A DNA stretch of 64,000 nt from Nitrosopumilus sp. (GCA_965207445.1 CBDBLX010000002.1:2167849-2231848), one strand, 5' to 3'; counted from the stretch's first letter, positions 1 to 64,000 are shown. A program made the numbers and translations. Notes: generated from the letters alone by a model not told the origin.

Positions 1-579
1 AAATACCCTAAATGGTTGATGTATTGCAGCAGTCTCAGGGGCAAATACAAGTATGTTAACATGGCGCTCTACAGGCACATCAAGCAGATCAGTAGTTGAT
101 GTGAACCGTACATCAATAGCATAAGATGCACCTCTTTGAGTAGTACTCAGTATCTCAACTACATATGTGCCATATGAAAACGTAGGTGTAGGTTCAGGCC
201 ATATTAACAGATCATGGTTAAAGGAGCCATCAGAATCAGTAGTAATTTGATCAAATTTTGCGATCGAGCCATCAGGTGCAAATAAACGAGCAATCAGAGT
301 TTCTTCTGGAAGTGCACTCCCATATACTTGAAGTTTATGATCAGTAGCAAATACCTTGCCATTAGTATTGACATCTAGTTGAATATCATTAGGTAGTGCA
401 TGTTGAGCATATGCATTATGAAAAGTCAAACTATTATCAACAAAAATAGAATCTGATGTAAAAACAGAATTTAATGTAGAGTCAAGATATTCAGGGGTGT
501 AGGCGCATACGGTAAAAAGTATCAAAGTGCAAATAACTGTACATGAGATATACCGCATCCCAATGACATGATGTTGCAT
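1..579 (-). CDS. Exported hypothetical protein, 5' part only (runs off window start)
   Basis: Hand translation from ATG at 579: MQHHVIGMRYISCTVICTLILFTVCAY... open to position 1; hydrophobic N-terminus; not in the ORF track. Confidence 0.7.
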   Translation of the reverse strand, partial: MQHHVIGMRYISCTVICTLILFTVCAYTPEYLDSTLNSVFTSDSIFVDNSLTFHNAYAQHALPNDIQLDVNTNGKVFATDHKLQVYGSALPEETLIARLFAPDGSIAKFDQITTDSDGSFNHDLLIWPEPTPTFSYGTYVVEILSTTQRGASYAIDVRFTSTTDLLDVPVERHVNILVFAPETAAIHQPFRVF

Positions 580-645
580 AATGATAGTCACGTTAAATGC
601 CTTATAGATATTGTTTCTTGATTGTTAAATAGAAAATGGTTTGCA

Positions 646-828
646 TTAACGTTTACGTCTTCTCTGTCCAGGCTTGTTTTGGCCAGGAAACCTTCCAAGT
701 ATAAATCGCTTTTTAAAGTTGCTCTTGTTGCGCAAACTAGAGTTTGTGCCTACAATCTTACGACCCTCAACTTTGGGTGTTTGACCTCTGACTTTACCTG
801 CTTTAGTAAGCGAACCGTGAGTTGCCAT
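646..828 (-). CDS. rps30e: 30S ribosomal protein S30e
   Basis: HGSLTKAGKVRGQTPKV signature. Confidence 0.97.
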   Translation of the reverse strand: MATHGSLTKAGKVRGQTPKVEGRKIVGTNSSLRNKSNFKKRFILGRFPGQNKPGQRRRKR

Positions 829-896
829 AATAATATGATAATTGTTATCAATTTATGTATTTGTATTTTCAATTTTTTTACTAGTGGTTGTATAAC

Positions 897-1133
897 ACAT
901 CATTATACATCATTGTATATCATTATACATCATTGTATATCATTATACATCATTGTATATCATTATACATCATTGTATATCATTATACATCATTGTATAT
1001 CATTATACATCATTGTATATCATTATACATCATTGTATATCATCATACATCATTGTATATCATTATACATCATTGTATATCATTATACATCATTGTATAT
1101 CATTATACATCATTGTATATCATTATACATCAT
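897..1133. repeat. Tandem array of about 11.5 x 20-bp unit CATTATACATCATTGTATAT
   Basis: Directly visible; one variant unit at 1041 (CATCATACAT). Confidence 0.98.
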
Positions 1134-1208
1134 CAAACCAAATTAAATGACCTAAAAGTACACATAAATTTAAGATCGTATATAGTCTAAAACCACAAAA
1201 TGAGACAA

Positions 1209-2933
1209 TTACCAATACTGTGCCTTTATCTTTTCAATTACACGCTCGTGCTCACTACTCTTTTTGCGCGCATACCTCTCCATAGCACCCAATGGTACGC
1301 CACCAAGTGACCTTGCAAGCATGTTGAAAAAGTATCTCTGTGGTCCTGCAGAACCAGTCTTGTTCATGAACTTTTGTATACCGTACTTGAAGTTATGCTG
1401 CCATGTCTTGTACAAGACACCCAACTGTGCAGGTAACATCTCGTTTCCAATATTAAAAAAGTCAGACTTTTCAAGCAAACCTATCGGGACAAATGTAAGA
1501 GCAGTAGTTGTGAACATAGAGTGAGGTTGTTCGTGCTCAAGTTCACACAACAACTCTATAGTCTCCCACGAATCTTCAGGAGTTTCATCATTATCCAATC
1601 CCATTATCAAAGTAAATGCAGGAACCCAATAGTGTTCGTTGAGTGTCTTTACACCCTCCTTTACAACCCAGTGCCATTCTGATGGTGAATATGGAGCAAG
1701 TTTTCTGTCAGCATACTTGTCGATCAGTCGTAGGCTACCAGTCTCAAAGCCAGCTTGAACACCAATCATGTTATCAGGACCTGCTTTGATAATTTTTGAG
1801 AGATTTGGAATAAGTCGCTCATCTGCAATAGCTCCTGCAAGTGTACCATGTGTTGGGTTTGTGTGTGGAACACCAGTTGACATTACAGCAGTGAATAACT
1901 CTTCTAGAGCCTCGCGGTTAGGTTCCATTCCCTTTGCGGTACGAGGATCCATTCCATACACAAATATATCATCACTATGAATCCATGCGGAGTTTGCATT
2001 TCCTTTTTTCATGTTAATCTCGATCTCTTTTTTGACTTTTTCAGGAGGGTAATACCGCAATGATCTCAAAGTAACATCACAGAATTTACACCCACGTCCA
2101 CAACCACGCATTACCTCTACCATACCATGCATACTAGGCTCCACTATGTCAGGTATCTCATCAATATCAGGCCTGTCCCAAAAATTCACAAATCTACCAT
2201 AGAGTTTTTTACCATTTCGCTCAAATTCTTTTATATTCACTTTAAAGTCACTACGTTTTCTAAAAGGATCCATATTCTCAAATTCATCATTTAGTAAATA
2301 GTTAAAAAAGCGACCCGCATGTCCATCAATCTCAGGTGCAATACCGCCAAGTTCGCCTTCCAATATTGCATATATTCCAAACTCTTCAATCTTTTCAGGA
2401 TCATAGTTATACTGCCATGTACCAGATGCTCCAGAGATCACCTTTGCTTTTGAACCGGTCTTTTCTTTTGCAATCTTTATGCGTTGATGCAGCTCTGCAT
2501 TATAATACTCATCATAAGAAGTCTGTTTGCGTCCATATGTGAACGTCATCGTGACAGGTCCCATACCAAGAGGATCCATCTCATATGTGCCAATTGCAAG
2601 AGTCTCAGGTCCAATAAACTTTTCTATATGATCAGGATGTGCCACAACAACATCTTCTCTTGCAAAACCATCCCTGAGTAGTCCTGCCTCTAGTTTTCTG
2701 AGTCCATATGGTGCATAATCAGCAACACCATTTGTATGAGATATGTAATTGCATATAAAATCAAATAGTATCTTTGGAGTTACTTGTCTTCCCATTATCT
2801 TGTATAACAGACTTTTTTTGTCTCTGTGTGGGTCCAATGCAGGCGCACAGCCAAAAAAAGAGGCAAGTGATAATCCCCTATATGGAGACATCAAGGTACG
2901 ATCCGCTGTGAGTACTATCTTTGGAGTAGGCAT
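1209..2933 (-). CDS. B12-binding radical SAM protein, GDGT ring synthase (Grs)-like family
   Basis: CGRGCKFC cluster motif; IVLTADRTLMS, APYGLRKLEA and DPLGMGP blocks recalled from Grs-type enzymes. Confidence 0.75.
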   Translation of the reverse strand: MPTPKIVLTADRTLMSPYRGLSLASFFGCAPALDPHRDKKSLLYKIMGRQVTPKILFDFICNYISHTNGVADYAPYGLRKLEAGLLRDGFAREDVVVAHPDHIEKFIGPETLAIGTYEMDPLGMGPVTMTFTYGRKQTSYDEYYNAELHQRIKIAKEKTGSKAKVISGASGTWQYNYDPEKIEEFGIYAILEGELGGIAPEIDGHAGRFFNYLLNDEFENMDPFRKRSDFKVNIKEFERNGKKLYGRFVNFWDRPDIDEIPDIVEPSMHGMVEVMRGCGRGCKFCDVTLRSLRYYPPEKVKKEIEINMKKGNANSAWIHSDDIFVYGMDPRTAKGMEPNREALEELFTAVMSTGVPHTNPTHGTLAGAIADERLIPNLSKIIKAGPDNMIGVQAGFETGSLRLIDKYADRKLAPYSPSEWHWVVKEGVKTLNEHYWVPAFTLIMGLDNDETPEDSWETIELLCELEHEQPHSMFTTTALTFVPIGLLEKSDFFNIGNEMLPAQLGVLYKTWQHNFKYGIQKFMNKTGSAGPQRYFFNMLARSLGGVPLGAMERYARKKSSEHERVIEKIKAQYW

Positions 2934-3088
2934 ATTTTAGTTTTATAGCCCAAATTATTGATTTTAAACCTTGCTTATTTGCCAATTTAGAGGACATTAT
3001 AGCAATCAGACCCCAAATCTAGGCATGATTTTCTCAGTTGACACTAAAGACACAAACCTAATGTTTGTAAGAAATGCCAAATATGAGA

Positions 3089-3931
3089 TTACCAGTTTTT
3101 TACAACACCAGATTTATCTCTGTATGTGTTCCCAAACTCAGGATTTGTAAGTAGGTAGGATGCATCAAATACAGTACCATCACGACACACTATATCAGAA
3201 CCGGCAACACAGCTCCCACACAAACCAACACCACACTTCATCATACGCTCAAGGCTAGCTTGCGCAAACACACCGTTTTGATGTGCAGTGTACATTATCT
3301 TATACATCATAATTTCAGGCCCACATGTATACACAGCATCAAAATGTTCACTAGATTTCAGAAATGCATCATCAACCACATCAGTTACTCTTCCTCGTAT
3401 ACCATATGAGCCATCATCAGTAGATATCACAATACGACTATTCTCAGGATGTTTTGATAGCATATCAGATGCAATATCATCAAAGAATATCTCAGATTTT
3501 GTTTGAGAGCCCATCATCAGTGTAATCTGATTTTTTGGATCAGAGTAAGACAAGAGTCGCATCAAAGGTACAAGTCCTGTACCACCTCCAACTAAAAGTA
3601 GATGGCCATTGCGTACATCAAAAGATCTACCATATGGACCACGAACTGCGATCTGCTCACCTTTTTTCACATTATACAATGCAGTAGATGCAGGGCCATG
3701 TCGTCTCACTGTAAATGCAGGACGTCCATCTCGCGCAATCATAACACTCATTGGCAGTTCATATGCCCTCGGCACCCATACCATTGCAAACTGGCCTGGT
3801 AGGGCATCTTGCATATAATCATCAGAGAACACTAGTGTCCGTACAGTTGGAGTCTCATCTATTACATCCTCTATAGTCACTACAAATGGATGATTATGGA
3901 TATTACCTGACAATGCCAACCATCTCCCCAA
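3089..3931 (-). CDS. pyrK: Dihydroorotate dehydrogenase electron transfer subunit (start uncertain)
   Basis: RGPYG, GGGTG, CGP and CGVGLCGSC [2Fe-2S] motifs; overlaps pyrD. Confidence 0.93.
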   Translation of the reverse strand: MGRWLALSGNIHNHPFVVTIEDVIDETPTVRTLVFSDDYMQDALPGQFAMVWVPRAYELPMSVMIARDGRPAFTVRRHGPASTALYNVKKGEQIAVRGPYGRSFDVRNGHLLLVGGGTGLVPLMRLLSYSDPKNQITLMMGSQTKSEIFFDDIASDMLSKHPENSRIVISTDDGSYGIRGRVTDVVDDAFLKSSEHFDAVYTCGPEIMMYKIMYTAHQNGVFAQASLERMMKCGVGLCGSCVAGSDIVCRDGTVFDASYLLTNPEFGNTYRDKSGVVKNW

Positions 3932-4946
3932 TACTGGATATTTCCTTGCGCTTCATATATGATATTATTCCATTATTTATCTCATTGAACAGTGAGATGT
4001 TAATCGAGTTGTCACTACTATTATGGCGGCCATGACTACCATCAGCATTACCAATACCATTACCAATACCATTACCAATACCATTACCAATACCATTACC
4101 ATGATTACCAATACCAGAACCTGCATTACCAGACGTATAACCAAGTGCACTTCCAACCTGCACAGCAGAAGCACCTGCTAGTATGAACTCTACTGCATCC
4201 TCCCATGTAGACACTCCACCACACCCAATTATTGGAACATCATATTTAACTGCAATCTCAAATACACATCGCAGTGCAACAGGTTTGATTGGAGTCCCCG
4301 ACAATCCTCCAAACGTGTGACTCAAAATAGGAATCTGCATCTCTGCATTTATTGCAATGGCACGTATTGTGTTTATAGCAGTAATAGCATCTACACCTGC
4401 ATCAATAGACGCACGTACAGTATCAAGATAATTAGACGATCCCAATCCGACCTTTACTATCACGGGAGTCTTAGGAGATGCTCTTTTTGTGGCACGAACT
4501 ATCTGAGCTACTAATTCAGGATCATCACCCACCTCAAGTCCTACCTTTTCAACATGAGGACAAGACATGTTAAGCTCATATGCAGTTATTGCACAATCAG
4601 AGAACTCAGATATCATGTCCTCAAATTCTGTAGGAGTAGATCCTACTAAACTCACAATGATTGGTACATCATTGTGACTAGTTTTGATCATGGATGCAAA
4701 GTTTCGTGCTCCAGGATTTGACAAGCCTACTGCATTTATCCATCCATTTGATTCAAGGGGTATGACTGTTGGATTCGGATACCCTTGCCACGGCTCACGA
4801 CTCAAAGACTTTGATACTACAGCACCTGCACCTGCATTGTATAATCGCTCAAACACATCCAAGGAAATTCCCAATATTCCAGATGCAAGCATGGTAGGTC
4901 TCTTTAGTTTTATTGGTCCTATTGTAGTTTTTAAAATATCATCCAC
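3903..4946 (-). CDS. pyrD: Dihydroorotate dehydrogenase family 1B catalytic subunit, with a (GNGI)n insertion near the C-terminus
   Basis: ASG, NAVGLSNPG, ELNMSCPH, GGLSG and GCGGV motifs; probable GTG start at 4946. Confidence 0.93.
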   Translation of the reverse strand: MDDILKTTIGPIKLKRPTMLASGILGISLDVFERLYNAGAGAVVSKSLSREPWQGYPNPTVIPLESNGWINAVGLSNPGARNFASMIKTSHNDVPIIVSLVGSTPTEFEDMISEFSDCAITAYELNMSCPHVEKVGLEVGDDPELVAQIVRATKRASPKTPVIVKVGLGSSNYLDTVRASIDAGVDAITAINTIRAIAINAEMQIPILSHTFGGLSGTPIKPVALRCVFEIAVKYDVPIIGCGGVSTWEDAVEFILAGASAVQVGSALGYTSGNAGSGIGNHGNGIGNGIGNGIGNGIGNADGSHGRHNSSDNSINISLFNEINNGIISYMKRKEISSIGEMVGIVR

Positions 4947-5172
4947 AATTATATGAAAAAGTTGTTGTGATATAATAGTAATTAATTTTGTAACTATTTT
5001 GCTTTTTAAAGTGCACGCATGTAACCGTTCAACCTCCTTTTTGCTCCCGTGCACAACATCTGCACCCGTGTGCATTTAACACAGTCAAAAATAGTCGGCG
5101 ATCGGTCTTTTGAGTTTGTACAGACAAACTTTTGTGAAATAGATTGGTATAAATTTTTGGTATGGTGTCATC

Positions 5173-5253
5173 GTAACCGTTCAACCCTTTCCCAAATTTA
5201 GGCACAAATTCACCGCCTAACGTCTGGCGCAGGTACGGGGGTTGAACGGTTAC
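5173..5253. mobile_element. 81-bp MITE with GTAACCGTTCAACC TIRs
   Basis: Perfect 14-bp TIRs; flanking 9-bp duplication GGTGTCATC (5164-5172, 5254-5262); related ends at 5021 and 38143-38198. Confidence 0.85.
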
Positions 5254-5262
5254 GGTGTCATC

Positions 5263-5864
5263 GTAACTGTTCGTTATTTGACATTCCAATCGTGGTGGAC
5301 GGATACGCCGCATACAACAAATTCAAAACCAAACAGCGCTACCACTGGGCGCATGTTTTGCGCGATGCCGAACTGCTGGCAGACCATGCATGGCGGCAAT
5401 CTCGTAGAATTGCACAGAAAACTCCAGCACATATTTCATGAGGCCAAACAGCTACTACCAGACACCACAGATCAATAACAACAACAACTGCAAGACAACT
5501 GGATAGATGTCGTCATGGCAATTGCAGGCACATATACAGAACTAGGAACACTCGTTTGGTGGCAAACCACATAATGCGACGCTAGACCTGTTTGCATTTG
5601 TCAAATATCCGGTCATACCACCTACCAACAACAAATCCGAACGAACACTGCGGTGGCGCGTCGTGATTCACAAAAAGATTCGTCAGATGTTTCAGTGCAA
5701 CAGGAATGGAAGTTTATGGCATATTGATGACACTGTATGATCAGGGCAAGGATCTTGTAAAGAATATCCATGACACCATCATGGCAAGCTAAATCATTCA
5801 CCAAACTTCATCGCATAGCGGCAGATGTGTGTTGAGGTGTACAGGTAGGGGGTTTAACTGTTAC
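5263..5864 (+). pseudogene. IS66-family transposase remnant with GTAAC...GTTAC ends
   Basis: Frameshifted fragments read HWAHVLRDAE and FVKYPVIPPTNNKSERTLRWRVVIHKKIRQMF, typical IS66 TnpC motifs. Confidence 0.75.
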
Positions 5865-5872
5865 CTTCATCT

Positions 5873-6965
5873 TAGCATGTTGCATAATTCGTAAATTTAT
5901 ACTCCTCTGGAGTCGTGGCCATGTGATCTGAGCCGCGCAACCTACGTTACACGATTCGAAGCCATTTAAATGCCCTGCGAAAGGCATTACCACATACAAG
6001 CCAACCCTCATGTAAAATACAAACTTTTATTTTAAAACCAACTTGAATTCTTACCCAAACCTTTAAAAGTCTCATATGTTTACATATCATATGGATATAG
6101 AATCATTCAAGAATGAATTAATCAGTATACGCGATGCACTTGACACCACAAAACCACTTACAGATGAAGAAGCAGCAGACCTTGCTGAACGCATTGCAAA
6201 TTTATAGTGGTCTAAATGAATGTTACCGAAGCCAAAACAGAATTAGAGTATTATTTAAATGAATTAAAAAAATTCTGGGAGTTATCTTATAGGTGGGTCA
6301 TCTCCCAACCCAAAAATAGTGGAATATCTCAATCGTATTATTGAACTAATTGATGAATGGGGTGTGGTGTTATTCCAATGATTGTAAAGTATGTCGATCT
6401 AACATCTTTATGTATAATAACAAGTATTCTTATACTAAGCTATACAGATACCGAACTTTATGAAATATATGCATTTGTAAGCATCTCAACTTTGGGTGCA
6501 TGGGCATTTTGCATGGTTATGACAGGTGCACCTGCTCGTTGGGGTTCAATAATGTCAAATAAATTGGCCTTGGTTGGTTTAACAATTTATAATATTTTAC
6601 TCGCCTTTATTAGTATTGGTGGAATCATACCTGTTTTAGGAATGCAATTTTATGATATTATCCCACTAGTTATAGGAGCAAATATTAGCGTGTTTCGTGT
6701 ACTAGTGCCAATGTGTGTATTATTAGTAAATAAAATACATAAGACAAAGATATTAAATATTTAAGATTTTATAAACGCCACAAGCAGGCCGTGCTTCCAA
6801 GCCTACAAAGTGTACGCGCAAAACATGGTGTGGTAGACGCCTTGGTATTTTATGAGTACATACGCATATCTCCATATTCGTATTTAATCTATACAATGAA
6901 GCCTGCTGAATCATATTGCAACGGTGTCGTCCTACAGGATGCGCATCGAGTTATGCAACACGCTA
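5873..6965. mobile_element. Transposase-less passenger cassette (MIC-like) with 19-bp TIRs
   Basis: TAGCATGTTGCATAATTCG ... CGAGTTATGCAACACGCTA; 8-bp duplication CTTCATCT at 5865-5872 and 6966-6973; left ~100 bp recurs at 55485-55587. Confidence 0.85.
6378..6764 (+). CDS. Small multi-pass membrane protein (about 4 TM), passenger of the cassette
   Basis: Four hydrophobic segments in the 6357-6764 ORF; start placed at MIVKYV. Confidence 0.6.
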   Translation: MIVKYVDLTSLCIITSILILSYTDTELYEIYAFVSISTLGAWAFCMVMTGAPARWGSIMSNKLALVGLTIYNILLAFISIGGIIPVLGMQFYDIIPLVIGANISVFRVLVPMCVLLVNKIHKTKILNI

Positions 6966-7012
6966 CTTCATCTTTTATAAAATTTTATATATATTTTTGA
7001 CTACCGATAAGT

Positions 7013-7747
7013 ATGAATAAAAAAGCTAGTAAGTCATGCAAGGCACTTTTAAAAAAGAGACCAAAAGAGGTGCAGGCAATAATTGTGTTTGGCTCACAAG
7101 CACGTGGGGATGAGCGTCTAGGTAGTGACCTTGATATTCTTTGTATCGTGGAAAATAAGTTAGGGTATGAAAAATGGATAAAATTGCATGGTCATATTGC
7201 AAGAATGTTATCATGTGATGGCGGTATAGATGATGCAACCACATTTATTGATGGATGGAAAGAAGTACAAAACATGTGTAATATTTATGATGCAGAGCAT
7301 TATAATATAGTCCGCGAAGGTATTGTAATTTATGGTGATATAAATAAACTACAAATTAACAAAAAAATTGATTATGCAAAAAGTGTAAAATATTGGCTTG
7401 AGCAAGCCGATAAAAATATATCAAAATTCAAATCAGAAATAAAACACAAACAACCTTCGTGGGGCATGTATTCCTATGGATGTATTGGAGATATACTGCG
7501 TGCAGTTATGCTTGCTAAACACATACAAATTCAATTTACACGAAATATCGTAGAATATGCTCATGCGCTAAATCTCCCAGATATTGATAAAATTATAAAA
7601 TTTGCAGATTGGTACACCTCTTGCAGATTGCAAAAAAATTATCAAGATACAACATTGTTAAACAAAACCCAAATTACAAAATTAACACACCAAATTCATA
7701 AGTGGGGGCACAATCAAGTACTAGATGACACCCGTATCACCGTTTGA
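7013..7747 (+). CDS. Minimal nucleotidyltransferase (MNT) with a probable C-terminal HEPN-like helical domain
   Basis: VFGSQARGD..SDLD Pol-beta-type motif; VREGIVIY then WLEQADKNI resembling a HEPN start. Confidence 0.75.
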   Translation: MNKKASKSCKALLKKRPKEVQAIIVFGSQARGDERLGSDLDILCIVENKLGYEKWIKLHGHIARMLSCDGGIDDATTFIDGWKEVQNMCNIYDAEHYNIVREGIVIYGDINKLQINKKIDYAKSVKYWLEQADKNISKFKSEIKHKQPSWGMYSYGCIGDILRAVMLAKHIQIQFTRNIVEYAHALNLPDIDKIIKFADWYTSCRLQKNYQDTTLLNKTQITKLTHQIHKWGHNQVLDDTRITV

Positions 7748-8175
7748 GAATATAGACACATTACACACATGCGAAGATCTTGCTAACGTGTATCATCAGA
7801 TGAATAGTTGGTAATTTGAATACAAGCACCTATCAGATATTTGTCAAAAAAACAAAAGAAAAAATCAAAGAAAAAATGCAACGGCTCGGGTGCACAAACA
7901 TCCCAAACTAGTAACTATTTTACTTTTTGTAGTGCATATATAAAGTAAAAGATCATTTTATAATATCTTGTCAATTGGTATTGTGCAACCACCACTTGCA
8001 ATAATCGCAATCATCTTTGAGACATGCATTTTTGCATTTCGTGTATTTTTGTCACGAGTTTTTGAGCAGCACAACTATGCTCACTCCTGCAAATAATTGA
8101 CACTTGTAATTCCAGTCACACTGATCGCTTAAATCATGTTTGCGCGATGAACCAATATCGTTCCGGTCTATATTT

Positions 8176-8324
8176 GTGTGAACCAATCTCTATGATTGAT
8201 ATAATCATTTAAAAATAACTCCTAGTCAAATGAATTGTATGTACGATACTCGATATGCAGATAGGGATATGACCAAATACGAGTATGGCGTTTTATTATT
8301 GCGGCCAAAGAGCTTGCTTCACAC
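8176..8324 (+). repeat. About 148-bp GTGTGAACCAA-MITE copy
   Basis: TIRs and conserved interior CCTAG(C/T)CAAATG...GACCAAATAC. Confidence 0.9.
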
Positions 8325-8464
8325 AATAATCCCCTTTATATTTGATCAGTATTCTTTCATCTACTATTGCAATTACTCCAAATATAGACACACCTGCAAC
8401 TATTAAGATCATTGCCATAAACAAAGGCTTCATGCTTTCTTATTGCAGATTTTGAATTTACCTA

Positions 8465-8710
8465 TTATTCAAGATATTTCAAACAGTGATGATATACATG
8501 GTCACTATCTTTGATATAATCTAAATTTCCTATTATTGGACTTTTACTTGCTCTTTCTCCAAACCATTTTTCACAAAACCATTGTTCATTGATCTTTTGT
8601 GGGTCTGTTGTGTGTGGGTCTATTTGTAGTTCTATTACTTCTACTACCAATATGGCCAATAGTGTACATAGTATACCTACTAGAATAGACGTGTTGGTTT
8701 GTGGTTTCAT
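8465..8710 (-). CDS. Small membrane-anchored hypothetical protein
   Basis: 81-aa ORF with N-terminal TM helix and two Cys. Confidence 0.6.
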   Translation of the reverse strand: MKPQTNTSILVGILCTLLAILVVEVIELQIDPHTTDPQKINEQWFCEKWFGERASKSPIIGNLDYIKDSDHVYHHCLKYLE

Positions 8711-9353
8711 GTATATTGTTTATCGAGTTTTGCTTTAAACATATAGCGACGAGCATAAGTCCTTGTACACCAATTTTACACGATTTTATGCCTGAAAAGA
8801 TCATATGTAAAAATATTATATTTTTAAAAACGTTACATCTATTTTTAATATGAATAGAAACATTTCAGATGTGCATGCAACAAGTACCGTATGTGTAACA
8901 TACTAAAGAAATTAGTACTTTATACTTTACTGGTTTGTAATTGACAAATATACCGCGTTACCTCTGAAATCATTTTAGGGGTCTTTCTGTGTGAGAATTG
9001 ATATGTTACATAGATATATTAATTTAAATATGAAAAAAATATTATCGTAAAACCTAAAAATCTAAATTATTTTATTTATTCATACTCAAATTTTAAATGA
9101 ATATATCAGTCAGGGAGGTTGGTTCACACCCATATTTTATTCATCCTTAATGATAGATGAATGCGTTTTGATTTAACACCCCTAACGCTAAATTATTCAA
9201 GTGTTTGATCAAATTTTTCAAACTAAAATTATCATAGTATATAATCATAAAAATTTAAGTGTCTACTTCAAAAAGCAAAATAGTTACTTAATTTTTGAGA
9301 ATATTGCAAGTGTGCAAAATCACTAGTTAAACTATGTAAACATCAAATACAAC

Positions 9354-9502
9354 ATGTGAATCAATCTCCACGATTGACATGATCATTCGAAAATAAATCC
9401 TAGCCAAATGCATCACATGTACGATACTCAATATGCAAATAGAGATGTGACCAAATACAAGTATGCGATTTCATTATTGCATTCAAAGAGCTTGGTTCAC
9501 AC
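9354..9502 (+). repeat. About 148-bp GTGTGAACCAA-MITE copy
   Basis: Same TIR and interior as the other copies. Confidence 0.9.
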
Positions 9503-9546
9503 CTTAATTTTAACAGATTTTTATCGGGGCATGACAACGGCATCGA

Positions 9547-9712
9547 CTAGTGTATTTTGAACGTGTCTTTGAGTTTTTCTTTTACTGTGGGAATGTCAGA
9601 TAAGAGATCTTTCTCAACCCTGTCGAACATTTTGTAGTATCTTGTAGTTTTTCTGGAAACATTATCACCTTCCATGGAGTCATCTTTGATCTCTCTGATT
9701 TTTTGTAGGAAG
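9547..9712 (-). pseudogene. 3' remnant of the membrane-anchored paralog family (see 13754 and 16312)
   Basis: Hand translation FLQKIREIKDDSMEGDNVSRKTTRYYKMFDRVEKDLLSDIPTVKEKLKDTFKIH* aligns with the C-terminus of the 16312-16921 gene. Confidence 0.8.
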
Positions 9713-9849
9713 ATAATAGAATCAATTTTAATTTAAATATGTAATCTTTTTTTAAATAAATTCACATTATTTAAGTCCATATACAAATTTATTAATTCAA
9801 AAAAGCGATACAATATCAACCCCAATAGTATCTTTTTAAAGGACTCAAA

Positions 9850-11478
9850 TTGTTCACAGTCATGAACAGTCACTACTTTGCTCTACTTACCGAGCTCGGA
9901 GTTGTAATTACAAAAGGTGACGATCACATAGTTGAGAAAGCATTTGCATTTAGTAATCCTGTATCAGATTATTTGGCCATTAAATCAGGTGCCATTCCTA
10001 AATCGTGTTCAGATATAAGATCATACATAGAATCATTAAACACAACAATATCAACAGGTGACGAATCATTAATAAACATATTAAAAAAAGCCACAGTTGA
10101 TACCAATACACTTGAAGGACGACAAGCAGAAGATGTAAGGGCTAAGAAACAGCAGATCATGATAGCGGCAGGGTTAGCATCAGACTCTAGAGATATAATT
10201 GAAAAGTTAAGAGAATTTGCAACAAAACTCTCATCATCCAAAGTAACCAAGATATCAAGTAGTGTTGATCTACACGTCATACAAGCAGTCAACTCACTTG
10301 ATGAGGTTGACAAGGTCGCAAACGCGCTAAGCTCTAGAATAAAAGAATGGTATGGACTACACTTTCCAGAACTTGAGAACATCGTAGATAGTATTGAGGG
10401 ATATGCACGTATTGTATTATCTGGAAGACGTAATGACCTCACTGTCGAATCTTTTGCAGAGGCAGGATTTCCAAGTGAAAAATCAGAAATGTTACTAGTT
10501 GCAGCATCAAAGAGTAGAGGAGGTGAGATATCAGACAAGAACCTTGAGATGGTCCAGTCCATAGCAGAAAAGATGATCTCGTGTTATAACTTACGAAGAG
10601 ACTTAGAGGAGGTAATAGAAGATGATATGAACAAAACTGCTCCAAATCTCTCAGCCATACTAGGAGCATCACTTAGTGCAAGAATGCTTGCAAGGGTAGG
10701 GAGTATAAAGAGAATGGCAACACTGCCTGCAAGTACAATACAGATATTAGGTGCAGAGCGAGCACTATTTCGCGCGCTGAAGACCGGCTCTGAGCCACCA
10801 AAACATGGACTCTTGTTTCAACATCCAATGGTCCATGCAGCTCCGAGGTGGCAGCGCGGTAAAATTGCACGTGCAATAGCATCAAAAGCTGTAATTGCAG
10901 TAAGAGTAGATGTGTACAATGAAGGAGAAGGTCTCAATAGTACACTGCTTGAAAAGCTAAACATTAGAGTAGGTGAGATTAATGAAAAATTTCAAGAACC
11001 AACTGAGACCAAAAATATTGCAGATAGTAGATACAACAAAGATTCCAAATCAGAATCAAGTAGATATCAAGATACGACGAGGGTAGCAGCTACCAGATAC
11101 AGGCAACAACAAAGAGGTGGTGGCGGATCTAGACATAAAAGCAACAAAAGAGACGACAATGATGAGAAATATCCCCGCCCCAAATGGGCAGACAGAAGAG
11201 TAAGATCATCAAAACAACACACACAACAAAGAGGATACAAAAAGTATACGAGTAAAAAAGATCAGTACGATCACCAAAATACTCATCAAGGCTACAAATA
11301 CAGAGATGATTACAATAATGATTATGATGGCGGCAGAAGCAAAAACAAAAACAAAAAAACAAACAACAGAAAAGAGAACAGTCGATATACACGCAATCAA
11401 CAAGCCAACTCAAAAAACAGTACAAAAAATTACACCGCAAGTAAACATAGCAAGAAGAGAAAAAACAGACATAAATGA
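9850..11478 (+). CDS. nop5: Box C/D sRNP protein Nop5 (Nop56/58) with a long basic C-terminal tail
   Basis: KEWYGLHFPEL, PASTIQILGAE, PPKHG and RGKIAR motifs; upstream of fibrillarin. Confidence 0.96.
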   Translation: MFTVMNSHYFALLTELGVVITKGDDHIVEKAFAFSNPVSDYLAIKSGAIPKSCSDIRSYIESLNTTISTGDESLINILKKATVDTNTLEGRQAEDVRAKKQQIMIAAGLASDSRDIIEKLREFATKLSSSKVTKISSSVDLHVIQAVNSLDEVDKVANALSSRIKEWYGLHFPELENIVDSIEGYARIVLSGRRNDLTVESFAEAGFPSEKSEMLLVAASKSRGGEISDKNLEMVQSIAEKMISCYNLRRDLEEVIEDDMNKTAPNLSAILGASLSARMLARVGSIKRMATLPASTIQILGAERALFRALKTGSEPPKHGLLFQHPMVHAAPRWQRGKIARAIASKAVIAVRVDVYNEGEGLNSTLLEKLNIRVGEINEKFQEPTETKNIADSRYNKDSKSESSRYQDTTRVAATRYRQQQRGGGGSRHKSNKRDDNDEKYPRPKWADRRVRSSKQHTQQRGYKKYTSKKDQYDHQNTHQGYKYRDDYNNDYDGGRSKNKNKKTNNRKENSRYTRNQQANSKNSTKNYTASKHSKKRKNRHK

Positions 11479-11517
11479 TTATATATAACGTACATCAATT
11501 ACAAAAAGTGAAAATAT

Positions 11518-12204
11518 ATGCAAGTCTCAAAAATACCATCTTACATATGGGTGAAGACTGACGGAAGAGACAGGCCAGCTACTGAGAATCTTGTTCCAGG
11601 AAACAAAGTGTATGGAGAAAAAATTCTTGTAAAGAAAAAGATAGAATATCGTACATGGGATCCATTCAGATCAAAGCTAGCAGCGGCAATTATGAAAGGA
11701 TTAGACACATTCCCATTTGAGAATACCTCCAAAGTGCTATACTTGGGAGTCTCAACTGGAACTACAGCAAGTCACATATCAGATATAATAGGTCCATCTG
11801 GAATTATCTTTGGAGTTGAGCATGCAAGTAGAGTGGCACGCGACTTTATGGACAGAGTAGCAAGACACAGATCAAACATCATACCAATAATGCAAGATGC
11901 ACGAAAGCCCAGTGACTATTTTGCAATATTTGGTAAAGTTGACGTTGTATATACAGACATTGCACAATCAGATCAAACAGAGATAGCAATAGCAAACTGC
12001 AACATGTATCTAAAAAAAGACGGACTGTTGTTTCTTATAATAAAGACACGTAGTATCGATGTTATAAAAAAGCCAGAAAATGTGATTAAAGAAGAAACAG
12101 CGAAACTACATAACAGTTTTGATATACTAGAGCGCATAAATCTTGAACCATTTGATAAAGATCACGCAATAGTTGTTGCAAAATATCGCAGTGCAAATAC
12201 ATAG
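11518..12204 (+). CDS. flpA: Fibrillarin-like rRNA/tRNA 2'-O-methyltransferase
   Basis: YRTWDPFRSKLAAAI, VLYLG.STGTT.SH and LEPFDKDHA motifs. Confidence 0.97.
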   Translation: MQVSKIPSYIWVKTDGRDRPATENLVPGNKVYGEKILVKKKIEYRTWDPFRSKLAAAIMKGLDTFPFENTSKVLYLGVSTGTTASHISDIIGPSGIIFGVEHASRVARDFMDRVARHRSNIIPIMQDARKPSDYFAIFGKVDVVYTDIAQSDQTEIAIANCNMYLKKDGLLFLIIKTRSIDVIKKPENVIKEETAKLHNSFDILERINLEPFDKDHAIVVAKYRSANT

Positions 12205-12650
12205 TATGTAACATGTCACCTCTCCCCCCATTACACTGTGCCTAAATAATATCACACTAACACAAATATCATCTTAGTGAATATATGTATCATCTGTGAA
12301 AAACACATCTCACAAGAATTATACGCGTCGATAACACTGTGTGAAGCATTATGATATAACGTAATTTGAGATATTAGCAGTGAGGAGGAGGGAGGTGATA
12401 TGTTGCAGTTTGTGGCAAGTCCTATAACATCTTCCACATAAATGAATATATACAGTGGGTCTAAAGGGACCTGCCATATACACGGGCAGAACCCAGAAAT
12501 TTTGGGATTCGAACGCTACATATTTGTGGTGTTTAAAACATGAATAATATAAATATTGAGCATGGCGTGAGCAGAACCTATCACGGTTAGAACAACCTTG
12601 GAGAATTGCATAACTATTTGATGGCATTGTACACTAGGCGCTTTACAAAA

Positions 12651-13656
12651 GGTAATACGTAACTATTTGGACCTTGAAAAAGTTCATATTGATAAATAAT
12701 TTCATGCCTAGGTAGTGCCTAACAACCATCCAAAAATCTTAGCAAATAATTTGACAAAAAGCAAGGCATTTTTTGTCAAGAAAAGATGGGCAGGAAGGCG
12801 AGTTTGTCCAAAATGCAATCACAGGTCACTAAATCGCCTGAGTTCTAGATATCAATGTAAGCGGTGTAAATACAAGTTTGGTGATTTTACAAACACCTAC
12901 CTTGGACAACTTCGCATACCACTGGATACAGTTTCACATCGTGCATATCTGTTTGTTCTTGGAGTTCCTGCATACAGAATAAGATTTTATGAAGATGTTA
13001 GTCTTCGTACCATTGAGCAAACATTCATGTTATTCAGACAGGCCATATATGACACATCTCCAAAACTCATCTTTGATGGCGAAGTAGAATTGGATGAGGC
13101 AATGTTTGGAGGTCATCGAAAAGGAAAACGCGGTTGGGGAGCTGCAGGAAAAACACTCGTCTTTGGTATACATTCTAGAAATGGATAAATTTGTACATTT
13201 ATCGTGCCTAATCGAAAGCAAAAAACACTCAGACCCATAATTGAAAAGCATACTATGTCAGGGTCATTGTACTATACAGATGAACATACTGCATACGGCA
13301 CACTTGATGAGCTTGGTACACATCAAGTGGTGACTCATAGTAAGGATGAATATGTTAGAGATGATGTACACATAAACAGTGTTGAAGGTTTTTGGAGTTT
13401 TGCCAAAAATTTTCTGTATGCATACCGTGGTGTTCCAAAAACATATTTCCCCTTATATCTCAAGTATATCGAGTTTAGATACAACCACAGAGATGAAAAT
13501 TTGTTTGAGCTCTTGACAGATATTCTGGTTAAAGATATTTCAAAGATAGAGTCAAGTATTCAAGTCATTCCAGACCCATTATATAAAAGATCATTTAATG
13601 GGTAATTAAATGTTCAAATTATCCAAAAAATCAGGTCCAGATAGTTACGTATTACC
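12651..13656 (+). mobile_element. IS1595-family insertion sequence
   Basis: TIR GGTAATACGTAACTATTTGGACCT / AGGTCCAGATAGTTACGTATTACC; 8-bp TSD TTACAAAA (12643-12650, 13657-13664). Confidence 0.93.
12715..13605 (+). pseudogene. IS1595 transposase with one in-frame TAA (13186-13188)
   Basis: Zn ribbon CPKC..CKRC, VELDEAMFGG, YTDE, HINSVEGFWS, EFRYN; the two ORF pieces are in the same frame. Confidence 0.9.
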
Positions 13657-13753
13657 TTACAAAAATGAGCACGCGTAATGCCTGCAAGGAATTTCCAAGA
13701 TGTGACTTAAATGTCCCGTGACACAGACAATTCTGGAGTGTTTGTAGTGTGGA

Positions 13754-14379
13754 ATGAGCCATGGAAATATGTCAATATACGTGATTATCATAGCAGCTGC
13801 GATAGTGCTTGTTTTGTTTTCACTATGGCCCTACATGTACAAGGGTGAATTCTTAGGCAAGTGGTCATCCGTAGTGGTGGTTCTCTCCCTGGTTGGCGCA
13901 CCCATCGCATATTTTGCAAGACAACGTGAAAAAGAAAAGGAGAGGGATTGGAACGATACCATGGAGAAGAGACGTGCGTCAAAAAAAATCTGTACGGGGA
14001 GCTTGCCGATACACTGTATGCCATAGAGGGAGATAAGTTTCCAAAGGATTTGTTTGATCTAATAGTAGACAATCACAAGATCACGTTTACAAAGCGCTTT
14101 CTCAACCATGATATATACGACAGCCTTGTGTTTTCTGGCGAGATAAAGTTTCTTGACTATGAAATACATCAGACCATACAAGACATATTTAATATGATTA
14201 AATATCATAATCACTATTTGAGGCTCGTGGTGGAAAGCCAAACCCACAACGACAAGATTCAAGAATCTGCAATACCATACTACATAATGCGGGACAGATA
14301 TGAGCAACAACTAATAGAGAAAATTCCAATCATGATGAGCAAGCTGGAGAAAAAGTTTGAGCCCGAGTCGGCTAGTTAG
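13754..14379 (+). pseudogene. 2-TM membrane-anchored protein, frameshifted at an A8 run (13981-13988)
   Basis: ORFs 13754-14026 and 13948-14379 join; EFLGKW and YDSLVFSG.I.FL shared with 16312-16921. Confidence 0.8.
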
Positions 14380-14518
14380 AATGCCGTCCCTTGGACCGGG
14401 TGAGCCGTGGATCGTTAATATCCGGTGCATCTTGACTGCCCTTAAACTGCACAGAAGCATCCCTAGCTTTACGGGCAGGCCTTGGTGTATCCGTATTATC
14501 CTTTTGCATTTCAGACAT
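14372..14518 (-). CDS. 48-aa hydrophilic micro-ORF convergent with the membrane gene
   Basis: MSEMQKDNTDTPRPARKARDASVQFKGSQDAPDINDPRLTRSKGRHSN*; AT-rich TATA-like tract about 25-30 nt upstream. Confidence 0.45.
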   Translation of the reverse strand: MSEMQKDNTDTPRPARKARDASVQFKGSQDAPDINDPRLTRSKGRHSN

Positions 14519-14755
14519 GCCATGCTTATGTTCTTACATAATTTAAGAATTTTAAGCAATGAGGTTCTCTTGCAAACGCGGTTGATCGGTATTTATATGA
14601 ACTTTTTATCTGAATTTGGTATTTGATGCTGAAAAAGTGTAATTTTTTAGTACTTTTTTGTGTGACTATGACGATAGTTTTGAATAGGGATGTTAGAGTG
14701 TAACGTGTCACTCACCCCACACCCCCCCCCCCACCCTCTCTTTATACCGCGTGAA

Positions 14756-14945
14756 TAGTGGTTTCATTAAAGATCCGATAGTTTTTAGACATTCTTATAA
14801 TCATATATTGGGAAATCAGGCAGTCCCCATGTTGTAATCCATACATGCTCCATGATTTTTCCATGGCCATGCCAACCGTGTATTCAGGCGTGGCAAAGTG
14901 TATGTGCGCAGCCGTCCTGTTCATAGTGCGGTCTGTGCGTCGCAC
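14756..14945 (-). mobile_element. Terminal fragment of the IS630-family element
   Basis: Highly similar to 55589-55783, including TIR TAGTGGTTTCATTAAAGATCCGATAG; cut by the adjacent IS5-like copy. Confidence 0.9.
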
Positions 14946-16145
14946 GAGATTGGTGCATAATTCATCAAATTGCCACCTGCATCGTACTTGCAGTCATCTG
15001 CAAATATCGCCAGAGTTTTATGTGCATATATTTAATAAGCTCATATAAAAAAGTATCTGCGCGCATACCAAAAGTTACTTATAGTGGCATCCCAATTGAA
15101 TAATTGGAATATGTACAAGGGGATGCTAAACAATGTTGACTAGCCAATGTTATCAACGTATCGTTTGTAAAGTGTGGTGGAACGACGACATGTGTGGTAG
15201 GTTGCCACAACATGCTATGCTACACAGAGAATGGCGCCCATTACAATGCATGGCTTGTGATGAATGTGGCGCCTGCTTGTTGTTTGTGTAAATTTAGTGT
15301 GTGGGTTTTAAATAAGAACGGATTATGGAGGCAGACCGTACAGTGACAGAGCAGTAGCACAAGCGACGCGAAGGTTATTGGCCGTATTACGAACAGGCAC
15401 GCAAATCTGAGCAGAATTTTATGCGCAAAATTGTTGTCAGCGATACGAAAAAACCCACATCCGTCAAGGAAAAGAAGACAAATAGGGGATGCAAGCCTGT
15501 ACACTCGCGTGACAAGATGGATTTTTTGTGTCTTTTAAAAGTTGCAAAAAATATTCCTTTTCGTGACGTGGTAAATGAGCTTGGACATATGCATGATGAA
15601 TGGGTTGGCGAGCCGATGCCTGATTAGTTGGGTAACCGAACATATGCAAACAAAAATCGAACATAAAGCAACGCAATCACACAGATGGCGCAGATCATAC
15701 AAATCATGGCAAACCACCAAACAGAAAAAAGGCAGCGGAGATCTTTGACAAAGATGCATACAAACAACGCGCACTTATCGAGGCAATATTCGGAGCAGTA
15801 GAAGAGACAAAAAATCATAGGCTACACTGTCGCATGCGTCTGGCCAAAAACAGAAAACGGTTTGGCAAAATACTATCGATTGCATGGAATATCAACGTCC
15901 TGAACAGATTCATCTGCGCTCATGAAAAAGGGCAAAAGATTCCATCATACCAATGATAGTGACTGCCATCATACTTGCACGTTTCATGTTCTATAATCTA
16001 TGTCTGTTAAAACAACACACATGTATATTCAAAAACAAAACGCACTATAGATAGATTTCAGTCTTCTGCAGATTGAATGTGCAATAAACCGAGTAAGTTC
16101 ATAGAAGGGTCACAGGCAGGCTAATGTCAATTACGCACCAACCTC
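14946..16145 (+). mobile_element. Internally deleted, decayed copy of the IS5-like element at 29962
   Basis: TIRs GAGATTGGTGCATAATT / AATTACGCACCAACCTC; colinear with 29962-31635 except about 0.5 kb lost near 15655, plus frameshifts. Confidence 0.92.
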
Positions 16146-16189
16146 CGATCTTTCAACATGTTTATTATCAAGATAAGACAGTACTGTTT

Positions 16190-16315
16190 GTGGCGGATGA
16201 CATACCAAGTACTGTTAAGAAACGCAGACCGTTCATAGGAAGCAGGAAGGGAATCGCTAGCACGACCAACGTAGAGTCACCAGCTACTTCTAGGCCTAAA
16301 AAAAGTTCAGGCTAG
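16190..16315 (+). CDS. 41-aa basic micro-ORF convergent with the membrane gene
   Basis: GTG-ADDIPSTVKKRRPFIGSRKGIASTTNVESPATSRPKKSSG*; TTTATTA about 25 nt upstream; stop overlaps the partner stop in CTAG. Confidence 0.4.
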   Translation: MADDIPSTVKKRRPFIGSRKGIASTTNVESPATSRPKKSSG

Positions 16316-16921
16316 CCTATTTTAAACTCCTCTTCAAGTTTTTCTTTTACTTTGGGGATGTCCGATAAGAGTTCTTATTCGATCTTGCTAAGACTTTCGT
16401 AATACCGCGTGGTTTTTTTGGAGACGTCCTCTTCCTCCCCGGCGTCATCCTCGATCTCCCTAATTTTTCTTAAGTGTCTGTTGTGATCTTTGATTTTCTG
16501 AAAAGTATCCTGAACGGGTTGTTGTATCTCTGGTGGCAGAAAGTTTATTTTGCCCGAAAAAACTAAACTGTCGTAAAAATCATAGTTAAACACCCTGTTC
16601 ATAAAGTAAGCTTCTCTGTCGTTTGGAAGATCTACTTTTTTAAGGTCGCCTGTGTGCTTTCTCTCGTTTAATTCATCTAATGCATCGACTAGTTCCGTGT
16701 GTAAGTTTTTTGTTGCACGAGAGCGTTCATTCCTAGAATCTTGCCATTTTTTCCAGAAATATATCCCCGGAGGCATTCCTAGGGAGATTATAGTGACTAT
16801 GGAGGCCCACTTGCCCAAGAACTCTTTTTCCCACATGTATTCCCATCTGAGAAGACACCAAAATGATGACCAAAGCCACCCCGATGACAATCAACAGAAC
16901 AGAGTTTTTTGAAATACTCAT
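16312..16921 (-). pseudogene. Paralog of 13754-14379 with an early frameshift and a premature TAA (16375-16377)
   Basis: MSISKNSVLLIVIGVALVIILVS joins WEYMWEKEFLGKW...; frame continues past TAA as ELLSDIPKVKEKLEEEFKIG*. Confidence 0.8.
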
Positions 16922-17295
16922 GTCGAATAACGATATGGATTCTCTTTTATCTATATTCAATTTTTGATGTCAAGATTGCTGAACCGCTAACTATACAGTG
17001 ATGCACCTACTCATAACTGAACAAGGGTACTTTTCTGCAGGATTGGATCGGTAACATGTAGCATACTTGCAGATTCACGGGAATGTATCTATTTCTATAT
17101 GTGTTCTTGATCCGATCGGCTTTGTCAAATCTTGGTGACCTGAGAGTTGGTGGGACAGGAGTGATCTGGGATCTGCGGCAGGGCCAGACCAAATTTGTGG
17201 ACTATCTCATACACTATTTGGGCAGTTGGGAATATTGTGGCATCCAGACAATCGGTATGGACTGATCATCTGATGGGATAATCACACCTCCACAA

Positions 17296-17443
17296 GTGTG
17301 AACCAAGCTCATTGAAAACAATAATGAAATCACATACGTGTATTTGGTTATATTCCTGTCTGTATATCAAGTATCGTACATGTGATGCATTTGGCTAGGA
17401 GTTATTTTGAATGATTATATCAATCATGGAGATTGGTTCACAC
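17296..17443 (-). repeat. About 148-bp GTGTGAACCAA-MITE copy (inverted)
   Basis: TIRs and reverse-complemented interior. Confidence 0.9.
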
Positions 17444-17468
17444 AAAATTATACAGCAACTGTTTTATC

Positions 17469-18275
17469 TCAGTCAACAACTTCTTTGCCACAATGAGGAC
17501 AAGTTCTTTTTGTGTTTTCACTTTTTTTGCGTTTACGCAACGCTTCAGTAAATGCAGATGTAATGATGCCTGTCAGAACAGCATAAACGGCGATACCAGA
17601 AATTGCAACACCAGCTCCAACTATTTTACCCATAGTTGTTACAGGGTATGTGTCACCATATCCTATAGTCGTCAACGTGATTATGCTCCACCACAACGCT
17701 GAAGGAATACTAGAAAATACATCAGGTTGAGCATTATGCTCAGCATAATACATCAAACTAGCAGATAAAAGCACCATTATGAAAAAGATGAAAAACGCAA
17801 CTACCAAGTCACCAACCCTTGCCCAGAACACCGCGCCAAGTGTGCTCAGTGACTCAGAGTATCGAGGTAATCTGAAGAGCGCAAATATTCTCAATAGTCT
17901 GATTATTCTGATGAATCGGGTATCTGATATGACAAACGGTAAAAAGAACGGTAGAATTGCGGCCAAATCAACTAGCATCATGGGAGACAGGATAAACCGA
18001 AGTCGTGAGAATTTTGAATTTTTATATTTTGGATTTAGATGGCAAACAGATATTCTAATTATATATTCAACAGTAAAAACAGTAATGGCAAAAATATTAA
18101 AAGGTGTAAAGAAATACCAATATTTATCGAACAGTGAATCCTCAGTTTCTAGAATGACAACGAATACATTAAGTAAAATAAATGCAACTATAAAATATTG
18201 AAATCCTTTTGCGGCTCGATCATTAGTAGTTCCTTCAACGATTTCATAGATACGCTGTAGTTTTATGCCCAACAT
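17469..18275 (-). CDS. Voltage-gated potassium channel family protein
   Basis: TTIGYGD filter, RxxR S4 helix, C-terminal CPHC. Confidence 0.93.
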   Translation of the reverse strand: MLGIKLQRIYEIVEGTTNDRAAKGFQYFIVAFILLNVFVVILETEDSLFDKYWYFFTPFNIFAITVFTVEYIIRISVCHLNPKYKNSKFSRLRFILSPMMLVDLAAILPFFLPFVISDTRFIRIIRLLRIFALFRLPRYSESLSTLGAVFWARVGDLVVAFFIFFIMVLLSASLMYYAEHNAQPDVFSSIPSALWWSIITLTTIGYGDTYPVTTMGKIVGAGVAISGIAVYAVLTGIITSAFTEALRKRKKSENTKRTCPHCGKEVVD

Positions 18276-18284
18276 ATAACAACA

Positions 18285-19931
18285 CTACAACCACTGCTTT
18301 CGTTTAAACCACAACGTCATAAAGAGTACAATTATGAACATGATACCAAGCATGACAAAATAACTTCCTTCCCATGCAAGCTCTGGAATGTACGCAAAGT
18401 TTGTACCATAAACTCCTGCAATGAATGTGATTGGGATAAATATACTAGCAATTACAGTCAACGTCTTCATTACCTCATTCATCTTGTTGCTTACACTTGA
18501 GAGATATGTATCGAGCATACCTCCAATCACATCTCGAAGGGACTCAATTGTATCCATCACCTGAATTGTATGTCCATAAGCATCCCTCAAGTAAGTCTTT
18601 GTCTCTGCAGAGACCAAACTAGATGTCGTTCGCTCAAAAGCATGAATCACTTCTCTAAGTGGCCAGACGGTTTTTCGTAAAACCATTATCTGTCGTTTGA
18701 GTGAATGAATTGTTTGAAGGGTCAAAGGTTGTGGATTTGACATTAGTTCCTCTTCAAGTGTTTCGGTTCTAGCTCCTATCTTTTCTATTACAGCAAAAAA
18801 GTTGTCAATGAGGGCATCTGTGAGAAGATACGACAAGTAATCACTTTTTTGTTGTCTCACATCACCTTTATCAACTCGAATCCGCTCTCGAATCTTGTCA
18901 AATACATCTCCAGAAATCTCTTGAAACGACAAGACGTGATTTTTGCCTAAAACTAGACTTATCTGCTCTATGAGTAATTGTCCTGTATCTTTATCAAAAT
19001 GTGGCATCTTTAAGATCAAAAATATATAATTATCTGTAATCTCAATCTTGGATCTAATATCAGTATTCATTATATCTGCTTGGACAAGTTTATGCAGACC
19101 AAAATATTCTCCAAACCTCTCAATAACACCTGCATCATGTATTCCTGTAACGTTTATCCAAAAGAGTTTTTCGTAATTTCGAGTCACAAAGCAGGTCTCT
19201 ATGTCATCTGTATGTTTGTCAGTCACATTATCCACATCATACTCAAACACATCAAAGGTGACCTTGTCTACCTTTTTTTCTCCAATGTGGATAAGAGCAC
19301 CAGGTTGCAGTCCCAAGGTATCAGCAACAGTATGTTTACTGCTAGATTTTTTGGTAATACGTTTTCCTAGCGCGGCTATATTTGATACACCAACATCTTT
19401 TGTGATCTCCTTGACTTTGGCAGTCTTACTTGCAACACCTACTACAATAAATCCAGATACTATTGAAAATATGAGAGTGACTAACAATGGAACAAAGTCG
19501 CCGATCAGGGCAGCAGCATATATTGTTTGAGCATCGGTGATCGATTCAGGAGGCACTATTACACTCATAATAAGATCTAGTAAAAAGAACAGAAACGAGA
19601 TCGCAGATCCAACGATTATAGCAGTGATTGGAGTGATACGAAGTGGAACTTGGAGATCTTTTTCATTTTTGTACGGCGAGATATATTTTTTTAATCGTAG
19701 AATCACTAACGCAACGACAGTTATTATTATTGTAGAGATTACCCACCATATGATAAGCCAATGCCCTTGAATGGATTCTATTTGTTCAATTCCCCTGATT
19801 AAATCATGTAGATCACCAGTCAATGAGATCGATAGTATAGAAGTTACAACACCCACAATGGCATTATATACAAAAGCAAAGACAAAACCAATAGTCAGTC
19901 GATTTAATACTACACCGACTTTATCTCGCAT
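18285..19931 (-). CDS. corA: CorA-family divalent cation transporter with an extra N-terminal membrane domain
   Basis: GLQPGAL, MNEVMKTLT, YGTNF...PEL; about 170 aa with 4 additional TM helices at the N-terminus. Confidence 0.88.
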   Translation of the reverse strand: MRDKVGVVLNRLTIGFVFAFVYNAIVGVVTSILSISLTGDLHDLIRGIEQIESIQGHWLIIWWVISTIIITVVALVILRLKKYISPYKNEKDLQVPLRITPITAIIVGSAISFLFFLLDLIMSVIVPPESITDAQTIYAAALIGDFVPLLVTLIFSIVSGFIVVGVASKTAKVKEITKDVGVSNIAALGKRITKKSSSKHTVADTLGLQPGALIHIGEKKVDKVTFDVFEYDVDNVTDKHTDDIETCFVTRNYEKLFWINVTGIHDAGVIERFGEYFGLHKLVQADIMNTDIRSKIEITDNYIFLILKMPHFDKDTGQLLIEQISLVLGKNHVLSFQEISGDVFDKIRERIRVDKGDVRQQKSDYLSYLLTDALIDNFFAVIEKIGARTETLEEELMSNPQPLTLQTIHSLKRQIMVLRKTVWPLREVIHAFERTTSSLVSAETKTYLRDAYGHTIQVMDTIESLRDVIGGMLDTYLSSVSNKMNEVMKTLTVIASIFIPITFIAGVYGTNFAYIPELAWEGSYFVMLGIMFIIVLFMTLWFKRKQWL

Positions 19932-20214
19932 TTTTCATATCTCCCATAAAATTAACTAGTAGAATTAATAAATATTTTTCAAGTTCTGTACGATTATAGT
20001 TATCGCGTGTAAAATCAAAGTTCACATTAATTACACCATAGAGTTTGTCAAACATTAGATGTACGATCACATGATCTCTTTTGAGCATTTGCATCAATTA
20101 CATTTTCTAAATGTAACTGTTAAATGTTTATATTAATACACATAGTAAAGCTCATATAATTTTCAACACAAACGAGAGAAAAAATCAGTGTTGCAACATA
20201 TTATTGTTAAAAAC

Positions 20215-20856
20215 TTACAACTCTAGAATTTTTTTTACAGGTTTCCAACTCTTACGAGCAAAAGTTGGAACAGTGTCAGTTTTGCTATAGTATGATTCCA
20301 AAAACAAGACACTCTTAGAATCACTCGGATAACCACTTCCAACATTAGAATTTTTTTTTGCAATCCGTTTTATTGAAGCATCACGGGCAACTTTTGCTAA
20401 AATAGATGCAGCAGATACGATTGTAAATTTACTATCGGCATGATGATACGATTCTATATGGTCATTACCAGAAATATTTGAGATGTATCTTGCAAATCTT
20501 TGTGTATCAACATCACACGAGTCAACGTACGCCACATCAGGATTTAACTTTTGTATTACTCTGGCCATATATTTGGCCTCTAATCTATTTAGACCATGTT
20601 GTTTTACACTTGCGTCAATTGATCGTGGATGCACATATACAATATGATAAGAATCTGCAATACGACATATTTGTGGAAATAAAGTGCGACGTGCACGTGC
20701 AGTGTGCATTTTAGAGTCACGAATTCCTAGATTTTGCAACTCAACTATATGATCTTTTTGCATACAGATGCCTGCAATTACAAGTGGCCCCAACATAGAA
20801 CCACGTCCAGCATCATCAACGCCGCATACTAACAACAAAACAAGTGCGCAGAGCAC
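20215..20856 (-). CDS. rnhB: Ribonuclease HII (start uncertain)
   Basis: GVDDAGRG..LGP, RDSK, SAASILAKV and GSGYPSD motifs. Confidence 0.95.
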   Translation of the reverse strand: MLCALVLLLVCGVDDAGRGSMLGPLVIAGICMQKDHIVELQNLGIRDSKMHTARARRTLFPQICRIADSYHIVYVHPRSIDASVKQHGLNRLEAKYMARVIQKLNPDVAYVDSCDVDTQRFARYISNISGNDHIESYHHADSKFTIVSAASILAKVARDASIKRIAKKNSNVGSGYPSDSKSVLFLESYYSKTDTVPTFARKSWKPVKKILEL

Positions 20857-20876
20857 GTAATAAACGATGACATGAA

Positions 20877-22058
20877 ATGTACATCATGGAAGATGGCATT
20901 GCACAAAGAATAGATGAGATTACAGAGGGTGCCACCAAACTGTTAGTGCCCAAAGGTTCCATGACAGACGAGGTGCCACCAAGAGATGTTGCGTTTTATA
21001 ATCCAAAAGCAAAGAACAACAGAGACATATCAATTGCAGCATATTTGGCATTTTTGGAGAATTTTGAGGGTCCAAAAACAATCTTAGAAGCGCTTTCAGG
21101 TATAGGGGCAAGAGGTCTAAGAGTAGCAAATGAGGCAGATGCCCAAGTCCACCACATATACCTCAATGACATCAATTACAATGCAATAGAGATTGCAAAG
21201 AGAACAGCAACAATGAATGGATTAAGATCAGTGACATTTACAAATAGTGAAGCATGCAGATTCTTATCAGACCACGCTGCAAAAGGCACAAGAGGTGCGA
21301 TCGTGGATATTGATCCTTTTGGCTCTCCTGCACCATACTTTGACTGTGCAATAAGAGCAACAATGCACAGAGGACTCTTATCAAGTACAGCAACAGATCT
21401 TCAAGTTCTCAATGGACTGTTTAATGATGCTTGTCAGAACATATACGGTGGCGTTCCAATTCGCGGCGTCACATATGGCAACGAAATTGCAATTAGACTT
21501 GTGCTTGGATGCCTCAGATCAGTGGCAGCACGACTTGGCGTATCAATACAGCCAGTACTTGTGACAGCAGAAATGCACTATTATAGAATTTATTCATATA
21601 TAATGGTAAAACACACAAAGAGTGCAAATGAGGAGATCGGGTATGCCATCCATTGTGAAAGATGTGGTAGTCGTGCATTAATACGATACAAAACGGCAAA
21701 GTGTAATGATTGTGATGAATCAGATGTCAAGATCGCAGGACCGTTGTGGATCGGTTCTCTATTTGATGAGGCATTTGTAAAAGATACAAGTCAGCATCTC
21801 TCACACTTGTTAAAAGATACAACAAATAGCAGTATGCTCAAATATATGTACAAAGTAATAAAAGAGTCACAAGTGAATACAGGACTATATTATACAGTTG
21901 ATGAAATGGCATCACGAGCAAAGACATCGCCGCCGCGCTTTGCACACGTAATTGAGCAATTACAAAAGAACGGATTCAAAGCATCATCTACATCACTTTC
22001 GTACACAGGATTTAGAACAGATGCACCATTAGACATAATAAAAGATGTGTTTAGTTAA
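20877..22058 (+). CDS. trm1: tRNA (guanine26-N2)-dimethyltransferase
   Basis: FYNP, NRDIS, DIDPFGSP, TATD, Zn knuckle and GFRTDAP motifs. Confidence 0.95.
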   Translation: MYIMEDGIAQRIDEITEGATKLLVPKGSMTDEVPPRDVAFYNPKAKNNRDISIAAYLAFLENFEGPKTILEALSGIGARGLRVANEADAQVHHIYLNDINYNAIEIAKRTATMNGLRSVTFTNSEACRFLSDHAAKGTRGAIVDIDPFGSPAPYFDCAIRATMHRGLLSSTATDLQVLNGLFNDACQNIYGGVPIRGVTYGNEIAIRLVLGCLRSVAARLGVSIQPVLVTAEMHYYRIYSYIMVKHTKSANEEIGYAIHCERCGSRALIRYKTAKCNDCDESDVKIAGPLWIGSLFDEAFVKDTSQHLSHLLKDTTNSSMLKYMYKVIKESQVNTGLYYTVDEMASRAKTSPPRFAHVIEQLQKNGFKASSTSLSYTGFRTDAPLDIIKDVFS

Positions 22059-22268
22059 AAATATCAGAGTATCACAAAGTATATACACGTTTGACAAATA
22101 ATAGGTGATCATTTTATATATTCATTTTTTATATTCATTTTTATTTATGAATTCATCTTAATTTAGTGTAAAGTACAATATTAATATAAAAATATATTAT
22201 AACTAAATAATGTTTTACGTATAATTTTGAGTGATTTGTTTGAGGTGAGAATTTATCAAAATCATCAA

Positions 22269-22868
22269 TTAAGAAGAGCCGAGAAATCCCAAGCCCACAT
22301 AGTATAATTCACTGCTCTGTTTACGACTTGCCTTTGGTTTTGTCCCATACACTTTGGAAAACTTTCTTTTTACATAATCACGAAATTCAGCAGAGTATTG
22401 ACCATCAAATGCTTTGAAAACAGCATTGCCTTTGAGCGCCAAGACATCATCCATAATTTGAATACAGTCATAGTTTAGTGATATTTGCCGTGCATGATCA
22501 ACTGACCAATTCCCACTCACTTGGGGTGACAAGTCACAGATTACAGCATTAACCTTACGCCTAAAATGAGATATTATGTAACCTGAAAGTTTTACATCTG
22601 TAATATCACATCGCAATATATGAGCACCGGGAATTTCTTCAACGTATGATGTATCAACACCCATTACCTTGCCTTGGTTTCCAGCAAGTTTCACTGCCAT
22701 TTGCGTCCACCCACCTGGAGCACATCCAAGATCAAGTACAAAGAATCCGGGACCAATAATTCGATATGATGTATTGAGTTCTTTTAGCTTGTATGCAGCA
22801 CGGCTTCTATATCCTTGTTCGTGGGCAAGTCGCCGATAGTGGTCCTTGCGAGCATCTTGGAGTTTCAT
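22269..22868 (-). CDS. rlmE: 23S rRNA 2'-O-methyltransferase RlmE/FtsJ
   Basis: GYRSRAAYKL, DLGCAPGGW and KPKASRKQSSELY motifs. Confidence 0.96.
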   Translation of the reverse strand: MKLQDARKDHYRRLAHEQGYRSRAAYKLKELNTSYRIIGPGFFVLDLGCAPGGWTQMAVKLAGNQGKVMGVDTSYVEEIPGAHILRCDITDVKLSGYIISHFRRKVNAVICDLSPQVSGNWSVDHARQISLNYDCIQIMDDVLALKGNAVFKAFDGQYSAEFRDYVKRKFSKVYGTKPKASRKQSSELYYVGLGFLGSS

Positions 22869-24055
22869 TTAGATCTAGATTTTTTTGTTATAGTTACCCA
22901 ATCCTCAATATACTGACATGTCCTCGGGCTTATCTCGCCATCAAGAGTACATTTCTGCTCTACGGGGCATGTGAGACACGGAGCATCTTCAATTGATTGT
23001 GTACTGATGGGTGTCTTTTTTAGAGTTAATCTATAGGTCCATCGATCATTTTCAAGTAACTTTTCGCGTGTGATTGTGCCCATGCGCTCAAGTTTCAGCG
23101 CCAGGCGAGAGCCAATCATATCAGTTAGTTTAAGTTTCTTCCATAGTTCATTTTGCAACATGCCAGTAGATTCGCGCTCAGCTAAAATATCACATACTTG
23201 TCGAATGAGTTGCTCCATATTGACTTTTTCAATTTGAAATCGTTCAATCTCGTCCTCTGTGAGTTCGCTCTCAAGTTTTTCCTCCAAAGTAAGTTCAGGT
23301 ACCTCGTCTTTCTTGTCTTCTTCTTCACTCTTAGGATCAACTGAACCAGCACCTATACTAGAGGTGTCTTTTGAAGGATCAGTGGCAGGGTCGTTCTTTT
23401 CATCGGTACTGGTAGTAGGGGTAGGGGTATCAGTAGAACGTTTCTTTCGAGAAGTTTTTTGAGAGGTTTGTGTTTTAGTACGCTTTGGGGCAGGTTTAGT
23501 ATTGGTAGATGTAGAGGAAGAAGAATCAGTACGTTTTCGTTTTTGAGTTGGTTTTTTTGTAGATTCACTGGCAGCAGGTTTCTTGGCAGTACTCTTGGCA
23601 GTACTCTTGTTAGAACTAGTTGTTGTGGATTTTTTAGTACGTTTTGTAGTGGTCTTTTTTGTTAATTTGCCACGTTTTGGCGCGTCACCTGCTACAGACA
23701 CATCAGAGTTATCAACAGTACTGGCTTTAGTTGTAGATGTAGAGCGTTGTGTGCGTTTAGTCTTCAAAGAGGCATTTTTATCCGCACTAGTGTTATTGTC
23801 ATCTTTTGATGATTTTGATCTTTTAGAGCGACGAGGTTTGTCAGTCTTTTTAGGTTGAGTGGTAGGGGTTATATCAGAATCACCAATCACAGTAGATGAG
23901 GTATTTTTAGTAGGTTTGTTGCGTGTTTTAGTAGTAGTGGCAGCAGTAGAACGTCTCTTTTTTTGCGAGGTTTTATCAGATACATTGGTAGGGGTTTTCA
24001 TATTTTTTGTAGATTTCTGCGTCTCTTTTTCATTGGTTTTTGCCTTTGTAGTCAT
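22865..24055 (-). CDS. RPC34-like / TFE-beta transcription factor with a long K/T/S-rich N-terminal extension
   Basis: C-terminal wHTH plus PCLTCPVEQKC..GEISPRTCQYIEDW four-Cys motif of the RPC34/TFE-beta Fe-S domain. Confidence 0.75.
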   Translation of the reverse strand: MTTKAKTNEKETQKSTKNMKTPTNVSDKTSQKKRRSTAATTTKTRNKPTKNTSSTVIGDSDITPTTQPKKTDKPRRSKRSKSSKDDNNTSADKNASLKTKRTQRSTSTTKASTVDNSDVSVAGDAPKRGKLTKKTTTKRTKKSTTTSSNKSTAKSTAKKPAASESTKKPTQKRKRTDSSSSTSTNTKPAPKRTKTQTSQKTSRKKRSTDTPTPTTSTDEKNDPATDPSKDTSSIGAGSVDPKSEEEDKKDEVPELTLEEKLESELTEDEIERFQIEKVNMEQLIRQVCDILAERESTGMLQNELWKKLKLTDMIGSRLALKLERMGTITREKLLENDRWTYRLTLKKTPISTQSIEDAPCLTCPVEQKCTLDGEISPRTCQYIEDWVTITKKSRSK

Positions 24056-24226
24056 ACAACATCACTGCTCCATTTATTACAACACATCTGAAAATTATGC
24101 ATACAACCTATCCTATTATTGTTACTAACAAAGACTACAGGTGAATATAAATGACAATATAGATAAAAATTATTACCAACAGTAGTATTGCAAGCGCTAC
24201 AATGACATAGTGCGCAAACACAACAG

Positions 24227-24730
24227 TCACTCAACAGTAAACTCCTCCTGCACTGAGATCAAGTGAACATCACTATCACCATCACTATCACCACCATACA
24301 TCTCAACTGTCATTACATATGAACCAGGTGAGTCAATAGAAGCAACAAAACTATCAGAGACAGGTAGTTCTACACCATCTGCAACAAAACATTGCTCAAA
24401 GAATGCTCTTTGATTCAACACGATATCATCAGCTTGTGCATCATGTATAGTAATGTAAAGATCGCCACAGTCAAAAGACAGGTCCATCACTGCAACACTA
24501 ATTGTAATTGATTCATTCACTGCGTATGATCTTTCAAGTCCAACTATACGTATGTCTTCTTCAGATGTATTTGCATGAGTTGTTGTCAAGTCATGTGTGC
24601 CAGATGAAGGTGGCCACATTTGGAGACTTCTATCAGGTTTGTCAAGCACATCTGCCATTACAGCAGTAGCAAGTGTCACTGACAGAATTATTGGAAGTAC
24701 AAACACTACAAACACTCTTTGAGACGCCAC
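24227..24730 (-). CDS. Exported hypothetical protein
   Basis: Signal-like N-terminus and beta-rich acidic domain. Confidence 0.7.
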   Translation of the reverse strand: MASQRVFVVFVLPIILSVTLATAVMADVLDKPDRSLQMWPPSSGTHDLTTTHANTSEEDIRIVGLERSYAVNESITISVAVMDLSFDCGDLYITIHDAQADDIVLNQRAFFEQCFVADGVELPVSDSFVASIDSPGSYVMTVEMYGGDSDGDSDVHLISVQEEFTVE

Positions 24731-24924
24731 ACATTACCTCTAAAATTCCCATATATCTATTTGACAGTTATGAATAGTAATCGTTAACCTCTGAAATATC
24801 TTTAATCAAAATAACATACAAGGGAGACTCAACGATAATCTCAAAGGTAGATTGAAAAATACACATGAATACAAATCAGACAACATAATGATCATAATAT
24901 TACTAGCCACATATTACAACTTTT

Positions 24925-25063
24925 GTGTGAACCAAGCTTCATGACTAATATGATTATTCAAAAACAACTCCTAGCCAAATGCATCGCATGCACAATATTC
25001 GACATGCAGACAGGGATGTGACAAAATAATTTCATTATTGTATCCAAAGAGATTGGTTCACAC
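24925..25063 (+). mobile_element. GTGTGAACCAA-MITE copy with intact TSD
   Basis: 8-bp duplication CAACTTTT at 24917-24924 and 25064-25071. Confidence 0.93.
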
Positions 25064-25500
25064 CAACTTTTTCCTAGAGTACGTTTTACTAGAAAACAAT
25101 TACATTTTGCAAAAAGCTACAAGTATTGATATCACACATACACCAGACTCAAACCTTGATCTAGACTGATAAGTTTGTCACACACTTGGCACAAAATACC
25201 AAACCATATCTACTATTGTATGATGGACAAAACTACAGTACAATATATCGCACTATGACTCATTATTGCAAGACAATCAGACTTTGCAAAATTATATCTC
25301 TAGTAGTTCATTTGAGCACGTAAATTAAAAAATGACTCATGATTTTTAGTCTAATTTTTGGAAAAGAGTGTGTGTTTATTCTGCATATTGCTTTATCCTA
25401 CCAAAATTTCATCATTCACGCATAAAACCGCATATTAACTGAGTTTACAAGAGAGCCCAATTACGAATAAGTTAAATCGTAATCATGCAACAAATGCGCG

Positions 25501-27606
25501 ATGAGACTTCGAAAATTCAGAGTCAGAGCATATCGATGTATACACGATTCAGGTGAGATTACAGTAGGTGACTTGGCAGCATTTGTGGGAAGAAATGAGA
25601 GTGGCAAGACCACAATACTCCAGGCACTCACACTACTAAATCGAGATGAGCATGTATCAGAGCTTGATTTATGTGATGAGATGGATGAAGAACTCAAAAA
25701 TGAGATAAGACTAGTAGAAGGGCAATTTGAGTTAAATGTAAATGAGACAAACACAATAAAAGAACATTTCCCCAAGTTGCCAGACATAAGACGCATCACA
25801 TTATACAGAACAAATATGAATCCCACAGTGCAGTATGAGTTTGATAACATAATATTTGATGACACAAATGCCAAAGATCTCAACTCGTGGGAGAACTTTA
25901 CAAAAAAAATAATCACATTTTTAAACACCATACCAAACCATCTCAGAATACAGATAGATACATCATTTTTTGACGGACCAGCACCCACAACACAAGAGTC
26001 TTTTGACAGTGAGATGGCAGAGTTTAGCAACAAGTTTCATGTCATAGCAATACAAGAGCCAGATGTAACAGCAGAGTGGCGTAAAATATACGAGAATCCG
26101 GAAAATAAATTTGCAAATTTACTAAGCGGTGAAAATGAACGAGTTGCACTTGATAATTTCGTAGAGGCAAACATTCATCCAAGATTTGTCTACTTTTCAG
26201 ATTACAAAAAGATTTATGGAAATATAAATTTAAGTGAATATATTAGAGGAGAGAAAGGTGGAGACGCCACACGATCAATTGAATACATAGAAGAGTTTGA
26301 CAAGGCAGAAACTGTCCGAAATCTCTTTTATTTAGCAGAACTAGATCTCAATGAACTAGAAGAGGTAAGTGACAGTCCATCAAAGTGCATCAAATTATTA
26401 AATGCAGCATCAAACAGGCTAACATCACGGCTCAATCCAGCATGGAAGGGAGACCCAATACGGGTAGAGTTGAGGTATAATCCAGGTAATATAATGAGTG
26501 TCGTAATATCAGATATTCACAGAGATGGTATCGTGACAAACACCGGATTGTTAAATAGACGAGCAGAGGGATTCAAATGGACATTTTCATTTATCGTCAA
26601 CTTTGCAGCAGAAACACAAAGGGCAGAATTAAAAGAGGCCATATTATTACTTGATGAGCCTGCAAGGAATCTGCATCCAACACAACAGATGGGTATATCA
26701 GATCTACTAAAGAATTTAGCAGGATCAAATCAAGTCTTGTATGCTACACACTCACCATTTATGATATTTGATTATACACCAGGTAATCTACTTGTTGTAG
26801 AGCTTGATAAAAGACTTCACCTGAGCAGAATATTTTATGATTATTGGAATGCAGATGACAATACGTTGACACCAATACTGTATGGACTGTCACGCGGTCA
26901 GGTAGAGTCGATGATAGACAGAGAGATTGGCACCAACTCACGCCCAATTATGATAGTAGAGACCATGTCAGATTCGATGTATCTTAATGCATTTGACAAA
27001 TTTTTACAAGATCCCAACATATCTATGAACCCGCTTAATGTGGTAGCAGCATATAACAAAAATGCAGTACTTCCACTTGCCATATTTTATCGCAGTCACG
27101 GATACAAGACTTTCATACTTCTTGATAATACCGAAGAGTCGATGCAAATATCATCACAGCTAGCTACAAACGGATTTTTAAAAGTACAGACCATATTCTA
27201 CGAGTTAGATGGAAAGAATCTTGAATCTATTGAAGATTACATAATGCCAGAGGACTATCTGCATCCGGTAAATCAGACCCATGAGATAAAACTTAGACGT
27301 GAAGGATACGTGTCCATAGGGCCCGGTGATATAGATCAGAAACAAGATAGTAAAGGAATAATTGCCAAACTTACTGAAATATGGAATGATCATAAAGAAG
27401 AAGGATGGGGACAGTTTGATAATGAAGAGATTACCCGATACATTTGTGAAAAGATTACACTAGGGGATGCAGATTTCCTATCAGATAAGACAAGAGATAG
27501 ATTTAGATCATTGTACAGATTGATGGCAGAGCGCATTAGACAGTACCAAAATGTCATTACAAAAGCAGACCTTGAGAGATTAAAACGTACACCTGCAAAA
27601 AGATAA
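25501..27606 (+). CDS. OLD-family-like ABC ATPase with a divergent C-terminal TOPRIM domain
   Basis: GRNESGKT Walker A, LLLDEP..LHP Walker B/D-loop, ATHSP H-loop, then IMIVETMSD. Confidence 0.85.
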   Translation: MRLRKFRVRAYRCIHDSGEITVGDLAAFVGRNESGKTTILQALTLLNRDEHVSELDLCDEMDEELKNEIRLVEGQFELNVNETNTIKEHFPKLPDIRRITLYRTNMNPTVQYEFDNIIFDDTNAKDLNSWENFTKKIITFLNTIPNHLRIQIDTSFFDGPAPTTQESFDSEMAEFSNKFHVIAIQEPDVTAEWRKIYENPENKFANLLSGENERVALDNFVEANIHPRFVYFSDYKKIYGNINLSEYIRGEKGGDATRSIEYIEEFDKAETVRNLFYLAELDLNELEEVSDSPSKCIKLLNAASNRLTSRLNPAWKGDPIRVELRYNPGNIMSVVISDIHRDGIVTNTGLLNRRAEGFKWTFSFIVNFAAETQRAELKEAILLLDEPARNLHPTQQMGISDLLKNLAGSNQVLYATHSPFMIFDYTPGNLLVVELDKRLHLSRIFYDYWNADDNTLTPILYGLSRGQVESMIDREIGTNSRPIMIVETMSDSMYLNAFDKFLQDPNISMNPLNVVAAYNKNAVLPLAIFYRSHGYKTFILLDNTEESMQISSQLATNGFLKVQTIFYELDGKNLESIEDYIMPEDYLHPVNQTHEIKLRREGYVSIGPGDIDQKQDSKGIIAKLTEIWNDHKEEGWGQFDNEEITRYICEKITLGDADFLSDKTRDRFRSLYRLMAERIRQYQNVITKADLERLKRTPAKR

Positions 27607-27748
27607 TTCCTAACCACCACCATTAATTTTATTATTACATTCATAGAGCTTGGTTCACACATAAATCTTAAAGGTATATGATCTTATTATTATGCCAAAA
27701 TAGATTGGTTTACACAAAGAATTTAAGCCATCACATCTCATTTTTCCT

Positions 27749-28297
27749 ATGGATGTCTATGATACTGTTTATGCTCTACTGACTGCAAACGACAACACAA
27801 TGCGGGGCAGAACCGTGATTCAAAAGCTTGCATACCTCTCCTGCCAGAAGATCCCCACACTTGACGTGCCCCCATACAAGGCACACTATTTTGGACCGTT
27901 CAGCCCGGGACTCGGATGGGCTCTTGAGAAGATGATCTCTTGTTACTTTCTATACGAGGCAAGCCCTCCGGGCACCATACACGAGGGGTACAAGTATGAT
28001 CTTACCAGTGACGGACGCGAGATTGCAAAAATTGCAAAGGAGAGAAACAATGGTACGTTTGAAAAAGTGGCGGAGATTGTCAAGACATGTAGAGATTTCT
28101 GTGACCTGAAAACTGCCCCCTTATCCTATGCATCCAAAATTTACTACTTGCTCCATTCCAACGAGTCAGGCGATGATATGTCGTTTTTAGAGGCCAAAGA
28201 GTATGCAAAAGATCTCGGATGGAATGTGTCCAAAGACAACGTAGAGCAAGGAGCACAACTGTTGGAGAGGCTAGGCCTTGTCAAAGTACACGAATGA
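27749..28297 (+). CDS. YwgA-like / SocA-like winged-helix protein
   Basis: GRTVIQKLAYL..Y.AHYFGPFS..Y.LT.DG pattern; overlaps the downstream HD gene. Confidence 0.7.
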   Translation: MDVYDTVYALLTANDNTMRGRTVIQKLAYLSCQKIPTLDVPPYKAHYFGPFSPGLGWALEKMISCYFLYEASPPGTIHEGYKYDLTSDGREIAKIAKERNNGTFEKVAEIVKTCRDFCDLKTAPLSYASKIYYLLHSNESGDDMSFLEAKEYAKDLGWNVSKDNVEQGAQLLERLGLVKVHE

Positions 28298-29590
28298 ATA
28301 TTTTCGCTTCAAGTCTATACGCGATCCACTGTATGGGTTTATAGATCTGTCCGAAAAAGAGACGCAGATAATAGACACGCCTGTGTTTCGAAGGCTTTTG
28401 GGAATAAAGCAGCTTTCGCATGCATATCTGGTGTATCCCACCGCGATTCACACTTGATTTGAGCATTCGTTGGGAGTAACACATCTGGCAGATCGTGTAT
28501 CACGACATCTTTCATTTGATGATGAGGTGAGGGAGATTGTCAGGATGGCCGCGCTTTTGCATGACATAGGGCATGGCCCGTTCTCTCACTTGTTTGAGAC
28601 AGTTATGGAGCGCGTCAATGGAAAAAAGATTGACCATGAGAAGATCTCGATGATGTTGATAAGAGAGGATCCGGATATCTCATCTATACTTGGGGACATG
28701 GGTGAAAAGGTAATCAACATACTAGATCACAGTCCCGCACCCGGATTGGACAAGAAGATCAGTTCCCTGGCAACTGATATAGTATCAAGTCCCCCCTTGA
28801 TGTGGACAAGATGGATTACCTGAGGCGCGATTCTTATCATATTGGTGTAGCGTACGGACAGTTTGACTTGCCGCGTATAATACACACCTTGACGCACACT
28901 GACGATCAAAGAGAGCAGAGGATATGTGTTGATTTCAAGGGTAAGGAATCAATAGAGAGTTATAGACTGGGAAGATATCTTATGCACGCACAGGTTTACA
29001 AGCATCACACTAGACTGATCGGGGATCAGATGTTTCTCCAAGCACTCGATCTGGCAGTGGGTGAGGAGGACATCATTTCTCAAGAGGTATTGCTCACTGA
29101 CACGGATCTGTCCAAGTCACACAAGGAGTTTTTGGACTTTTACACAAGCCTAGACGATCGTGGATTGTATGACTACATATTTAGAGAAGAAGATAGCAAG
29201 GCGTCCAAGATTCTCCGGCGCATACAGCACCGAGATCTCCTCAAAAGAGCAGTTGAACGTCTGCTTGACAAGGAGATAGCCAACGCGCAGGTGCGGGATC
29301 GCATGTCAAGACTGGATGCGGAGGACCTGCGCCAGATGTCACACGATATAGCAACGGGGACAGGCCTTGACAAACATGACGTGATTGCTCACGCCTCTGC
29401 AGTGCCTGGGAATCTGTACGAAGGCGAGATCATGGTCATGTGGAAGGGAACACCCAGAAAACTGGATGAGTTCTCGCCCATCAACGTGCATAAATCTGCC
29501 ATAGACAAGTTCTATATTTTTGGACCACGTGAAGATGCAATCCAGCATAGGATTAGAGAGTACACAAAGCAAATACTTGACATCAAATAA
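28278..29590 (+). pseudogene. SAMHD1/YwfO-like HD-domain dNTP triphosphohydrolase, inactivated
   Basis: IRDPLYG, IKQL, HT*FEHSLG (TGA at 28455), [12 protein letters not shown], frameshift in a C-run near 28791 before [11 protein letters not shown]. Confidence 0.88.
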
Positions 29591-29961
29591 ACACTCATGT
29601 AAGAAAACCAAATTTTTGACAAGAATAATGAAATAGTCGATCAGTATGTAGCATTTGACACAAATATGAAAATCACTAACAAAAACAAACTCATCAAAAC
29701 CATCCCAGAGACGTATTGCAAGCGCTGGATAATAGAGACAAGATATAGTGATAAAAAACACGACTTCAAAGATCTAGTAACGCCTTGCAGGTTAGATTAT
29801 TGTTGATATTTTTTGTGATGTTGTTATATGCTTATGGCAAGGTACGAAAATTACGGCGGACTTGCAGGTGGGAAATTATTCACAATGGATTATTTATGGA
29901 TTCAATTGCCGGATTAATCAGAAGACTGCTTCGGTGGGAATTAAAACATGGCGGTTACTTG

Positions 29962-31635
29962 GTGGTTGGTGCGTAATTCATCAAATCGCCACCTGCATCG
30001 TACTTGCAAAGCCATCTGCAAATATCGCCAGAGTTTTATGTATATATATTTAATAAGCTCATATATAAAAGTATATGCGCGCATACCAAAAGTTACTTAT
30101 AGGGGCATCCCAATTGAATAATTGTGATAATAACAAAGGGGATGCTAAACAACGTTGACTAGCCAATGTTATCAACGTATCGTTTGTGAAGTGTGGTGGA
30201 ACGACGACATATGGTGGGTTACCACAACATGCTATACTACACAGAATGTCGCCCATTACAATGCATGGTTTGTGATGAATGTGGCGCCTGCTTGTTGTTT
30301 GTGTAAATTTAGTGGGCGGGTCTCAAATAAGAACAGATTATGGAGGCAGACCGTATAGTGACAGAGCAGCACAAGCGACGCGAAGGTTATTGGCAGTATT
30401 ACGAACAGGCACGCAAATCTGAGCCGGATTTTATGCGCAAGACCTTGCTGTCGGCGATACGAAAAAACCCACATCCGTGCAAGGAAAAGAAAACAAATAG
30501 AGGATGCAAGCCGGTACATTCTCGTGACAAGATGGATTTTTTGTGTCTTTTAAAAGTTGCAAAAAATATTCCTTTTCGTGACGTGGTAAATGAGCTTGGA
30601 CATATGCATGATGAATGGGTTGACGAGCCGAAGCCTGATTATAGTTGGGTAACCAAACATATGCAAACAATTGATCTCGACTGGCTTGATTCTATTTTGG
30701 CATATACTGCCAATATGTGTCTAACTGAACTTAAAAAATCGGGGACAGATCCGGTACCGATAAAAGGTAAAGAGACCATACTTACGCACGGATCCGAGGA
30801 TTTTGAGAGCGGTAAACAAGACGTAAAACAAGAACCTACAGCTCCAATTGGGATAGACAGTAGTGGGGTAGAGACTGACAGGTACGAAAAACAAGAAAGA
30901 CCTAATCATGTACTACAAGACTTTGAGCCTACACGCATCAAGATGTACCTAAAATATCACATTACTGCGATAACAGGACACCAGATCATACTTGCATCAT
31001 ACACAACTCCAAGCAATGTGAGTGACACGTCAATGCTTCCATATATGGTCAGCTTTCTCACAAAAAACTATACACAGATTGAAGAACGCTTATTCAACGG
31101 AGACAAGGGATACGACTCGGATCAAAATTGCGAGACAATATTCAATGCAAACATGAAACCAAACATAAAGCAACGCAATCACACAGATGGCGCAGGTCAT
31201 ACAAACCGTGGCAAACCAAGCAGAAAAAAGGCAGCAGAGATCTTTGACCAAGATGCATACAAACAACGCGCACTTATCGAGGCAATATTTGGAGCAGAAG
31301 AGACAAAGAATCACAGGCTGCACTGTCGTATGCGTCTGGCCAAAAACAGAAAGCGATTTGGTAAAATACTATCAATTGCATGGAATATCAACGTCCTGAA
31401 CAGATTTATCTGCGCTCATGAAAAAGGGCAAAAAATTCCATCATACCAATGATAGTGACTGCTATCACACTTGCACGTTTCATATTCTATAATCCATGTC
31501 TGCCAAAACACACATGCATATTCAAAAACGAAACGCACTATAGATAGATTCCAGTCTTTTGTAGATTGAATGTGCAATAAACCAAGTTCACAGACGGGTC
31601 ACAGGCAGGCCAAATGTCAATTACGCACCAACCTC
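29962..31635 (+). mobile_element. IS5/IS4-superfamily-like insertion sequence, complete
   Basis: 17-bp TIRs GTGGTTGGTGCGTAATT / AATTACGCACCAACCTC; 9-bp TSD GGTTACTTG (29953-29961, 31636-31644). Confidence 0.9.
30340..31452 (+). CDS. DDE transposase (IS5-like), intact
   Basis: GIDSSG, GDKGYDS and YKQRALIEAIFG catalytic motifs. Confidence 0.9.
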   Translation: MEADRIVTEQHKRREGYWQYYEQARKSEPDFMRKTLLSAIRKNPHPCKEKKTNRGCKPVHSRDKMDFLCLLKVAKNIPFRDVVNELGHMHDEWVDEPKPDYSWVTKHMQTIDLDWLDSILAYTANMCLTELKKSGTDPVPIKGKETILTHGSEDFESGKQDVKQEPTAPIGIDSSGVETDRYEKQERPNHVLQDFEPTRIKMYLKYHITAITGHQIILASYTTPSNVSDTSMLPYMVSFLTKNYTQIEERLFNGDKGYDSDQNCETIFNANMKPNIKQRNHTDGAGHTNRGKPSRKKAAEIFDQDAYKQRALIEAIFGAEETKNHRLHCRMRLAKNRKRFGKILSIAWNINVLNRFICAHEKGQKIPSYQ

Positions 31636-31883
31636 GGTTACTTGCCATGGTAAATCTACCGCACTATATAATTAAAAATAAGATCATTAAGGTTGAACAT
31701 ATTGCGAACTACTGACATGTTAAATTTACTTGTAAACTGAATTGCACGGTAATCATTACACACATACATAAGAAAGATATCATAATAAAGTATGATGAAA
31801 GTCTACATCAATTATCAAAAGTTATACATGAACAGTGACATTAAAAATAAATGCCATAGAATAGAAATGGATGGTAGTATATA

Positions 31884-34232
31884 ATGAACACCAAATCAAA
31901 CACAACAAAGGTATTTTCCAATCAGGTTATTGTGCAGATAGCACGTATCTCACTTTTAGTAATATGTGTGACAACAGGAATAACAATTGCATTAAATGAG
32001 TTATACATCATTGATGAAAATTACGCATACGCGCAAAAACAACACAACATCACTGCATCAAGTATAATGGTAGGTGAGTCCATCATACTTTCAATAACAA
32101 ACGTCGGCAACGATGACGACACAGATGATACAACAAACATACAAAGCATAAAAGTGTGGTTAGATGAACAGGACAATCACATAACATTCAAGTCATTTAA
32201 AACTGAGAGTGGTTGGGTAGGTCAAAAGGTACAACAAGTAATTACATTTACAGCAACAGTACCTCTCAAAGTTGGCGATTCTGTTAAATTTGGAATAAAG
32301 ACAGACACACCGATATCAAGAATAAACTGGATGGCAATTGACCAAAGTGGAAACCAGGTAGCAATAGCACAATCCTTGCCAGATGACAATAACACACAAC
32401 CAGAGTCTGATCCAGAGCCAGATCCTACGCCAATAACAACACCAGATCCAGATCCAGATCCTACGCCAATAACAACACCAGATCCAACACCAAAGGGGAT
32501 CACATCAGAGTCTGACTTTAGAATAATACCTGCCAGAATAAACGTTGGAGATACGATCAGAGTAATAGGTGAAAAATTCGGATCATCTACAAGTTATGAA
32601 TTCTACTTAGATGACATAAGACTTGGTACATTTACAACTGACAGTGATGGGAATTTCATAACCACACAGAACTTACCATCAGAAATGCAAGCAGATAGAG
32701 TTGACTTTATAATAAAAGACTCAAACGGTGACACAGTTACAAGAAGTCTAAGGGTAAATCAAGCAGAAGTTAGAAGTGAGGTTCCAAATACAAGTGATAC
32801 GCAACAACAACCATCAACAACAGGCTTTGCACCAATAACCATATCAGGTATTCCAAATACAGCAAAGGTTGGAGACAGGTTATCAATTCATGGAACAGCC
32901 ACTGCAAACAAAACAATAGTCGTATACGTGAATGGTCCGGACAATACAATGCTAAGTTCGCACATAATACAAACAGACGAATCAGGCATATGGTTAATAC
33001 CAAAATCGTATCTGATAGGCGCCAACATGAAGATTGGAGACTATATTGTTTTTGCTACAGATGGCATACAAAATACACAAAAGACATTAACAGTCATATT
33101 TGAGGAGGATATTATAATAAGATCAGATAAAATAAGGTACGATCGTAGTGACACCATGACATTTAACATTACAACTAGTAATGAGGGTGGAGAATCAGTA
33201 AAGGTAGAACTAGAAAATCCAAACAATGTCATCGTATACTCAAATATACTAAATCTAAATAACACAAACTCAGTAGTGTTCAACTATAACATAGAGCATA
33301 CGGACTTTGAAGGCACATATACACTGCTTGTACAACATGGAAACAATAAAGAATTTCATTTTGTTGGAATAGATCAGATACCGACAATAAAGAACAGATT
33401 TGAGCTTGACAAGGTCAATTATGGTGCCACCGACACGGCTACAATAAACATAATAGCAAAACCACTTGAGACTGTCAAGCTCAACATACTAGATCAATCA
33501 GATACTCTCGTATATACAGAACAGATTGATGTACAGTCAGATGGTAAGAGTACCATAACACTCGATTTGAAAGAATTTGAGAATGGAATATACACAGCAG
33601 AGATTGAAAAGGGGACAGAAAAGACATCCAATGCATTTACGATAGGGCAATCAGGTGCAACCACAATTAACATTACACCTGTAAAACCACGATATTATCT
33701 AGGAGAGCAGATACTAGTCTCAATAGATACAGGTGACAGGATTGCCCCACTAACTATAGATTTGATAGATGTCAATGGTAATGTTGTAAATACAAAAGAA
33801 TCATTCTCAAACTTTATCAGAGAAAAAGATATGGACAGAAGTAAAGCATTAGAAACGCTACAAATCCCATCAAGTGGAAGTCTTGGGGAATGGACTATCA
33901 AAGTGACGAGTGGTGGAAATTCTGAATCTATTATCATTACGATAATACCAAGGGGCATCTCAATACACGTCTCAGAACCAGAAGGAGATAATTTGTCAGG
34001 TGTGAATTATATTGATGTGACTGTAATAGGTGCAAAACAGACAGTTAAAGTACACATAGAGACATTAGAGGGCCAGATAATTGGAGAAGAACAAAAGATC
34101 ACCATAACAGATGAGAATATCGCAATTGCTAAGATACTAATTCCAGATGATATTGTGCCAGGTACATATGTACTAAAGGCAATAGATACACATGGTCACA
34201 CTGCACAGACTGAAGTGGAAATAAACGGCTAA
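31884..34232 (+). CDS. Large exported multi-Ig-like surface protein with a Pro/Asp/Thr linker
   Basis: N-terminal TM/signal, repeated beta-sandwich units (G.Y...), PDPTPITT repeats. Confidence 0.8.
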   Translation: MNTKSNTTKVFSNQVIVQIARISLLVICVTTGITIALNELYIIDENYAYAQKQHNITASSIMVGESIILSITNVGNDDDTDDTTNIQSIKVWLDEQDNHITFKSFKTESGWVGQKVQQVITFTATVPLKVGDSVKFGIKTDTPISRINWMAIDQSGNQVAIAQSLPDDNNTQPESDPEPDPTPITTPDPDPDPTPITTPDPTPKGITSESDFRIIPARINVGDTIRVIGEKFGSSTSYEFYLDDIRLGTFTTDSDGNFITTQNLPSEMQADRVDFIIKDSNGDTVTRSLRVNQAEVRSEVPNTSDTQQQPSTTGFAPITISGIPNTAKVGDRLSIHGTATANKTIVVYVNGPDNTMLSSHIIQTDESGIWLIPKSYLIGANMKIGDYIVFATDGIQNTQKTLTVIFEEDIIIRSDKIRYDRSDTMTFNITTSNEGGESVKVELENPNNVIVYSNILNLNNTNSVVFNYNIEHTDFEGTYTLLVQHGNNKEFHFVGIDQIPTIKNRFELDKVNYGATDTATINIIAKPLETVKLNILDQSDTLVYTEQIDVQSDGKSTITLDLKEFENGIYTAEIEKGTEKTSNAFTIGQSGATTINITPVKPRYYLGEQILVSIDTGDRIAPLTIDLIDVNGNVVNTKESFSNFIREKDMDRSKALETLQIPSSGSLGEWTIKVTSGGNSESIIITIIPRGISIHVSEPEGDNLSGVNYIDVTVIGAKQTVKVHIETLEGQIIGEEQKITITDENIAIAKILIPDDIVPGTYVLKAIDTHGHTAQTEVEING

Positions 34233-34572
34233 TGTTTAGCATCATTAATCATCGACAATTCTTTGAGATAGTAGGTTGTTTTCAAAATTAATTTTAAAGT
34301 ATGCAAACAGATAATATCGCATAGTTAAAGTTCAACAAATGTATAGACAATATTATGTACACTTTAGGAAACAGTAATGTGTTGTTTGTGAAAATTATTA
34401 ATTAGCCATATTTACATACAAAGTATAATGAGATATTTGTATGATATAGTAAATATCATAACTTGTTGCCAATTATTAACGATGCATATCAAAATTGATA
34501 CTAAACTTGACTAGAGATAAATTTGTAAAATAGATCAAGACATTTATTATTAATAGTATTCAGATTAAAAAT

Positions 34573-35088
34573 ATGGATCTAAAAAGCATGGTAACAGACT
34601 ATGTAGGGTTTCCAAAAAAAGGAATAATATTTAGAGACTTTGGGCCAATACTACGAGAGCCAAAAGCACTCATGTTCATGACATCTGAGTTTGGAAAGCA
34701 TTTTGATAATATGAAACAGATAGACGTAATGGCAGGAATAGAGTCACGTGGGTTTATCACATCTACACTACTAGGTGCCACATTCAACAAAGGTGTCATA
34801 ATGATACGAAAGCCAGGTAAACTACCAGGCAATACAATAAAGAGATCATACGAATTGGAATATGGTCAAAGTGAGTTAGAGTTGCAGACAAACATAATAT
34901 CAAATGGGCAAAGAGTCCTAATATGCGATGACTTGCTTGCGACCGGAGGGACAGCAGAGGCAGCAGGGAAACTAGTAGAGAGTGCAGGTGGAATAGTGGC
35001 AGGTTATGCATTTATTATTGAACTCACAGGTTTGAGTGGTGCCAAAGTCATCTCAGAGTACAAATACAAGTCATTGATACAATATTAG
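34573..35088 (+). CDS. apt: Adenine phosphoribosyltransferase
   Basis: FPKKGIIFRD, GIESRGF, RKPGKLPG, LEYG and DDLLATGGT motifs. Confidence 0.97.
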   Translation: MDLKSMVTDYVGFPKKGIIFRDFGPILREPKALMFMTSEFGKHFDNMKQIDVMAGIESRGFITSTLLGATFNKGVIMIRKPGKLPGNTIKRSYELEYGQSELELQTNIISNGQRVLICDDLLATGGTAEAAGKLVESAGGIVAGYAFIIELTGLSGAKVISEYKYKSLIQY

Positions 35089-35374
35089 AGGGGTAGGTGA
35101 TCAGGCCATGCCTAATATGATTACGTATATTTTTTAGTAAAATGAGTTGGCATGATGCGTGTTTTTTAATGCAGGTGTGGTACGCCGACTTTAAACATAC
35201 CGTAAAGTCTCACGATAAAATAGTGGTAATGTTTGGCCACATTAATTACATAATTTAAAAGGTATATAATTATATGTATTTAATGCACAGATACAAAATA
35301 TAAAGTGCAAGTCAAAAAAATGAAATAAAATTTAGAGATCAATTCTCAATATATCCTTACCAAAAATGTGTCAC

Positions 35375-35475
35375 ATGTACATACACTGAGAAAAACAGCA
35401 GGCAAACACAGGAGATTTTTTTATGGGTGCAATGCAAACACTACATTACAAGTGATTCATTAACAAATCACACGA
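35375..35475 (+). repeat. Dispersed repeat; second copy at about 36527-36645 (direct repeats flanking mtnP)
   Basis: TACACTGAGAAAAACA..CAAACAC.GGAG.TTTTTT..AATGCAAACAC..TACATTACAA.TGATT..TTAACAAATCAC. Confidence 0.85.
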
Positions 35476-35500
35476 TAATCTAGTAAGTCTTTACATTAAA

Positions 35501-35637
35501 TGTGAACTAGACCCAACTGGGAGATTTTTGAAAGATTTTCTAAGTGAATCATCACTGTTCCAAATAAGAGAGCAATGCCCAATGCAGAGTTGAATACGAT
35601 TGTTTTGATGAAAAGCGTCACAAAGCTAAAGGTAAAA
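35501..35637 (+). repeat. Dispersed repeat of about 137 bp; second copy at 38202-38339
   Basis: TGTGAACTAGA..ATCATCACTGTTCCAAATAAGAGAG..AAAAGCGTCACAAAGCTAAAGGTAAAA in both. Confidence 0.9.
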
Positions 35638-35685
35638 ATATGTCTTCGTTAGGAATAGAGTGACTACATACAGAGGAATAAGATT

Positions 35686-36486
35686 ATGAGTAATACGGTT
35701 ACAGCAGAGATTGGAATATTTGGTGGAACGGGCATATATGACTCTGGATTGTTAGATGGTGCACAAGAAATAAAGATAGATACAAAATATGGTGCAACAT
35801 CAGATGTAATAACAGTTGGAGTATTTCAAAACAGAAAAGTTGCGTTTCTTCCAAGACACGGACGTAAGCACACCATACCACCACATATGATAAACTTTAG
35901 AGCAAATATAGAAGCATTCAAGAGGATCGGAGTCACACATATAATAGCACCATCGGCAGTAGGAAGCCTCAGAGAAGATCTAAAACCAGGAGACTTTGTG
36001 TTACCATCGCAATATATTGACTATACAAAATCAAGAGAGTACTCGTTTTCAGAAACAGGAAGGGTCATACACATATCAATGGCAGAGCCATTTTGCCCAC
36101 AATTACAAGATGTGGTTGTATCTGTGGCATCAAAATTAGATATCTCACTTGCAGTAAACAAAACATACGTATGTATCGAAGGGCCGAGATTTTCAACAAA
36201 AGCAGAATCCAAGATGTACAGGCAGTTTGGGGCAGATATAATCGGGATGACATTGGTTCCGGAATGTCAGTTGGCAAGAGAGGCTCAGATATGCTATACA
36301 TCAATTGCAACAGTCACAGATTATGATGCATGGGCCGAAAAACCGGTGACTGCAAAAGAGGTCATAGAAACACTCTCAAAGAATGTAGAGCGGATAAAAA
36401 AGCTGTTGACAGAGTTGATACCAAATATACCCAATACGCATCGTACGTGTGCATGTGCAAGAGCACTAGAGGAAGCAGAGTTCTAG
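35686..36486 (+). CDS. mtnP: 5'-methylthioadenosine phosphorylase
   Basis: [30 protein letters not shown] and VTDYD motifs. Confidence 0.97.
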
Positions 36487-37410
36487 TATTAATTGGGACA
36501 GATGATAACTGCCAGAAATGCGCAGCATGTGTATACACTGAGAAAAACAATAGACAAACACTGGAGGTTTTTTTGTAGAGGTAATGCAAACACACAGACA
36601 ATACAATGCAGACAATACATTACAAATGATTTGTTAACAAATCACGCTGTAAGCAAGTAGTGCAGTAACGATCACAAGTCCATGTACGCCAATTTTACAC
36701 AATTTTATGCCTGAAAAGATCATAATTTGTGCTTGACAAGGAACCATGATACACTTCTAAAAAGACACATGATTTCTTTAGAACACATGGCAACATCATC
36801 TTGTGGTCCTACTGGACATCTGTATCTAAATCCGATAGAAGAGGTATGGAGTATACTCAAGTGAACAGTTGATAACGCAATTAGATGTGTGGATAAAACC
36901 ACCCATCTAAACGCCGTGTACAAGTTTATTGATAATCATATATTTGAGTAAATTTAAAAAGTTTTGAAAGCGCCGGCCACTAAAAAGTCTCATATGTCCA
37001 TTTGTAAAGGCAAATCCCAGCACTGCTGATTCCAAAATAGGCGAATTTTGTGGACTAAAAGTACCCGTCTACCATCTCCATATTTACATGTCCCGTCGCA
37101 TGTTAGTGTATGTGTGCATTATGGAGTCCCATCACCATATTTTTTGATACTTTATCTTTTAAAAAATATTGCAAATCTGAATTACTGAGTATTTCTATGC
37201 AAAGATATATGTTAAAAATTACCTAGCATGATTTTTTCGTTGTGCCAGAATTTATGAACATCTCTACACCCAGAAGATTAGTGGACAGCGCCGGGGTCCG
37301 GCCCACTCATGTCACTGTTGCCGCCTCCTGTGCCTCTAAGCACTTGATTTTGATCGGTCTACGTTAGATGTGTCCACCCATTAGTAATCACACACAAACT
37401 TAACTGCTCC

Positions 37411-37821
37411 TTAAGAAGGACGTATGGGTTTATACCAATGTGGTGTGATTGTATTTACATCTAGATCTTTGTATATTAGATAGAATAAAACTTCGTAAAT
37501 CTTGAGATTCGTTGTCGAAAATATTCGAAAAATAATTTTATTGTCTTGATTCTTTAACAGGATCTCGTTTGTATTATCCTTGAACATAAAATCATCATAA
37601 TTCACATACAGTATGACATATTTATTATGATAAAAATCGAGTATTATCTGCTTTAGTTCTTCTATACTTTTATTTCCTTTAATTAGCAACTTTTCCTGAC
37701 ATTTTGATTGGAGTGTGGTGACTTTCTCACTAATTGTTTCTGTGTTTTTTGCCAATAATGACTCGCGCAAGTTTGGTGGGTATGAAAAGGAAAAAAGGTA
37801 GAAAGAAAGTGTTTTTTTCAT
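37411..37821 (-). CDS. AT-rich hypothetical protein (start placed at MKKTLS; upstream in-frame part may be a remnant of another gene)
   Basis: Open frame 37411-38019 truncated at an IS630-type end. Confidence 0.5.
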   Translation of the reverse strand: MKKTLSFYLFSFSYPPNLRESLLAKNTETISEKVTTLQSKCQEKLLIKGNKSIEELKQIILDFYHNKYVILYVNYDDFMFKDNTNEILLKNQDNKIIFRIFSTTNLKIYEVLFYLIYKDLDVNTITPHWYKPIRPS

Positions 37822-38031
37822 GGTGTTGGATCGTAACCGTCTTCGAGGCTTTGAATATGTATGTTTGAATCGATCTGTCCCAAAAAAAGCCCCTGGTAAT
37901 TCAAGTACCATGTAGTTTTCATTGGTATTCCAGTTGGTGCATGTCATAGTAATATCACCGCTGCTACCATCGTCTTGACTACGCGTGTACGGAGAACATC
38001 TACTGCCGACAATGATCAACGTGCATGCATG

Positions 38032-38142
38032 ATAGTTTCATTAAAGATCCGATAGTTTTCTAATATTTTGTATTCATAATATGTGCTCAACTTCGAGATG
38101 AATATCAATTAAAATATCGGATCTTTAATCATATCAGTATGC
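38032..38142. repeat. About 110-bp IS630-end-derived MITE-like repeat; second copy at 40085-40195
   Basis: TAGTTTCATTAAAGATCCGATA ... TATCGGATCTTTAAT inverted pair; the two copies are nearly identical. Confidence 0.85.
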
Positions 38143-38659
38143 ACCAGATGTTAGGTGGCGAGTCTGTGCCTAAATTTGGGAAGAGGTTGAACGGTTACAG
38201 ATGTGAACTAGATCCAACTGAAAGGTTTTTGAAAGATTTTCTAAAGTAAATCATCACTGTTCCAAATAAGAGAGTAAGACCCAATGCAAAGTTGAATACG
38301 ATTGTTTTGACAAAAAGCGTCACAAAGCTAAAGGTAAAAGTAAGACTTTATTGTGAATGGTATGATCATGTATATTGACACAACCATCAATATGATGTTT
38401 CAAATAAAGAATCGAAAATTCCATCGACAAACATCTATGAATCAAAAATAATAAATGGACATAAAAGACCAAAAACTTTCGGATCGTTGTTTTAATTACT
38501 AAGCATTATTGTCATCATCATCAGTATCATCATCAGTATCACAATAATAACAATCAGCACCAACACTAAGATTGCATGAAATATTATTTACACAGCAACT
38601 AGTAACAAAACACACTACAACAGCAACTAGTCCAAAAATCAAAACGTAACTACAATGTA

Positions 38660-38968
38660 TCACGTGTTATTATCATGCAAGTTATCATCTGCAAACATTT
38701 CACGTGACAGTCCTTTTGGGAGAGTCAAGTCACCTTGTAATAGATTCTTTTGAAGCTGCATTATCACATCATCAAGATCATAACCTGCAGCCTTTATCTC
38801 AGATTCTACTGATTCGGACAACTTTGCTCCAATGTTTTGACCACCTATTCGTCCAAACGCAATTGCTTCAAAAGGATACACACTAGCATCATCTAGGGCA
38901 AATGTACCATCGATTTTAGCCGCCATCTGAGTTCCATCTATTGCATTGATATTTACACGAATATCCAT
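38660..38968 (-). CDS. Hypothetical protein
   Basis: Operon-like with upstream genes; FEAIAFGRIGGQN block. Confidence 0.75.
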   Translation of the reverse strand: MDIRVNINAIDGTQMAAKIDGTFALDDASVYPFEAIAFGRIGGQNIGAKLSESVESEIKAAGYDLDDVIMQLQKNLLQGDLTLPKGLSREMFADDNLHDNNT

Positions 38969-38972
38969 GCAA

Positions 38973-39386
38973 TCAGATCTCCACTGCTTTATTGACATGA
39001 TCTTCTATTAGAAAACTCCAATGCTGATCATCTACTAGTGCAAAGTTCGATACAGGGATCTTGATTATACGCTCATCTAATGATTCATGGACCAACGTAC
39101 CATGCTCTTTGAGTTTTACAAGTTTCCATTTGTCTTTACCTTGCTGTAATTTGGAGACACATACGGCCCATTTTTCATCAGAGTTTATGCGCGGCATTCC
39201 AACTAGGTCAGTAAGTTCTTCGATACCAAGCTGTTTTTCCTCACAAAATATCTTTTTGCACAACGGACAACGCCATACATCAACAGAGCCAATTGTGCGC
39301 TCACTGATGTTAATATTCACCACACCAAAGTAGACAGGTTGACATTTGCAAGTGTCAGGGTCAATTGTAGTAGACACAATGCACAC
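38973..39386 (-). CDS. Cys-containing hypothetical protein
   Basis: CKC..WRCPLC..C; operon context. Confidence 0.75.
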   Translation of the reverse strand: MCIVSTTIDPDTCKCQPVYFGVVNINISERTIGSVDVWRCPLCKKIFCEEKQLGIEELTDLVGMPRINSDEKWAVCVSKLQQGKDKWKLVKLKEHGTLVHESLDERIIKIPVSNFALVDDQHWSFLIEDHVNKAVEI

Positions 39387-39398
39387 GCCAATCTTCCT

Positions 39399-39755
39399 TT
39401 ATTTAGTCCTTGCAGAATCATATGGTTGTTCTAATGCAGCACCTATAGCATCAATCACACGATTGCGCCCAAATTTCTTGTTTTGGCGCTCGCATATACG
39501 CCGAAACATGTTAACAGCAGTAAAGCGAGGATGCATAGCCTCAAAAGTGGTCTCGGTCATTTTAATAAAGGCACCTAGTTCGACAAGAGACTCTGCAGCA
39601 GCACTAGCATCAAATTCAGATACATCGAGGTGTTTTGCAATCATTTGAGGCGACATTTGTCCATTACACGTAACAAGCAAGTAAATTTGTGCTTGTATAA
39701 CACTGATTCCAAGCTCAGAGATCAGGTCATTTTGTATATTAGACGGTAACGACAT
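39399..39755 (-). CDS. TrmB-like HTH protein
   Basis: LG.S..QAQIY.LV..G.MS...IA wHTH pattern. Confidence 0.7.
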   Translation of the reverse strand: MSLPSNIQNDLISELGISVIQAQIYLLVTCNGQMSPQMIAKHLDVSEFDASAAAESLVELGAFIKMTETTFEAMHPRFTAVNMFRRICERQNKKFGRNRVIDAIGAALEQPYDSARTK

Positions 39756-39798
39756 ATTTTACCACACATAATATACAAAATAAAGGTGTCAATCTGTT

Positions 39799-39868
39799 GT
39801 GTGAACCAAGCTCCGTGCCTAGAAAATCCGCCAAACACCATTTTCCACGCACAGAGCTTGGTTCACAC
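39799..39868. mobile_element. 70-bp mini-MITE with GTGTGAACCAAGCTC TIRs and unrelated interior
   Basis: 20-bp near-perfect inverted repeat; 8-bp TSD AATCTGTT (39791-39798, 39869-39876). Confidence 0.92.
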
Positions 39869-39890
39869 AATCTGTTTAATTGTCCAATCC

Positions 39891-40039
39891 GTGTGAACCA
39901 ACCTCCATGACTGATATGATCATTCAAAAATAACTTCTAGCCAAATGTATCGCATGTATGGTACTCAATATGCAGGTAGGGATGTGACCAAATACAAGTA
40001 TATGGTTTCATTATTATGTCCAAAGATCTTGGTTCACAC
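39891..40039 (+). repeat. About 148-bp GTGTGAACCAA-MITE copy
   Basis: TIRs and conserved interior. Confidence 0.92.
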
Positions 40040-40161
40040 TCATGGAGGGATACTTGCTCTGTTGTGCTTATCTTGGCGTGCTTAATAGTTTCATTAAAGA
40101 TCCGATAGTTTTCTAATATTTTGTATTCATAATATGTACTCAACTTCGAGATGAATATCAA

Positions 40162-40687
40162 TCAAAATATCGGATCTTTAATCATATCAGTATGCTTTAG
40201 CACGGACTTGAGCACCCTCTTAAAGTCCCGCAGTTCCTTGTCGTCCCGTACGGAAAACGACACGCCCATCATCCCATAGTCTTGAAGGTTATCGTCAAAA
40301 AACGAGTGTCCAGTGCATGCACCCAACCGCGTGTCCCACCAGCAGGGGGACGTCATAAAAGTAGCTGTCATAATAGTCATAGCCGTCATTGCGCCTCTCA
40401 AGGAACCGCACCACTACGACCTTTTCCGGGGCCCGCCTTACCACCAGCATCCTTTTTCTCGCAGTCTTGGCTGCCGGATCTAAACCTTCCAGTATGTCCC
40501 CGTGGTGTAACGCGACGCCGCGCCTGAGCCGGATCTCTGCCCGTCCGCTCGCCTTTGTCCGGACAGCCTGCCTGCCCTTTGCCATGGAGTCCCTGGAGAT
40601 AGTGACGGTGTCATCGGCGCCCGCGCCGCCTCTCTTGTTCCCGCCAGCAAAGACATTGACTATCCTCCTGGTGTATGTGGCGGCCAT
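40162..40687 (-). pseudogene. Urease accessory UreE-like protein, frameshifted near 40300
   Basis: LRRGVALHHGDIL, PEKVVVVRF and VGHAVGCMH resemble UreE (GD.L; GH..GN.H); C-terminus continues in ORF 40162-40401. Confidence 0.65.
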
Positions 40688-41215
40688 GGCTTGCGTCACT
40701 ACCGGGCGCCAATATACATTCCTCCGCACTGCGAGGCAAAAGTAAACCTTGCAATGGGCGAATGCAATGCAGGGTGAGCTGGAGTGGAGGGCTGACCCCG
40801 TCAATTGAGAGCGCTTTTTGGCATGAAAAAGGAAACACCGTCGGTCATTTGTTTGGTTGGGGCCGCGAGGGAGCGGGTGTAAAGTGTGTCAACCCGTGCG
40901 CGAATGGAAGGCGGGCGCGCAGGGCGGGGCGGCAAGGCCACCGCGCCGACCAAGATGTCTTCATACACGCCGCAGGATCTGTATTCACGTTACTCGGCGA
41001 CGTGTCTCGCACCGCGAGAACCACACAAAAGACGGCTCAACCCATTGCCCCATATTCACAACATAAGACGGCTAGAGGAGTACAATCCTGTTCAGGGAAC
41101 GTGTGTCAGACCCAACCGCGTGACGCATCAGCCTTGCCAAAATCCCTCAAGCCTACAAAAGGCACTCCAGATCCAGATATACCTCCTTATATAACGCAAG
41201 GTGTAATGGTGTGCA

Positions 41216-41944
41216 ATGACCACAAAAAATGCACAATACGCCATCTTGGGGGTGGTTGCGATCGCGGCGTTGCTCGTAATGCCCACGGCGCTCAACCAGT
41301 CCGAGGCGCAATCCAGCCCAACGTATGATCCCGAGATGGTCGAATACATACGCACCGTCATCAGCCAGACAGGTACCGCCACGATTACCGAGGCCGACGA
41401 CACACGAAGAGTCACCACCACGAACACGGTCGTGCAGGACGGCTCCACGTACGCCGTGCACACGGTCACCACTGCAGACGGCACCACCATCAACGACGAA
41501 ACCGTGGCCATCACGCAGAACAACGACGGAACGTACAGGTTGGTGAACACGGACAGGAGCATAGACGTGGTATTTACAGACGACGAGAGCGACTACCTGC
41601 AGGGACGTGCATCACAAAGTCTGACGCGGACGATCATCACACTGAGTGATCGCGCTTACGCAGACGAGGGCGAGCTGATTGTCCTAAGTGACGACTACAG
41701 GGGATGCTTGGGCAACTATGCCACATTCACAGCAGCCGTAGACACCACCGACGACACATACATGACATGGAGAGCGCAACCCCAGTTCTTCTCGTACTGC
41801 TTCCTGTATCAAGGGTTCGACCAAGTCAAGATCACGCACGAAGGACACACAGTCTACGATTCGTCAAGGCAGTCCAGCATCGACATGTGGAACGCCAACG
41901 GAGAAGGCTGGTACTCGGCAACGGTCAATGTATACTACAACTAG
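41216..41944 (+). CDS. Secreted hypothetical protein (GC-rich island)
   Basis: Signal peptide MTTKNAQYAILGVVAIAALLVMPTALNQSEAQ; GC3-rich codons. Confidence 0.8.
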   Translation: MTTKNAQYAILGVVAIAALLVMPTALNQSEAQSSPTYDPEMVEYIRTVISQTGTATITEADDTRRVTTTNTVVQDGSTYAVHTVTTADGTTINDETVAITQNNDGTYRLVNTDRSIDVVFTDDESDYLQGRASQSLTRTIITLSDRAYADEGELIVLSDDYRGCLGNYATFTAAVDTTDDTYMTWRAQPQFFSYCFLYQGFDQVKITHEGHTVYDSSRQSSIDMWNANGEGWYSATVNVYYN

Positions 41945-41959
41945 AGGCACCGAGGCATC

Positions 41960-42268
41960 ATGACCAAACCCATCTTCTTTTTTTGGATGATAACGAGCGT
42001 CTGCGCAATGTGCGTCAGTGGGTTTATCGCCGCGCAGAACCTGACGGCGCAGGTAGATGGCATGATGGGTGGGTGGACCTTGTCCTTTTGGGACAGGGTG
42101 TGGACGGACTGGGGCATTCACCTTAGCTTCACGTTTGTAGCCGTTTTTGGCGCGATATTTAGTGCGACATCCTATGCGGCTGTGCAACACGGCATACTGA
42201 CCAGAAATCATGTTATCATAATTCTGATTGGAATCGTATTGTTTACAATCGGCTTGGAATATGCCTAA
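41960..42268 (+). CDS. Small 3-TM membrane protein
   Basis: Starts 15 nt after the secreted-protein gene; three hydrophobic segments. Confidence 0.7.
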   Translation: MTKPIFFFWMITSVCAMCVSGFIAAQNLTAQVDGMMGGWTLSFWDRVWTDWGIHLSFTFVAVFGAIFSATSYAAVQHGILTRNHVIIILIGIVLFTIGLEYA

Positions 42269-42430
42269 ACCGAATCTGCGCACCACCCGAAGGGCCGCTA
42301 TCCGTTCCTCAAACTTGGCCTTGTGCTTGCGCACCACCTTGGACACATTCTCGTTCTCGGCGGCCACCCCGACCAGATCATCGCGCAATATAGCCGTCTC
42401 CGACTTATGCGGGTTGATAGCCACAGTGAT

Positions 42431-42578
42431 GCGTGAACCAAGATCCATGATAAAATGATCATTCAAAAATAGCGCCTAGCCAAATGCAACGCATGCACGA
42501 TACTCAATATACAGGCAAGGGTGTGACCAAATACAAGTATATGATTTCATTATTACGTCCAAAGAGCTTGGTTCACAC
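42431..42578 (+). repeat. About 148-bp GTGTGAACCAA-MITE copy
   Basis: TIRs and conserved interior. Confidence 0.92.
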
Positions 42579-42582
42579 GTTT

Positions 42583-42843
42583 TTATTTGTCATTTTGCCC
42601 ATCAGATGAGTCTCGTCCCACGAGTAGACGTCTAGATATTTTAAGTGAAAAACCCATAGCAATAAAGTGAGCTATAACGCCTGCAATTGCGCCGATCATC
42701 AAATCATCTAGTACAACCCACGCCAAAAAAAAGACCAAAAGGGAGGGTGCAGTAACTATAACACCAATAAGTGATCCTTTTTTGACGATATCTTTGGTCG
42801 TGAGTTTTGTAGGTTTGCGTGAGATATCATCAAAAGGCGACAA
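42583..42843 (-). CDS. Small 2-TM hypothetical protein
   Basis: Two TM helices. Confidence 0.7.
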   Translation of the reverse strand: MSPFDDISRKPTKLTTKDIVKKGSLIGVIVTAPSLLVFFLAWVVLDDLMIGAIAGVIAHFIAMGFSLKISRRLLVGRDSSDGQNDK

Positions 42844-43160
42844 TCTGATAATGACAAACTTTTGAGAGTTATAAAAATTAGTGTATGGGGCAGTAATATA
42901 CTAATTTAGATTTTAAAATATGATTTTAAAATATGATTTTATATATCAAGTCAAATAGGCACCAACTAAATATAAAATGACGCAAATCCAAAGAACTTAC
43001 ACAATAATGAAGATATGCCCAAATTATAAAATCTGATCGTTTTTAAGATCGCATGTAATCCCAATTATAATTAAATATTAGGACATATTTATGTATAGTA
43101 AAATATTAATTTTTACACTCAACAACGTCTTTATATTTGTCAGACTAAAATTCAATATAC

Positions 43161-43619
43161 TTGTCAAGCTACAAAGGAACATACACAAACGAGCAATCAT
43201 ACGGAATTGCATTACCCATAATTGCAATGCTGTTTATAGGGGCAGTTTACTTTTTGTCACAAAGATCAGATGCAGGATTTGCAAGCTTTATTTTAGTTGG
43301 AGCAGCTGCCATTACGATGATTTATTGGGTTCGTATGTTACAAAAGATTGCAAAAGATCACAAACCAGCATACACAAAGGCCAGAGAGCAAGAAAGTAAA
43401 AATTGGATGTACGACTTGATGAAAGGCGAGAATGAGTCAATATTTGTAGCAGAGGTACCAGGTCCAGAAGACAAGATAGCAGTCAGACTTATTGACGGAG
43501 TGCTGTATATACGTGGTTCAGGGGGATTTGGAAAAGAAGTTCCAATACAAGGCGCAGAGCAGATGCAGATAGTTGATTTCAAGTATAGGAATGGAGTGCT
43601 AACATTAAGAATCAGATAA
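43161..43619 (+). CDS. Membrane-anchored Hsp20/alpha-crystallin-like protein
   Basis: Two TMs, then AEVPG...YRNGVLTLRI. Confidence 0.8.
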   Translation: MSSYKGTYTNEQSYGIALPIIAMLFIGAVYFLSQRSDAGFASFILVGAAAITMIYWVRMLQKIAKDHKPAYTKAREQESKNWMYDLMKGENESIFVAEVPGPEDKIAVRLIDGVLYIRGSGGFGKEVPIQGAEQMQIVDFKYRNGVLTLRIR

Positions 43620-43645
43620 AATCTTCTACCAATCAACAAAAAATT

Positions 43646-44794
43646 TTACAGACTCTTTGCAAGTTCTAATTTTTGGGGCAGATACTTGTCTGTAATGTTA
43701 GTCAACCCATACTTTGAGAATGCTTCTAATTCTGCTTTACGTTTTAAACGCAAAAAGACATCAAGTTCTTTGCGCCATATACCATAGGCATAACGTGGAT
43801 CATTTTTCAAATCATGACATCGTTTGATATCAGATTCAGTCATCGGTATTGTGGGAAGTTTGTATTTTTCTATATCAGTTGCCCATACACCCACCCATTT
43901 TGCATCTGGAACTGTTAATTCACGCAAGTGCGCAGCATTTGCAGAACCAGACTTTATAACCATGGCAATATGCTCACCATACACATCACCGTCTGTCAGA
44001 ATAATGATTGGTAGTCCCATCTCATCGTGTAGTCGTTTGAGCAAAGTTCGAGTTGAACGCGGAGCCTGTCCTCCAGTATTTATGATAATGGATTTGAACT
44101 TTTTATCAATCTGCTCTTCTACAAACCTTGTAAAAAGACCACCTTTTTCTATTGCAATGACAATCTCTGCACTTGTATCTACTAGTTCAGCAGTCGTAAG
44201 ACTAGGCCCAATAGAGTAACCGTCAGGGTGATTTGATAGGTTCATAGGTTTGCCTTCATAGCCAGGTATAGTGTACTCTATGTTAAGATCGCCAAATATT
44301 GTACTACGCTCTTCAGGGAATATGTGAAAGTCCTCGCGAGGCCTAGAAGTGACTGCTTCCAAATCTACAATAATATTATCAGATTCTGATTGATTATCAA
44401 ACTCTATTGCAAACGCTTGGGAAGAATAGTATACATCTCGAAGTGTAGATGACTTTTTCTCTTTTGTAAGTCTGTTTGCAAAGAATGCAAGCCACATTAG
44501 TTGGGTAAATGAGCGGAGTTGTGACGAGTTACGAGAACTTCTAGTAGAGGTGACATTTCCCAAAATGTATTGGCGCGTAGCATCATCAAATACAATATTA
44601 CTAACAGATCTACTCGGTATCGAGAATGTAGGAAACTTTCCTTTGTTTAGATCATTATAAATTCTGGCGCCATGTATTTTAAGATCTTCTAGTGTATGTT
44701 TTTGTTTTTCTTTTGCCTTTGTTGCGGCATTGATCTTTGATTTTTTTGATCGGGTTCGTGTATTAGATGATGATGATGATGTACGACGTGCCAT
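43646..44794 (-). CDS. top6A: DNA topoisomerase VI subunit A
   Basis: TLRDVYY, IEK, TGGQA and TDGDVYG motifs. Confidence 0.96.
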   Translation of the reverse strand: MARRTSSSSSNTRTRSKKSKINAATKAKEKQKHTLEDLKIHGARIYNDLNKGKFPTFSIPSRSVSNIVFDDATRQYILGNVTSTRSSRNSSQLRSFTQLMWLAFFANRLTKEKKSSTLRDVYYSSQAFAIEFDNQSESDNIIVDLEAVTSRPREDFHIFPEERSTIFGDLNIEYTIPGYEGKPMNLSNHPDGYSIGPSLTTAELVDTSAEIVIAIEKGGLFTRFVEEQIDKKFKSIIINTGGQAPRSTRTLLKRLHDEMGLPIIILTDGDVYGEHIAMVIKSGSANAAHLRELTVPDAKWVGVWATDIEKYKLPTIPMTESDIKRCHDLKNDPRYAYGIWRKELDVFLRLKRKAELEAFSKYGLTNITDKYLPQKLELAKSL

Positions 44795-47052
44795 TATTGT
44801 AAGACCTTTCCTTTTGTTGTATTTGAGTGAGTGGATTTTTTAGTATTGATAACTTTCTTTTTGCTCTTGCGATTACCACTACTACGACTAGTAGTCACTC
44901 CACTAGTAGTCCGCTTTCCAAGACTCATTTTTGATGATCTAATGGTTGCAGTATTTGATGTATTCGATTTGCTTGTAGTGTTAGATGTATCATCGAATGC
45001 TTTCATCTCAGAGACATCACTAGGTTGTGGTGTAGTCGAATCGTCATCTTGTATATTGTTATCAGATGGGTTCGGGATAGTTGTGTTATTGTTGTTGTTT
45101 AAAGTAGAATTGTCACCATCATTGTCATTATCATTGTTGTCATTATTATTATCATTATTATTGTCATTACTATTGTCACCACCATTATGATCATCCTGAT
45201 CTTTTTTGGTCTCTGATATGTGCAATGCACTTGAAAGTTCTTGTAACATCTGCTGATACGCAGGTTCTTTCTTTTTCCCTGCAAGTTCGGTACAAAATTG
45301 TGATATCATAGGTACATATTTTGCATACAAGTTGGCACGTTTTCTTGCAGCCTCTGCCTGACCTCGCTTTGACATGTATCCGGCAAGTTTTCGTGACAAA
45401 TACTGTAAGGCGAGTCTTAATTCGCGCTCGATCTCTGGACGATCCGCTACATTCTCCTTACCGGCTGTCTTGTATGGAATACGTGTAGAGCATATATGAG
45501 ATACGATAACAAATGGCGGATCACCTTTTATCTTGTATCGTCCCCAATCAATGTCATTTATCACCTTGAGGACAACATCACTACCCTCATCATACAATAA
45601 TGGTATACGGTTTGCAAATCTATACACATGCGGTCCACCTCTAGGTATCTGCTCGCCTCCATATGCTATACCCATCTCAACTATAAATGGAAAACCAGAG
45701 TACGCAGATGCAGGACGTTGCACAACTGCAGAAAAGTCAGGATTAAAGAACTTTTTTATCCCCTTTTCAAGTGGCATGGCACCAAGAGGAGCAAGACAAC
45801 TAGAGTCAGGTGCCATAAACTCTTCAAATTTTTGTAGTGAGTCACTCAAACTCACCAGCTCCTGGTTTGTCATAGAACCCATCCGTTTTTCAGGCTTGAA
45901 TCCTGCAAACTCTGCAAATTTGTTTGCAGTGCCAGATCCTACTCGTTGAAAACGCTTTATCAAAAATGTTGCTAGTGGCTCACCTTGTACAGTGTTTGCA
46001 AGTTGCCGATAGTATGGACTCTTACTATCCAAAGATGCAGTCTTTGTATCAGAAGTTGCAAAGTCCCAATACGATATGACGTTGTTTGCAGTATCAATAT
46101 CTTCTATGCGAATACGACTAATAGTGTCAAAATCAGCTTCTAAAAACGACATTATAGCAAGAATTATTCGAACGTGTTTTGTAAGGCCTTTCCATTTTTT
46201 GGCAGTACGAATCATTATTCGCTTAAAGTTGGCATCTTTTTTGACGATCAATTCTTTGCATATTTTTGATATCATCTCATCATTTACAACAGGAATGTCA
46301 AATTGTGACTCTACTATCATACGTCGTATACGCTCAACATCAACACCATGTGGATGGGGACGAATTATTGTTGGTGGTGGCGGTATATCAGTTACAAACC
46401 TAGAATGTGAAAAGCTCTGTTCTTTGGGATCATTAAATGTTAAAGTGGCATAAGGTGTAATCAGTGACGTCTCATACACATAATCACGTATCTTCGTTCC
46501 AGCCTTTGAATAGTCACCTTCTAAACATATACTCACCGAGAGCCCCATTTTTGCAGCTTTGCGAGTCTCATGTTTTACTATAACAGGCTTGTTTTTTTGA
46601 ATGTCAAGTAGTATCTCAAATCTATCCTGTGTCTTTCCATCCACAGAGCTAACTACCGTGACGGGCATGTTGGTAGTTATTTGTCCATACAAAATTGCCA
46701 TCGTAGCACCCAATCCAAACATACCTCGGGCTTGCTTTAGACCAAATTTTGATCCATACAAAACAGTACCAAATGCAAGTGGAATATGATCGGCATCAAC
46801 TCCAGGACCGTTATCCTTTACTGTTAGGATATAGTGACGTGGATCTGTTTTTGTCGAGTCAACTGCTTTGATCGACAAATGTACGTTTGGTAGTATTCCT
46901 TTTTGATCACATGCATCAAGTGAGTTTTCTACCAACTCCCTAACAGCAGTGTATAATGAACGGGTAGGATTACTGAATCCTGCCAAGTCTCTATTGCTAT
47001 AAAAGAACTCACTTGGTGAGATCTGATTAAACCTCTCTTTAATCTGAACCAT
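44794..47052 (-). CDS. top6B: DNA topoisomerase VI subunit B with a long low-complexity C-terminal tail
   Basis: RELVENSLDA, DNGPG, QARGMFGLG, PHPHG, RFANRIPL and KTAGKE motifs. Confidence 0.96.
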   Translation of the reverse strand: MVQIKERFNQISPSEFFYSNRDLAGFSNPTRSLYTAVRELVENSLDACDQKGILPNVHLSIKAVDSTKTDPRHYILTVKDNGPGVDADHIPLAFGTVLYGSKFGLKQARGMFGLGATMAILYGQITTNMPVTVVSSVDGKTQDRFEILLDIQKNKPVIVKHETRKAAKMGLSVSICLEGDYSKAGTKIRDYVYETSLITPYATLTFNDPKEQSFSHSRFVTDIPPPPTIIRPHPHGVDVERIRRMIVESQFDIPVVNDEMISKICKELIVKKDANFKRIMIRTAKKWKGLTKHVRIILAIMSFLEADFDTISRIRIEDIDTANNVISYWDFATSDTKTASLDSKSPYYRQLANTVQGEPLATFLIKRFQRVGSGTANKFAEFAGFKPEKRMGSMTNQELVSLSDSLQKFEEFMAPDSSCLAPLGAMPLEKGIKKFFNPDFSAVVQRPASAYSGFPFIVEMGIAYGGEQIPRGGPHVYRFANRIPLLYDEGSDVVLKVINDIDWGRYKIKGDPPFVIVSHICSTRIPYKTAGKENVADRPEIERELRLALQYLSRKLAGYMSKRGQAEAARKRANLYAKYVPMISQFCTELAGKKKEPAYQQMLQELSSALHISETKKDQDDHNGGDNSNDNNNDNNNDNNDNDNDGDNSTLNNNNNTTIPNPSDNNIQDDDSTTPQPSDVSEMKAFDDTSNTTSKSNTSNTATIRSSKMSLGKRTTSGVTTSRSSGNRKSKKKVINTKKSTHSNTTKGKVLQ

Positions 47053-47758
47053 ATCTATCATCATCTTCCCATAGAATCATTCTTTGCTGTTTTTGGTGCC
47101 TGTTTGCAACCTCGAGCTTGTTGTATACTGCACCGTGTGTACTTCCACAAGATATTGCGCGTACAGCATCCACTGCGCGCATCAATCCTCCACCTGCACC
47201 AATTATTGACACGGTTTTTCCGTATACAGAGATGTGCGTTTTACTTAGTTGTTCCATATTCTTTCTTGCCCTGCCACGTTCTCCAATAACCCTACCTTTT
47301 ATCCTTTCAATGCTAGAACGTGATTTGCCTGCAAACTCAGTCAAATTTATCACAAATAATGAGTTCTCATTTTTAAGTAGAGTTAATGCCACATCGGGCG
47401 TAAAACCTCTACCTATTGCCATTACAATCTCGACTGCTTTGAATGGTAAGAACAGATCGTCTTTGTGGCCATCATTGTAATCATTATTAGTATCAGGTGT
47501 ATTATCAAGCGTAGTATCAGGTGTATTATCAAGCGTAGTATCAGGTGTATTATCAAGCATATTACCAAGATGCACATTAGTATCATGCATATGGGCATCT
47601 GGCGTCTCTACATGTACGATTAAAATTTCACCAGTTGTACTATTAATATCAAGTTGGACGTTACATTTGCGCTCTATTTGTGATTTAATTGTACCACGTT
47701 TGCCTATCAAGATAGCTACTCGCTCATGGGGTATGCGTACCAATTTCTCAAATATCAT
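47039..47758 (-). CDS. KH-domain RNA-processing protein (Dim2/Pno1-like) with an (LDNTPDTT)3 insertion
   Basis: LIGKRG, AIGRGF, RIKGRVIG.RG and VYGKTV motifs. Confidence 0.92.
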   Translation of the reverse strand: MIFEKLVRIPHERVAILIGKRGTIKSQIERKCNVQLDINSTTGEILIVHVETPDAHMHDTNVHLGNMLDNTPDTTLDNTPDTTLDNTPDTNNDYNDGHKDDLFLPFKAVEIVMAIGRGFTPDVALTLLKNENSLFVINLTEFAGKSRSSIERIKGRVIGERGRARKNMEQLSKTHISVYGKTVSIIGAGGGLMRAVDAVRAISCGSTHGAVYNKLEVANRHQKQQRMILWEDDDRYGSD

Positions 47759-48828
47759 GTTAAAAGCCTCTCCATGATACGATCAACATCATTATCATCT
47801 ATTTCAACGTCCCGCTTTTTGAAAAATCGAATAATGTTATTAATGTCTCTTTGAAGAAAAACTGTAGAGTTCGGATGATTTTTGTGTACAGCAGACCCCA
47901 GATCAAAGACCACCAACCCCCGCCCATCAACTTTGAATATGTTGTATTCAGAATAATCACCATGCACAAGACTAGCTTTTTCATACATGTCAACTATTAT
48001 TGATATTGCCTGTAGATAATCATCATAGTTTACCTTAGAGTGCAAGAGTTGAGTTGCAGGAGTAGACATTGCATATGTATCATTAGAATGATGTGACGAG
48101 CCAATAAACTCCATGGCAAGGACGTTGTTTGCCACATGTATTGGTCTTGGTGCAGGTATTCCTGCGGCTTGACACTGTTTTAAATTACGAAATTCTTTTT
48201 TGGCCCATAAATACACCATATTTTTCGTACCCTTTTTGACAGAAGTAAACCGTGGGTCTCCTAACACATATTCTTGACGACGCTTAAAGTTCGATGTGCT
48301 AACCAAATAGATCTTCAAAGCAACACTCATACCAGTAGAGTTTAGTCCCCAAAACACAAGGGACTCTTTGCCAGCACTAATAGAGCCGTTTACACCGGAC
48401 AGTATACCACCAGTTATCATCTTGTACAATGTCATTATAGTTGACTTGTCGAGTACTTCATTTACCACCTTGTTTTTTTTAAAACCATCTGCAAGATCTC
48501 TTTTGCGACGTGTGTGTATACGGTTATCAAGTTTCTGCTCTATTTTAGATACAATGTGTTCATTGTTGTTAATATCATCATCAATATCATCATCAGTATT
48601 ATCATCAATATTATCATCAGTATTATCATCAATATTATCATCAGCATATTTCCCATCTAAATAAACATCATCACATACATCATCACATACATCATCAGAG
48701 TTAGTATTAAGAGTTGTAGTAAAAGTGCGATGTAGATTATCATCAGTACAAGTATCATTACTATCATACGTGTCTTCAACTGTGTGGTTTAGGTTAATTT
48801 TTTCTGCCATAGTAGATGGTACAACCAC
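47755..48828 (-). CDS. rio1: RIO1 atypical serine kinase
   Basis: SAGKES.V, KEFRNL, VHGDYSEYNI, FDLG and RDI.N motifs. Confidence 0.94.
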   Translation of the reverse strand: MVVPSTMAEKINLNHTVEDTYDSNDTCTDDNLHRTFTTTLNTNSDDVCDDVCDDVYLDGKYADDNIDDNTDDNIDDNTDDDIDDDINNNEHIVSKIEQKLDNRIHTRRKRDLADGFKKNKVVNEVLDKSTIMTLYKMITGGILSGVNGSISAGKESLVFWGLNSTGMSVALKIYLVSTSNFKRRQEYVLGDPRFTSVKKGTKNMVYLWAKKEFRNLKQCQAAGIPAPRPIHVANNVLAMEFIGSSHHSNDTYAMSTPATQLLHSKVNYDDYLQAISIIVDMYEKASLVHGDYSEYNIFKVDGRGLVVFDLGSAVHKNHPNSTVFLQRDINNIIRFFKKRDVEIDDNDVDRIMERLLT

Positions 48829-48921
48829 AGTCTAAAATTAATTTCGATGGCCAATATTGAGATTGTATAATACAAGCAAATAATTTAACAACGGTAATTC
48901 ACAGCAACACTATAATAAAAA

Positions 48922-49218
48922 CTACATTTTAAATATCAACATGAATGGAACATTAGATATTACTCGTGTACCATCTTTTGTACCCACACCCAGATCTATT
49001 GCCAATGATACTATTTTTGGACCTACCAAGTTGATAATAGATGAATTTTGTAATAGTTCAGTTGCCTGGTCTGTAGATACAATCTTGCCCCCATAATACC
49101 CCTCACTAATATGCATCTCATGTTCACCATCACCAATCTTGTTTCCAAGCAGATTATAGTCACATATATTCAACATTGTACTTCCCTGATACTCTGAAAC
49201 ACGAGCAGAAAAGGACAT
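48922..49218 (-). CDS. DUF424 family protein
   Basis: CD..LLG, YYGG and INLVG motifs. Confidence 0.85.
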   Translation of the reverse strand: MSFSARVSEYQGSTMLNICDYNLLGNKIGDGEHEMHISEGYYGGKIVSTDQATELLQNSSIINLVGPKIVSLAIDLGVGTKDGTRVISNVPFMLIFKM

Positions 49219-49225
49219 TGTTAAA

Positions 49226-49663
49226 TCACGCATATTTGCCCTTTAGTGTAGATTTGGCTCCACATGCCTCACATATTAAAAATGATATTCGATTCTCTCG
49301 AACCGTCTTTGTATCTGGACTCTTGCATGTAGGACACTCTAGGTAATCCTTGACATAAATCTGAAAGAGTCTTGTAAAGTCATCAGGGTCACGTCTGCCA
49401 ATGAACATTGCCTTGTCACCAATCCGCTCTGCAGGCACAGCAAACTCTTTTGACAAGTACTGTAACACTTTATCAGGGTCCCTCCTCAGCACCTTTGGAA
49501 AATCAGCAAAGTTTCTCAAAAATGTTTTTTGACCCTCCCACATTACATCAACTACGGGAAGCTCAAATCGCGTAGAGTTACTATTAGCATCACCGTCGCG
49601 ATTCACACTACACCCAAGATTACCCTCTATTCTTTTGAGCAGTGACTTGTATTGTTCTACCAT
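49226..49663 (-). CDS. eif2b: Translation initiation factor 2 beta subunit (aIF-2beta)
   Basis: RFELP, KTFLRNF and CPTCKSPDT..CEACGA motifs. Confidence 0.95.
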   Translation of the reverse strand: MVEQYKSLLKRIEGNLGCSVNRDGDANSNSTRFELPVVDVMWEGQKTFLRNFADFPKVLRRDPDKVLQYLSKEFAVPAERIGDKAMFIGRRDPDDFTRLFQIYVKDYLECPTCKSPDTKTVRENRISFLICEACGAKSTLKGKYA

Positions 49664-49698
49664 AACATAACGAACATAGCACACGCTATATGAGTTTT

Positions 49699-49720
49699 GA
49701 AAAAAGGGAGTAAGTACTCC
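49699..49720 (-). terminator. Hairpin plus U-tract after the DUF5679 gene
   Basis: Minus strand GGAGTACTTACTCC followed by CTTTTTTC, 2 nt after the stop. Confidence 0.55.
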
Positions 49721-49722
49721 GT

Positions 49723-49869
49723 TTATTGTGGTTTACCTATTCTGAATACACCAATACCACATTTAGGGCATGTGCCTTTAACGGCAGGTCGACCATTCTT
49801 GAGAGTTACTTCTTGTGGATCTTTGATCTCCACCTTCTCTCTGCATTTCACACAGTATGCTTGTGCCAT
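49723..49869 (-). CDS. 48-aa zinc-ribbon protein (DUF5679-like)
   Basis: Hand translation MAQAYCVKCREKVEIKDPQEVTLKNGRPAVKGTCPKCGIGVFRIGKPQ*; below the ORF-track cutoff. Confidence 0.9.
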   Translation of the reverse strand: MAQAYCVKCREKVEIKDPQEVTLKNGRPAVKGTCPKCGIGVFRIGKPQ

Positions 49870-50105
49870 TTCAAAATTACATTTGTGTGCGTATATATAG
49901 TAAGAGTAGGTAAAGAATATTTGATAATTAAGGTGACTTTTGTAGATTACTTTTTGACAATGTACGATAGATAATAAATCAAAAAATGGTTAATTTTACA
50001 GCTTTTATATTGAAATATGATAATTATATATATAATTTTAATATTTTATGAATTTTTTAATCAAAATGGTAAAATTACACATCACCGATAGATTATAAGG
50101 CACAT

Positions 50106-50642
50106 GTGCAAAGTAACCGCATATTGAGGCCAAAAAGGGGAATTATCATAACTATTGCAATATTAGCAGGCATAACTGCTGCAAGTTTTTTGGCATGGAT
50201 TCCACTAGGAGGCCAATCATCAAACAATGCCACATTCATAATAACAGATCATAAAGCATACCTTGATGATGTGAAGAGCATACATGAAGTATTGATAAAA
50301 TCAACTGCAATTGAGTTTGAGATGCTAGTGACATATGAGATTACACCAGAACAATACATGACAAGATCAGATGCCACATCATTACAAGTCACAATGCAGA
50401 TAAAAGAGTTCATTACATCAAAGCCACCAGAAATGTGGCAGGAAAGTTATATACTGTATGGAGAAGCATTGCGGTCGTTTAACTCATATCTAGCAGAAAC
50501 ACAAGTAGTTGCCAATATGATACAAAATAGAGACGATATAACAGATGAGCAGATGCAAGAGGCAATAGACAGAGCAGAAGGATTTAGTAAAGAGTCAAAT
50601 GAGTATATCATGCGCTCAGATGCAGCACGCCCTCTTCAATGA
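50106..50642 (+). CDS. Membrane-anchored helical hypothetical protein
   Basis: N-terminal TM and helical bundle with PPEMWQESY. Confidence 0.75.
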   Translation: MQSNRILRPKRGIIITIAILAGITAASFLAWIPLGGQSSNNATFIITDHKAYLDDVKSIHEVLIKSTAIEFEMLVTYEITPEQYMTRSDATSLQVTMQIKEFITSKPPEMWQESYILYGEALRSFNSYLAETQVVANMIQNRDDITDEQMQEAIDRAEGFSKESNEYIMRSDAARPLQ

Positions 50643-50677
50643 CCATAGTCTTTATGTGAGTATACAAATTCACAAAT

Positions 50678-51613
50678 GTGAATAATATAACATCAAAAAA
50701 AGATACGCACAAAACACGTGCAAATTCTATGGTCATAACTGAGCGCGGAGTAATGGCACTAGACAAAAAGTTTAGTAAATTAGAAATGTCAGATGCAAGA
50801 GGCATAACACGAGCAAGGCTCTTGTCGAGGTTTGTAAATGAGATTTCAACAAAAAAATTTGGAGCAGTTGTGTTTGGATATGAAACAGTACTGCATGACG
50901 ATACAACAGAACACACAATGCCACTCAAAGAGATTAGTGTTGAGTTAGAAAGATTATTGTCAAATAGGATTACAATTGGAATTGCATCTAGACAGAGCCA
51001 TCAAGAAATAAGAACACATTTACAACACACAATTGCACCAGAGTATTGGGAGAACACATACACGTCATATTGTAATGGAGCAAACACAAGTACACTAAAC
51101 TATGATGATCAAAATCACAATAATGAGAATAAAGACCTAGAGTCATTTTTAGAATTTGCAATCAGAAATGGCATAATAGTAAAAGATGATACAATCAAAT
51201 ATGACAACCAAATATCAATTAAAAATTACAGTGGCATGTATAGCGCACAAAAAATATTATCACATATGAGGGACGCAAAATATCCACTACTAGAAAAGAT
51301 AAAAGTATTAGAGTCAAAAAAGTTTATTGATATTATTCCATATCATACATCAAAGTATCATATAGTTAATGCAATCAAAAATGTAATTCCAAAGGATCGA
51401 TACATATTGTGCATAGGACATGACGGCCAATGGCCAGGAAGTGACTGTGAATTATTGACACATAGATATTCATTGAGTACAAATACTGTATCAACAACAG
51501 CGGCATCATGTTGGAATTTATTGCCAGATGGCATATATGGTGAACAAGGCACAATATCATATCTCAAGGGCATGCATGTAAAAAATAACGCGTGGTTTAA
51601 TATTACAATATAG
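50678..51613 (+). CDS. HAD-fold protein with degenerate catalytic motifs
   Basis: AVVFGYETVL (motif I position), IGIASRQ, IDIIP..SK, LCIGHDGQWPGSD. Confidence 0.6.
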   Translation: MNNITSKKDTHKTRANSMVITERGVMALDKKFSKLEMSDARGITRARLLSRFVNEISTKKFGAVVFGYETVLHDDTTEHTMPLKEISVELERLLSNRITIGIASRQSHQEIRTHLQHTIAPEYWENTYTSYCNGANTSTLNYDDQNHNNENKDLESFLEFAIRNGIIVKDDTIKYDNQISIKNYSGMYSAQKILSHMRDAKYPLLEKIKVLESKKFIDIIPYHTSKYHIVNAIKNVIPKDRYILCIGHDGQWPGSDCELLTHRYSLSTNTVSTTAASCWNLLPDGIYGEQGTISYLKGMHVKNNAWFNITI

Positions 51614-51721
51614 CAAATATAGATGCTCAATTCCGATCAACACAAAAGAGTAGACATGTATTACATCATAATTAGGCAAACAACTGGAAATTGTTAAAAA
51701 GAAACAAAGCTACAATACGAC

Positions 51722-52858
51722 ATGTCTCAACAACATCACACAAAAAAAGAAAGAAAAGATACAAGTGACACTTCAAACAAGTTGCTTGTCATATGTGTTG
51801 ATAGAGATGATGATGTAGGTGAGAAAACAGGTATCAAAACACCTGTTATTGGAAGAAATGCATGCATAGAAGCAGCGCAAAGACTAGCCTTGGAGGACCC
51901 AGAAGATGCAGACTCTAATGCAATATTTGCAGCGATAAAGACGTATGAGGACTTGGTAAGTAAAGGGTACACAGTAGAGGTCATTACAGTTGCAGGAGTA
52001 AAAGAGAGAGGGGTTAGGGCAGATGAAAAGATACTAGCTGAGATTAAAGATGTGCAAAATAAATTTGCAGCAACAGGTGCTGTGATAGTGTCTGATGGAG
52101 AGGATGATGAAAGTGTCATACCGGTTATACAGAATGCACTACCAGTAGTATCTGTTCAACGTGTTGTAATGAAGGTAAGTCGTAGTGTAGAGTACTCGTA
52201 TGCAGTATTTGGAAAATATCTCAAGACAATAGCGTATGATTCACGATACTCAAAATTCTTTTTGGGTGTTCCAGGTATACTGATGCTGATTGCCGGAATA
52301 GCTACTGTCTTTAACTTTACAGAGATAATATTTGCAGCAATGATAAGTATACTAGGAGGTGCATTTTTAATCAGGGCTTTTGATATAGACAAAGCATGGA
52401 GTAACTGGTCAAAACCTACACCGATGGGATTCATACGGATGTTTACAATGGTGACGGGTGTGATCTTGATACTCTCATCAGTTCCTGCAGGAATAAGTGC
52501 AATAGAGGTAGACTTGTTTAATACAGATGCAGATGTTATGACAATAATATCAGACAAGACAATAATTGGTCAATTTATTGCAGGTGCGCTTCCCATATTA
52601 TGGATAGGAATGGGGGTCATATTAGGAGGTACATTTTTAAGCAATTTAATAGGTGGCACACCAAAACATACAGTAGACATACTTAGACTCGTAGTCTTGG
52701 TAGCTGTATATCCAACAGTTTATCAATTTACAAACGTCATAATATATGATGAGAGTTCATTTACATTGGTTCTGCCGCTATTAGGAGGACTAGTAGCAAC
52801 ATTAGGTATTGCATATGTGCTATTTAGAAAGTATAGAAAACGAAAAATAGAAGAATGA
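51722..52858 (+). CDS. DUF373 family membrane protein
   Basis: VICVDRDDD.G, DPEDADSN and VSDGEDDE motifs; C-terminal TMs. Confidence 0.92.
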   Translation: MSQQHHTKKERKDTSDTSNKLLVICVDRDDDVGEKTGIKTPVIGRNACIEAAQRLALEDPEDADSNAIFAAIKTYEDLVSKGYTVEVITVAGVKERGVRADEKILAEIKDVQNKFAATGAVIVSDGEDDESVIPVIQNALPVVSVQRVVMKVSRSVEYSYAVFGKYLKTIAYDSRYSKFFLGVPGILMLIAGIATVFNFTEIIFAAMISILGGAFLIRAFDIDKAWSNWSKPTPMGFIRMFTMVTGVILILSSVPAGISAIEVDLFNTDADVMTIISDKTIIGQFIAGALPILWIGMGVILGGTFLSNLIGGTPKHTVDILRLVVLVAVYPTVYQFTNVIIYDESSFTLVLPLLGGLVATLGIAYVLFRKYRKRKIEE

Positions 52859-52971
52859 CCAAATACAAATCAACTGGCGACTATTATATATATTAATTAT
52901 AACAATATGTTAAGATAAATTATAAAATATCTATACAAAATAAATTATAAACAATCACTAATTGGAATTTA

Positions 52972-53083
52972 GTGTGAACCAACCTCCCTGATTGATGTAT
53001 TCATTTAAAATTTGAATATGAATAAATAAAATAATTTAGATTTTTAGGTTTTACTATAATATTTTTTCTCATATTTAAATTAA
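52972..53083. repeat. GTGTGAACCAA-type end with AT-rich arm; inverted copy of about 9019-9129
   Basis: About 110 bp reverse-complement match. Confidence 0.88.
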
Positions 53084-53169
53084 TCTATCTAAATCATTGG
53101 AAATAATAAATACACTTATATGATCAAAGGTTTTTACCAACACTATGAGTCAAAAAAGACCAAACAAAC

Positions 53170-53383
53170 GTAACTATTTTGCTTTTTGAAGTGGACACTT
53201 AAATTCTTATGATTATATACTATAATAATTTTGGTTTAAAAAATTTGATCAAAGAGTCGAAATAATTTAACGATAGGGTGTTAAATCAAAACGCTTCCAT
53301 CTATCATTAAGTGCAAATAAAATGATAGACAGGAACGATATTAGATCATCGCAAAAATGTGATTTAAGCGATCAGTGTGACTT
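53170..53383. mobile_element. IS66-type non-autonomous end segment, cut by the IS6-like insertion
   Basis: GTAACTATTTTGCTTTTTGAAGT TIR; reverse complement of 8114-8175 joined to 9138-9287. Confidence 0.85.
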
Positions 53384-55476
53384 GGGTCTTCTGCGTTAAT
53401 CGTTGGTAACTTGCACGTTGCTACCATTGTCGCTTGTGCGACATTGATGCGTCCCGTAATATCACCGTCGTTGCATGACTGGCTCAAGACCCTTGGATTC
53501 ACATGGCAAGGTTGTACAGACTCAGGCCACTGCTCCTCCCATGGCTGCCACGCCAGCATTGCCGATGAGTGTAATCCATTTGTTATTGCCGTGTATTGTT
53601 ATTCCTGCTGCTTCTGCGGGTGTACCTCCTAATGATCCATGTGGACGTACATAGTTGTACCACACACTAAAGCCCATGGCTATGGCAGATTTTGTGCTTT
53701 TGATTCCGCGTCGAGGATTGTAACAGATTCGCTGTATATTGTTAAAACTTTCAATGACATTGTTGTTTCCCTTGTCATGAGTTTTGCTTATTCCTGCTTT
53801 GTCTTTGTGTATACATTGTGTCTTTTTTTGTCGTTGCAATTGTGTAATTTTATCAGGATCTGAAATGTGCTCACAGTGATCATCAAGTGGGCTAAGTTGT
53901 GCGTATACTACTCTAAATGCAACTTTGTATGAGTCAAGATCGTCGCTGATAATCTCTACGGGTATCTTATTTGCACGTATTGCGGCATTTGTAAACAGGC
54001 TCGTTGCATTAAATTCATCCTTTTTACCTCCCAGTTCAATTGCAAGCAATACCCGCGTCTTGTAGTCAATTATAGTAAACAGATAATGCGTTTTATTATC
54101 TATCTTTACATATACTTCATCTACATGAAATCTATCGCCAAGATTTGGTAATGGGAGTTTCATTGTGTATGTATTGATCATTTTGGTGTATTTTGCAATT
54201 GTTCTGAGGATGCTGGTGTGATGTCTTTCTAGTCCTTGGGATTTTAGTGTGTCAGAAATTGCGGGTGATGAGTGTCCTTTGAAATAATCATTTAACATAT
54301 CTGCTACGTCTTTTTTGCTACAACGCATACGTTCCATGCCTGCTCTGTATACAAATACTGCACCACAACCGTCTTTTTTACTACACTGCCATCTTTGTTC
54401 TTTCTTTTTTTGGCCTGTTTCTTTTACAGTCCATTCCTGTGTCCCATATTTGATTATGTGCGTATTATTGCAGTGTTTACACTTTGGAGGGTGTTTTTCA
54501 TCTATTGGGTAGATGTGCGTAGGCTCAACAGAATCTGTAAATTTATCACCACCATTATCACCACCATTATCATCATATAATTCAGATTTTGTTTGTGTGT
54601 CTGTATCTTTTTCTTGCTTTGATTCTGTGTGTGGTAATTGATCACCACCATTATCATCATATAATTCAGATTTTGTTTGTGTGTCTGTATCTTTTTCTTG
54701 CTTTGATTCTGTGTGTGGTAATTGATCACCGCCATCGTATTTTTTGGTACAATATTCTGTAATGGTAGTGCAACGATTTGTAACGTTTGTCTCTTTACTG
54801 TCTATCTCTGATACGTTTTTCATAATTTTTTCTGCTTCATTGTCCACTACATGTGCTGTCACCGCCAAAATGTGTTTACATTTAGCTTTTCTGTATTCGT
54901 AATCAAAGCAGTTACACTCATATCTTCCGGTGGATTTCCGGATAACGTCATACCACAGACCTGGTTGGGACTGCGATTTGACTGCATAATGACCAGATTT
55001 AATGCACGTTATATTCTCTGGTTTTTCCAGTATACGCATGGCTTTTTGGCCTCGTTTTTCTGCGCCCTTGCTCCATGAGACACGTTTTTGCATCCATGTT
55101 GCTAGTCTTACTGTCCTGTCATGTTTTAGTGTAAACCATCCTCTAAATCGTTTAAGACGATCTAGCTTTGGGCGTTTTTGTCCCAAATCATTTGAATCTT
55201 GAACACCATCAGGGTTAAATTCATAATCAGTAATCTTTTGTTGTACACTCTTTGGTCTCATTTTTTCTATCTCAATGAGATCTCACGACGTGTATATTTA
55301 ACGTTCATGTGCAAAAACGATGTCAACACACCCATATTTTGAGAAAATATTCACTAGAATTATACATTATGTGAGATTTTAAATTGTGAATTTTTAAAAA
55401 GTTTATTCAACCACGCCATGAGTATACCTACGGAACTTGCCAGATTTCAGTTACCAACGATTAACGCAGAAGACCC
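53384..55476 (-). mobile_element. IS6-like element with SWIM-domain transposase, complete
   Basis: Perfect 28-bp TIR GGGTCTTCTGCGTTAATCGTTGGTAACT; 9-bp TSD GTGTGACTT (53375-53383, 55477-55485). Confidence 0.92.
53522..55261 (-). CDS. Transposase: SWIM Zn finger, repeat linker, Zn ribbon, HTH and IS6/IS240-type DDE
   Basis: CNC..CKH, CKHC..C...C, HVDEVY, ISDDL.SY, NNNVIESFN and YNYVRPH motifs. Confidence 0.9.
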   Translation of the reverse strand: MRPKSVQQKITDYEFNPDGVQDSNDLGQKRPKLDRLKRFRGWFTLKHDRTVRLATWMQKRVSWSKGAEKRGQKAMRILEKPENITCIKSGHYAVKSQSQPGLWYDVIRKSTGRYECNCFDYEYRKAKCKHILAVTAHVVDNEAEKIMKNVSEIDSKETNVTNRCTTITEYCTKKYDGGDQLPHTESKQEKDTDTQTKSELYDDNGGDQLPHTESKQEKDTDTQTKSELYDDNGGDNGGDKFTDSVEPTHIYPIDEKHPPKCKHCNNTHIIKYGTQEWTVKETGQKKKEQRWQCSKKDGCGAVFVYRAGMERMRCSKKDVADMLNDYFKGHSSPAISDTLKSQGLERHHTSILRTIAKYTKMINTYTMKLPLPNLGDRFHVDEVYVKIDNKTHYLFTIIDYKTRVLLAIELGGKKDEFNATSLFTNAAIRANKIPVEIISDDLDSYKVAFRVVYAQLSPLDDHCEHISDPDKITQLQRQKKTQCIHKDKAGISKTHDKGNNNVIESFNNIQRICYNPRRGIKSTKSAIAMGFSVWYNYVRPHGSLGGTPAEAAGITIHGNNKWITLIGNAGVAAMGGAVA

Positions 55477-55484
55477 GTGTGACT

Positions 55485-55588
55485 TAGCGTGTTGCATAAC
55501 TCATAAATTTATACTCCTCTGGGGTCGTGGCCATGTGGTCTGAGCCGCGCAACCTAATCGTTACACGATTCGAAGCCACTCAAATGCT
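55485..55588. mobile_element. Left end of the TAGCGTGTTGCATAA element, truncated by IS630
   Basis: Matches 5873-5973. Confidence 0.88.
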
Positions 55589-55590
55589 TA

Positions 55591-57256
55591 GTGATTTCAT
55601 TAAAGTTCCGATAGTTTTTAGACATTATTATAATCATATATTGGGAAATCAGGCAGGCCCCATGTTGTAATCCATACATGCTCCATGGTTTTTCCGTGCC
55701 ATGTCCATGCCAGCCGTGTATTCAGGCGTGGCAAAGGGTATGTGCGCAGCCGTCCTGTTCATAGTACGATCTGTGCGTCGCACAGCCTCACCCGGACCTC
55801 CTAGTTCGCGTAATATGCAGTTCATGCAGCCCGGAGTTCTGGTATTGGCGCGTTGTTCTTTGCGTCTTGTATGGCATTGCGCATGTACTCTAGTAGCCTG
55901 ACTGTACCCACCTCGCCGTTTTCCATCATGTGTAGTATGGACTTTTGAATCTCTGGAAAACCGCCCTTGTAGTATCTGCCTGCTAGTGCGCGCTTTATCT
56001 CGCGCCATTGGATCTCTATGGGATTGTGCTGAGGAGTGTATGGCGGCAAGTACCATAGTGCGACTTGACCCCTTGTCTGTTCCAGATACTGTTTGATGTC
56101 TTTGGACTTGTGCGCAGACGCATTGTCACATATGACAAATACCTTGCCGTACTTTTCTCGGAGCACCTCCAATAACTTTATGACGTTTACAGTATTCGCA
56201 CTGTCGCAAAAGTGCAGGTGGCACGTGTCGGCCCCGAGTGCACCCAGCATTTTCATGCTTGTTTTTGAAAAGTTGACCTTTACAGTCTCAGAGCCTCCCC
56301 GGGTATATAGTCCGCGCGCGACATACGGCGAGTTTGTGATTGTAGAAGCGTCCATACAGAACACCTCATAGCCGGCGCGGGCGTGCGCCATGATGGCGCG
56401 TATTGTGTTGTGTACATAATACATTTCTTCTAATGGACTGGCTGACTTGTGGTGAATTGTCCTTGGGCATTCTTATTGAAAAGCCCATCCTGTGAGCTAG
56501 CGCCAGGGCTCCGGTCCACGTGTACTGGACGTCAAAAATGTTTACCAGATGCAATGCAAACAAGGCGGCAGTCCATGTCCCACGCTCAAAGCCGCACTGC
56601 ATCGGCTCTCTACTCAGATCGGCCTTTGCCTGTTCTTGTTGTTCCTTTGTGAGTCTGCACGGCCTGCCAGGGCTCTTGCGGTCGTACCTGCCCTCCAAGC
56701 CCTCTGACTGCAGTCTATTGAGCCACTCAGATATGACACCCTGACTACGTCCGAGCTGGGCGGCTATTACAGACTCACTCTTGCCCTTTTTTCGTCCAAC
56801 TGCCGCCTGCAGTCTGTCCCGGGACTTGCCCGGAGGCTCTTTACGGTAGGCGGCTTTTAGATCTTCCAGGGACACGTCGGGCATGAACCCGTCCCCTTTT
56901 CCTACATAGGCCGTCTTCAAAAAATACGCACCTCGTCGATGCCGCAAGACGATCTGCCTGCAGAGTCGTTAAATATGGCATCAACGAATACTACTCGATG
57001 TACCATTTTTTCGTTTGCCAACAAACACTAATGGCCACATCACCTTTTGACACTCGAGGTCAAATTAGTTAAACCAAATGATCAAAAGTTACTCTAAATA
57101 CCTGCCACTGACATACACACCCAATTTCTCACCTCTCTTCTGGCCACCACACGGTATCTGCTACACATAGTGCCAATTACGTCTATTTTTCCACTCCGTA
57201 CCCGCCTGCCTAGCCGAAATCGCCTGCAAAAACCATCGGATCTTTAATGAAACTAC
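55591..57256 (-). mobile_element. IS630-family insertion sequence
   Basis: TIRs GTGATTTCATTAAAGTTCCGATAG / CCATCGGATCTTTAATGAAACTAC; TA on both sides (55589-55590, 57257-57258). Confidence 0.9.
55822..56885 (-). pseudogene. IS630 transposase split by an apparent one-base insertion near 56465
   Basis: HTH part (GRPCRLT, WT) and DDE part (MDAS, CDNASAH, LPPYTPQHNPIE..W); removing one C from ATGCCCAAGG gives MPRTIHHKSAS joining both frames. Confidence 0.85.
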
Positions 57257-57260
57257 TACC

Positions 57261-57440
57261 AGATCATGTCCTTGATACCATGGTATGTTGTTGAGATATG
57301 ACATGTACTTGAGATGATACTGGCATGGTATGCCATGGCAGTGCATACAGTTCTAGATATTATTGAGATGATACTGGCATGTACTTGAGATGATACTGGC
57401 ATGTATACCATGGCAGATCATGCCATGAGATACCATGGCC
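57261..57440. repeat. Degenerate repeat cluster rich in CATG/CCATGG
   Basis: TTGAGATGATACTGGCATG at 57309, 57363 and 57385; AGATCATG..GATACCATGG at both ends. Confidence 0.75.
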
Positions 57441-57470
57441 TTAGTATAAAATAAAAAAGAAAACACGCAG

Positions 57471-58022
57471 TTATCTACACGCGGCCTTCGTACTAGTTGG
57501 TTGTGTTGGTTGTGTTGGTTGTGTTGGTTGTGTTGGTTGTGTTGGTTGTGTTGGTTGTGTTGGTTGTGTTGGTTGTGTTGGTTGTGTTGGTTGTGTTGGT
57601 TGTGTTGGTTGTGTTGGTTGTGTTTGTACTGTGATTGTAAAAGTTTTTGTATCTTCAGAAACACCATTTAACACTTTAACTGTAATTTGATGTGTGCCAA
57701 TTTGTTGATTATTTGGTGTCCATGTGAATATGCCTCCTTCCGCTGTGATCGATGCGCCGTCTGGGAATGTTCCAGTCAGACTATAGTTCAATGTGTCAGG
57801 TAGTGGATTTGTGGCAGTAACAGTAAAACTCACTATTGTGCCTACATTGACAGTCTGATTTGGTATTGGGTCTAGTGTTGGGCCAAATTTCGATTGTAAT
57901 TCATCTAGTGTGTCTTGTGCGTCTTGTTGTCCTTGTGTTTCGGTTGCGGTCCAAAAGAGTGTACCAATTATGACAGTCATTGCCAAAAAACTGACTTTGT
58001 GTATAGTCTCTTTTTTGTTCAT
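57471..58022 (-). CDS. Secreted protein with one putative Ig/cadherin-like domain and a (TQP)14 tail
   Basis: Signal [20 protein letters not shown]..; [15 protein letters not shown]; 9-bp tandem repeat at about 57496-57623. Confidence 0.8.
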
Positions 58023-58203
58023 GTGTGTGTATACTTTTGCTTGTTTATATATGTGCGTTTTATAGGGGTCTTCTGCGTTAATCGTTGGTAACTTGCACGT
58101 TGCTACCATTGTCGCTTGTGCGACATTGATGCGTCCCGTAATATCACCGTCGTTGCATGACTGGCTCAAGACCCTTGGATTCACATGACAAGGTTGTACA
58201 GAC

Positions 58204-59558
58204 TCAGGCCACTGCTCCTCCCATGGCTGCCACGCCAGCATTGCCGATGAGTGTAATCCATTTGTTATTGCCGTGTATTGTTATTCCTGCTGCTTCTGCG
58301 GGTGTACCTCCTAATGATCCATGTGGACGTACATAGTTGTACCACACACTAAAGCCCATGGCTATGGCAGATTTTGTGCTTTTGATTCCGCGTCGAGGAT
58401 TGTAACAGATTCGCTGTATATTGTTAAAACTTTCAATGACATTGTTGTTTCCCTTGTCATGAGTTTTGCTTATTCCTGCTTTGTCTTTGTGTATACATTG
58501 TGTCTTTTTTTGTCGTTGCAATTGTGTAATTTTATCAGGATCTGAAATGTGCTCACAGTGATCATCAAGTGGGCTAAGTTGTGCGTATACTACTCTAAAT
58601 GCAACTTTGTATGAGTCAAGATCGTCGCTGATAATCTCTACGGGTATCTTATTTGCACGTATTGCGGCATTTGTAAACAGGCTCGTTGCATTAAATTCAT
58701 CCTTTTTACCTCCCAGTTCAATTGCAAGCAATACCCGCGTCTTGTAGTCAATTATAGTAAACAGATAATGCGTTTTATTATTTATCTTTACATATACTTC
58801 ATCTACATGAAATCTATCGCCAAGATTTGGTAATGGGAGTTTCATTGTGTATGTATTGATCATTTTGGTGTATTTTGCAATTGTTCTGAGGATGCTGGTG
58901 TGATGTCTTTCTAGTCCTTGGGATTTTAGTGTGTCACAAATTGCAGGTGATGAGTGTCCTTTGAAATAGTCATTTAACATATCTGCTACATCTTTTTTGC
59001 TACAACGCATACGTTCCATGCCTGCTCTGTATACAAATACTGCACCACAACCGTCTTTTTTACTACACTGCCATCTTTGTTCTTTCTTTTTTTGGCCTGT
59101 TTCTTTTACAGTCCATTCTTGTGTCCCATATTTGATTATGTGTGTATTATTGCAGTGTTTACACTTTGGAGGGCGTTTTTCATCTATGGGGTAGATGTGT
59201 GTAGGCTCAACAGAATCTGTAAATTTATCACCACCATTATCACCACCATTATCACCACCATTATCACCACCATTATCATCATATAATTCAGATTTTGTTT
59301 GTGTGTCTGTATCTTTTTCTTGCTTTGATTCTGTGTGTGGTAATTGATCACCACCATTATCATCATATAATTCAGATTTTGTTTGTGTGTCTGTATCTTT
59401 TTCTTGCTTTGATTCTGTGTGTGGTAATTGATCACCACCATCATATTTTTTGGTACAATATTCTGTAATGGTAGTGCAACGATTTGTAACGTTTGTCTCT
59501 TTACTGTCTGTCTCCGATACGTTTTTCATAATTTTTTCTGCTTCATTGTCCACTACAT
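58204..59558 (-). pseudogene. 5'-truncated IS6-like transposase (SWIM region lost)
   Basis: Identity with copy 1 stops exactly at the ISH3 TIR. Confidence 0.9.
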
Positions 59559-60949
59559 CAGTAGTTCGCAATGTGTTTTATATGATTTTATTTAAATAAT
59601 CTGCAATGTCGTTGAACGTTGATGATCATATTTGATCAGATCAAATAGAAAGTATAATATGTGGGGACATTTTAGTACCTCTGATAATATATGAAAAATG
59701 AGGTACTAGAACATCAATATGAATTAGGACAAGTAAATTATAAAGTTTTACGAAAACGATTCGACGATCTCGGACTAGACATATCAACCAGATATAACCA
59801 CACGTATGAGGTGGATGATTATCTTGGTACACTTGTCACCATGTCACTCAACAACATGTGCGTAAATGCAGCAACACACAAAAGAAAACGCAATGAGGCT
59901 AACTATTTTAAAAAAGGCGAGCGCATAAACATACCATCTGAAAATACTGTGCTCAAATGCCTAAAGAGTGCAGATCTAGAGAAAGTAAAACAATGGGGTG
60001 ACGAGAATGTCAAAGCAATGCTCAAGAATGCCAAAAAACACAACATGCTCAAAAAAGGCGGTACTATTGCAATTGATATGACCGGATGGGAATATTATGG
60101 CAAGGCACTCAAACCTGAGATGCTAAAAACAAAGCCCAAAAATGGTACTGCGAGATTTCATTCATTTATGACGGCACAAATGGTAAATCAAGCAGGTAAC
60201 ATACCTTTGTTTGCACATCGTGTGACCAGTAAGGATAAAATGGTCACAGTCATGCGTAAAATCATTGAAAAATTAATTCGAGAGGATGCACGTCCGGAAC
60301 TTGGCCTCTTTGATCGGGGTTTTTACAATGTTGCATGCATAGATGAACTTTTGCGCTTGCGCCTGTCTTTCATAATGCCGGCAATTAAAAATAAGCGCAT
60401 ACAAAAATATATTTTAGAAGTTCACAACAAAAAGAGAAAAACTGCATCAGTCATTGAGATGCGTGATAAAAACAAAAAAGCAGTAAAGTTCACATTACTT
60501 ATCGTCAAAAAAAATAATGCCAAAGAAACTGATAAAACGGTCGATCAGTATGTGGCATTTGCCACAAATATGAAAATCACTAGCAAAAGCAAACTCATCA
60601 AAACCATCCCAGAGACTTATCGCAAGCGCTGGATAATAGAGACGGGATACAGAGTGATAAAAAACACGACTCCAAAGACAACTAGCAACGCCTTGCAGCT
60701 TCGATTACTGTTGATATTTTTTGGAATGTTATTATATGGTTTATGGGTAATGGCAAGGTACGAAAATTACGGTGGACTTGTAGATGAAAAATTATTTACA
60801 ATGGATGCGTTTGTAGATTCAATTGCCGGTTCAATCAGAAGACTGCTTCGGTGGGAATTGGAGCACGGTGGTTCCTTACCATTGTAAATCTGTCGCACTG
60901 CATAATTAGAAATAAGATCATTAAAAATTGAGCACATTGCGAACTACTG
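59559..60949 (+). mobile_element. ISH3-family insertion sequence, complete
   Basis: 17-bp TIR CAGTAGTTCGCAATGTG / CACATTGCGAACTACTG; ACAT on both flanks. Confidence 0.88.
59691..60887 (+). CDS. ISH3-family DDE transposase, intact
   Basis: IAIDMT..YYG, FDRGFY and YRKRWIIETGYR motifs. Confidence 0.9.
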   Translation: MKNEVLEHQYELGQVNYKVLRKRFDDLGLDISTRYNHTYEVDDYLGTLVTMSLNNMCVNAATHKRKRNEANYFKKGERINIPSENTVLKCLKSADLEKVKQWGDENVKAMLKNAKKHNMLKKGGTIAIDMTGWEYYGKALKPEMLKTKPKNGTARFHSFMTAQMVNQAGNIPLFAHRVTSKDKMVTVMRKIIEKLIREDARPELGLFDRGFYNVACIDELLRLRLSFIMPAIKNKRIQKYILEVHNKKRKTASVIEMRDKNKKAVKFTLLIVKKNNAKETDKTVDQYVAFATNMKITSKSKLIKTIPETYRKRWIIETGYRVIKNTTPKTTSNALQLRLLLIFFGMLLYGLWVMARYENYGGLVDEKLFTMDAFVDSIAGSIRRLLRWELEHGGSLPL

Positions 60950-60953
60950 ACAT

Positions 60954-61429
60954 AGAGTCTGCAGATATGTGTTTGTGTGCCTGTGCAGCCTGACTCCTCA
61001 TTACAGACGTGAATTGTCGCTGACAGGCTGCTTGCAGTGTGACATGATCGGTGGCGGTATTGCGCGGCTAAAGATGTCAAAGTGTGGGTTCATGGACATT
61101 TCAATGACTGCATCATTAACAGATATTCCGTTTTTTTACAAGTAGCAGTAAATGTCTTGTTTGTAGAAAAGTTATGGGCTGCCTTCCAGTTTGGAAATGG
61201 TTCCTTACACTTGCGATAGCATGTAATGAAACAATCACGTAGTGTACCCTCAACACCGTTTGTATGAAGCGGCGCTCCCGGATAGCGTATTGATGTGTAC
61301 ATATGTTCTGCTGCATTATTGTTGTCAATTGATTATATGTGAATATACGATGCCAAGATCATCATGATCAGAGAAATGCGCATGATCATTTACTTTATAT
61401 ATATGCACTTTAAAAAGCAAAATAGTTAC
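60954..61429 (-). pseudogene. IS66-type end plus transposase C-terminal remnant
   Basis: TIR ...AAAAAGCAAAATAGTTAC ending 61429; RYPGAPLHTNGVEGTLR..RK..F.NWKAAHNF. Confidence 0.7.
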
Positions 61430-61474
61430 CTAGATTTCAGTTACCAACGATTAACGCAGAAGATCCTTATAGTG

Positions 61475-62815
61475 TCAACTGTATAACGTGATTATAAGAT
61501 TCACAATTCTGTTAATCTCTGTTATTGTGGCGTTTAGTGTGTCGTATGCCTTCTGGAGTGCATCATACTTCTCTTGGAGTGTGTTCAGGGTCATGTTATA
61601 TTCTGCTTGCAGAATGATTCGTTGTTGTTTTAAAGCGTTGTCTACGTATGCTTGATCAAATGGTGTTGGGTCTGTTTTCATGTTTACTGGCGGTGTTTCT
61701 AAATCTGATTGTGGTGGTGGTGTGGGTGGTGGCGTATTGATGACTATTGTTCTTGTTTCTGTTTCTGTGTTTCCTGCGTTGTCTGTGCATGTGTATGCTA
61801 TAGTTTGCATGCCTGTATTTGTTGTGTTGATATTGGTTGCGTTGGATGTGATTGTTGTGATAATTCCATCATTTTTATCAAAACATATTGCTCCTTCATC
61901 TTTGTATGTAACACCTTGAGTTATGTCAGTGTTGTTAAATCCAATTAGTACAATTATTGGTGGCGTTGTGTCGGGCGTTGGTGGCGTTGGTGGCGTTGGT
62001 GGCGGTTCACTTTGTGGTTTGAAAAATGTTTCAAAAGGTACATGATCTGCTAGAATATACTCCCAGTATCTTGTTATTTGGTAATATTGTTCGGGGCATG
62101 AACGTGATTTTTCTAAGGTTAAACTGCCATCAAATAGTAAGTAGTTGTTGTAAACAGGATCTGAACCGTATGACCAACACGCAATGTTAGAAAACCGTTT
62201 CAAGTCTGTGTCATGTGTGCTTGTATAATCAGCTCCGCTATCAAGGTACAAGAAAAAATATTGTGTGTTGTATAGCATGTCATGTCCTAAATTAGGATGT
62301 AGATCTGTTTGTATAACTGCTGTTAACATAGTTGCAAATTGATCAGCAACAGTCTCCTCATTTCCTGAAAATGGCAAGTCGTAAATATCTAAAATTGCGT
62401 GTGCAATTTCATGGTAAAGTATGAAGTATGTAACGTCTTGTGTAAAAAACATGTCTAGATTATATGTATATTGTATTCTGTCTAGGTCGTCTATTAGTTC
62501 ATAACATATGACTATTTTTTTTTCTAATGGATAATAGTATGCATTTTCTGCACCACATTCCTGTGCATAGATTATAACATCATATGGTAAGTTGAAATTT
62601 TCGTTAAGCCATTTTACTTCATCATCTATTAAGTGTGTATTTTGTAACCATTCTGCGTTTGTTATTGTATATGGTGAATTAGGGTTGGGACCATAAATTA
62701 TTTTGAAGTCACCATTATCAACAGTGACTGTTTGAGCTTGTGTACTTGTAATGTTTATGGTCATTAGTATTACTATTACAAATAATCCAAATATTGCATA
62801 TGGTGTGTATTTCAA
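61475..62815 (-). CDS. Secreted zincin metallopeptidase (DUF4344-like), Ig-like domain (DUF5011-like) and coiled-coil tail
   Basis: Signal peptide; ECGAENAYY, HEIAH, NEETVADQF, H..D.KR; DTTPP.I.L.G..D.GA.C.D..DG..Y.CTD.AGN. Confidence 0.85.
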   Translation of the reverse strand: MKYTPYAIFGLFVIVILMTINITSTQAQTVTVDNGDFKIIYGPNPNSPYTITNAEWLQNTHLIDDEVKWLNENFNLPYDVIIYAQECGAENAYYYPLEKKIVICYELIDDLDRIQYTYNLDMFFTQDVTYFILYHEIAHAILDIYDLPFSGNEETVADQFATMLTAVIQTDLHPNLGHDMLYNTQYFFLYLDSGADYTSTHDTDLKRFSNIACWSYGSDPVYNNYLLFDGSLTLEKSRSCPEQYYQITRYWEYILADHVPFETFFKPQSEPPPTPPTPPTPDTTPPIIVLIGFNNTDITQGVTYKDEGAICFDKNDGIITTITSNATNINTTNTGMQTIAYTCTDNAGNTETETRTIVINTPPPTPPPQSDLETPPVNMKTDPTPFDQAYVDNALKQQRIILQAEYNMTLNTLQEKYDALQKAYDTLNATITEINRIVNLIITLYS

Positions 62816-62947
62816 TTATGTTGTGTTTTTTTGGTACTGTTTAAATATTTATTTAAGCATGATGGTGTTTTGGACTATGCGGGTTGTGTCAAAAGATGTG
62901 ATCTGTGAGTTATATCGTAAAAATGGCTTTTTGATCATTAACAAGTG

Positions 62948-64000
62948 TCAACTGTATAACGTGATTATAAGATTCACGATTCTGTTAATCTCTGCTATTG
63001 TAGCGTTTAGTGTGTCGTATGCCTTCTGGAGTACATCATACTTATCTTGTAGTCTATCATACTTATCTTGTAGTATGTTCAATGTTGTGTTATGCGCTGC
63101 TTGCAGCATGGTTCGTTGTTGTTTTAAAGCGTTGTCTACGTATGCTTGATCAAATGGTGTTGGGTCTTGTGTGTTTGTATTATTGGTTGGCGGTGTGGTT
63201 ACCGAGAAGTGACTTACAATACCAGATATTGCACCTGGTGAACTATAGTCAATCTCAAAGCTACGGTTTCTATCAGCGTCATCTCTTACCACTAGGTTGG
63301 ACCTTTGGTCTTCTGCCCAGTTGAGAAATACATCATTGTTAGAGCCATCCTCTACAAATCCGATTACAAAGTTATCTGCTGTAAATATTTCACTTGCAGC
63401 AGCATTGGTGATGTTGTCAGTTGGTACACAAGCACCATTACTGTCATCATTACTCACCAAGTAATCCATATTTGCATTACTCGCATCTTGTATTCCAAAG
63501 TCTTTTGTGACTTGGCAGTCAATCAAAGGATCACCGCCTTGTCCGTTACGAACTATGGATATCTGTTCACCAATTCCAGCAGAACCTGCATAGTCAACAA
63601 TTGTCAAATCTCTGATATTATCAGGTGTGCCGTCCTCATCAAACAAGTTGTAATAAGCAGCTCCGTTTTGAGTATCAAATGCCCACATATCCTCATCAGT
63701 AGGATCTATGTTTAGTGCATAGTCATTTATCGTGACAAGTACGTGTGCGCTTTGTGGATATCGCTCACTGTTTAGTGAGTGTGATTCTGATGGGTCATCT
63801 AATGTTAGTGTGACTGTCTGTTGACCACCTTTCTCATACACAATTCTGACATCGCTTTGTGAAGCAAAGTCAAAGACCTGTATGAATGGCCACAAGTTAT
63901 CATTTGCAAGTCCGAGCTGACCGATTGTATCCCCATTGGGGTTCCAATCAGTTAGAGTTCTAGTCTCCCTTATCAGAGGGTGACTAGTATCACCGGGAAG
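62948..64000 (-). CDS. S-layer (SlaA)-like fragment fused to the same coiled-coil tail; 5' end outside the window
   Basis: Frame open to 64000 (..IGQLGL..WPFIQ..GGQQTVTL..YP..V.VTI.D..LNIDPTDED.W.F), recalled from Nitrosopumilus-type S-layer proteins. Confidence 0.7.
   Translation of the reverse strand, partial: LPGDTSHPLIRETRTLTDWNPNGDTIGQLGLANDNLWPFIQVFDFASQSDVRIVYEKGGQQTVTLTLDDPSESHSLNSERYPQSAHVLVTINDYALNIDPTDEDMWAFDTQNGAAYYNLFDEDGTPDNIRDLTIVDYAGSAGIGEQISIVRNGQGGDPLIDCQVTKDFGIQDASNANMDYLVSNDDSNGACVPTDNITNAAASEIFTADNFVIGFVEDGSNNDVFLNWAEDQRSNLVVRDDADRNRSFEIDYSSPGAISGIVSHFSVTTPPTNNTNTQDPTPFDQAYVDNALKQQRTMLQAAHNTTLNILQDKYDRLQDKYDVLQKAYDTLNATIAEINRIVNLIITLYS

Follow-up and report, generated by a model that had tools for sequence, protein, structure and literature searches.

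A probable non-autonomous composite transposon with nested element remnants between pyrD and nop5 of Nitrosopumilus sp.

The region upstream of pyrD in Nitrosopumilus sp. raises the question of how a ~4.3-kb accessory block, enclosed by inverted GTAACTATTTTGCTTTTT ends at 4990 (+) and 9287 (-), came to lie between pyrD and nop5, which are 82-101 bp (~90) apart in 16 of 18 congener loci. Coordinates are those of the window, i.e. the whole 64-kb stretch of DNA that was analysed, counted from its first letter; C2 is the main contig and C1 another contig, and the two look like haplotypes. The block is probably a non-autonomous composite transposon, formed by one stray IS66 end together with a deleted IS66 copy, that later gathered more elements. 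Its outer framework and the DNA beyond it consist of the following features:

4982..4989, no strand: left target-duplication copy TTAATTTT, directly upstream of the TATA-like box of pyrD
4990..5020, plus strand: stray 31-bp IS-A end, 96% identical to IS-A positions 1-27, the end downstream of the transposase
7911..8175, plus strand: left part of an IS-A with an internal deletion that joins positions 1-46 to 1533-1755
9134..9287, plus strand: right part of the same deleted IS-A, positions 1752-1905, terminating in the promoter-side end
9288..9295, no strand: right target-duplication copy TTAATTTT, an 8/8 match to the left copy
9296..9820, no strand: DNA missing from congeners, outside the outer ends, with an IS-C (GTGTG) MITE at 9355-9502 and a third TTAATTTT at 9504

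TTAATTTT is AT-rich and common (312 sites on C2, both strands counted) and flanks two of the 54 ends of the outer-end family on that contig, namely 4990 and 9287. The initial annotation's 4.3-kb block between inverted ends with an exact 8-bp duplication is thus confirmed in the sequence: each end is the sole perfect partner of the other among the 54, and the flank is confined to this pair rather than shared with unrelated GTAAC ends. Matches of 8/8 occur in none of 675 distant end pairs, and the chance per flank is at most 2.6e-4 on a generous estimate. One integration event in which the outer ends acted together is supported. Contigs from four runs of one sample, separately assembled, bridge the junctions at 4990, 5978, 6777, 7911, 8324 and 8742 at a single-copy depth like that of the flanking genes, and those from three of the four runs carry a T>C variant at position 4988. 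Among the contig matches listed, none spans the whole stretch or bridges the 9287 junction, and the empty-site joint 4989-to-9296 is missing among the 15 of 16 contig joints listed. Two further joints, 8169-9132 and 5013-9257, were set aside, as other IS-A copies could explain both.

In congeners, a conserved promoter half lies beside the left TTAATTTT copy, and the insertion relative to them continues for ~530 bp beyond 9295, where a 155-bp piece is 73% like window positions 16312-16465. TTAATTTT was not found by eye in the congener pyrD-nop5 spacers listed, which belong to genomes too distant for this comparison: nop5 is matched in 140 of 150 congeners, the best long matches being ~70-71%. 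An exact 22-nt pattern from the junction side returned no loci in the JGI metagenomes. A sigma-70 promoter scan, a model unsuited to archaea, gave 34 hits where 26.7 were expected, near chance.

IS-A is a 1905-bp element of the IS66 family with a 495-aa frame, and its intact copies at C2:164677 and C2:1838782 give 8-bp duplications. IS66 elements have ends that start with GTAA and produce 8-bp duplications; IS-A fits this pattern, while the two other IS66-family elements found in the block differ from it (IS-E gives 9 bp; IS-C gives 8 bp with ends that start with GTGTG). PF03050 is matched above the Pfam cut-off in the partner transposases of all three, whereas NCBIfam NF033517 matches stay below theirs (127 and 173 against 180 bits). 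The 31-bp end occurs in 42 copies on C2. The extra internal end noted earlier at 7911 is present and is the left end of the deleted IS-A; its left flank, CCAAACTA, has no partner anywhere in the genome. The outer block has three IS-A ends, two alike and one opposite, and a duplication is common to the outermost pair alone; the ends at 4990 and 7911 are direct repeats of one IS end, so that the two IS-A pieces lie in direct orientation.

Between these pieces, the left part of the block holds remnants of IS-E and a three-ORF unit with TAGC ends:

5021..5172, plus strand: end fragment of a GTAACCGTTCAACC-type element (the end family of the 81-bp MITE), 83% identical to C2:1601831-1602003
5173..5253, no strand: 81-bp MITE of IS-E inside the 5021 fragment, with a 9-bp duplication at 5164-5172 and 5254-5262
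5263..5864, plus strand: last 600 bp of IS-E, a dead transposase fragment plus right end, 89% identical to C2:333082 IS-E positions 1532-2127
5873..6965, plus strand: TAGC cargo unit of 1093 bp with IS-B (IS5-like) ends and the duplication CTTCATCT at 5865-5872 and 6966-6973 (8/8)
6091..6207, plus strand: cargo ORF1, 38 aa, with a paralogous 39-aa ORF near C2:1368234
6216..6381, plus strand: cargo ORF2, ~54 aa, with a frameshift at an A-run in the assembly and an intact paralog of ~55 aa
6357..6764, plus strand: cargo ORF3, 128-135 aa, a hydrophobic membrane protein that probably starts at 6378

The 81-bp MITE with its 9-bp duplication is borne out; it has 147 further copies on C2 (best 98.8%), and the C2:1601831 copy of the surrounding fragment displays its empty site. 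The fragment itself lacks a partner end whose flank matches (best 6/9). IS-E is a 2.13-kb IS66-family element with four full-length copies on C2, all with 9-bp duplications and PF03050 matches, three having frames of 557-562 aa. The dead IS66 transposase of the initial annotation is indeed dead, but what remains of it is merely the last 600 bp of this element. A duplication of its own was considered for 5263-5864 and dropped, its flanks having just TCATC(T) in common.

The TAGC unit was previously described as a 1.09-kb cassette with an 8-bp duplication and a membrane gene; its bounds and duplication hold, but the cargo is a three-ORF module rather than one gene. Specifically, the unit is an IS5-like shell, laid out as IS-B 1-105, 800 bp of cargo that replaces 71 bp of the element, IS-B 177-298 and then IS-B 1705-1771, and the IS-B transposase matches Pfam DDE_Tnp_1_5 and NCBIfam IS5. 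It is a single IS shell, in which the cargo sits between a left and a right end, as is not so in the outer block. ORF3 is 48% identical to a paralog at C2:1368493 and has no match in 150 congeners or in Pfam, NCBIfam or PADLOC, while an ESM Atlas search returned only matches below 0.9, which were left unused, for the 135-aa ORF and for an 81-aa ORF of the right part of the block, where a second unit interrupts the deleted IS-A:

8176..9129, no strand: GTGTG cargo unit of 954 bp inside the mini-IS-A, with a duplication at 8168-8175 and 9130-9137 (7/8)
8176..8324, plus strand: 149-bp IS-C MITE, with 86 further copies on C2 (best 85%)
8465..8710, minus strand: orphan 81-aa ORF with a hydrophobic N-terminus
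8742..8962, plus strand: first 220 bp of an IS630-family element, 1.69 kb long, whose full copies match PF13358
9011..9129, minus strand: 119-bp promoter-side IS-C end, 17 copies on C2 (best 96.7%)

This unit is a smaller composite in its own right, in which a whole MITE and a like IS-C end face each other, both ends being promoter-side and inward. The uninterrupted single site is seen in seven other IS-A copies, and IS-C is intact at C2:652719 and C2:1264815. The cassette bounds and 7/8 duplication reported earlier stand; the gene ascribed to it is an orphan ORF, followed by a second short hydrophobic ORF that runs into the MITE, and its status as a gene is unproven because no relative of it was found outside this genome.

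The remaining interval, 6974-7910, is single-copy DNA and contains one gene:

7013..7747, plus strand: fused MNT-HEPN gene, intact, 244 aa, with Pfam Polbeta, NTP_transf_2 and HEPN matches above the cut-off

The open frame and domain matches uphold the intact MNT(-HEPN) gene of the initial annotation. The MNT half contains GS-x10-DxD, with G27, S28, D39 and D41 invariant over 22 aligned rows, while the R-x4-H RNase motif is absent from the HEPN half of the block protein and is not conserved in the 22 aligned family members. Because this motif is missing, the idea that a toxin-antitoxin-like gene stabilises the block is unsupported. The protein has five matches in the genome and is matched in 7 of 150 congeners; PADLOC matches cover the MNT domain only, a PDB search gave weak MNT matches (best E 0.008), the MntA profile match is weak (38.7 bits against a cut-off of 60), and a scan of JGI metagenomes yielded 56 stretches, none confirmed. 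FhepTA of Shewanella, as described in PMC13000451, likewise has an N-terminal MNT domain with GS-x10-DxD fused to HEPN and lies on mobile DNA, but it retains an R-phi-xxx-H RNase motif and an adjacent Tyr, both of which the block protein and its family lack.

As to the means of movement, the block contains IS fragments only, in agreement with the earlier statement that it has no intact transposase, and besides these it holds 2314 bp of low-copy DNA, the MNT-HEPN gene included. Its ends derive from three IS66-family, one IS5-like and one IS630 element; five element families are thus counted instead of the three TIR systems first proposed, which overlooked the IS630 end and a second MITE-family end. 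In the proposed genome-wide search with each end, open-frame partners are found elsewhere for all end families, so the units are non-autonomous, with their transposases in trans, and further end pairs enclose different cargo. Of 278 inward end pairs on C2 with 300 bp or more of low-copy DNA between them, 8 have perfect duplications and one more has 7/8, against 0.04 expected from distant pairs (<0.1 with a pseudocount). A family-agnostic end scan, which misses ends mismatched in their first 12 bp, returned mostly palindromic artefacts from inverted IS copies, and these rows were dropped.

Cleaner composite cases are found among these pairs, the block itself being an untidy example. At C2:178385-181001, two inverted MITEs surround a 750-aa CFI-box-CTERM surface-protein gene, and the genes that flank this unit are ~40 bp apart in five of five congeners; by reasoning, recombination between copies would not be expected to leave like ends inverted with a duplication outside them. 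Paralogous MNT and HEPN genes lie as a pair in another GTGTG composite, C2:413551-416440; synteny is uninformative there, as each of five congeners has a different gene from this genome upstream of hisG. Congener G139 has a serpin gene within a 7645-bp unit bounded by inverted ends of 122 bp and a 9-bp duplication, and the empty site is seen in congener G012, which aligns straight across it (85.6% over 1446 bp). Moreover, IS families are polymorphic between C1 and C2, with a clean empty site for IS-B. Among the regions listed, 18 IS66-pair regions sampled from congeners include no full-IS66 pair with a common outer duplication; the same regions hold at least one cargo unit of another end type and at least one 208-bp extension.

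These observations allow a sequence of events to be proposed. At a donor site, the MNT-HEPN gene would have been flanked by two IS-A copies. An IS-A transposase from elsewhere may then have brought the two outermost ends together and integrated everything between them at TTAATTTT, where the pyrD and nop5 promoters diverge, with each promoter half staying where it was. The first IS-A copy was presumably cut to 31 bp by insertions of the IS-E type and by deletions next to them. Before or after the integration, the GTGTG unit entered the mini-IS-A, the 81-bp MITE the older end fragment, and the TAGC unit the site beside the IS-E fragment; that these three are insertions is seen in the sequence. 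The block combines several features of a non-autonomous composite: inward ends of the same family, a duplication of the 8-bp length typical of IS-A, passenger DNA, no intact internal transposase and cognate frames in trans. The suggestion that the block moved or grew as a unit through transposases in trans hence holds for the trans partners and for the single integration by the outer ends, but not for the inner parts, which are separate insertions. Against the composite reading, neither a donor site nor a second copy of the block is present in the genome, no empty site with one TTAATTTT was found, this 8-mer is common and recurs at 9504, and the full IS66 pairs among the congener regions listed have no outer duplication in common.

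The main competitor, which is unlikely without being negligible, is growth in place, in which a lone IS-A or mini-IS-A sat at TTAATTTT and the cargo never moved as one transposon. Either homologous recombination added to it a circle with another IS-A end and the MNT-HEPN gene, or this lone element took up a second IS-A along with other elements, which deletions then trimmed. The direct repetition of one IS end at 4990 and 7911 speaks for it, since with two IS-A pieces in direct orientation recombinational integration would look identical; the locus at C2:32392, with the same end-cargo-end-IS layout and its cargo unit once on C2 and four times on C1, also fits recombination between direct copies, and several inner insertions demonstrably entered pre-existing element DNA. 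However, plain nesting would require a vehicle for the MNT-HEPN gene, beside which no such ends lie; in the recombination version the cargo still arrived between IS ends, and the inverted-end units elsewhere in the genome need true composite transposition, so that this route is available. A chance flank match or a repeat mis-assembly is the least credible account. The repeat-rich make-up of the block, the commonness of TTAATTTT and the contig matches that stop short of 9287 are in its favour, but the distant-pair count, the six bridged junctions and the need for three nested duplications (outer, TAGC, GTGTG) to have all arisen by chance are against it.

Highly improbable, too, is a selected modular cassette platform held by a toxin-antitoxin-like MNT-HEPN gene. 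Integron-like platforms rely on a site-specific recombinase and on a recombination site that their cassettes share; among the ORFs of the block there is no recombinase, each unit has its own ends and duplication, no common cassette site is seen, and the genome has no second copy of the block. The repeat content (46%, against 27% for the whole contig) is at the 82nd percentile of 4.3-kb segments and unexceptional for this genome, and the parts are separate insertions of unrelated IS families, so the modular platform first envisaged is not sustained. The gene is intact among decayed neighbours, it has the weak MntA match, its paralogous pair sits in a second composite, and fused MNT-HEPN toxin-antitoxin proteins occur on mobile elements in Shewanella (PMC13000451), all of which would suit a platform; conversely, the RNase motif is lacking and other composites in the genome bear unrelated cargo and no such gene. 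On the composite reading, the block arose as a side effect of an IS bloom and is no dedicated platform.

The composite transposon reading finds partial parallels in known systems. The mobile insertion cassette MIC231 consists of two ends of one IS4-family element, whereas the outer block, with three IS-A ends, has a composite layout rather than a single shell. Bacillus cereus MIC231/IS231 (cited in PMC2266710) has passenger DNA free of transposase between IS ends, and its closest counterpart is the TAGC unit, an IS shell whose cargo lies near one end. The TIME mosaics of Pseudomonas (PMC4133298) are alike in having no internal transposase, miniature elements or ends around captured DNA and an outer target duplication, and both they and the block resemble IS-driven composite transposons. 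TIMEs, as reported there, are Tn3-derived, with 38-bp ends, 5-6-bp duplications and movement established by a trap plasmid, while the block, whose movement is inferred, has IS66-family and IS5-like ends, 8-9-bp duplications, an archaeal host and different families nested in one another. In Acinetobacter, two MITEs bracket accessory genes, including class 1 integrons, in a composite-like manner (PMC10969869, PMC6382973); those units carry integrons and resistance genes between MITEs identical across strains, whereas the archaeal units carry lineage-specific genes (for small peptides, membrane proteins, MNT-HEPN and surface proteins) between copies that have diverged and are often unequal (a whole MITE and an IS end). 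As in Tn5 and Tn10 (PMC10969869, PMC2266710), the moved unit is delimited by the outer ends of a pair of IS copies, and the GTGTG units have comparable inverted like-end pairs; classical composites have a transposase in at least one flanking IS, but the 31-bp stump and the deleted IS-A that flank the block encode no intact one.

In archaea, a 2019 survey of thaumarchaeal mobile elements (PMC6563490) described composite DNA transposons with passenger genes as undetected, and its main text does not name IS66 in Thaumarchaeota, although its Table S1 and Fig. 7 may list it. A Halobacterium element has been called "possibly a composite transposon" (PMC7193027), constructed composite transposons are the subject of a 1994 title cited in the literature, and among the literature matches listed there is no report of natural archaeal ones. 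The wider reading, for which the balance is even, is that IS-rich members of the genus routinely shuttle genes for surface proteins, serpins, small peptides and MNT-HEPN proteins into conserved intergenic sites through leftover IS ends and MITEs, often as two like ends facing inward and driven in trans. By these findings, a single-ORF transposase of the IS66 family may be able to act on a pair of like ends, and the cargo units are ready substrates for an archaeal transposon assay. At least eight cargo end pairs with perfect duplications, together with the serpin unit of G139, provide a concrete route for accessory-gene movement; the serpin family is discussed as a trait of sponge symbionts in PMC7848895. 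If the wider reading is true, these units would be natural archaeal composite transposons, the very class reported as undetected there in 2019, and would give host-interaction genes a means of spreading among ammonia-oxidising archaea.

Each end of the 4.3-kb accessory block that lies between pyrD and nop5 was traced to a resident insertion sequence (IS) with open-frame copies elsewhere in the genome, which supplies the partners in trans that the initial annotation had supposed, and all the ends and duplications claimed there were verified in the sequence. The families and the parts of the block (window positions) are as follows.

Element families in the block
IS-A: GTAACTATTTT ends, 1905 bp, 495-aa IS66-domain frame, 8-bp duplications
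IS-E: GTAACAGTT ends, 2127-2150 bp, IS66-domain, 9-bp duplications
IS-C: GTGTGAACCAA ends, 1840-2197 bp, IS66-domain, 8-bp duplications
IS-B: TAGC ends, 1771-1957 bp, IS5-like
IS630 family, the fifth in the block: 8742-8962

Parts of the block
4982-4989 and 9288-9295: copies of the 8-bp target duplication TTAATTTT
4990-5020: 31-bp remnant of a second IS-A end
5263-5864: terminal 600 bp of IS-E
5873-6965: TAGC unit, composed of IS-B 1-105, 800 bp of cargo, IS-B 177-298 and IS-B 1705-1771
7013-7747: intact MNT-HEPN gene
7911-9287: by alignment to IS-A, a single IS-A without positions 47-1532 (mini-IS-A)
8176-9129: GTGTG unit, which interrupts the mini-IS-A

Element-derived DNA makes up 2059 of the 4298 bp. 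The 81-bp MITE, with 147 further copies, has its end motif and duplication length in common with IS-E, and a 149-bp MITE with 86 further copies is an IS-C derivative. The target site of the GTGTG unit is single and uninterrupted in seven other IS-A copies (7 of 15 left-side and 9 right-side hits).

Among the 54 IS-A-family ends on contig C2, those at 4990 and 9287 are mutually the sole perfect flank partners, and no perfect partner exists for the inner one at 7911 (best 6/8); an 8/8 flank match occurs in 0 of 675 distant pairs, so the outer match is beyond chance. Contigs of four runs of one sample bridge the junctions at 4990, 5978, 6777, 7911, 8324 and 8742 at about single-copy depth, and among the pieces listed none covers the whole block or crosses 9287. 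Three of the four runs carry T>C at 4988, within the left duplication.

End pairs with different cargo, for which the initial annotation had proposed to look, were found elsewhere in the genome. When inward-facing ends of the four families on C2 were paired within 15 kb and kept if they enclosed 300 bp or more of low-copy sequence, perfect duplications flanked 1 of 7 IS-A, 2 of 8 IS-B, 3 of 77 IS-C (a count that excludes the GTGTG unit of the block, whose duplication is 7/8) and 2 of 186 IS-E pairs: eight in all, two of them in the block, versus a chance expectation from distant pairs of 0.04 overall, or <0.1 with a pseudocount for zero classes. The cleanest of these units is C2:178385-181001 (excerpted locus L019), in which an inverted pair of 149-bp MITEs and a perfect 8-bp duplication surround an intact 750-aa PsbP/CFI-box-CTERM gene, between genes that lie ~40 bp apart in all five of five congeners. 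Others carry an MNT and HEPN pair paralogous to the block gene (C2:413551-416440) or a split AAA_14/DUF4143 gene (C2:2255053-2257328); cargo is poor in one unit with no clear ORF and in another with only a gene fragment. Three of four IS-C units are bounded by inward-facing promoter-side end pairs. An 8-kb unit at C2:1800012-1808027 has a 114-bp inverted repeat and an imperfect flank match, and its end family recurs at C2:1228854-1230289 (L064), where GTATCAACTCAGG ends and a perfect 8-bp duplication enclose a broken SDH-type protease gene. A 3.4-kb unit at C2:43250-46685 (L062), with IS-E-type ends and a perfect 9-bp duplication, is inserted among the final codons of a gene resembling RadB and carries ORFs of 273 and 107 aa without Pfam hits.

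Composite transposition appears, from the arrangement of ends and flanks, to be the simplest history of the block. The end at 7911 would originally have been paired with 9287 in the deleted IS-A; a later transposition would have used 4990 and 9287, since the flank of 9287 is now common to 4990 and not to 7911, and would have carried along the intervening DNA, including the MNT-HEPN gene, which adjoins 7911 with no other end between them. A cargo circle integrated by recombination into a resident mini-IS-A would leave an identical map, the two IS-A pieces being direct repeats; we consider it rather unlikely, and recombination cannot produce the inverted like-end units found elsewhere in this genome, which shows that composite transposition does happen there. 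The earlier interpretation is retained as regards non-autonomous units with partners in trans, and abandoned as regards a special modular platform, because the repeat density of the block reaches only the 82nd percentile and its parts are each bounded by separate ends.

The genome comprises 2.6 Mb in two contigs, with 46 IS66-domain matches over both, and self-BLAST assigns 27% of C2 to repeated DNA. The window corresponds to C2:2167849-2231848, and gene content, such as a CFI-box-CTERM protein, suggests an ammonia-oxidising archaeon of the Nitrosopumilus type. The first 120 kb of C2 are matched colinearly by C1, mostly at 96-100% identity, and C1 has the appearance of a second haplotype. Whole-IS insertions distinguish the two, among them an IS-B at C2:16646 with a clean single-copy site, which shows recent movement in the population and not activity now. 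The 20.8 kb of C2:61076-81864 are replaced on C1 by a single 81-bp MITE (C1:79585-79667), apparently through a deletion linked to the MITE. A ~760-bp unit made of an IS-B end and cargo, present once at C2:32392-33637 and four times in tandem at C1:46337-49669 with an identical enclosing 8-bp duplication, varies in copy number between the apparent haplotypes. Transposase copies of IS-C (C2:652719-654915) and IS-B (C2:16646-18602) vary by tandem 7-codon repeats in the N-terminal region. An IS1595-family element of 1006 bp (window 12651-13656) is flanked by an 8-bp duplication, its transposase is split, and a copy at C2:20866 is missing from C1.

The genes pyrD and nop5 stand head to head in 16 of 18 congener loci, with 82-101 bp between aligned starts, and are rearranged in the other two; both halves of the congener spacer are retained on the flanks of the insertion. 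Foreign DNA continues for ~530 bp past 9295, so the accessory region exceeds the bounded block. The empty site with a single 8-mer was not seen in the congeners, all of which are too diverged at pyrD-nop5 to display it, and JGI metagenome scans for the junction-side pattern and for MNT-HEPN returned nothing. Within pyrD itself, a 12-bp tandem repeat (window 4037-4122) encodes a Gly-Asn-Gly-Ile-rich insert near the C-terminus.

Three ORFs make up the TAGC cargo (window 6091-6764): one of 38 aa, one of ~54 aa that is frameshifted, and one for a membrane protein. Paralogs of all three, in the same order, lie at C2:1368234-1368885 (membrane protein 48%), which argues that they are real genes; none of 150 congeners has a match to the membrane protein, and the module is lineage-specific, with the paralog and a remoter third set at C2:1366518-1368885 (L022). 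One gap over this stretch in contigs of two runs may be the frameshift of the ~54-aa ORF. The layout of two short peptides and a hydrophobic membrane protein may correspond to that of peptide-plus-immunity operons. No relative was found for the 81-aa ORF. The MNT-HEPN gene has four paralogous matches within the genome, whereas of 150 congeners only 7 contain a match. GS-x10-DxD is invariant across an alignment of the query and 21 of 33 hits (near-copies of the query and hits that were short or partial were omitted), and R-x4-H is absent from the block protein and not conserved in these aligned relatives, unlike in the fused toxin FhepTA, which has this motif according to PMC13000451.

IS66 blooms occur in about a dozen congeners and, as PMC13343696 records, IS-rich Nitrosopumilus genomes are known already, so further cargo units are likely. 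In 18 regions from seven congeners, each picked for a pair of neighbouring IS66 copies, most full copies retain their own duplications, and no outer duplication common to two full copies is found among the matches listed. The cleanest composite found is a 7645-bp unit at G139:C4:294293-301937 (L080:5294-12938), whose inverted ends measure 122 bp and are flanked by a perfect 9-bp duplication, and which holds a DUF4377-serpin gene, nested IS and a third end internally; its empty site is aligned straight through by congener G012 (85.6% over 1446 bp) and spanned at ~75% by three more of the five tested. At G146:C1:935972-937705 (L075:2473-4206), a full IS66 copy is joined to a 208-bp extension that opens with a further IS end, and the duplication lies at the outer ends; this is a miniature of the end-spacer-end-IS layout of the block. 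Long arrays of 66-73-bp period, probably CRISPR arrays, adjoin IS66 copies in G156 (L068:4312-8322) and G151 (L070:5499-10494), the latter broken by an IS.

The TAGC unit resembles the mobile insertion cassette MIC231. This cassette is cited in PMC2266710. In its workings the block is comparable to the mosaic transposons that TIMEs generate in Pseudomonas (PMC4133298) and to regions flanked by MITEs in Acinetobacter (PMC10969869 and PMC6382973); given these likenesses and that to MIC231, the mechanism is already known. Composite transposons with passenger genes are named as undetected in archaea in PMC6563490, and no later report of them in archaea is present among the matches that literature searches listed, subscription papers and supplements aside. 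The novelty is the host: a familiar type of arrangement, here in a domain from which it had been reported missing.
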